Assembly: GCA_964363685.1 (NCBI GenBank)
Contig: CAYIJG010000002.1
Location: 2,377-34,498 of the forward strand
Origin: an uncultured Gammaproteobacteria bacterium
Lineage (GTDB): Bacteria; Patescibacteriota; Patescibacteriia; Magasanikbacterales; GWA2-37-8
DNA length: 32,122 nt
Direction: 5' to 3'
Under the pieces are notes generated by a model. That model ran no database searches and was not told the DNA's origin. It saw only the letters and a program-made list of their open reading frames with translations. A program made the position numbers and the translations under genes. How positions within the stretch are numbered: the stretch's first letter is position 1; each line of letters starts with the position of its first letter. Positions 1 to 32,122 of this stretch are shown here, one piece after another.

Positions 1-39
1 TCTATTGGTTAATCTTAACCGGACTCTATAGATTTTTTT

Positions 40-990
40 CTAGAGCCTTGGCGCAACAGGGGATAGTGTAGTTTGAGTTTTTGAGAGTTCAATCTTTTGC
101 GCTTCGCGAATTACTCCATACATGGTCGCGAGCAAGACAATACTTCCAAGCCATTGAGTCATGGTTAATTGTTCATGCAATGCAAAAAAACCAATCACCA
201 CGGCCGAGATCGGCCAGGTAAGTTCAAGAATTGTTGAGCGAGAAGCGAGGATTTTTTGTAATCCGTAATAATAAATCGTTAGAGCCACGAGCCCTGTAGA
301 AAAAGTAATGGCCAGTAAATATTTCCATTGCAAACCTGTGATCGCACCGAGGCTGCTACCGTGTCCCAGAATGAGGGTAAGTATTATGGCAAAAATCGGC
401 GTAAAGGCAAACCGTGCGCCTGTAGTGTGGAGAAACGAAGTATCGCGTAAGGTATATTTGGAAAAAGCCGTGGAGCTTCCCCAGCAAGCTGCTGCGCCAA
501 TGGCCAGTAGCGCCGCAGTAAGAGTGCCAGCGCCAGTATCCCAATGTACGCGCAAATCAGGAAAAGAAACGAAATAAGCGGCTACCAAGGCAATGCCTGC
601 GTAGAGTATAAATCGTTTGGTAATCTGTTCACGAAGCAGTATCGCTCCGGCCAAAATCGCAAAGAGTGGTTGTAATTGTTGTAACAAAACTACGACCGAG
701 TAGGGGATGTATTGTACTTTGCCAAGTGCCGAAGTGTAGAAATAAGTCCCAAGCGCGCCAGAGAGAGCCGAGACGAGAATTATAGAGAGCCATTGTTTAC
801 GGGTAAAAGTTTTGTATTTACGAAGCGTGCCAATCAGAATCGGTATGAGGATGATAAGTCCCAGCAGATGTTCCCAGAACACCACCACGCTCGGCGGTAA
901 ATTAAATAGTTGTCGGCGTAGTAGGCCGTCCAGGCTCCATAATATTGCCGCCACTACAACAGCAATAGAGCCACGATATACGTGTTTCAC
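40..990 (-). CDS. EamA/DMT-family multi-pass transporter; candidate riboflavin importer (ImpX-like), inferred from the FMN riboswitch leader
   Basis: 316-aa ORF that is hydrophobic throughout, with two EamA-like halves. The start is GTG at 988-990 (minus strand reads GAGAACTAT GTG AAA CAC). An RFN-like leader lies directly upstream. Confidence 0.8.
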   Translation of the reverse strand: MKHVYRGSIAVVVAAILWSLDGLLRRQLFNLPPSVVVFWEHLLGLIILIPILIGTLRKYKTFTRKQWLSIILVSALSGALGTYFYTSALGKVQYIPYSVVVLLQQLQPLFAILAGAILLREQITKRFILYAGIALVAAYFVSFPDLRVHWDTGAGTLTAALLAIGAAACWGSSTAFSKYTLRDTSFLHTTGARFAFTPIFAIILTLILGHGSSLGAITGLQWKYLLAITFSTGLVALTIYYYGLQKILASRSTILELTWPISAVVIGFFALHEQLTMTQWLGSIVLLATMYGVIREAQKIELSKTQTTLSPVAPRL

Positions 991-994
991 ATAG

Positions 995-1141
995 TTCTCT
1001 TCTTTCTATCGCTTACGCGATATCCCGTGACTGCGGGATCCCGACTATACGGTCGGCCCATGAGTTTCACATGGTCATCTGCAACGGGGTGCAGTCGAAG
1101 GCTATACTTCCGATTGGCGAATCTCACGCCACCCAAGAGAT
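995..1141 (-). promoter_or_regulatory. FMN riboswitch (RFN element) in the 5' leader of the EamA transporter
   Basis: The minus-strand RNA reads UCUCUU-GGGUGGCGUGAGAUUCGCC-AAUCGGAAGUAUAGCCUUCGA-CUGCACCCCGUUGCAG-AUGACCAUGUGAAACUCAUGG-GCCGACCGUAUAGUCGGGAU...GAAAGAAGAGA. This matches RFN hallmarks from memory: a GGUGAAAUUCC-like P2 loop, CGGCGGUA..AGCCCGCGA-like P3, GUGAAAUUC-like P5 and GCCGACAGU.AAGUCUGGAU-like P6. The P1 3' strand AAGAGA overlaps the purine-rich RBS, which suggests translational control. The segment is clearly GC-richer than its flanks. Confidence 0.7.
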
Positions 1142-1236
1142 TAATTGGTTAATAAGTAGGGTCTTATTTTACAATAAAGTTAGTTTATAGTAAAGTTTGA
1201 GTATAATATTTTAGATTAATTCACCAAAATTATTTC

Positions 1237-2283
1237 ATGTCTTTTCCTTCAGTACCAAATTATTCAAAAAATCAAATTCGTAAAGCTGGTGATATTTTAA
1301 TATCTGAAAACCAGACTATTTCAGATAAAGAATGGGCACTTGATGTTTTGAGTAGATGGCGCGCTTGTCATGCGTACCCAATTAATACTTTCAATGCTAC
1401 ATTACGAGGTAATGTTAAGATGGTTGATAAAAAGGGTTTGGTTGCGCAACGTCTTAAACGTATGCCTACTATAATTAATAAGCTTAAATTAAACCCAGCA
1501 ATGAATCTTGCTAATATGCAAGATATTGGCGGTGTAAGAGCCATTGTAAATTCGGTAGGTCAAGTTCGTAAATTGCAAGATACCTATCACCAAAAGTACC
1601 GATTTAAACACGAGCTTAAACAAGAAAAAGATTATATTTTATTTCCTAAAGATGATGGATACAGAAGTGTTCATTTGATTTTTAAATATAAAAATAATAG
1701 TCATCGTGCGCGTCAATATAATGGCCTTTTACTTGAAATACAAATTCGTACTAAATTACAGCATATTTGGGCAACCGCGGTAGAAACTATTGGTACTTTA
1801 AGAAATCAAGCTTATAAATCTAAGCAAGGAGAAAAAGAATGGAGAAATTTTTTTTCGGCCACTTCTTCTGCCTTTGCACACATAGAAAAACTTCCTTTGG
1901 TTCCTGCCTATAATAAAATGTCTAAAGAAGAAACATTTAGTATAGTTAAAAAAATGGAGAGTAATCTCGGTGTGTTGAATACTGTTTCTGGGTATTCAGC
2001 TGCCTTAAACCTCATTGATAAACAAGAAAAAAATTGGTTTTATCATTTAATAGTATTAAATACGCAGGAAAGAAAAGTTTCTGTTAGTTCATATTCACGT
2101 GATAATCTTAAAGGTGCTACCGATGGTTATGCTAAAGCCGAAGCTCGAGCTGCGCAAGGTGAAAAAATTGAATCAGTATTAGTTTCTGCTGGCCCTTTAA
2201 AATCTTTACGTAGAGCATATCCGAATTATTTTTTAGATATCTCTGATTTTATTGCGGTTGTTAAAAATATAATTGCTTTTTAA
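1237..2283 (+). CDS. RelA/SpoT-domain nucleotide pyrophosphokinase (small alarmone synthetase-like) with a C-terminal extension of about 150 aa of unknown function
   Basis: Synthetase motifs are present: DIGGVRAIV, DGYRSVHLIF and LLEIQIRTKLQHIWATAVE. There is no HD hydrolase domain and no TGS or ACT domain. A TATAAT element lies near 1202-1207. Confidence 0.8.
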   Translation: MSFPSVPNYSKNQIRKAGDILISENQTISDKEWALDVLSRWRACHAYPINTFNATLRGNVKMVDKKGLVAQRLKRMPTIINKLKLNPAMNLANMQDIGGVRAIVNSVGQVRKLQDTYHQKYRFKHELKQEKDYILFPKDDGYRSVHLIFKYKNNSHRARQYNGLLLEIQIRTKLQHIWATAVETIGTLRNQAYKSKQGEKEWRNFFSATSSAFAHIEKLPLVPAYNKMSKEETFSIVKKMESNLGVLNTVSGYSAALNLIDKQEKNWFYHLIVLNTQERKVSVSSYSRDNLKGATDGYAKAEARAAQGEKIESVLVSAGPLKSLRRAYPNYFLDISDFIAVVKNIIAF

Positions 2284-2326
2284 ATTTTACCTTATTTATT
2301 TTATCATGCCCGTAAATTTTTAGTTT

Positions 2327-2755
2327 ATGATCCCCAACGAAAACTCAAAACGCTTCATCGCCATTCTTAATAAAAAAATTCCCTTAGGCAAACTGATGAA
2401 TGCCTTGGGTCATATGACTGCCGGTTTGGTTGGTGGATTTGGTAATCCTGCCGAAATGTATTTTTTGGAATATGCAGACAAAGATGGGGGATTGCATCGA
2501 CATATTTCTCACTTTCCTTTTATTGTTCTTAAAGCGGATAATGGTAACCAAATTAGAAAAGTTCGCGAGGAAGCTATAGCCAGAAAGATTGATTTTACGG
2601 ATTTTACGAGCACTATGACTATCGGTACTTCCGAAGAACAATTGGCTACTACCAAAAATACGGCCGAAGCGGATTTAGAATATTATGGTATTTGCCTGTT
2701 TGGCTCTACTGAAATTTTAAAAGAATTTACTGGAAAGTTTTCTTTGTTTCAATAA
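2327..2755 (+). CDS. DUF2000-family protein
   Basis: 142 aa. The N-terminal pattern KRFIAILNKKIPLGKLMNALGHMTAGL and the overall length are typical of DUF2000. It lies 43 nt downstream of the RelA/SpoT gene on the same strand. Confidence 0.6.
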   Translation: MIPNENSKRFIAILNKKIPLGKLMNALGHMTAGLVGGFGNPAEMYFLEYADKDGGLHRHISHFPFIVLKADNGNQIRKVREEAIARKIDFTDFTSTMTIGTSEEQLATTKNTAEADLEYYGICLFGSTEILKEFTGKFSLFQ

Positions 2756-2761
2756 TTTGTT

Positions 2762-3643
2762 ATGAATCAAAAATTGCTTTTACAAAAAATAAAAACAAAC
2801 TTTCCTAAATTAAAGTGGAAAACTGTAAAAGATGTTTCAAATGGTTATGACCATTCTGTATTGATTTTAGATAATAAAGTTGTTTTTCGTTTCCCCAAAA
2901 ATCCGTATGCCAGAAGTAGATTTAAAGGGGAAGTGGGCCTTCTTAATTTTATTGCCAATAAGCTAAAACCCATTTTAATCCCGCATTATACATATTTACC
3001 TGCAGATAAAACTTTTGGTGGGTATAAAATTGTAGAAGGTTACCCTTTTATTATTTCGTCTTATAAAAAATTATCCAATCAGCATAAAAGGAAGTTGGCT
3101 GTGGAGATAGCTGAATTTCTTTCTACTCTCCATAGTATCAAGCCTGCTCTAGTTTCCAAGTATATTTTGAAAGACTATGCTAGAACTAAAGAATTTAAAC
3201 GTTTATATAGAAGGTATAAAAAATCACTTTACTCTTTGTTTAATCAAACAGACCAGAGTAGGCTGGAAATTTTTTTCGGTGATCTGTCAAAAGTGTTAAA
3301 AGAAAAACATGACAAAGTTTTTGTCCATAACGATTTATTCGCAGATAATATTTTTTTAAATAAAAACAATCATTTAAAAGGGGTGATTGATTTTACTGAT
3401 AGAGCTATAGATGATCCGGCAGTTGATTTTATTCGGCTTTGGAACTATAATGACCCTGGTTTTGTAGCAATGATTTCTCAGCGGTATAATAAGTTCCAAG
3501 CCAAAGATATTTTCTATCGTTCCCATATTTATTTTCTGGCTGATACAATTTGGAACATGTTTAACGCTATAGAAAAAAATAAAGAAAAAGAAAAGAAGTG
3601 GTTTTATCGTAAGTTTAAAAAAGCTTATAAATTGATTTTTTAA
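2762..3643 (+). CDS. Aminoglycoside/choline-kinase-type phosphotransferase (APH family)
   Basis: Brenner-type catalytic motif VHNDLFADNIFLN followed by GVIDFTDRAIDDPAVDF. The gap to the upstream gene is 6 nt. Confidence 0.75.
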   Translation: MNQKLLLQKIKTNFPKLKWKTVKDVSNGYDHSVLILDNKVVFRFPKNPYARSRFKGEVGLLNFIANKLKPILIPHYTYLPADKTFGGYKIVEGYPFIISSYKKLSNQHKRKLAVEIAEFLSTLHSIKPALVSKYILKDYARTKEFKRLYRRYKKSLYSLFNQTDQSRLEIFFGDLSKVLKEKHDKVFVHNDLFADNIFLNKNNHLKGVIDFTDRAIDDPAVDFIRLWNYNDPGFVAMISQRYNKFQAKDIFYRSHIYFLADTIWNMFNAIEKNKEKEKKWFYRKFKKAYKLIF

Positions 3644-3649
3644 AATATT

Positions 3650-4957
3650 ATGGCAAGAGAAGGCCAGAGAGAATTCCCAGAACCAAGCCAAACAGAAATA
3701 AACCCAGTTGATTTTAACAGCGCGCTTGATAGTGCTGGCCTTCATTTAGTAACTTTGTTGGGAAGCGGAGATTATGAAAAAGGTTTGCAAGTATGGAAGG
3801 AAAGAGGTTATGTTGAAGCTTTGACCAAGTTGTTTGCAGAAAAATCACCTGATTTTATTAGAGTTTTGATTTCAGGCAATCGCACTGCTCTGCTTGACAT
3901 GCTCGAGAATGAGGTCAAAAAAAAGCCTGTTGATTCGATTTTGACAGATGAACTTACGAGATATGCAAAAAATTATAAGGTATTGTCAGTTGTTGCTAAG
4001 CTGTTACTGTTTGTGGATACTGGAGGTTATTTAAAAGATGGTATTTATGATTCAAACGAAATTCAAAAAGTCAGCGAGCTTAAAATTAATTACGACGAGC
4101 TGTTAAAGCTTGACCCAGGCGCTACCAGAGAGGGAATAGAGTATATTATAAATGAAACATTGCCAGAGTCTACACGCAGAAATATTGCTTCAGTGGGGTT
4201 TGTAGATCGTAAACGTAAAATGGATATTACCTACGGTCCGAAATTACACACTTCTTCTGAAACTGCAGCTACTGCCGAGGGTGGTGTTGGTTCTGATGGT
4301 GTGGAAATATTTTTTTGGAGAGGTATGCATAGAAACAGCGTATCTTTTGATATGGATAAAGAAGAGGTGGTTTTTTGGAAAGGTCAGTTAAGACCAGATT
4401 TATCGGTAAGTATATGGAACGATACTGTTTTGCACGAGGCGGGACATGGTGATGATTGGCTGAGAGATGCACTCCATACGGAGATTGGTCATCAGGTGCT
4501 AAAAAATATGATCTATCTTCGAGTGCAGGCAGATGATCGTTTTCAGTCCGCCTATGTAGAAGCTATTTCTAATGACGATAAATATGAAGAGTGGAATTTA
4601 AAAGCGGTTGAATATTGGGCTGAAATTTACAAAGCCTATCTTGTTAATGATCCAAACCTGCCTGAAATTGATGCTAAAATTGTCAAAGATTATATCGCTA
4701 AACAGGACCCTAACTTTGATAGAGATAAAGCATTAGCCCAGCGGTTGAATAAAATTACGGAAATGAACGCAGAAACAAGTTTTCAGAAGCTGTCAATTAT
4801 GCAAGATAAGTATAAGTCTTGGATTAAGCAAGAACATGGTGGGTCTGAAGACTTGGAAAATGTAGTGATGCAAAAATTGGGTCGTGCAGAGCTGGTTAAT
4901 TTCTGGCGATCTGATTTATCTAAGGAAGAAAAAAGTATAGTAATGTTTTTATATTGA
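3650..4957 (+). CDS. Hypothetical protein with a gluzincin-like HExxH...ExxAE signature (putative zinc metallopeptidase, lethal-factor/M34-like)
   Basis: 435 aa. It carries VLHEAGHGDDW, followed about 50 aa later by AVEYWAEIYKAY. No signal peptide or TM segment is present. The gap to the upstream gene is 6 nt. Confidence 0.4.
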   Translation: MAREGQREFPEPSQTEINPVDFNSALDSAGLHLVTLLGSGDYEKGLQVWKERGYVEALTKLFAEKSPDFIRVLISGNRTALLDMLENEVKKKPVDSILTDELTRYAKNYKVLSVVAKLLLFVDTGGYLKDGIYDSNEIQKVSELKINYDELLKLDPGATREGIEYIINETLPESTRRNIASVGFVDRKRKMDITYGPKLHTSSETAATAEGGVGSDGVEIFFWRGMHRNSVSFDMDKEEVVFWKGQLRPDLSVSIWNDTVLHEAGHGDDWLRDALHTEIGHQVLKNMIYLRVQADDRFQSAYVEAISNDDKYEEWNLKAVEYWAEIYKAYLVNDPNLPEIDAKIVKDYIAKQDPNFDRDKALAQRLNKITEMNAETSFQKLSIMQDKYKSWIKQEHGGSEDLENVVMQKLGRAELVNFWRSDLSKEEKSIVMFLY

Positions 4958-4982
4958 TTTTTGTACATGGAGGGAAGTTTTA

Positions 4983-5321
4983 TTGGCAGTGACCAAGCCC
5001 GCCGAACCAGAAGCAATGGAAATAAAAAAATTTCTATCTCCTGTAGAAGTACTACAGTATATGCTTAATTCAGCTCAAGTCCTAGAAGATGAGATTGTTA
5101 AAACTGGTTTTAATAAGGAAAAAGCGGAAACATTAGTTACAAAAGTAGATGCAATTTTTGATAAATATGATTTAGCTATGAATGGTCTGCGAGCAAGTAA
5201 AATAACCGCAGAAGAACAACTTCAATTATTTCCAGAACCTTTAAATGAGGATGATGTAGGTTTTCTTAACGCGACTGGCTGGCAAGGTGGTATGTCAGAT
5301 AGAGCTAAACTTTTAAATTAA
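4983..5321 (+). CDS. Hypothetical small acidic protein
   Basis: ORF with a TTG start at 4983, preceded by GGAGGG about 8 nt upstream. An alternative ATG lies at 5016. No domain recognised. Confidence 0.45.
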   Translation: MAVTKPAEPEAMEIKKFLSPVEVLQYMLNSAQVLEDEIVKTGFNKEKAETLVTKVDAIFDKYDLAMNGLRASKITAEEQLQLFPEPLNEDDVGFLNATGWQGGMSDRAKLLN

Positions 5322-5347
5322 ATTTTTGAGCAAGCGATTAATAATAT

Positions 5348-5794
5348 ATGTCTAATAATCTACTTTGTATCTCTAGTCAAGACGCCTCTAATGGTTGTGT
5401 TTTAGAAAAAACCTTAAATGGATTAGAAATCATTTTTATTACTCCAAGTATCTCAGAAAGAATTTTAACCTTAGTACAAGAATTTAAAGAAAAAGGTGTG
5501 CGAGTGCGACAGGAGGATTTTTTGCCCGGGCAGATCAATATTAATCGTGTAGAAATTACTCCAGATGATCCACGTTATCTTACTGGTTGTGCAGAAGAAT
5601 TTGCTCAGCTAGGCTGGAAAACTTTTATTTACTCTACTGAAAAAGCTCAGATTTGGCGCAAGCTTTATGAATTATCAGTTCCAAATGATTTACGTATCAC
5701 GTTTGGGGAACGTCTTAATGTTTTATCTCAGGAGGCGTTACAGGAATTAAATGAAATTTTAGATCGTGCCGAAAAACGCGCATCCTCTAAATAA
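5348..5794 (+). CDS. Hypothetical protein
   Basis: 148-aa ORF, co-directional with and tightly spaced to its neighbours. No domain recognised. Confidence 0.5.
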   Translation: MSNNLLCISSQDASNGCVLEKTLNGLEIIFITPSISERILTLVQEFKEKGVRVRQEDFLPGQININRVEITPDDPRYLTGCAEEFAQLGWKTFIYSTEKAQIWRKLYELSVPNDLRITFGERLNVLSQEALQELNEILDRAEKRASSK

Positions 5795-5813
5795 ATAATT
5801 ATATCTAGTTTTT

Positions 5814-6722
5814 ATGCTTCCTCTCCGCATTAATCAAGTCACTAAAATTTTCAAAAATTCCAAAGGCGTAGAATTCAAAGCCGTTGATGGGGTAACTTTA
5901 GATATTGAACCAGGCAAAATCTATGGCCTGTTGGGGCCAAATGGCGCTGGCAAATCCACGCTTATCAATATGATTAGCGGTATTTTGCGTGCCTCTGAAG
6001 GCAAGATTGAAGTTTTTGGTTTAGATGTCGCCAAAGAAGCGAGCCAGACCAAACAAATGATCGGGGTTGTGCCGCAAGAAATAGTGATGGAGATGGCTTT
6101 TACGGTGGAAGAAGTGCTGTATTATTTTGGCGGGATGTATGGCGTTGCTCGGGCTGACCGCAAAATCCGCATCAAGCAGGTTTTGGAAGATTTAGGTTTA
6201 GAAGACAAAATCCACGAACGCGCGCGCAATCTTTCTGGTGGGATGAAACGGCGACTGATGGTGGCCAAAGCAATTCTGCACAAACCAAAACTGCTTATTT
6301 TGGATGAACCTTCGGCTGGAGTTGATGTTAGTTTGCGTCAGAAAATCTGGAGTCTGGTCCGTCGACTAAATGAAGAGGGGACGACAATTGTATTTACTAC
6401 GCATTATTTAGAAGAAGCCGAACAGCTCTGTGAATCAATCGCGCTCGTAGATCACGGTCACCTTATCAAGAGTGGCAAGTTAAAAGATATTCAACAGGAG
6501 TTCTCTAAAAACACTATCCACTTTGAATTGTTTGATCGTGTGGTTACGCCGTTAGCCGGAGTTTCAGAAGTGGGGATAGAATATGAATATCCGATTAGTA
6601 CAAATTTGGCTACTGATATGGCCAAGCTTACCAGTCACTATAATCATAATTTGAAATCAATTCGTTCGGAGGCCGCATCGCTTGAATATATATTTTTGAA
6701 GTTAACCAATAATAAACTTTAG
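5814..6722 (+). CDS. ABC transporter ATP-binding protein (ABC-2 exporter type)
   Basis: Walker A GPNGAGKST, signature LSGGMKRRL, Walker B LLILDEPSAGVD and an H-loop TTHYLEEA. Confidence 0.9.
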   Translation: MLPLRINQVTKIFKNSKGVEFKAVDGVTLDIEPGKIYGLLGPNGAGKSTLINMISGILRASEGKIEVFGLDVAKEASQTKQMIGVVPQEIVMEMAFTVEEVLYYFGGMYGVARADRKIRIKQVLEDLGLEDKIHERARNLSGGMKRRLMVAKAILHKPKLLILDEPSAGVDVSLRQKIWSLVRRLNEEGTTIVFTTHYLEEAEQLCESIALVDHGHLIKSGKLKDIQQEFSKNTIHFELFDRVVTPLAGVSEVGIEYEYPISTNLATDMAKLTSHYNHNLKSIRSEAASLEYIFLKLTNNKL

Positions 6723-6723
6723 T

Positions 6724-7479
6724 ATGCAAGCAAACATGTGGGCATTGTACGCGAGAGAAGTCAAGCGTTTTCAAAAAATTTGGATGGATACGGTGTTTAG
6801 TCCGATTATTTCCATTGCCCTATTTTTAGGTGTATTTGGCATTGTGACTTCCGGTCGTGAGGTAGAGGGTCTGCCATATTTAACTTTTGTTTATACTGGA
6901 TTGTTGGCCATGCTTGTGATTAACAATAGTTTTTCCAATCCGTCTTTTGCGCTGGTGATCTCCAAAAATCTTGGAAACATTATTGATTTACAACTCGCGC
7001 CGATTGCGCCCTGGCGAATTGGTATTGCCTATGCGCTGGCCGCTCTCACTCGTGGGGTAATCACTTTTGTTATTGCGATTCTGGCGACAGTGTGGTTTAT
7101 TCCTGGCCTGGGTTTCCCTTTGCATCCTTTGTATTTTATCCTGGCTTTATTTTTTACTGGTTTGGAATTTGGGATGCTCGGGGTGGCCTTTGGTTTCTTG
7201 GCCAAGAATTTTGAAGCCCTGACTTTTATGAATACGTTTGTGATGCAACCGATGATATTTTTGGCCGGAGTATTTTATCCGGTAGCTGGTTTGCCTCACC
7301 CTTGGAATATAATTAGTCTTTTTAACCCCCTGCATCATAATGTCAATTTTTTCCGGTATGCCATAACTGGTTATTTGGATTTTAATCCAAATATTTCTCT
7401 TCTTGTGATGCTAGGTTTTTCGGTGGTGCTATTTGGGGTGATGCAGTGGGCGACAAAACGAAATATTAAAATGAAATAA
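6724..7479 (+). CDS. ABC-2 family transporter permease
   Basis: 251-aa protein with about six TM segments. It begins 1 nt after the ATPase stop, so the two are probably translationally coupled. Confidence 0.8.
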   Translation: MQANMWALYAREVKRFQKIWMDTVFSPIISIALFLGVFGIVTSGREVEGLPYLTFVYTGLLAMLVINNSFSNPSFALVISKNLGNIIDLQLAPIAPWRIGIAYALAALTRGVITFVIAILATVWFIPGLGFPLHPLYFILALFFTGLEFGMLGVAFGFLAKNFEALTFMNTFVMQPMIFLAGVFYPVAGLPHPWNIISLFNPLHHNVNFFRYAITGYLDFNPNISLLVMLGFSVVLFGVMQWATKRNIKMK

Positions 7480-7618
7480 TTTAAAAACAAAAAAACCAGC
7501 TATTCAACACCTTCCAATTTTTTGAAAAGCAATGAACATAAGCTGGCTTCTTCGCTTGTTGCCGCGCCCCGATAAACTCAGAGGTGCGGCGGGTGGCGGC
7601 GCATCGACGATCTTACGG

Positions 7619-7936
7619 CTACTCGAAGGTGATGGTGCCGTCGCGTCGCCCGCTGTGGTACCGGTACTCGGCGACGTAGTTCGTCCCGAAGATCCGGCAC
7701 TTGCCGAACCATTCTCCCGTCCGCTCGTCGAAGTCGACGTTCAGGACGCGGAAGCCGATCTCCATCAGGGAGACGCCCACGCGCAGGATCTTCCCGATGG
7801 CGATGGCATTCAGCGACGTTGTCTTGACAGCGAACGACAGGTCAGTCTCGCGTACGCTCAGAAGGAACTGGCTCCTGTCGGGGTTCTTGGGGTTGGGGAC
7901 AATATTGATGAGAAGCGGGCAGGCCTGGGTGGTCAT
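7619..7936 (-). CDS. Hypothetical 105-aa protein encoded in a high-GC foreign island
   Basis: Clean ORF with the RBS AGGAAAGA a few nt before the ATG. By my count only about 12 of 105 codons end in A/T, a strong contrast with the AT-rich host genes. The opposite-strand ORF 7532-7966 has the Ala/Gly/Arg-rich look of an antisense artefact. Confidence 0.65.
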   Translation of the reverse strand: MTTQACPLLINIVPNPKNPDRSQFLLSVRETDLSFAVKTTSLNAIAIGKILRVGVSLMEIGFRVLNVDFDERTGEWFGKCRIFGTNYVAEYRYHSGRRDGTITFE

Positions 7937-8113
7937 CGGTCTTTCCTGGCAGGAGGTTGTTGGTAGAAGACACTCTCAAAAACAAGTAATGCTTTGGAGG
8001 GTGCCTTCTACCATATTATTAAAGAGCATTATCCATAAAATGGACTTGTTAGTCTAGTACAAAGTAATTATTTTGTCAAGAGTCATGTAGTCCCATATTT
8101 AATTCGTCTACTA

Positions 8114-8142
8114 TTGACAAACCCCAGCTTTTCTGCTATACT
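8114..8142 (+). promoter_or_regulatory. Sigma-70-type promoter (TTGACA-17 nt-TATACT) for the DEAD-box helicase transcript
   Basis: TTGACA at 8114-8119, a 17-nt spacer, and TATACT at 8137-8142. It shares the 13-mer TACTATTGACAAA with the promoter at 27712. Confidence 0.6.
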
Positions 8143-8276
8143 AGCGACTTCTTAATAATGGCTACCAATATGGTTAGCCAAGGACTCGACAGGTTGTTCA
8201 ATCTGTCGTCCCGGGTTTATCCCAGGACGGATCTATTTTGTGTCATTAGCAGTATTTGACCTTGTGGAATTCGTCC

Positions 8277-8329
8277 CGATTTTGCTTCGAGCAAAATCGT
8301 GGATCCTCGATTTTGTCGAAACAAAATCG
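8277..8329 (+). repeat. Two tandem palindromic hairpins, CGATTTTGC-N5-GCAAAATCG and CGATTTTGT-N4-ACAAAATCG, separated by TGGATCCT
   Basis: Read directly: hairpin arms at 8277-8285/8291-8299 and 8308-8316/8321-8329. A near-identical copy in inverted orientation lies at 23102-23125. Confidence 0.7.
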
Positions 8330-8351
8330 GGAGGTCACTAAACAATACAAT

Positions 8352-9620
8352 ATGACACAGAACACACCAGCCCAAGCTCGTTTTAGCGACCTTGGGATCG
8401 CCCCAAAACTACTTGATAACCTTGAGCGGTTGAAATTTTTGGTACCTACACCTATCCAGCACCAATGTATTCCGCAAGCCTTGCAAGGCAAAGATATTGT
8501 TGGAATTGCTCAGACTGGAACTGGCAAAACATTGGCTTTTGGTATACCCATGATTCAAATTTTGTCCCAAATCACCAGTCCAGCCCAAGGTCTTATCTTG
8601 CTTCCTACCCGTGAATTAGCTCTACAGGTAGATGAAGTATTACAGAAAATTGGCCGACCGCTTGGTCTCCGTACCGCCGTGCTTATCGGTGGCGCTTCCG
8701 CTTATCAGCAAAGACAGATGCTCGCTCGTGGTCCGCATATTATCGTTTCTACTCCAGGCAGACTGATGGACCATATCGAACAAAGAAATTTAACTCTCAA
8801 CAGAATGAAAATTGTGGTGCTTGATGAAGCTGACCGCATGTTTGATATTGGTTTTATGCCTCAGATCAAACAAATTTTGGCGCTTGTTCCAACCGATCGT
8901 CAAACACTCATGTTTTCCGCGACCATGCCGCGCGCGATTGCCGAGGTTGCTAGTCGTTACATGAAAATTCCGTTGCGCATAGAAGTTGCGCCAGCCGGAA
9001 CTTCTGCCAAAAACGTAGAACAAGAATTATTCATTGTAAATAAAGACGGTAAGACTCAATTACTGGATAAGATTTTAGCTGACAATACTGGATCAGTGCT
9101 GATTTTTTCCCGTACCAAACATGGCGCTAAAAGGATTACTATCAATGTCCGTGGTATGGGCCACACCGCCGCTGAAATTCACTCCAACCGTTCGCTTGCG
9201 CAACGCAAAGATGCTTTGGAAGGTTTCAAGCGTGGAAAGTATAGAGTGCTTGTAGCTACTGATATCGCTTCTCGTGGTATTGATGTCACTGGAATATCTT
9301 TGGTTTTAAACTATGATTTACCAGACAACTCTGAAGATTATGTACACCGTATTGGCCGTACTGGTCGCGCCGAAAGTTTTGGTAAAGCGATTTCATTTGC
9401 CACTCCAGACGAACGCGGAGATATCAAGCAAATTGAAAGACTTATTAAAAAAACAATTCCAATCATGTCTTTGCCAATTTTACCTCCACGTCGAGCCAAT
9501 TCCGCGCCAAGTTTTTTCAAAGAAGAAAATAATCAACGCCGCAGTACTTTTCCGCCAAGACGTCCGTTTGGTGGTAGTAGCGCCGGCAGCGGTAATAAAA
9601 ATTTCCGCAGACGATATTAA
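8352..9620 (+). CDS. DEAD-box ATP-dependent RNA helicase
   Basis: Q-motif region FSDLGI...PTPIQ, AQTGTGKT, VLDEADRM, SAT and HRIGRTGRA, plus a basic C-terminal tail. I place the start at the ATG at 8352 (MTQNT), because the upstream part of the tracked ORF covers the structured leader. Confidence 0.9.
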   Translation: MTQNTPAQARFSDLGIAPKLLDNLERLKFLVPTPIQHQCIPQALQGKDIVGIAQTGTGKTLAFGIPMIQILSQITSPAQGLILLPTRELALQVDEVLQKIGRPLGLRTAVLIGGASAYQQRQMLARGPHIIVSTPGRLMDHIEQRNLTLNRMKIVVLDEADRMFDIGFMPQIKQILALVPTDRQTLMFSATMPRAIAEVASRYMKIPLRIEVAPAGTSAKNVEQELFIVNKDGKTQLLDKILADNTGSVLIFSRTKHGAKRITINVRGMGHTAAEIHSNRSLAQRKDALEGFKRGKYRVLVATDIASRGIDVTGISLVLNYDLPDNSEDYVHRIGRTGRAESFGKAISFATPDERGDIKQIERLIKKTIPIMSLPILPPRRANSAPSFFKEENNQRRSTFPPRRPFGGSSAGSGNKNFRRRY

Positions 9621-9630
9621 ACAAATAGCA

Positions 9631-9670
9631 AAAAAGTGATTGCCTAAAAAGCAGTCACTTTTTTTGTTTT
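9631..9670 (+). terminator. Rho-independent terminator after the helicase gene
   Basis: 9-bp stem AGTGATTGC/GCAGTCACT (one G-U pair) followed by a T-run at 9660-9670. Confidence 0.7.
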
Positions 9671-9676
9671 TAAAAA

Positions 9677-9705
9677 TTGCCACTTAGCGGTAAGTATAGT
9701 AAAAT
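9677..9705 (+). promoter_or_regulatory. Sigma-70-type promoter (TTGCCA-17 nt-TAAAAT) for zwf-gnd
   Basis: TTGCCA at 9677-9682 and TAAAAT at 9700-9705, with a 17-nt spacer. Confidence 0.5.
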
Positions 9706-9752
9706 ATGGTTGTATAAAAAATTACAATAATCCTAAGAAAAGATTGATTTTT

Positions 9753-12113
9753 ATGCTATCTAACGAAAATAAGCATTTTGCTGTTCCTACTATATTTGTT
9801 CTCTTTGGGATTACCGGTGATTTGGTAAAGCGTAAAATTTTACCATCATTATTTAATTTGCATAAAAATAAGCTTTTGCCTGATAAATGGCAGGTTTATG
9901 GTTTTGGCCGGCGTGATTGGGATGATGAGCAGTTGCGTGTATATTTGGCTGAGCTTTTGCCAGGCAGTGATGGCAAAAACGAATTTATCAATCATTTTTT
10001 CTTTGTTCAAGGTAATTTTGACGAACCAGCTGGGTATAAAAAATTAGCTATAACCCTCGGACATGTGGACGGCCAGTGGCGCGTTTGCGCTAATAAACTT
10101 TTTTATTTAGCTGTGTCACCCGAGCATTATAAAACCGTTCTTAAGCAACTACATGAATCTGGCCTGACCACGCCCTGCAGTGATGAAGAAGGTTGGACTA
10201 GGGTTATTTTGGAAAAGCCTTTTGGCCGTGATATGGAAACTGCCGAAGAGTTGGATGCACTACTCGGAAAACTTTTCAAAGAAGAACAGATTTACCGAGT
10301 GGATCACTATTTAGCCAAAGAAACCGTCCGTAATATTATCGCGTTTCGATTTAGTAATTCTTTTTTGACACCGGGCTGGAATAATAAATACATTGAAAAA
10401 ATTGAATGTATTTTTAATGAAAAAATTGATGTGGCTAAACGCGGTGAATTTTATGATCGGGTAGGAGCCTTGCGTGATGTTGGTCAAAGCCACTTGCTCC
10501 AGCTCCTGGCTTTACTTACAATGGATCATCCTGGCACTTTTAGCGCCGATTCTATCCGCCAGGCTCGAGCCAAAACACTTAATCAACTAGAAATTTTGGA
10601 TAAAACCGGAGTCTTTCAAAATACGGTTCGCGCGCAGTATGATTCTTATCTATCCGAATCAGGAGTGCCTCCTACGAGCCAAACCGAAACCTATTTCAAA
10701 ATCAAAGCTACTATGCACACAGGACCTTTTACTGGTGTTCCTATATATCTTTCAGGCGGTAAAGCCCTACACGAAGTATCCACCGAAGTGCGAGTCACAT
10801 TCAAACATCCGCACCCATGTTTGTGTCCACCAAATCAACATCTTCAAAACATTTTGCATTATCATATCAATCCAGAAGAAAGCATGAAAATTCGTTTTTT
10901 GGTCAAAAAACCAGGCTATGATTTTTCATTGCAAGGAGAAAATTTTGGTTTTGATTATAAAGCTACTTATGCTTCCGATAGTTTGGTGGCGCCTTATGAT
11001 CAGTTGCTAGCCGATATTATTAAGGGCGATCAAACTTTGTTTATCTCCACAGCCGAAATAATGGCTGAGTGGCGGTTTGTTGAGCCGATAATAAAACATT
11101 GGCAAAATGGATCTGCTAAGTTATTAACATATCCTAAAGGCGATAAATTTGCTCCTAGTTTGCCAGCGGACACTCTTCCAGCGCTAAACAAACAGATTGG
11201 CATTATTGGTCTAGGAAAAATGGGAAATAATTTTGCTTTGCAACTGATGGAAAAAGGTTGGCGAGTGGTGGGCTACAATCGTTCTCCCGAAAAAACCCAG
11301 GAGATGATTAAGTATGGTATGGTGCCATCTTTTTCTTTGCCAGAATTTTTTTCTCAGCTATCTAGTAAGCCTCGAATTGTGTGGTTGATGTTGCCGTCTG
11401 GCGACGTGATTGATCAAACTATCTTTGATAAAGGCGGTTTGGTAGATTTTTTACAAAAAGGCGATATTATTCTTGATGCCGGTAATTCATATTACAAAGA
11501 CACTATTCGTCGTGGCAAGAAATTGGCAAAACTGGGAATTAGGTTTGCTGACGTTGGCTTTTCGGGTGGTCCGGGCGGGGCGCGCCATGGCGCTTGTTTT
11601 ATGGTTGGCGGGGAAAGAAAATTATATGACGAACTGTTACCATTGTTTGTCGATGGGGCAACGGCTGGTGGGACTGAGCATTTCCAAGGCTTAGGAGCAG
11701 GGCATTTTGTGAAGATGGTTCACAATGGCATTGAATATGGTATGATGCAGGCAATTGGTGAAGGTTTTGCGATTATGAAAAAAGCTCCATTTAAGCTTAA
11801 CCTGATTAAAATAGCTGATATTTATAATCACGGCAGTGTGGTTGAGTCCCGTCTCATTGGCTGGCTCAAAAAAGGCTTGGAAGAATATGGGCAAAATTTG
11901 GCTGATATTTCTAGTACGGTTTCCCATTTGGGAGAAGGCGCTTGGACTGTCAAAACCGCCAAAGAATTTAAGGTGGCGGCGAAAGTGATTGCAGATTCTC
12001 TATTGTTCCGTTACCGTTCTGCTAAAAATCCAAGTTATACAGGCAAAGTGGTTTCGGCTTTGCGTAATCAGTTTGGCGGACACAGTGTTAGTGTAACAAA
12101 GAAAAAGAAGTAA
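9753..12113 (+). CDS. zwf: Fusion protein: glucose-6-phosphate dehydrogenase (N-terminal) plus short-form 6-phosphogluconate dehydrogenase (C-terminal)
   Basis: The N-terminal half has GITGDLVKRK, EKPFG and RVDHYLAKE (G6PD). The C-terminal roughly 300 aa has IGIIGLGKMGNNF, GFSGGPGGARHGACFMVGG and VKMVHNGIEYG (6PGDH). It is one uninterrupted frame. ATG at 9753 is preferred over TTG at 9744. Confidence 0.85.
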   Translation: MLSNENKHFAVPTIFVLFGITGDLVKRKILPSLFNLHKNKLLPDKWQVYGFGRRDWDDEQLRVYLAELLPGSDGKNEFINHFFFVQGNFDEPAGYKKLAITLGHVDGQWRVCANKLFYLAVSPEHYKTVLKQLHESGLTTPCSDEEGWTRVILEKPFGRDMETAEELDALLGKLFKEEQIYRVDHYLAKETVRNIIAFRFSNSFLTPGWNNKYIEKIECIFNEKIDVAKRGEFYDRVGALRDVGQSHLLQLLALLTMDHPGTFSADSIRQARAKTLNQLEILDKTGVFQNTVRAQYDSYLSESGVPPTSQTETYFKIKATMHTGPFTGVPIYLSGGKALHEVSTEVRVTFKHPHPCLCPPNQHLQNILHYHINPEESMKIRFLVKKPGYDFSLQGENFGFDYKATYASDSLVAPYDQLLADIIKGDQTLFISTAEIMAEWRFVEPIIKHWQNGSAKLLTYPKGDKFAPSLPADTLPALNKQIGIIGLGKMGNNFALQLMEKGWRVVGYNRSPEKTQEMIKYGMVPSFSLPEFFSQLSSKPRIVWLMLPSGDVIDQTIFDKGGLVDFLQKGDIILDAGNSYYKDTIRRGKKLAKLGIRFADVGFSGGPGGARHGACFMVGGERKLYDELLPLFVDGATAGGTEHFQGLGAGHFVKMVHNGIEYGMMQAIGEGFAIMKKAPFKLNLIKIADIYNHGSVVESRLIGWLKKGLEEYGQNLADISSTVSHLGEGAWTVKTAKEFKVAAKVIADSLLFRYRSAKNPSYTGKVVSALRNQFGGHSVSVTKKKK

Positions 12114-12114
12114 T

Positions 12115-12741
12115 ATGTTTGAATATAAAAACATTATTGATATCTCCTTGCCTTTGGATGAAAAAACTATTGTTTATCCAGGCGACCCGCTTTTGACTAT
12201 GGAAAAAATAAAAAGCGCCGGCGGTTTTCAGCTGACTAAACTTAGTTTCGGCACTCATTTTGGTTCGCATATTGATGCTCCTAGTCATGTTTTTGATTCT
12301 GGAAAAAATTTAAATGAATTACCTTTGGATAATTTTATTGGTCCTTGTAGAGTTTTGGATGTGCGAGAATGTGATGAATCGGTTAGTAAAGAATCTTTAG
12401 AAAAATTTAATATTGTTGCCGGTGAAAGAATTTTATTGAAAACAAAAAGTTCAGAGCGTGGTTACACAGAGTTTTATAAAGATTATGTGTACCTCTCTAG
12501 TGACGCTGCGCAATATCTGGCAGATAAAAATATAAAATTAATCGGCATAGACTACTTTTCTGTAAAACAAAAAGGTTCGCTAGATAACACGCCCCATACC
12601 GCTTTTTTAGAAAAAAATATTCCGATTTTGGAAAGCATAAATTTAGCAAGCGTTGAGGCAGGGGAATACTTTTTGATGGCTGCGCCTTTGGCTTTGCAGA
12701 GTGTAGACGGATCGCCAGTGCGAGCTTTGCTTTTGAAATAA
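12115..12741 (+). CDS. Putative cyclase / arylformamidase-family metal hydrolase
   Basis: The motif GTHFGSHIDAPSH fits the HxGTHxDxPxH cyclase-family signature. It starts 1 nt after the zwf-gnd stop. Confidence 0.7.
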   Translation: MFEYKNIIDISLPLDEKTIVYPGDPLLTMEKIKSAGGFQLTKLSFGTHFGSHIDAPSHVFDSGKNLNELPLDNFIGPCRVLDVRECDESVSKESLEKFNIVAGERILLKTKSSERGYTEFYKDYVYLSSDAAQYLADKNIKLIGIDYFSVKQKGSLDNTPHTAFLEKNIPILESINLASVEAGEYFLMAAPLALQSVDGSPVRALLLK

Positions 12742-12746
12742 TAAAT

Positions 12747-13295
12747 ATGGATTTAACCCTCATACTCGGACCAATGAAAAGCGGAAAATCTTTTGATTTG
12801 ATAAGTCATTTTGCGCCATTGCAATATACCGATATTGCTCACATTCTCTATCAATCCAACCGTAATGTGCGAGATGAAAAAATTTTTTCTCGCAATGGCG
12901 TCGGTATAGAAGCTAAAAAAATTACGAGTTTGCACGAAGCCCTGAATGAAAATTTTTCCGTGATCGGTATTGATGAGATTCATATGTTTGAGCCGGAAGA
13001 TGTGCAGGTTATTGCTATTCTCTTAAAAAGAGGCACAAAAATTGTGGCGGCTGGATTGGATATGGATTATAAAGGAGAATTGTTTGAGGTGGTGAGACGC
13101 TTGTTTGAGTTAGCACCAAAAGAAGTGAAATACAAAAGATCAGTTTGCGAGGTTTGCCATCAGTTGGGTGGAGCCTATACCCAAGTGTATAGCAAAGGAA
13201 TACCTATTACTAACGGTGTTCCTTCGGTTATTCCTGATGATGGCACCTTTACTTATAAACCGGTCTGTCATAATTGTTTTGTAAGAATTAATTAG
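12747..13295 (+). CDS. tdk: Thymidine kinase
   Basis: P-loop GPMKSGKS, IGIDEIHMF, and C-terminal zinc-ribbon cysteines CEVC...CHNC. Confidence 0.85.
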   Translation: MDLTLILGPMKSGKSFDLISHFAPLQYTDIAHILYQSNRNVRDEKIFSRNGVGIEAKKITSLHEALNENFSVIGIDEIHMFEPEDVQVIAILLKRGTKIVAAGLDMDYKGELFEVVRRLFELAPKEVKYKRSVCEVCHQLGGAYTQVYSKGIPITNGVPSVIPDDGTFTYKPVCHNCFVRIN

Positions 13296-13416
13296 TGAGA
13301 GATAAAATTAAACTACTTAAAAAACGTGGTATAATATAGAAACATAAATTCAACTTTAATCTTGGAGTTAACTAAAACTGAAAGTCAGTTGGGGTTAATT
13401 TCTTCAAGAAGTTTAT

Positions 13417-14316
13417 ATGGTTTTAAAAGGGGGAATCGGCACATTATTGTTGTTATTTTTAATAACATTTTTTTTAGTAAAGCCGGTATTTGCATCTACT
13501 ACGGACGGTACTATTAGTGATGGTTACGTCTGGAGTGAAAAAATTGGTTGGATAAATTTTAAGGCCACTAATGGCAATGTCCGTATTACGGATACTGCGT
13601 TAATAGGCGATGCCTGGAGTGATTTGTATGGTTGGATAACACTTAATCCTGCCAACGGTGGTGTAATCAATAATAGCGAAGGAGTTTTGTCCGGCACTGC
13701 GTGGGGGACTAATATTGGTTGGATAGATTTTTCCGGAGTGACAATAAATTCTGAAGGTATATTTTCTGGCACGGCCAATGGTGTTAACACAGGCGTCGTC
13801 AATTTTAGTTGTACTAATTGTTTGGTACAAACTGATTGGCGTCCGGCTAGTAACCGGGCTAGCAATGAGGGAGGAGGCCATACAATTTTGCCTATCCCAA
13901 ATCCTGTAGTTACTCCGACCCAACCTACTACTTCTAGCACTACCACAACTCCTACTCCAATTACAACCAGCTCCACGCCTCCTATAAAAACCCCAATTTC
14001 GACAAAGCCTACTTCAACGGGAGGAAAAATAATTGAAGGAGTTACAGATACTACTACTGAACCTGTGCCTACAATGTCTTCCTCCACAGAAGTACCTGTC
14101 TCCGCGTTTGCTCAACTATATGCTAAGGCCAAATTATGGCTACCTAAGTTTTTTTTGTTAAACCCTGGTGGGGCAGATGGGGTAGGTACGAACATGAGTT
14201 TAACACCCGAATTTTGGTGGTCAAAATCTTTATTTTGGAAAACAACACTATTAGTTTTGGTGATTATCTTATTGTTATTTAAATTTTACAAATATTGGAA
14301 GATAAATAAAAAATAA
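13417..14316 (+). CDS. Secreted or anchored surface protein with three GWI(N/T/D)F repeats, a Thr/Pro-rich stalk and a C-terminal TM anchor
   Basis: Signal peptide LLLLFLITFFLVKPVFA; repeats IGWINF, YGWITL and IGWIDF; a TTTTPTPITTSSTPP linker; C-terminal TM segment TTLLVLVIILLLF. An extended -10 element TGGTATAAT lies at 13327-13335. Confidence 0.75.
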   Translation: MVLKGGIGTLLLLFLITFFLVKPVFASTTDGTISDGYVWSEKIGWINFKATNGNVRITDTALIGDAWSDLYGWITLNPANGGVINNSEGVLSGTAWGTNIGWIDFSGVTINSEGIFSGTANGVNTGVVNFSCTNCLVQTDWRPASNRASNEGGGHTILPIPNPVVTPTQPTTSSTTTTPTPITTSSTPPIKTPISTKPTSTGGKIIEGVTDTTTEPVPTMSSSTEVPVSAFAQLYAKAKLWLPKFFLLNPGGADGVGTNMSLTPEFWWSKSLFWKTTLLVLVIILLLFKFYKYWKINKK

Positions 14317-14378
14317 ATTATTTGGTAAACCTGTAGGTAAAATATCTTATTTAGTGTATACTATAAGCAGTGGTTTTT

Positions 14379-17300
14379 ATGCTGGATTTTCATAAAAAAA
14401 TAATACTCTCCGCCAAAGCAAAAATCATAGCTTTGCGCGAGAAAAAACTAAAAATAAAATTTGATAAGATTATAATCCTATCTTTAATTTTTGTTGGATT
14501 AGTAGTAGTTAGATATTACTTCTATCCCGCCTTTGCCAGTCCTCCTAACACTCCATATGCCCCTGGAGAAACTATCGACCCCGCCTGTTCTCCTGGCGAT
14601 GAAAATTGTACGGTATACCCACCGCTTAGTTCTACCCTTACCACCTCCACGGCCCTTACTATGGGCACGTATTCTTTGCGTTTTGCCCATAATACTGCCA
14701 ACTATACTTCTTTTACGGTAGCTGCAGATGGATCTCTGACCATTGGTGGCAATGTTTCTATTTCCGGTCTCACCAATTTAGCCAATACTCTGACCTTTAC
14801 CATGGCCAGCGGGACAAGTATTACTGCCACTAACGCATTACTAGTCAGCGCGACTACCACCAATTTGTATGTTTCCGGCAATGTGAATTTACCAAATGAT
14901 TCTATCAGTGATGGTATGGTGGTCAATAGTCTCACTGCTTCTAATTACCTCCTTTTAACCGGCGGTACCTTATCTGGCGGTCTTATCTTTACCACCGCTG
15001 GTGGCACTATGATTACCTCAACAAATTTATACGTATCAAACAAGATAGGAATAAACTCATCTACTCCTAGTGCTTCTTTAGCAATCCAAGGAGTAGCTGG
15101 GACAAATCCTTTGATCATCTCATCTTCAACCAACGCTCAATTATTTGCAGTTAGAAGCGATGGACAAGTAGTGGTTGGCCCAAATTCTCTCTCACAAACT
15201 GGGCAATTAACAATAGAAACACCAACTACAAATGACATCGCCTTGAGCTTTACTAATGGCGCTCATTATACATTTCAATTAGGGAGAGTAGCTGGAACAA
15301 GCGGACAAGCGTTTATTGGTGGGCCAAGTGGGACAAGTTTACATCTTCGTGCAGGTGGAACAGATAGGGTTTTTATAAACAATATAACTGGTAATGTTGG
15401 TGTTGTTTCTTCAACTCCTAATTCCACTTTCGTGGTTAAAGGTGTGGGTGGTATTAATCCGTTTGCCATAACCTCTTCAACCAATGCGCATTTCTTGACC
15501 GTCTTGCAAAGTGGCAATGTTGGTATTGGCACTAGTACCCCTACCCAAAAACTATCCGTAGTCGGAAATATTTCAAACATTATTGATTCGGGTACGACTA
15601 TTTCTCTTGTGGCTAGTAGCACCATAACTAACAGCCCCGATACTGTATTTGTCTCCGGTCGGTATGCTTATGTAGGTCACCAACAAGCATCTAGTAATTT
15701 AACTATCATAGATATATCAAATCCACTGTCTCCTATCACTATTAGCCTTACTACTGTCGGTGGAGTCCATGCTGGCATCTACGTTTCCGGTCGCTATGCG
15801 TATCTATCTAATAATAGTTTAAACAGCATGTCTGTTGTTGATATTTCCAACCCGTTTGCGCCAATACAAATTGCTACTACAAGCGTTGGTACAAGTCCTA
15901 CTTCTGTCTACGTTTCTGGTCGCTATGCGTATGTGATTAGCAATGCTGTTTTAGGCACTATGTCTGTTGTTGATATTTCCAACCCGTTTGCGCCAATACA
16001 AATTGCTACTACCAGCCTTGGTCAAAATCCTAGTTCCATCTACGTTTCCGGTCGCTATGCGTATGTGACTAATGATGGTTCAGACACCATGTCTGTCGTC
16101 GATATTTCTAATCCTGCAGGTCCTCAGCAGGTTGCTACAGCCGTTGTAGGTGACCGGCCTCTCTCTATCCAAGTTTCTGGTCGGTATGCCTACCTAGTGA
16201 ATCTTAATTCACACAGTATGTCCGTTGTCAATATATCCAACCCTTCGGCTCCGGTTCAGGTGGCAACCACCTCGGTTATGACGAGCCCATCAGATATTTT
16301 TCTTTCCGGTCGGTATGCCTATGTGACTAGCCTTGCCACACGAGGGATTTCAATTATTGATGTATCCAATCCGTTGAGCCCTGTTTTAATTAGTACCACG
16401 AGTATGGCTTTACAGCCTGTTTCTCTCTATGTTTCTGGTCGTTATGCCTATGTGCTTGATACTAAGTTTAATGTCTTTGACATCTCTGGCACTGAAGTCA
16501 CCAGCCTCATGGCTCATAGCGCTGAAGTAGGAAACATTCAATCAAGAAATGATATCTCAGCCCAAGGCAATGTCATGGTCGGGACTTCTTTGGTAGTAGG
16601 ATCAGGAGGTATTTTTTCGCAAGGCGGCCTATCTATCTTTGCTTCTTCCACGGGTTCCACTTCTTCTATTTTTAGCGTAGACTCGGCTCAAACGCGCGAT
16701 ATATTAAAAGTTTTTCCTAATGGAAGCATCTCTATTGGTACCAGCACGCCTAGTAATTACAAATTATATATTGAGGCAGGTACAAGCACTAATTTTGGTT
16801 TGGGCGTAAATGGTTATATAAAAGCGACTGGGTTTATCACCGGTAGCACCACCTTAGATATCGCTGAAACATATCCATTAAATCCACAATGTAGAACTGA
16901 TGGTAATTGCCCTAAAGTAGGCGATGTAGTGTGCGCGAGCCAGTATCCGTATGTCAGAGAGCCAGGAGAGTTTGGCGGGTTTTTCATTGAAAAATGTTTG
17001 ACCGCGAGTGCAGATAATATTATTGGCGTGATTTCTGGTAACCCTGGCTTTATCTTGGGTGGTAATGAAGCTAAGAATCTGGCAACTAGAGATTTATACT
17101 CAACCTCATTTATGCCTGTGGCTCTAGCTGGGCGAGTACCTGTACGTGTTTCCAATAGCAATGGGAATATACAAGCAGGAGATTATCTTACTTCCTCGGC
17201 TATTCCGGGAGTGGCCATAAAAGCTACTGACCCTGGTAAAACTATCGGTATTGCTTTACAACCATTAGATGGTAGCCATGGCACCATCACAGTGTTTGTG

Positions 17301-17789
17301 AATAATGGTTGGAATATCGGCTTGCCACCGAGCCTCGACGAAACAGAAGATTTGCAGATTTTAGATTTTACTCAAATTATATTAGATAAATTTACTCTGG
17401 CTGTAAAAAATAGTTTAAAAAAATTAGGCCTCATTATTAAAAACGGTGTCGCTACAGTCAAAGAGGTATTTGCTGATAAAATTAATACCAAAGAGCTTTG
17501 TGTGGGCAGTACTTGTATCAACGAATCACAATTACAAGAGATATTGCAAAAAGTAAATATACAGGAAGTGCCAGCCAGCGCGCCGCTTAGTGTGGAAGAG
17601 GGTGTGATGGTAGATAGCTCAACGGAGCCTGGTGTTTTAGAGGGTACTATATCAGAGAGCATTTCTTTATCTGCAAGTAGCACTAATACCAATGAATCTG
17701 TCGTAGATATTTCTACGAGTTCGTTAGATTTAGTTTCTAGTACAGTACCGGTAGATTCACTGGAAATTTCTAGTACTTCTACTCCGTAA
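14379..17789 (+). CDS. Giant cell-surface protein: N-terminal TM anchor, beta-helix-like Thr/Ser/Gly-rich region, about 7-8 LVIVD-type propeller repeats, and a conserved C-terminal beta-rich module
   Basis: The unit VSGRYAYV...MSVVDISNP..P.Q(I/V)ATT recurs with a period of about 44 aa. The C-terminal motif is MPVALAGRVPVRVSNSNGNIQAGDYLTSSAIPGVAIKA. ATG at 14379 is preferred over GTG at 14370. Confidence 0.8.
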   Translation: MLDFHKKIILSAKAKIIALREKKLKIKFDKIIILSLIFVGLVVVRYYFYPAFASPPNTPYAPGETIDPACSPGDENCTVYPPLSSTLTTSTALTMGTYSLRFAHNTANYTSFTVAADGSLTIGGNVSISGLTNLANTLTFTMASGTSITATNALLVSATTTNLYVSGNVNLPNDSISDGMVVNSLTASNYLLLTGGTLSGGLIFTTAGGTMITSTNLYVSNKIGINSSTPSASLAIQGVAGTNPLIISSSTNAQLFAVRSDGQVVVGPNSLSQTGQLTIETPTTNDIALSFTNGAHYTFQLGRVAGTSGQAFIGGPSGTSLHLRAGGTDRVFINNITGNVGVVSSTPNSTFVVKGVGGINPFAITSSTNAHFLTVLQSGNVGIGTSTPTQKLSVVGNISNIIDSGTTISLVASSTITNSPDTVFVSGRYAYVGHQQASSNLTIIDISNPLSPITISLTTVGGVHAGIYVSGRYAYLSNNSLNSMSVVDISNPFAPIQIATTSVGTSPTSVYVSGRYAYVISNAVLGTMSVVDISNPFAPIQIATTSLGQNPSSIYVSGRYAYVTNDGSDTMSVVDISNPAGPQQVATAVVGDRPLSIQVSGRYAYLVNLNSHSMSVVNISNPSAPVQVATTSVMTSPSDIFLSGRYAYVTSLATRGISIIDVSNPLSPVLISTTSMALQPVSLYVSGRYAYVLDTKFNVFDISGTEVTSLMAHSAEVGNIQSRNDISAQGNVMVGTSLVVGSGGIFSQGGLSIFASSTGSTSSIFSVDSAQTRDILKVFPNGSISIGTSTPSNYKLYIEAGTSTNFGLGVNGYIKATGFITGSTTLDIAETYPLNPQCRTDGNCPKVGDVVCASQYPYVREPGEFGGFFIEKCLTASADNIIGVISGNPGFILGGNEAKNLATRDLYSTSFMPVALAGRVPVRVSNSNGNIQAGDYLTSSAIPGVAIKATDPGKTIGIALQPLDGSHGTITVFVNNGWNIGLPPSLDETEDLQILDFTQIILDKFTLAVKNSLKKLGLIIKNGVATVKEVFADKINTKELCVGSTCINESQLQEILQKVNIQEVPASAPLSVEEGVMVDSSTEPGVLEGTISESISLSASSTNTNESVVDISTSSLDLVSSTVPVDSLEISSTSTP
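15828..16091 (+). repeat. Near-identical 132-bp (44-aa) LVIVD blade units inside the giant surface gene
   Basis: ATGTCTGTTGTTGATATTTCCAACCCGTTTGCGCCAATACAAATTGCTACTAC occurs identically starting at 15828 and at 15960. Confidence 0.8.
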
Positions 17790-17807
17790 ATTGTTAATGT
17801 ATTTTTT

Positions 17808-18134
17808 ATGATTATTAAGTTTGTCAAAAATCAGATCAGCGATCCGGAAAAAAATATTATGCGTTGCGGTTATGCCAAAATCATAGATCGGCGCATGGGC
17901 AAAACCAGTTTCGCCAAACGCATTCATCGGGATTTTTTTCCTCGTTTTCACATCTATATAAAACAAGAAGGCGACTTTGTCAGTTTTGATTTGCATTTGG
18001 ATCAAAAAAGACCTATTTATGAAGGGGTTACGGCTCATTCGGGAGAATACGATGGAGAAGTGGTGGAACGAGAAGGGGAGAGAGTAAAAAACATTTTATT
18101 AAAAACATCTCTTCATTATGAAAATGGTCAATAG
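17808..18134 (+). CDS. Hypothetical protein
   Basis: 108-aa ORF. It overlaps the next gene by 17 nt. No domain recognised. Confidence 0.5.
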   Translation: MIIKFVKNQISDPEKNIMRCGYAKIIDRRMGKTSFAKRIHRDFFPRFHIYIKQEGDFVSFDLHLDQKRPIYEGVTAHSGEYDGEVVEREGERVKNILLKTSLHYENGQ

Positions 18135-18930
18135 ATTGAATGCGACCACTGTTATATCTCTTACGGTTATTGATGGTAAAACCTTGGGACCAAAAGGTAG
18201 GGTTATTCTAGATACTAGAATTTTAGTTGGAGTGAGAAATCCTAAAACCAACTTGACCCATCCTAATGTTATTAGTGTACCAACCCAGAGAATACCACAG
18301 CAACTATTTAAAGCTATTCTTGATTTAGTAAAAAAAACAAAAGTAAATTCTGATTTCTACTCACGTTTTCCTGAAGAAATTTTCGAAGTTGAATTATTAA
18401 AATCGTCGCCTTTTAGTAGTCGAGACATCAAAGGTCATAATCCTATTATCTATGCCGTTGAATCTGTTCTTGCCTCAAAATTAGGGGTTTCTGAATCTAT
18501 ACAAAGAGGGGAAATATCTTTTGTAGCATCACCAGTGACGCTTTTATTTGGTAGTACACAGTATGCATTTTTAAATGAAGAGATTGACCTAGTAGATGAT
18601 GCTGTCCAGCTAAAAAAATATACTTCTTTAGTTAAATTGGGCAAAGAAAGACTGCGACAGGAATATATTCAGATGTTGGCTATAAAAGTTGTGGTTGATA
18701 ATGCCGATGTTTTTCCTATATCTACCGCTAGTTATTCTGAGGCTAAATGGATTAAGATTAGTGAGTTTATTGAAATGACACAAAAAAAGGATGTTACCAT
18801 GCTAACAAAATATTTTGCTGAAAAAACTATTCATTTTTGTGTACATGGACTTTGTGTGTTGGCTTCATTTACGTACCTATTATTTTTAGGGTTAATTCCC
18901 GATTCTAAACGATTACCAAAGCAAGTGTGA
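18118..18930 (+). CDS. Hypothetical protein with a C-terminal TM segment
   Basis: 270-aa ORF with a hydrophobic C-terminus, FCVHGLCVLASFTYLLFLGLI. No domain recognised. Confidence 0.55.
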   Translation: MKMVNRLNATTVISLTVIDGKTLGPKGRVILDTRILVGVRNPKTNLTHPNVISVPTQRIPQQLFKAILDLVKKTKVNSDFYSRFPEEIFEVELLKSSPFSSRDIKGHNPIIYAVESVLASKLGVSESIQRGEISFVASPVTLLFGSTQYAFLNEEIDLVDDAVQLKKYTSLVKLGKERLRQEYIQMLAIKVVVDNADVFPISTASYSEAKWIKISEFIEMTQKKDVTMLTKYFAEKTIHFCVHGLCVLASFTYLLFLGLIPDSKRLPKQV

Positions 18931-18977
18931 AGTGAAATTCTACCCTTGATAATCCTAACTATTTATGCTAAAATGCC

Positions 18978-19002
18978 TTAGCCTTGAAAAAGGCTAATTT
19001 TT
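18978..19002 (+). terminator. Hairpin plus T-run between the hypothetical gene and secA (a terminator or a leader hairpin)
   Basis: TTAGCCTT-GAAA-AAGGCTAA followed by TTTTT. It overlaps the predicted start site of a TTGATA-17 nt-TAAAAT promoter at 18946-18974, so its role is ambiguous. Confidence 0.4.
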
Positions 19003-19046
19003 AATATTTTTACTTACCACTCCTTACTCACTACTCCCTAACAAAT

Positions 19047-21896
19047 ATGTCTTTTCTCACTAAAATTTTTGGAGATCCTAATGCTAAAGCTATTGCTGAA
19101 ATTAGACCGATCGTAGAAGAAATAAATTCATTGGAACCAGAGATGCAAAAATTATCTTTGGCAGATTTACGCGCTAAAACTGATGAATTCAAAAAACGTT
19201 TGACCGAGGGCGAAACTTTAGATGATATTTTGCCAGAAGCCTATGCGGTTATTCGTGAGACTTCAAAACGCATTACCGGCATGCGTCATTTTGATGTTCA
19301 GCTTATCGGCGGTATTGCTCTTCACCGCGGTAGTATCGTGGAGATGGGAACTGGTGAGGGGAAAACTTTAGTAGGAACATTACCAACATACCTCAACGCA
19401 CTCGCGGGTAAAGGCGTGCATGTGGTGACAGTTAATGATTATTTGGCCAAACGTGATGCAGTTTGGATGAGTCAGATTTATGACGCTTTGGGATTAACTG
19501 TGGGGATTATTCAGCAACAATTAATTTCTTTTAAGTATAATGCTCAAAAGACTTTGCAAGGTGAAAATTTATCCGAAGGTAGTGAGGCCGACAAAGAGCG
19601 CGATGCTAAAGGTATGTTTAAAGTTGAAACAGAATATTTAGAATCATGTTCTAGAAAAAATGCCTATGCTTGCGATATTACCTATGGTACCAACAATGAA
19701 TTCGGTTTTGATTATTTGCGCGATAACATGGTCCAAAACAGCGCCGAGATGGCGCAACGACCATTTTTTTATGCAATCGTGGATGAAGTAGACTCGATTC
19801 TGATTGATGAGGCGAGAACCCCACTGATTATTTCCGCTCCCGCTGAAGATGCAACGGATATGTATTATAAGTTTGCGGATTTGGTGCGAACTTTGGTAGA
19901 AAAGGAAGATTATAATGTTGATGAAAAAATGCGTTCAGCCACGCTTTCTGAAGCGGGCATTACAAAAATGGAAAAATTATTGGGCATAGATAATATTTAT
20001 GCCGAAGGTGGAATCAAAACCGTGCATCACGTAGAGCAAGCGTTGCGCGCGCACGCTTTGTTTGCTCGTGATCGGGATTATATAGTTGAAAATGGTGAGG
20101 TAATAATCGTTGATGAATTCACTGGTCGCAAAATGCCAGGTAGACGCTATAGCGAAGGTTTGCATCAAGCCATTGAAGCCCAAGAAGGCGTAAATATCCA
20201 ACAAGAAAGTCAGACCATGGCCACTGTTACTTTCCAGAATTATTTTAGATTATATCCAAAGTTGTCCGGTATGACTGGAACGGCGGTGACCGAAGCCGAA
20301 GAATTTGGAAAGATTTATAAATTAGAAGTTGTCGTAGTGCCACCAAACAAAATCAATCAGCGTATCAATCATCCAGATAGAATCTATAAAACCGAAGAAG
20401 CGAAATACAAAGCAGTTGCCGAGACCGTCAAAGAATTGCAATCTAAAGGCCAACCAGTGCTTATCGGTACTGTGGCCGTAGATAAAAACGAAGCCTTAAG
20501 TTTGTATTTGGAAAGAGAAGGAATAAAACATGAAATTTTAAATGCCAAGAATCACGAACGAGAAGGTGAAATTATCGCTCAAGCCGGTCATGCTGGAGCA
20601 GTTACCTTGGCTACCAATATGGCTGGACGTGGAGTTGATATCTTGCTCGGTGGAAATCCGATTGTGCCCGAAGAAGCGGAAAAAGTCCGTAATGCTGGAG
20701 GTTTGTTTGTGATTGGCACGGAACGCCACGAAAGTCGTCGTATTGATAATCAGTTGCGTGGTCGTAGTGGTCGTCAGGGAGATCCTGGTCAATCGCAATT
20801 TTATCTTTCTACTCAAGATGACCTGATGCGTATTTTTGCCGGCGATCGTATTCGTTCGGTCATGGAAACACTCAAAGTGCCAGAAGATATGCCGATAGAA
20901 CAAAAAATGATTAGTCGTATTATTGAGTCTGCTCAGAAAAAAGTAGAAGGCATGCATTTTGATTCGAGAAAGCACTTGTTGGAATATGATGATGTGCTCA
21001 ATCGTCATCGTGAAGTTGTCTATGGCAAACGCCGAGAAATTTTGTTTGGGTTTGATAGAGAAAAAAAAGCGCTGGACAACTCACTTGTCATTCCGACTGA
21101 AATGGAGGAATCCCTTAAACCAGAGGATAAGGGATCTTTCGACTCGGCTGAAGCCTCGCTCAAGATGACAGACGGTAAGACGTTGCGTCAAATAATTCTT
21201 GATATGGTAGAGCAAGAAATTGAGCAAGTTATTTCTTTTCACACCAATGCCGAAAGTCGTCGCGAGTGGGATGTTAAAGAAATTTTAGAAACCGTTTCGA
21301 CAATTTTTGCCTTATCAGATGATGAGAAAAAGTTTATTACTGACTTGGCTTCTGGGGAGCGTGAGCAAAAAATGGATGATATGGAAATCCGTACCAAGAT
21401 TATTGAATACTTGGTTGGTTTGGCAAAGGAAAAATACGAAGTTCTCTTGGTTAAAGCTGTTCCAAATCCGGAAATGCTACTTGAAATTGAAAAACAAGTA
21501 TTGCTTCGCGCGATGGATAATCTTTGGGTAGATCACTTGGTAGCTGTTGATTATCTGCGTACTGGTATCGGTCTGCGCGGTTATGCTCAACAAGATCCAC
21601 TCGTAGAGTATAAGAAAGAAACATTTAGAATGTTTAATGAGCTTTTAAGTTTGATTCAAAAAGAAGTGGTTTATCTTATCTATAAAGTAAATCTAGGTTT
21701 GCAGTTGGCGCCATCGGTAATGGATAGACGCAACGCTTTGCATTTTAAAGGGGCTAGTAAAACTGCAGATGCAGAAGTTGAAGAGCAAGTTGTTACTAAA
21801 TCCAAGGAGAAAGATGAAAATGGAAAAGTTATTGGCAGAAATGATCTTTGTCCTTGTGGAAGTGGAAAGAAATACAAGAAGTGTCACGGGGCTTAA
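19047..21896 (+). CDS. secA: Preprotein translocase ATPase SecA
   Basis: MGTGEGKTL, VDEVDSILIDEARTPLIIS, TNMAGRGVDI, RGRSGRQGDPG, and the C-terminal zinc motif CPCGSGKKYKKCHG. Confidence 0.95.
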   Translation: MSFLTKIFGDPNAKAIAEIRPIVEEINSLEPEMQKLSLADLRAKTDEFKKRLTEGETLDDILPEAYAVIRETSKRITGMRHFDVQLIGGIALHRGSIVEMGTGEGKTLVGTLPTYLNALAGKGVHVVTVNDYLAKRDAVWMSQIYDALGLTVGIIQQQLISFKYNAQKTLQGENLSEGSEADKERDAKGMFKVETEYLESCSRKNAYACDITYGTNNEFGFDYLRDNMVQNSAEMAQRPFFYAIVDEVDSILIDEARTPLIISAPAEDATDMYYKFADLVRTLVEKEDYNVDEKMRSATLSEAGITKMEKLLGIDNIYAEGGIKTVHHVEQALRAHALFARDRDYIVENGEVIIVDEFTGRKMPGRRYSEGLHQAIEAQEGVNIQQESQTMATVTFQNYFRLYPKLSGMTGTAVTEAEEFGKIYKLEVVVVPPNKINQRINHPDRIYKTEEAKYKAVAETVKELQSKGQPVLIGTVAVDKNEALSLYLEREGIKHEILNAKNHEREGEIIAQAGHAGAVTLATNMAGRGVDILLGGNPIVPEEAEKVRNAGGLFVIGTERHESRRIDNQLRGRSGRQGDPGQSQFYLSTQDDLMRIFAGDRIRSVMETLKVPEDMPIEQKMISRIIESAQKKVEGMHFDSRKHLLEYDDVLNRHREVVYGKRREILFGFDREKKALDNSLVIPTEMEESLKPEDKGSFDSAEASLKMTDGKTLRQIILDMVEQEIEQVISFHTNAESRREWDVKEILETVSTIFALSDDEKKFITDLASGEREQKMDDMEIRTKIIEYLVGLAKEKYEVLLVKAVPNPEMLLEIEKQVLLRAMDNLWVDHLVAVDYLRTGIGLRGYAQQDPLVEYKKETFRMFNELLSLIQKEVVYLIYKVNLGLQLAPSVMDRRNALHFKGASKTADAEVEEQVVTKSKEKDENGKVIGRNDLCPCGSGKKYKKCHGA

Positions 21897-21905
21897 GGTA
21901 AATGT

Positions 21906-22346
21906 ATGTTTTTAGAAATCAAACCTCTAATTAAAGAAGTCCTAGAAAAGGGCTACTTAATGAGTTTGGCCACTGTAGATAGTGGGGGAGTTTGGGTTAG
22001 TGACGTTATTTATGTTTTTGATGAAGATTTAAATATTTATTGGATGTCTGATCCAGAAGCAAGACATTCGCAAGCAGTCATAAAAAATCCTCAAGTGGCT
22101 GGAACTATTACTATAAGCGCTCAAGGTGAAGATAATTTGGGAATTCAGTTTGAAGCTGTTGCCGAAAAAATAGACGGCGCACGTTATGATTTGGCTGTGA
22201 AGCATTTTGTCAAAAGAAAAAAACCTCAACCAGCAGAAACCGACGATGTTTTACAAGGTGATTCTTGGTATATGTTGAAGCCAAAGAAAATAGAATTAAT
22301 TTGTGAACGAATTTTTGGGTTTGAAAAACAGAAATTAGAATTATAA
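21906..22346 (+). CDS. Pyridoxamine-5'-phosphate-oxidase-like FMN-binding split-barrel protein
   Basis: 146 aa. The pattern LMSLATVDSGGVWVSDVIYVFDEDLNIYWMS is typical of the PNPOx-like family. Confidence 0.6.
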   Translation: MFLEIKPLIKEVLEKGYLMSLATVDSGGVWVSDVIYVFDEDLNIYWMSDPEARHSQAVIKNPQVAGTITISAQGEDNLGIQFEAVAEKIDGARYDLAVKHFVKRKKPQPAETDDVLQGDSWYMLKPKKIELICERIFGFEKQKLEL

Positions 22347-22349
22347 AAT

Positions 22350-22772
22350 ATGGTAGAAAACAGAGTAAAAGTAGGCTCGGGCGTAGTCATAATCAAAGAC
22401 GGTATGACTTTACTTACCAAGCGTAAAGGTTCTCATAGTAGTGGTATGTGGGGATCTTTAGGTGGGCATGTAGAATTTGGTGAGAGTCCGATAGAAGCAT
22501 GCAAACGAGAAGCCTTAGAAGAGCTTGGAATCGAAATAGGAAATTTTACTTTTGCTAGTTGTATGAGTTTGGTGAAGGAGGGTAAACATTATTTGGATGT
22601 TTCATTTACCGCTGAAATTATTTCTGGAGAGCCAATTATAAAAGAACCTGATAAGATTGAAGAAATTGGCTGGTATCCATTGGACAATTTGCCAACCCCG
22701 CTTTTTGAACCAGTTAGAATTGTTTTGGAAGCGCTCAGGACAGGTGAGAAGTATTTTGAGATTAAGGAATAA
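22350..22772 (+). CDS. NUDIX hydrolase
   Basis: Nudix box GGHVEFGESPIEACKREALEELGIE. Confidence 0.85.
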   Translation: MVENRVKVGSGVVIIKDGMTLLTKRKGSHSSGMWGSLGGHVEFGESPIEACKREALEELGIEIGNFTFASCMSLVKEGKHYLDVSFTAEIISGEPIIKEPDKIEEIGWYPLDNLPTPLFEPVRIVLEALRTGEKYFEIKE

Positions 22773-22778
22773 ATTTTT

Positions 22779-23000
22779 ATGCTCAAACCTGGAAAATACA
22801 GACATTACAAAGGCAAAGATTATGAAGTAATTGGTGTTGCCAAATTAGAATCTACTTTGGAAGACATGGTGGTTTATAGACCGCTCTATATTAATGAATA
22901 TTCTTTGTGGGTGCGGCCCTTGGGAGTATTTACTGAAAATATAGAAATTAATGGCAAAATTGTCCCAAGATATGAGTATATTGGCGAGGTTGAGCCATAA
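22779..23000 (+). CDS. DUF1653-family small protein
   Basis: 73 aa. The pattern KPGKYRHYKGKDYEVIGVAKLESTLEDMVVYRPLY is typical of DUF1653. Confidence 0.65.
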   Translation: MLKPGKYRHYKGKDYEVIGVAKLESTLEDMVVYRPLYINEYSLWVRPLGVFTENIEINGKIVPRYEYIGEVEP

Positions 23001-23067
23001 AATTTTATCCCCCGCAAACGTATATTTAGCCCTTGCCAAAAAGGCTTAAATACATTAAAATTGTAGT

Positions 23068-23125
23068 CCCGACTTCAGTATCGACTGAAGTCGGGGATCC
23101 ACGATTTTGCTCGAAAGCAAAATCG
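23068..23125 (+). repeat. Two adjacent palindromic hairpins upstream of secD; the second is a copy of the 8277-8299 element
   Basis: CCCGACTTCAG-TATCGA-CTGAAGTCGGG at 23068-23095, then GATCCA, then CGATTTTGC-TCGAAA-GCAAAATCG at 23102-23125. The string GGATCCACGATTTTGCTCGAAAGCAAAATCGGGAC is the reverse complement of 8273-8306 except for one extra A. Confidence 0.7.
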
Positions 23126-23166
23126 GGACAGATTTTGGTATAATTATAAATTTTTAAATTCTCCCT

Positions 23167-24936
23167 ATGGCCGTGAAAACCAAATCCAGAGGCGTATCCA
23201 AAGAATCTCTCAAATGGCGTATTTTTTCAATTATTGCCCTCACAGCCTTTTGTCTATTAGTTGTTTTTCCTACCTATGCCAACAGAGGTATAAGCTGGGT
23301 AAATAACAAGGCTAATGTTGGCATTCCAAACTTGCCAGCTAGTGGTTTTAATCTGGGTCTTGATTTGCAAGGCGGAGCTCATTTGGTTTATCAAGCAAAT
23401 ACTGACGTCATACCAGGGGCTGATAAGGCCAGCGCTGTTGAAGGCGTGCGTGATGTGATTGAGCGTCGTGTGCGTGGGGGTTTGGGAGTTTCCGAGCCAC
23501 TGGTGCAAACTACCAGAGTGAATAATGATTATAGAGTGATCGTAGAGTTACCAGGCATTACCGATGTTAGTCAGGCTATAAAAATGATTGGTGAAACTCC
23601 AATTTTGGAATTCAAAGAAGAGAGCGATGAACCACTTCGACCTCTCACAGCTACCGAACAAAAAGAAATGGATGATTTTAATAAGACTGCTTCCGCTAAT
23701 GCCAAAGAGGCTCAAAAAGATATCAAAGGCGGAATGACTTTTGAAGAAGCGGTAACCAAGTATTCAGAAGATGAAAGAACAAAATCTACCGGTGGCGATC
23801 TTGGGTTTATTGATGATACAATAGTTCCAGATTTTTATAAATGGGCTGAGACTCACAAAGATGGTGAAGTTAGTAAAGAACTTATCAAAAGTCCGGATGG
23901 CTTAAATATCATTAAGAGACTTTCTGTTCAAGAAAAACAAGATGAAAATTCTTCCACAGTCAAAACCTACAATATTGCTAGAATTTTAATTAGAATCAAA
24001 CAGCCAATTGATATTGTGCCTCCGGCTGATCAATGGAAAAATACCGGTTTATCTGGAAAACAATTAAAGAGAGCTGAGGTCAGCCAAGATAGTCAAACTG
24101 GCCAAGTGCAGGTAGCTTTAAATTTTGATGATGAAGGGACACAATTATTTGCCGATTTGACCAAGAGAAATGTTACCAAACCAATTGCAATATTTTTGGA
24201 CGGTTCTATGCTTAGTTCTCCAGTAGTTAATGAGGCAATTTTAACTGGTAGCGCTGTGATTAGTGGAAGCTTTACAATGCAAGAAGCAAGACTTTTGGCG
24301 CAACGTCTTAACTCTGGAGCTTTGCCAGTGCCAGTAGAGCTCATTAGTCAGCAAAAAGTTGATGCTACACTAGGTGCAGACTCGCTCCAAAAGAGTCTTA
24401 AGGCTGGTATTATTGGTCTGTTACTTGTTATGATTTTTATGGTCGTGTATTACCGTTTGCCAGGACTTCTCTCTGTGCTTTCTTTAAGTGTCTATGCTTT
24501 GCTTACGCTTGCCCTCTTCAAAATTATGGGAGTAACACTAACCTTGTCTGGTATTGCCGGTTTAATTTTGTCTATCGGTATGGCTGTTGATGCCAACGTG
24601 CTTGTCTTTGAACGTCTAAAAGAAGAATTAAGATTAGGCAAAAGTCTTCGTTATGCCATGGAGGAGTCTTTTTTGAGAGCCTGGCCATCTATTCGCGATA
24701 GTCATATCACTGCTTTGATTAGTTGTGTATTCCTTGTTTGGTTTGGCACTGGTTTTATCAAAGGATTTGCTTCAATTCTTGCTATTGGTACGCTCATTAA
24801 CTTGTTTACAGCTATTACTGTTACTAGATCTATTATGCGTGCTGTGTTTAGCAAAATGTCAGAAAGGGGCAATATCCTGATTTTAGGATATACGCCAGAG
24901 GAAAATAAAATAGAAATTAAAAATGATACTAAATAA
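23167..24936 (+). CDS. secD: Protein translocase subunit SecD, with a parvulin-like insertion in the periplasmic P1 region
   Basis: LGLDLQGGAHLVYQ, VIERRVRGGLGVSEPLVQ, AIFLDGSMLSSPVV, and six C-terminal TM segments. The insert reads FEEAVTKYSEDERTKSTGGDLGFIDDTIVPDF...GEVSKELIKSPDGLNIIKRL. An extended -10 element TGGTATAAT lies at 23136-23144. Confidence 0.9.
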   Translation: MAVKTKSRGVSKESLKWRIFSIIALTAFCLLVVFPTYANRGISWVNNKANVGIPNLPASGFNLGLDLQGGAHLVYQANTDVIPGADKASAVEGVRDVIERRVRGGLGVSEPLVQTTRVNNDYRVIVELPGITDVSQAIKMIGETPILEFKEESDEPLRPLTATEQKEMDDFNKTASANAKEAQKDIKGGMTFEEAVTKYSEDERTKSTGGDLGFIDDTIVPDFYKWAETHKDGEVSKELIKSPDGLNIIKRLSVQEKQDENSSTVKTYNIARILIRIKQPIDIVPPADQWKNTGLSGKQLKRAEVSQDSQTGQVQVALNFDDEGTQLFADLTKRNVTKPIAIFLDGSMLSSPVVNEAILTGSAVISGSFTMQEARLLAQRLNSGALPVPVELISQQKVDATLGADSLQKSLKAGIIGLLLVMIFMVVYYRLPGLLSVLSLSVYALLTLALFKIMGVTLTLSGIAGLILSIGMAVDANVLVFERLKEELRLGKSLRYAMEESFLRAWPSIRDSHITALISCVFLVWFGTGFIKGFASILAIGTLINLFTAITVTRSIMRAVFSKMSERGNILILGYTPEENKIEIKNDTK

Positions 24937-24942
24937 AGCTAT

Positions 24943-25857
24943 ATGACTGTTCCCTTTATCAAATATTCTAAACTCTGGCTTGGCATAGTGATTGTTAGTA
25001 TGGTTATATCAGGTGTTATGCTTTTAAAATGGGGCTTAAAACCAGGTATTGATTTTACCGGAGGATCTTTGGTTGAATTGTCTTTTTCAAAAGAAAGACC
25101 TGCGTCTGAGGATATGCAACAAACTTTGATTGACAACGGCTTTAAACAAGCGGTAATTCAAAAGAGTGGTGATAATAGAATGATTATTCGTACTGAATTT
25201 TTATCTGAAGATAGACATGCTGTTTTGGTAAGTAGTGTTGAGAAAAAATTTGAAACAGCAGAGAATAATGTGATAGAAGATAGATTTGAAACTATTGGTA
25301 GCGTTATCAGTAAACAACTAAGAACTCGTTCAATTTGGGCTATTGCGCTTGTCAGTAGTAGTATTATTATTTTCCTAGCTTTTGCTTTTAGAAGTGTTTC
25401 TAAGCCGATTGCTAGTTGGAAATATGGTGTGGTTGCTATTCTTACTTTATTTTATGTGGTTGTAATCGTTTTGGGAGTATTTTCTGCTTTGGGAAGATTT
25501 AAGGGGGTAGAAGTAGATATTGCTTTTGTGGTGGCAATTCTCACTGTGCTTGGTTATTCTGTTAATGACAGTATTGTGGTGTATGATCGTATTCGTGAGC
25601 GACTGTTGAAACATAGAATAGACGATTTTGCCGAGTTGGTTAATACTGGGTTAAACGAAACCTTAGCTCGCTCCATCAATACGGTTTTTGCAGTCCTTTT
25701 ACCGCTTTTTGCTCTCTATTTCTTCGGTGGATCAACCGTGCATTATTTCTCTTTAGCTTTACTTCTCGGCATGGCTCTTAGTACCATTGCCTCTATATTT
25801 GTAGCTAGTCCGTTGCTCGTTTTGATTTATAGCTGGCAAGAAAAACACAGGGCTTAA
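24943..25857 (+). CDS. secF: Protein translocase subunit SecF
   Basis: GIDFTGGSLVEL, YSVNDSIVVYDRIRE, and six TM segments. The gap after secD is 6 nt. Confidence 0.9.
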   Translation: MTVPFIKYSKLWLGIVIVSMVISGVMLLKWGLKPGIDFTGGSLVELSFSKERPASEDMQQTLIDNGFKQAVIQKSGDNRMIIRTEFLSEDRHAVLVSSVEKKFETAENNVIEDRFETIGSVISKQLRTRSIWAIALVSSSIIIFLAFAFRSVSKPIASWKYGVVAILTLFYVVVIVLGVFSALGRFKGVEVDIAFVVAILTVLGYSVNDSIVVYDRIRERLLKHRIDDFAELVNTGLNETLARSINTVFAVLLPLFALYFFGGSTVHYFSLALLLGMALSTIASIFVASPLLVLIYSWQEKHRA

Positions 25858-25870
25858 TAATAACAAAATG

Positions 25871-25910
25871 AAAAACCCCGAGCCGTAGCTACGGCTCGGG
25901 GTTTTGTTTT
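25871..25910 (+). terminator. Strong rho-independent terminator after secDF
   Basis: Perfect 13-bp stem CCCCGAGCCGTAG/CTACGGCTCGGGG with essentially no loop, followed by TTTTGTTTT. Confidence 0.9.
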
Positions 25911-26014
25911 AGGTTAGGGGATGTGGTATAATATTTGGGAATAATGAAGTTTGAAATTTTTTACGATAACTGAATTCATAATTCTTAAATCTTAATTCAT
26001 AATTTTCGCTCACT

Positions 26015-26176
26015 ATGTCTGATGATACAATTCGTCATTTGGTTGCTATTTGCGCCACTCTTATCTGCGCTTTAGCCTATTATAGCGGCTGGATATCAAG
26101 CGAGTTCGGTTGGTGGTGGACGGTTTTTGCTGTATTTATTGTTTACGGAGGAATTTTTAAAATTCTTAAGCACTAG
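26015..26176 (+). CDS. Small two-TM membrane protein (53 aa), absent from the ORF track
   Basis: An ATG at 26015 opens a frame to the TAG at 26174-26176: MSDDTIRHLVAICATLICALAYYSGWISSEFGWWWTVFAVFIVYGGIFKILKH. An extended -10 element TGGTATAAT at 25924-25932 lies upstream. The next gene starts 14 nt downstream. Confidence 0.5.
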   Translation: MSDDTIRHLVAICATLICALAYYSGWISSEFGWWWTVFAVFIVYGGIFKILKH

Positions 26177-26190
26177 CGCTTAATTTTTGT

Positions 26191-27639
26191 ATGCCACCTC
26201 TATTTGATCTTCCATTTAATGTTTCTGTGGATCTTTCTGTTTGGGGAACGATTCTCAATTTACCAACCTTTGAGTTAATCAGAGTCCTTTTTGCTATCGC
26301 TGGCTGGACTCCGCTGGCTTTAGTTCTTTTTTATTTAGGATCACATCTCTGGTTAGAACTAAAAGAAGACCTCTATAAACATCATTGGCAGTGGGTAGTT
26401 TTGGCGATAGATGTTCCTGTTGATACCGTACAAAGCCCAAAGGCGGTAGAGCAGATATTTTCCCAACTTAGTGGTGCCTTTGCCGATCCAAATTTTGGTG
26501 AAAAATATTGGGGTGGAGTCAAAGAAAGATGGTTTAGTTTTGAAATTATTAGTTTAGAAGGATATATCCAATTTTTAGTTTACACCGAAATTAAATTTCG
26601 AGATTTGGTGGAAGCGGCTGTCTATGCACAATATCCAATGGCAGAAATAACCGAAGTGGAGGATTATGTTAGTGTTATCCCAGATAAATATCCAAACGAA
26701 ACCCACGATATGTTTGGGGTGGAGTTTGGACTCGTAGCTGAAGATCCGTATCCGATTAGAAACTATGATGAGTTTGAGCATAATATTTCTAAAGACGTAA
26801 CATTCGCTGACCCGATGGCTGCGGTTTTAGAAAATTTTACTCGTATTGGTGCAGGAGAAAATTTATGGCTACAAATTATTATTGAGCCTGTTTCTGGTCA
26901 ATGGAAAAAGAAGGGGATAGATATTGTCAAAGGCACCTTGCAACACAAAGGACAAGAGTTGGTAAAGAGTATAGTAGAGAATAAAAAACCACACCACGAA
27001 CAACACTTTTTTCTCAAATGGATTAATATTGGTTTAGATACAATTATTCACCAAGTTATTCCACCCCATGAAGATGAGCATGGCGCTAAAACAGAAGTTC
27101 CTAAAGACGGCAAGGTGTCTGACATGACACCAGGTTTAAAGGATACTGTGAAAGCTATAGAAGAAAAGATAAGCAAGGTTGGGTTTAAGACAAAAATTAG
27201 AGCTATGTACGCAGCCAATAAAGAAGTCTTTAATCCAAGCCGTTGTTTAGATGGTCTTGTGGGTGCCTTTAGTCAGTTTAGTTATCCACAGCGCAATGGG
27301 ATCGTACCAAAAGGTACCACTTCGGCTCACTATGCTTTCAAAAAAAGTAAGATTGCTCATCTCAAGAGAGATTTTGTTAAGGCTTATAAAAAAAGAAAAC
27401 TTAAAATGGGAAAAAATCCTTATATTCTTAATGTGGAAGAACTAGCTACGATTTGGCACTTTCCATTACCGCTTGTTAAAGCTCCGTTATTGCAAAAGAC
27501 TGGTAGTAAGCGCGCGGAAGCTCCTATTAATCTTCCAGTAGAAGTATTTTCTGAGAGTCCTCTAAAAAAGAAAGTAGTGGTAGCGCCTGAACTGGAAGAA
27601 GAAAAGAAAGACGAACCGCCGGAATTGATGTGGGGATAA
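26191..27639 (+). CDS. Membrane-anchored conserved hypothetical protein
   Basis: 482 aa with N-terminal TM segments, then VVLAIDVPVDTVQSPKAVEQIFSQLSGAF...AVYAQYPMAEITEVEDY...LATIWHFPLP. From memory this resembles a family common in reduced-genome bacteria. Function unknown. Confidence 0.7.
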   Translation: MPPLFDLPFNVSVDLSVWGTILNLPTFELIRVLFAIAGWTPLALVLFYLGSHLWLELKEDLYKHHWQWVVLAIDVPVDTVQSPKAVEQIFSQLSGAFADPNFGEKYWGGVKERWFSFEIISLEGYIQFLVYTEIKFRDLVEAAVYAQYPMAEITEVEDYVSVIPDKYPNETHDMFGVEFGLVAEDPYPIRNYDEFEHNISKDVTFADPMAAVLENFTRIGAGENLWLQIIIEPVSGQWKKKGIDIVKGTLQHKGQELVKSIVENKKPHHEQHFFLKWINIGLDTIIHQVIPPHEDEHGAKTEVPKDGKVSDMTPGLKDTVKAIEEKISKVGFKTKIRAMYAANKEVFNPSRCLDGLVGAFSQFSYPQRNGIVPKGTTSAHYAFKKSKIAHLKRDFVKAYKKRKLKMGKNPYILNVEELATIWHFPLPLVKAPLLQKTGSKRAEAPINLPVEVFSESPLKKKVVVAPELEEEKKDEPPELMWG

Positions 27640-27711
27640 ATTTGCTCTATTTTTAAATTGCTAATATTAGCCAAAATATATAGCATCTCGTGGATAAGTC
27701 CAGCTTTACTA

Positions 27712-27740
27712 TTGACAAAATGGGTAATTTATAGTATACT
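27712..27740 (+). promoter_or_regulatory. Consensus-like sigma-70 promoter (TTGACA-17 nt-TATACT) driving the orphan ncRNA
   Basis: TTGACA at 27712-27717 and TATACT at 27735-27740, with a 17-nt spacer. The architecture and the upstream TACTATTGACAAA match the promoter at 8114. Confidence 0.65.
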
Positions 27741-27746
27741 GTTTTA

Positions 27747-28417
27747 TTAAGTCTAAAAAACTTAATTTGTTCTTTAAATTAAATATCGAGTCCCGCAATA
27801 CCGCTTATGTTTATAAATTTAGTTTTATAGGTATAAACGGTGTTGTGGGAGGTACCCCCGCAGACATCGGGTCTGAACAGATCACGGTTTGGGAGCGCTT
27901 CTTCATGGATGCGTTTACCCCACCGGGTAGAGTATTTCTGTTCTGACTTACGGTCGAAAAGTCACTTGTTTCGTTTCGTAGAGATGGGTCGGGTCGCCTG
28001 CGCGACCAACAGTCCCATAAGGTGGACTGAGCTGACTGCGGTTCTTGTCTTTGTGAGTACGGTTACGTGACATGCGCGGTCGTCGGCGACTGGAACTGTG
28101 GGAGCTATCGAGCTCCAAATGTGCAAGAGATAGGGGTAGTGGACAGCTTGTCAAAAAGCTGGGAGTCGATTTGCGTGAAATCGATCTCCACAATGGCGCT
28201 TCTAAAGGCCATTCGTTCTATGGGTTGGACTGACAAAACCGTCAGCAACCTGAAAAGTCACGGACACGAAAGTGCCAAAAAATAGTCTGCGCTGACTGAA
28301 GGTCAGGCGTGGAGGGTCACGGCGCCTATAAAGCCGATTTCTTTGTTCATTTTTAAAAAGATGAAAGATGAACGAAGAAAAAATAAAAACAGCTGTTACA
28401 GCTGTTTTTATTTTTGT
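27747..28417 (+). ncRNA. Unclassified large structured RNA (about 650 nt) with its own promoter and terminator
   Basis: The GC-rich block at roughly 27840-28330 contains no protein-like ORF. At least eight local hairpins can be read: 27861-27875, 27984-28018, 28101-28116, 28144-28161, 28162-28189, 28192-28213, 28230-28245 and 28292-28306. The decamer GAAAAGTCAC occurs at 27956 and 28252. A 12-bp hairpin lies at 28339-28379 and a terminator at 28380-28417. No downstream plus-strand gene follows. Confidence 0.6.
28380..28417. terminator. Bidirectional rho-independent terminator shared by the plus-strand ncRNA and the minus-strand B12 operon
   Basis: AAAAACAGCTG-TTA-CAGCTGTTTTT is flanked by an A-run on the left and a T-run on the right, so it reads as a hairpin plus U-tract on both strands. 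Confidence 0.8.
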
Positions 28418-28467
28418 TTAGGTTTTGACTAATATATAATAATCTAGTCCACCTTATTTATTGAGAC

Positions 28468-28995
28468 CTATTTTAGAAACACGGGGTTGCTTCGTCGCTG
28501 TACTCCTCGCAATGATATAATTAATTCCATCCCACCAACCAAAACTCCAACATAAAATAAATCTCCAAGAAGACTATTTCTAAAGAACGGTAGGGCCATC
28601 ACATAGCTTTGTAAGAGACCGTTTAGTGAATGTGGGTACATAGTGCCAAAAGCCCAAACGGCCCAATTGGTAGTGATAAAGAAAATGATACTTGCTATCA
28701 ATGTTCCTCCTAGCACAGCGTGAAACTTCTTATTATTTTTGATCGCTAAACCAATTAGGCCTGTAACAATAAAAGCCAAATAAACAGTAAGCATAATTTG
28801 CCATTGGTAAGAACCAAGTACAATGTCGCTTAAGACTACCGCAGTCAGAGGAATTATAAGCGCCCATTTTTTTGGTAAGTATATTCCGGCAAACAAAGCG
28901 ATACCGGCAATGGGCGCGAAGTTGGCTGGATGGGGGAGAAGTCTGGAGAACAGGCCAAGGACTATGAGAAGAAAAGCAGGGAGATATTTTTGCAT
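28468..28995 (-). CDS. Small polytopic membrane protein (about 5-6 TM), candidate vitamin substrate-capture/transport component (DUF6580-like)
   Basis: 175 aa and hydrophobic throughout. It is the last gene of the riboswitch-controlled operon, with a 4-nt gap to the upstream gene. The family assignment is from memory and is tentative. Confidence 0.6.
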   Translation of the reverse strand: MQKYLPAFLLIVLGLFSRLLPHPANFAPIAGIALFAGIYLPKKWALIIPLTAVVLSDIVLGSYQWQIMLTVYLAFIVTGLIGLAIKNNKKFHAVLGGTLIASIIFFITTNWAVWAFGTMYPHSLNGLLQSYVMALPFFRNSLLGDLFYVGVLVGGMELIISLRGVQRRSNPVFLK

Positions 28996-28999
28996 ATGT

Positions 29000-30910
29000 C
29001 TATTTTTTTAAAGATTTTAACCCTAAATAAACTCCAATAACTAATGCGCCACCGCCGGAAACTGCTAAAATTATTCTTACTATATCTTGATTTTTGTTTT
29101 TCGGTTCTATATTTTCTGGTAAAACCGCAGATATTTTTTCAGGTTCGCTTTGAGTTGTTTGAGCAAGTTTTGTTTGAACGGTCGGCAAAGTATTTTTTGC
29201 TATTAATTTTTTTGGTTTGGTAATTACTGATTTTATAACCTCTGTTTCTCTTGTTATTTTTTCACCCAAGACTTCGCCCGTTGTAGTTGTTTGGTACGGA
29301 GTGGAAGTTTCTATAATAACTATAATAGGTGTAGTTGTTGGTGTGCTGGTAGGGGTTATTATACTAGTTGTTGGGGTGGAAGTCGAGGGTGTGCCAGAGC
29401 CTCCAGAAGACGCAGAATTGGCTATATTTTGAGTGGCAGCAAGCGGAGTAAGGATTATAGGCCAAGACTTGCCCAGGAGGGCTGGAACAGCGTGTTTTGT
29501 GGCAAACCAGTCTATACCATCGGCGCTCCAAGGGCTAGTGTAGTAGCCGTTATTTGTCAGTTGATTAGTGAGAACTGTCCAAGGGTTTTTACCTTGAGGA
29601 CTTGTCCATTGTGATTGGCCTTCTCCCAGGGAATTTAGGCCATACATTGCCCAAGCGGTAGTGAGTGAATCAGAAGCGCCAAAACCCCAACCACCATCAA
29701 CGAGCTGAGTCGAGTGTAAATAATTTTTGGCTTTATCAAAGATTGAGCTGTCTATTGTTATACCGAAAGTAGAAGAGTATTTTAAGGCATTGATGGCCGC
29801 GCCAGTCACATCTTGTCCAGACCATCCGTTCCAAGTAAAAGATCCGTCTGTTTGTTGATCTGTTTTGATAGTATTGATAGCTGTTTGGATTATCTCAGAG
29901 CTTGCGTTTTCATCTGTTGCAAGTAAGGCTAATAAAATAAAAATGTCATCGTTGATGCCAGCTTGGCCAACCTGGTTATTTGCTAGACATTCTGTTTTGA
30001 TTTTATTTTTTAGATCAATAACTTGAGTATTGGTTTTGGCAGTTCCACCCGCTAGTAAGCCCAGTATATGCCTTGGATATTCTGCGCAGTTATTTAGCGT
30101 GCCTGTGTCTTGAGTTATCAAAGTATTATTTAAATAATCGTAGAGAGATAAAGTGGTATTTTTTATTTCATTAGCATAAGTATTGTTAGCGCCAAATGAC
30201 ATTGCCGACCAGTCAGATGTTTGTAAATCTATAATACTGCCATTTTCAAGCTGGTTTGATTTTAAGAAGTTTAAGATTTTTTGGATGGAATTATTTATCT
30301 CATTATTATTTATAAATATTTGGGTTTGAGTATTACCTCCGCTCCCATTAGTCTGAATTTGTTCGGTAGAAGAGGTGTTAGTTTCGGTGGTTGTATTAGA
30401 AATAGTAGTAGTGGCGACGTCTATTGTAGAAGTGGTTGTGGTATTTGTTTCTACTGTGGATGTAGGTGTTAAATTTGCGTCAGTTGATGAAGTTAAGTTC
30501 GTATCAGGTGGAGTTGTAGTAGTGACAGTATCTGTTGTAGAAGTTACAATATTATTTATAAATATTTGGGTTTGAGTATTACCTCCGCTCCCATTAGTCT
30601 GAATTTGTTCGGTAGAAGAGGTGTTAGTTTCGGTGGTTGTATTAGAAATAGTAGTAGTGGCGACGTCTATTGTAGAAGTGGTTGTGGTATTTGTTTCTAC
30701 TGTGGATGTAGGTGTTAAATTTGCGTCAGTTGATGAAGTTAAGTTCGTATCAGGTGGAGTTGTAGTAGTGACAGTATCTGTTGTAGAAGTTACAATTTCA
30801 GGTGTTGAACTTACTATAGGGGCAATCTCGTCCGCTTTGGCAGGTAAAATCCAAAATAAACAGCCTAGGATGACCAGAGTTTTTAAAATGTTTAATTTAT
30901 TTGCGGACAT
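29000..30910 (-). CDS. Surface-anchored prenyltransferase/terpene-cyclase-like alpha/alpha-toroid repeat protein with a duplicated Thr-rich stalk
   Basis: Signal peptide LVILGCLFWILPAKA; two identical 82-aa Thr/Asn-rich units; toroid repeats QLENGS, QQTDGSFTWNGW and QLVDGGWGFG; a Thr/Pro linker; C-terminal TM segment ILAVSGGGALVIGVYLGL. Confidence 0.75.
   Translation of the reverse strand: MSANKLNILKTLVILGCLFWILPAKADEIAPIVSSTPEIVTSTTDTVTTTTPPDTNLTSSTDANLTPTSTVETNTTTTSTIDVATTTISNTTTETNTSSTEQIQTNGSGGNTQTQIFINNIVTSTTDTVTTTTPPDTNLTSSTDANLTPTSTVETNTTTTSTIDVATTTISNTTTETNTSSTEQIQTNGSGGNTQTQIFINNNEINNSIQKILNFLKSNQLENGSIIDLQTSDWSAMSFGANNTYANEIKNTTLSLYDYLNNTLITQDTGTLNNCAEYPRHILGLLAGGTAKTNTQVIDLKNKIKTECLANNQVGQAGINDDIFILLALLATDENASSEIIQTAINTIKTDQQTDGSFTWNGWSGQDVTGAAINALKYSSTFGITIDSSIFDKAKNYLHSTQLVDGGWGFGASDSLTTAWAMYGLNSLGEGQSQWTSPQGKNPWTVLTNQLTNNGYYTSPWSADGIDWFATKHAVPALLGKSWPIILTPLAATQNIANSASSGGSGTPSTSTPTTSIITPTSTPTTTPIIVIIETSTPYQTTTTGEVLGEKITRETEVIKSVITKPKKLIAKNTLPTVQTKLAQTTQSEPEKISAVLPENIEPKNKNQDIVRIILAVSGGGALVIGVYLGLKSLKK
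30304..30796. repeat. Perfect tandem duplication, 2 x 246 bp, inside the toroid-protein gene
   Basis: The sequence from about 30304 repeats exactly from 30550. The two antisense ORFs at 30375 and 30621 have identical N-terminal sequences and lie 246 bp apart. Confidence 0.9.
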
Positions 30911-31457
30911 ATTTCCAAGTTATTATATCGTTAGCTTTAATAAAGTAGTTTGAAACGCCAACTTTTGCTTCTTGATTATTTATATATAATGTCCAGTAAA
31001 ATCCCGTTGAGGGACTGTTTTTTAGGCCATTAATCTCTTCTACAAAATAGCCTAAGCCGGAAAAGTTTTTGGTGGAAAATGAGATTTGCCCAAATTCTCT
31101 TAGACTGCTCATGGCTTCGTAGGCAGATGAGCTAGGCTTAACCGCTGTCTTATAGTCTTTATTTTCGATTACAATTGTTATTGGTACAGTTTCTGGTTTT
31201 TGTTTTTCGAGTGTTGCGCTGGTAGTTGTTGTGGGTGGAGGAGATTCTGTTTTTTTATCAACCGGTTTATTAGTTTTTTTGTTTTCCAGGACAGCTGGTT
31301 TTATATCCTCTTGTTGTATATTTATGTTAGGTGTAGAAGTTGGATTTGAAATTTTAGAAACGGCAGTTTGATTATTTTGAGTAGAAAATAAATATGCCGA
31401 AGCAGAAACAAATATAAAAATTAGCATTATTAGTAGTCGGTGGAGTGATTTTATCAT
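30897..31457 (-). CDS. Secreted DUF4430 (transcobalamin-like C-terminal/beta domain) protein
   Basis: Signal/anchor peptide LLIMLIFIFVSASAYLF, then a Thr/Pro linker, then the DUF4430 pattern SGLGYFVEEINGLKNSPSTGFYWTLYINNQEAKVGVSNYFIKANDIITWKY. It overlaps the next gene by 14 nt. Confidence 0.7.
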   Translation of the reverse strand: MIKSLHRLLIMLIFIFVSASAYLFSTQNNQTAVSKISNPTSTPNINIQQEDIKPAVLENKKTNKPVDKKTESPPPTTTTSATLEKQKPETVPITIVIENKDYKTAVKPSSSAYEAMSSLREFGQISFSTKNFSGLGYFVEEINGLKNSPSTGFYWTLYINNQEAKVGVSNYFIKANDIITWKYVRK

Positions 31458-31553
31458 ATTTAGATTCGTGGTTATCCGCCGTCGCTAAAGCTTTGGCGGA
31501 TTGTTAATTGACACAAAATTTATTACGCTCGAGCTTATAAATTTTGGTCATTA

Positions 31554-31584
31554 ACAAAAAAATCTTTACCGGTCAGGAAAGATT
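31554..31584 (-). terminator. Riboswitch expression-platform terminator (weak, AU-rich stem plus U-tract)
   Basis: The minus-strand RNA reads AAUCUUU-CCUGACCGGU-AAAGAUU followed by UUUUUGU. The upstream CAGGAAA (31608-31602) can alternatively pair with UUUCCUG (31580-31574), giving an antiterminator/terminator competition. Confidence 0.45.
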
Positions 31585-31589
31585 AAAAA

Positions 31590-31795
31590 ATATAAGAATA
31601 TTTTCCTGCTCGGGACGCAACTTCGCTCATGAAGTTGTATATCTGAAGACCGGACTTCCAAGTTAAAATTAAACTTGGTTTACCGTTGCGGCACAGTAGA
31701 GGAATTCCTCGCCTCGTCGAAGTTTCAACGTAGACGGGTCACCTCACTTCCACAGATATATAATTAAATTGTCCCTTTAGACTACCACCCGTATA
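31590..31795 (-). promoter_or_regulatory. Cobalamin riboswitch
   Basis: The minus-strand RNA contains GGUGGUAGUCUAAAGGGACAA, GAGGAAUUCCUC, CUGUGCCGCAACGGUAAA (the CCCGCAACUGUA-like core) and, after a hairpin, AAGUCCGGUCUUCAG (B12-box-like). Its position upstream of a DUF4430 gene fits known B12 regulons. The GCCACUG element of the long class I form was not seen. Confidence 0.7.
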
Positions 31796-31810
31796 TAACG
31801 CTGTCAAAGT

Positions 31811-32122
31811 TTAGGTGTGGATAATTTTTGCGCAAGTGACAGTATTGAGAAGTAGTTTTGCGACCGTAATTGGACCAATACCGCCCGGGGTAGGAGTGAT
31901 GAAGCTGGTCTTTTTTGAGACATTTACAAAATCAACATCGCCTTGCATGATTCCATTTATATAAACAATACCAGTATCAATTACAATTGCATTTTTTTTC
32001 ACCATGTCGGCGGTGATTAGGTTTTGCTTTCCAACTGCCGAAACAATTACATCCGCTTCCAAGCATTTCTTTTTTACATCCTTAGTGTGGGTGTTGCAGG
32101 TGGTAACACTTGCCAGTTCGTT
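31811..32122 (-). CDS. folD: Bifunctional methylenetetrahydrofolate dehydrogenase/cyclohydrolase FolD (C-terminal part; the gene runs off the window)
   Basis: EADVIVSAVGKQNLITADMVKKNAIVIDTGI...GDVDF...ITPTPGGIGPITVAKLL. The frame remains open to the window edge. Confidence 0.85.
   Translation of the reverse strand, partial: NELASVTTCNTHTKDVKKKCLEADVIVSAVGKQNLITADMVKKNAIVIDTGIVYINGIMQGDVDFVNVSKKTSFITPTPGGIGPITVAKLLLNTVTCAKIIHT

Follow-up and report, generated by a model that had tools for sequence, protein, structure and literature searches.

What might a Candidatus Magasanikbacteria (CPR/Patescibacteria) genome transcribe from a strong promoter and up to a palindromic terminator when no protein gene can be found between them? 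The question is raised by an 828-nt intergenic block at positions 27640-28467 of the window, by which we mean the whole stretch of DNA analysed (32,122 nt). The block is flanked by two convergent genes, one for a 482-aa DUF8128 protein directly upstream (26191-27639, + strand) and one for a DUF6580 protein (28468-28995, - strand). Public records list homologues of the DUF8128 protein under Candidatus Magasanikbacteria. The genes around this pair encode SecA, SecD, SecF, a prenyltransferase-like protein and a DUF4430 protein. The preliminary description of the locus, made from the sequence letters, read it as an orphan structured RNA with no adjacent reverse transcriptase, IscB or TnpB as a partner. 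A domain scan of the window ORFs agrees on the partner, finding none of the three near the block.

Is the sequence itself real? The 921-nt stretch from 27600 to 28520 is present in four further assemblies of the same strain at 99.9-100% identity with no more than one difference in each; well H51 of the Hainich groundwater site is the source of three, and the fourth is the Logan assembly of SRR32696702. Since the block is identical or one base off in all four, an assembly chimera or other artefact is ruled out. We also rejected an insertion that overwrote the C-terminus of DUF6580. The tail of this protein resembles that encoded at a related locus, L022, and it is the tail of the sister species that has diverged; the insert is therefore confined to the intergenic space.

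Is the block a gene that escaped annotation? Its GC content is 0.475-0.54 across 27800-28299 (200-nt windows) versus 0.30-0.41 in the flanks and about 37% in the genome, which bears out the initial report of a GC-rich block in an AT-rich genome. No ORF in it exceeds 81 aa, none of its six frames has a Pfam match, and 3-base periodicity is absent over its whole length (z 0.4-1.1). The candidate ORFs within it show period-3 z values of -0.4 to 1.1 and a GC content that is flat by codon position, compared with period-3 z values of 5.9-19 for the neighbouring genes and 3.3-19.6 for all seven payload ORFs of the related loci discussed below. A residual period-3 signal was not found in 120-nt windows of the block either, a single window reaching z 2.6. 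The most protein-like open frame, of 84 codons, found no match among 1.84 billion representative proteins in a full HMMER search. A concatenated six-frame query against 5.8 billion proteins returned nothing, through a word-limited index that missed a fragment of a protein it contains. An alternative genetic code was considered, given that the internal stops of frame +1 are exclusively TGA, but table 11 gives normal reading of the neighbours, and a period-3 signal is absent from the frame. The block is non-coding, and the earlier judgement that its ORFs are not protein-like stands.

The same description pointed to a decamer, GAAAAGTCAC, that occurs twice. It does so, at 27956 and 28252, but little weight attaches to it: by our own calculation, chance alone would produce such a repeat in roughly 1 in 5 sequences of about 670 nt. 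Internal duplication was rejected, as similarity between the halves of the block falls short of significance (9/300 shuffles) and the decamer repeat is at chance level.

What would drive transcription of such a block? A sigma-70-type promoter on the + strand, TTGACA-17-TATACT, begins 73 nt past the DUF8128 stop and matches 11 of 12 positions; the near-perfect promoter described at the outset is thus confirmed (Table 1). Two sites of this grade occur in the whole 32-kb window on both strands, versus 0.95 expected by chance. The second, at 8114, drives a DEAD-box helicase gene. Because the two have the extended 13-nt element TACTATTGACAAA and the TATACT box in common, the block promoter looks like a native, strong, host-type promoter. 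Upstream of it stands the motif TTAGCCAAAA, perhaps a UP-like element or the binding site of a factor. The unit lies between the arms of an imperfect 13-nt inverted repeat (27664-27676 and 28423-28435).

The other end of the unit directly adjoins the GC-rich part. Here a 12-bp hairpin followed by a canonical terminator had been described. The terminator is indeed present, while the hairpin that precedes it is predicted to be AU-rich and 15 bp long. The terminator should act in both directions, ending the putative RNA (+ strand) as well as the DUF6580 operon (- strand). As a separate observation, AGTCCACCTTAT is perfectly complementary to part of one predicted hairpin; the site lies beyond the terminated transcript, and the pairing is possibly a coincidence.

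Table 1. Sequence features and predicted structural elements in and around the intergenic block (window coordinates).
Feature	Position	Strand	Remarks
Upstream motif TTAGCCAAAA	27667..27676	+	Common to the promoter modules of L039, L043 and L046 (TTAGC(C/G)AAAA in the aligned modules)
-35 box, TTGACA	27712-27717	+	Followed by a 17-nt spacer; promoter as a whole 27712-27740
-10 box, TATACT	27735-27740	+	Predicted start ~27747
AT-rich 8-bp hairpin at the 5' start of the putative transcript	27762..27782	+	Counterparts after the -10 box in L039, L043 and L046
26-bp hairpin (13 + 13 bp), predicted	27791..27850	+	5 G-U pairs; pair probability 0.97-0.99; local z -4.1 on +
Multi-branched GC-rich domain, predicted	27853..28138	+	Closed by 27853-27863 with 28096-28100 and 28133-28138; weak local z
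Hairpins within the branched domain	27875-27943, 27964-27989, 27992-28007, 28010-28029, 28031-28087, 28101-28116	+	
Row of simple hairpins, predicted	28144..28336	+	Local z -2.0 to -2.5
Simple hairpins in this row	28144-28161, 28162-28189, 28192-28213, 28222-28251, 28262-28276 (GAAA loop), 28286-28313, 28320-28336	+	
AU-rich 15-bp hairpin, predicted	28340..28378	+	Directly 5' of the terminator
Palindromic intrinsic terminator, 17-18 bp	28379..28415	Both	T runs on both strands
AGTCCACCTTAT	28446..28457	+	Perfect 12-nt complement of 28017-28028 (loop and 3' arm of hairpin 28010-28029)

Does the block fold, and does the fold matter? All folds given here are single-sequence predictions. At full length, the + strand folds at -249.6 kcal/mol (z -7.25) and the reverse strand at -200.9 (z -4.9); for the 481-nt core the z values are -3.19 and -1.93, respectively. 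The prediction contains about 30 helices that span 3 bp or more, most with a pair probability above 0.9, which sustains the original count of at least eight local hairpins. The strength of the signal is uneven along the block. Local z scores in 150-nt windows are about -4 at 27700-27924, -2.0 to -2.5 across 28075-28374 and -4 to -6.7 at 28300-28524, and the strongest of these signals come from near-palindromes at both ends, which score just as highly when the opposite strand is folded. The central 300 nt or so is no more stable than shuffled sequence (z -0.6 to -0.9 for windows starting at 27850-28000). The word "structured" in the earlier reading thus holds well for the ends and only weakly for the centre. 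The predicted pairs number 184 on the + strand, 26 of them G-U, and 162 on the - strand, 6 of them G-U; the G-U-rich pairing on the + strand agrees with the orientation of the promoter. By these predictions the block is structured in part, and single-sequence prediction does not support a selected fold. Its GC richness may reflect nothing but the source of the DNA, rather than selection for structure, since protein-coding payloads found in the same slot of other lineages are also GC-rich.

Could the block belong to an RNA family already known? Rfam 15 has no match at gathering score anywhere in the window, and lowering the threshold to E<=10 for 27600-28500 and for 27785-28335 (551 nt, relaxed filters) yielded terminator-like and miRNA-like noise only. 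This upholds the first description, which had found no hallmark of the usual large bacterial RNAs. RNase P RNA of type A or B has no match at gathering score or at E<=10; of the helix P4 elements CR-I (GAGGAAAGUCC) and CR-V (ACAGAA..GGCUUA), a CR-I-like GAAAAGUCAC occurs twice in the block with no complementary GUGACUU partner. For tmRNA, neither an alanine acceptor tRNA-like domain with a tag frame nor any match was found, Rfam at E<=10 being empty and ARAGORN detecting no tRNA or tmRNA in the window. The OLE RNA consensus (RF01071) is not matched, and its associated genes oapA, oapB and oapC are not among the Sec, DUF8128, DUF6580 and DUF4430 neighbours. The ROOL, GOLLD and HEARO (IscB omega RNA) models likewise show no match at E<=10, and the scanned window ORFs include no IscB, TnpB or reverse-transcriptase domain, HEARO calling for an adjacent IscB or IsrB gene. 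Group II introns were judged by a 5' GUGYG, the catalytic AGC of domain V, the bulged A of domain VI and a 3' AY. The Intron_gpII and group-II-D1D4 models have no match at E<=10 on either strand, and no domain V-like hairpin of 34 nt is among the helices predicted for the + strand. TIGR arrays, CRISPR, DGR and retron elements were considered and dismissed, as periodic repeats and a reverse transcriptase are both absent and no segment recurs within the window.

If the block is not a known RNA, does it have relatives of its own? At the syntenic locus no homologue of the payload, that is, of the sequence between promoter and terminator, was found in about 90 relatives (5 metagenome and 80 species-representative loci). 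The species-representative set comprises 80 of at least 565 DUF8128 loci, or 609 kb, and the relatives' DNA searched consists of locus regions amounting to about 1% of each genome. Searches of the block by nhmmer and blastn against these 80 Magasanikbacteria loci and the metagenome loci gave nothing, and a covariance model built from the single sequence of 28140-28318 matched only itself in 715 kb. The closest relatives, L005, L006 and L019, whose DUF8128 proteins are 89-90% identical in amino acid sequence, have a gap of only 0-170 nt between DUF8128 and DUF6580. The same is true of all the relatives at 63-76% that have an adjacent DUF6580 (L001, L002, L004, L010, L020, L022 and L023). Farther afield, a 19-mer scan of 185,579 species-representative genomes gave no hit, five DNA seeds gave two matches in viral contigs that were limited to the seed itself, and 18 translated seeds gave none in three scans of viral contigs; these collection scans rely on exact seeds and are blind below about 85-90% identity. 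BLAST against phages and plasmids found no match. The absence of a homologue is established at the orthologous site and not elsewhere, and among the loci searched the payload is confined to one species. The suggestion of a lineage-specific large ncRNA in the manner of OLE, GOLLD, ROOL or HEARO is not supported by this comparison and, judged by the conservation among relatives that the preliminary description itself asked for, fails in everything searchable: no second member was found there, the sites of the relatives just named span 0-170 nt, and with one member only the block cannot be called a family.

The same comparison brought out what the preliminary description had missed, namely that other lineages carry small protein genes at this position behind a homologous promoter module. 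The DUF8128 and DUF6580 genes are convergent at 37 of the loci analysed, and at 13 of these an insert of 230-2100 nt separates the two. Six (L039, L043, L046, L060, L093 and L090, at about 42-53% identity) possess a + strand TTGACA-17-TATAxT promoter 61-158 nt past the DUF8128 stop. The block fits the positional definition of these units, lying in a convergent DUF8128/DUF6580 gap with a promoter 60-160 nt past the DUF8128 stop. Three of the six, L039, L043 and L046, have in common with the window both the upstream motif listed in Table 1 and a TGTTA followed by the small AT hairpin at the transcript start; the spacer region is 79% identical to that of the L046 promoter over 39 nt (E 2e-4). On these matches, the promoter module of the unit is homologous across the window and the three loci. 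At the 3' end, a hairpin followed by a bidirectional terminator recurs in L039 and L043, and local alignment with L043 gives z 6.35 over AT-rich sequence; the terminator ends of these units appear similar in architecture. Empty sites lack the promoter along with the cargo.

What do these units carry? The payloads of the relatives are unrelated between lineages and encode proteins of 65-205 aa, none of which belongs to a Pfam family. L039 and L043 have a structured leader followed by a two-helix membrane protein of 65/66 aa, and the long hairpin in this leader shows four compensatory pairs between the two loci. Elsewhere the payload is a 101-aa membrane protein, a 162-aa protein or a cysteine-rich protein of 114/118 aa. 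The GC3 of the payload ORFs is 0.63-0.91, although their genomes have a GC content of 38-44%, and the leaders of their mRNAs measure 140-300 nt. Comparison of the window payload with these proteins and leaders gave only noise and no similarity. It contains no small protein with a GC3 bias and is the sole ORF-less payload among those seen. The most economical reading is that the DUF8128-DUF6580 gap is a recurrent variable payload slot, which in the window species would hold a non-coding payload.

What, then, is this payload? The explanation we prefer, tentatively and with not quite half of our confidence, is a species-specific, stand-alone, accessory structured RNA. The block would be the payload of a promoter-payload-terminator unit between DUF8128 and DUF6580, giving rise to a GC-rich non-coding transcript of about 620-670 nt that extends from the strong sigma-70 promoter (start ~27747) to the bidirectional terminator (~28415). 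We infer a single discrete transcript, which would present in order the small AT hairpin, the 26-bp hairpin, a branched domain some 290 nt in length, the short hairpins and finally the AU hairpin with the terminator, and whose fold is presumably important. The stable hairpins at the two ends probably guard the RNA against exonucleases. It would act in trans, in an accessory rather than a housekeeping role; the data point to no target, and to call it a protein-binding scaffold or a decoy would be a guess.

Could the slot instead hold the remains of a gene? The main rival holds that the payload is a decayed one, a transcribed and functionless relic of a foreign GC-rich cassette (formerly a small gene with its leader) whose reading frame has been lost, with only the promoter and terminator maintained, both being needed by the neighbouring genes. 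This fits a slot that holds GC-rich protein-coding payloads in six other lineages and lacks an ORF in the window alone, as it fits the restriction of the block to one species and the want of a significant local folding excess at its centre; a weak DNA similarity to the small ORF of L039 points the same way (z 3.3, 3/200 shuffles, uncorrected for eight tests). We nevertheless judge decay rather unlikely, although deserving of serious weight. The period-3 test left no residue of coding, translated comparison with the payload proteins and with large protein databases gave no match, and the block has kept a GC content of 53% where the genome has 37%. Moreover, G-U pairing specific to the + strand and a core z as low as that reported above are unexpected of a dead gene. 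Might the gene be alive and simply very small? A messenger for a tiny protein with long structured untranslated regions would resemble the L039 and L043 units, and the units of relatives at this position are indeed mRNAs with long leaders and small ORFs. Candidates are a 28-aa ORF from the ATG at 27984, a 53-aa ORF at 28072-28233 and a 36/30-aa ORF ending at 28285; that they lack a Shine-Dalgarno sequence is uninformative, as most genes of this genome have none. What makes this reading unlikely is that the candidates show no period-3 signal or GC3 bias, unlike the payload ORF of every relative, and that none is hydrophobic, unlike the L039, L043 and L046 proteins. No homologue was found for the 84-codon frame, in which the 36/30-aa candidate lies; for the other candidates, neither the Pfam scan nor the six-frame query of the word-limited index gave a match. 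The start codons are buried in stable predicted helices.

Two further explanations were weighed. A non-autonomous mobile element, either MITE-like with terminal inverted repeats or a group II intron without an ORF seated by a terminator, would account for a block that is present in one species and missing from its closest relatives. The inverted repeat around the unit is suggestive of the former; the adjoining intrinsic terminator recalls class C group II introns, which sit beside such terminators. Yet the left repeat arm is part of the promoter-module motif of other lineages and so is not a transposon end, the 13-nt repeat is imperfect and the only one, there is no clean target-site duplication, and no second copy of the block occurs in the 32-kb window or in the 715 kb of relatives. 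With neither a group II domain match in Rfam at E<=10 nor a reverse transcriptase, we regard a mobile element as very unlikely. Even harder to credit is a housekeeping RNA, be it RNase P RNA, tmRNA, SRP RNA or 6S RNA, that has diverged so far as to escape the Rfam models. The RNase P RNAs of CPR bacteria are diverged, and their detection needs lowered thresholds and manual refolding (PMC8172020). Against this, no RNase P, tmRNA, SRP or 6S match appeared at E<=10 with the 551-nt query and relaxed filters, and ARAGORN was negative. Were this an essential gene present once per genome, its absence here from three sister-species loci at 89-90% identity would be unexpected, and about 650 nt is far longer than an RNase P RNA.

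Why would a species-specific accessory RNA be of interest? Apart from the universal RNAs, we know of no large structured ncRNA described from CPR bacteria (Patescibacteria), and a literature search for such RNAs found none. If confirmed, a 600-nt RNA would be the first of its kind in CPR and a good structural target; as an orphan of a single species it is mainly a lead. The bolder proposal, that the block is the first example of a novel CPR class of structured ncRNA, about 600 nt in size, that travels as interchangeable cargo of a recombinase-free slot with conserved promoter and terminator modules, seems to us improbable. Were it true, the slot would in effect give ultra-small symbiotic bacteria a natural means of plugging in RNA and protein accessories that they acquire. 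The slot, with its GC3-rich cargos behind a strong promoter at a near-fixed position, is arguably a better lead than the RNA itself, as it hints at how reduced genomes acquire and express foreign accessories.

How does the block compare with known systems? It is a candidate stand-alone bacterial structured RNA gene, as yet unclassified. With ROOL and GOLLD it has in common a length of 500-800 nt, a non-coding nature, many hairpins, a stand-alone unit, a patchy strain-level distribution and no obligatory partner gene. Those RNAs, however, form families that number hundreds of members and show strong covariation, often in prophage or variable DNA, whereas the block is a single sequence with no Rfam match at E<=10 and lies beside neither tRNAs nor phage genes. 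OLE RNA is likewise about 600 nt long, GC-rich relative to its genome and highly structured, the structure of the block being predicted. OLE is conserved between genera, all of them Firmicutes that are anaerobic or extremophilic; the block, in contrast, was found in one species and has neither an Rfam match nor oapA, oapB or oapC. The slot calls to mind integron cassettes, where one site receives varying, compositionally foreign cargos and a strong promoter stands at a fixed position, but this is an analogy only: the slot has no integrase, attC-like sites or cassette array, and in empty sites its promoter is missing with the cargo. Further counterparts are the payload units L039, L043, L046, L060, L093 and L090. 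These encode proteins, while the block has no coding signal and no similarity to them; what it has in common with them is the same position, the same orientation and a GC-rich interior.

The convergent DUF8128 and DUF6580 genes flank a variable slot that recurs in different genomes with different contents. Inserts of 230-2100 nt occupy it at 13 of the 37 convergent DUF8128/DUF6580 loci compared, and at least seven slot loci carry a strong promoter on the + strand, 60-160 nt past the DUF8128 stop codon. What lies between promoter and terminator, the payload, includes in several relatives small ORFs with a very strong period-3 signal and a GC3 of 0.63-0.91; the host genomes have a GC content of 38-44%. 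None of the payload ORFs of L039, L043, L046, L060, L093 and L090 (DUF8128 loci of Magasanikbacteria relatives) belongs to a Pfam family. Their products include two-helix membrane proteins of 65/66 aa and cysteine-rich proteins of 114/118 aa. From their sequences, these ORFs look compositionally foreign. Clear GGAGG-type sites precede the payload genes in the L039, L043 and L046 lineages, unlike most genes of the window: upstream regions of 21 window genes were examined, and for the majority the upstream sequence is AT-rich and a Shine-Dalgarno sequence is not recognisable.

Positions of the slot, its payload ORFs and the leader, promoter and repeat features discussed in the text
Feature	Sequence	Position	Remark
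Slot	window	27640-28467	between DUF8128 stop and DUF6580 stop
Slot in relatives	L035, L036, L039, L043, L046, L058, L060, L079, L081, L086, L090, L093, L097		DUF8128 stop to DUF6580 stop
Payload ORF	L039	5299-5499	
Payload ORF	L043	5227-5424	
Payload ORF	L046	5261-5566	
Payload ORF	L060	5080-5568	
Payload ORF	L093	5122-5466	
Payload ORFs, two	L090	5176-5793 and 6419-6775	
Leader hairpin	L039	5159-5214	5' leader of small membrane-protein gene
Leader hairpin	L043	5091-5146	5' leader of small membrane-protein gene
Upstream regions examined for Shine-Dalgarno, examples	window	1237, 19047, 26191, 28995	
Second near-consensus promoter and leader	window	8114-8262	upstream of DEAD-box helicase gene
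Perfect inverted repeat, 12 nt	window	28017-28028 / 28446-28457	ATAAGGTGGACT / AGTCCACCTTAT
GTCAT(T/C)CCGAAC-type repeat motif	L001	7455-7490	tgtcattccgaacggagc
GTCAT(T/C)CCGAAC-type repeat motif	L022	4900-4935	tgtcatcccgaacaatgtcatcctgaac

Within the candidate GC-rich RNA of the window, one arm of the perfect 12-nt inverted repeat lies at a hairpin loop of the predicted fold, and the other 31 nt beyond the terminator and 10 nt ahead of the DUF6580 stop; the chance expectation for such repeats within the 920-nt region is ~0.03. A GTCAT(T/C)CCGAAC-type motif occurs in short intergenic regions of two relatives and is a small repeat element with no relation to the candidate RNA.

Compared with the window, two further assemblies of this strain show seven substitutions clustered within 40 nt (26131-26170), all spaced by multiples of three and inside a conserved small ORF of 53 aa (26015-26176). 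Over the rest of the 4-kb stretch both assemblies match the window exactly, save that one of the two has a single further difference at 28990. The cluster may represent a recombination tract or the hypervariable end of a peptide.

A long hairpin of ~24 bp is common to the 5' leaders of the small membrane-protein genes in L039 and L043, with three to four compensatory pair changes between these two sequences, and may be a cis-regulatory element. In the window, the promoter at 8114 has an extended TACTATTGACAAA motif and a TATACT box identical to those of the promoter preceding the candidate RNA (27712-27740). Neither the L039/L043 hairpin nor the leader of the DEAD-box helicase gene has a match in Rfam. 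The latter leader, ~110 nt long with three hairpins (z -3.11), lies between the promoter at 8114 and a TTG start codon at 8256, and may be autoregulatory.
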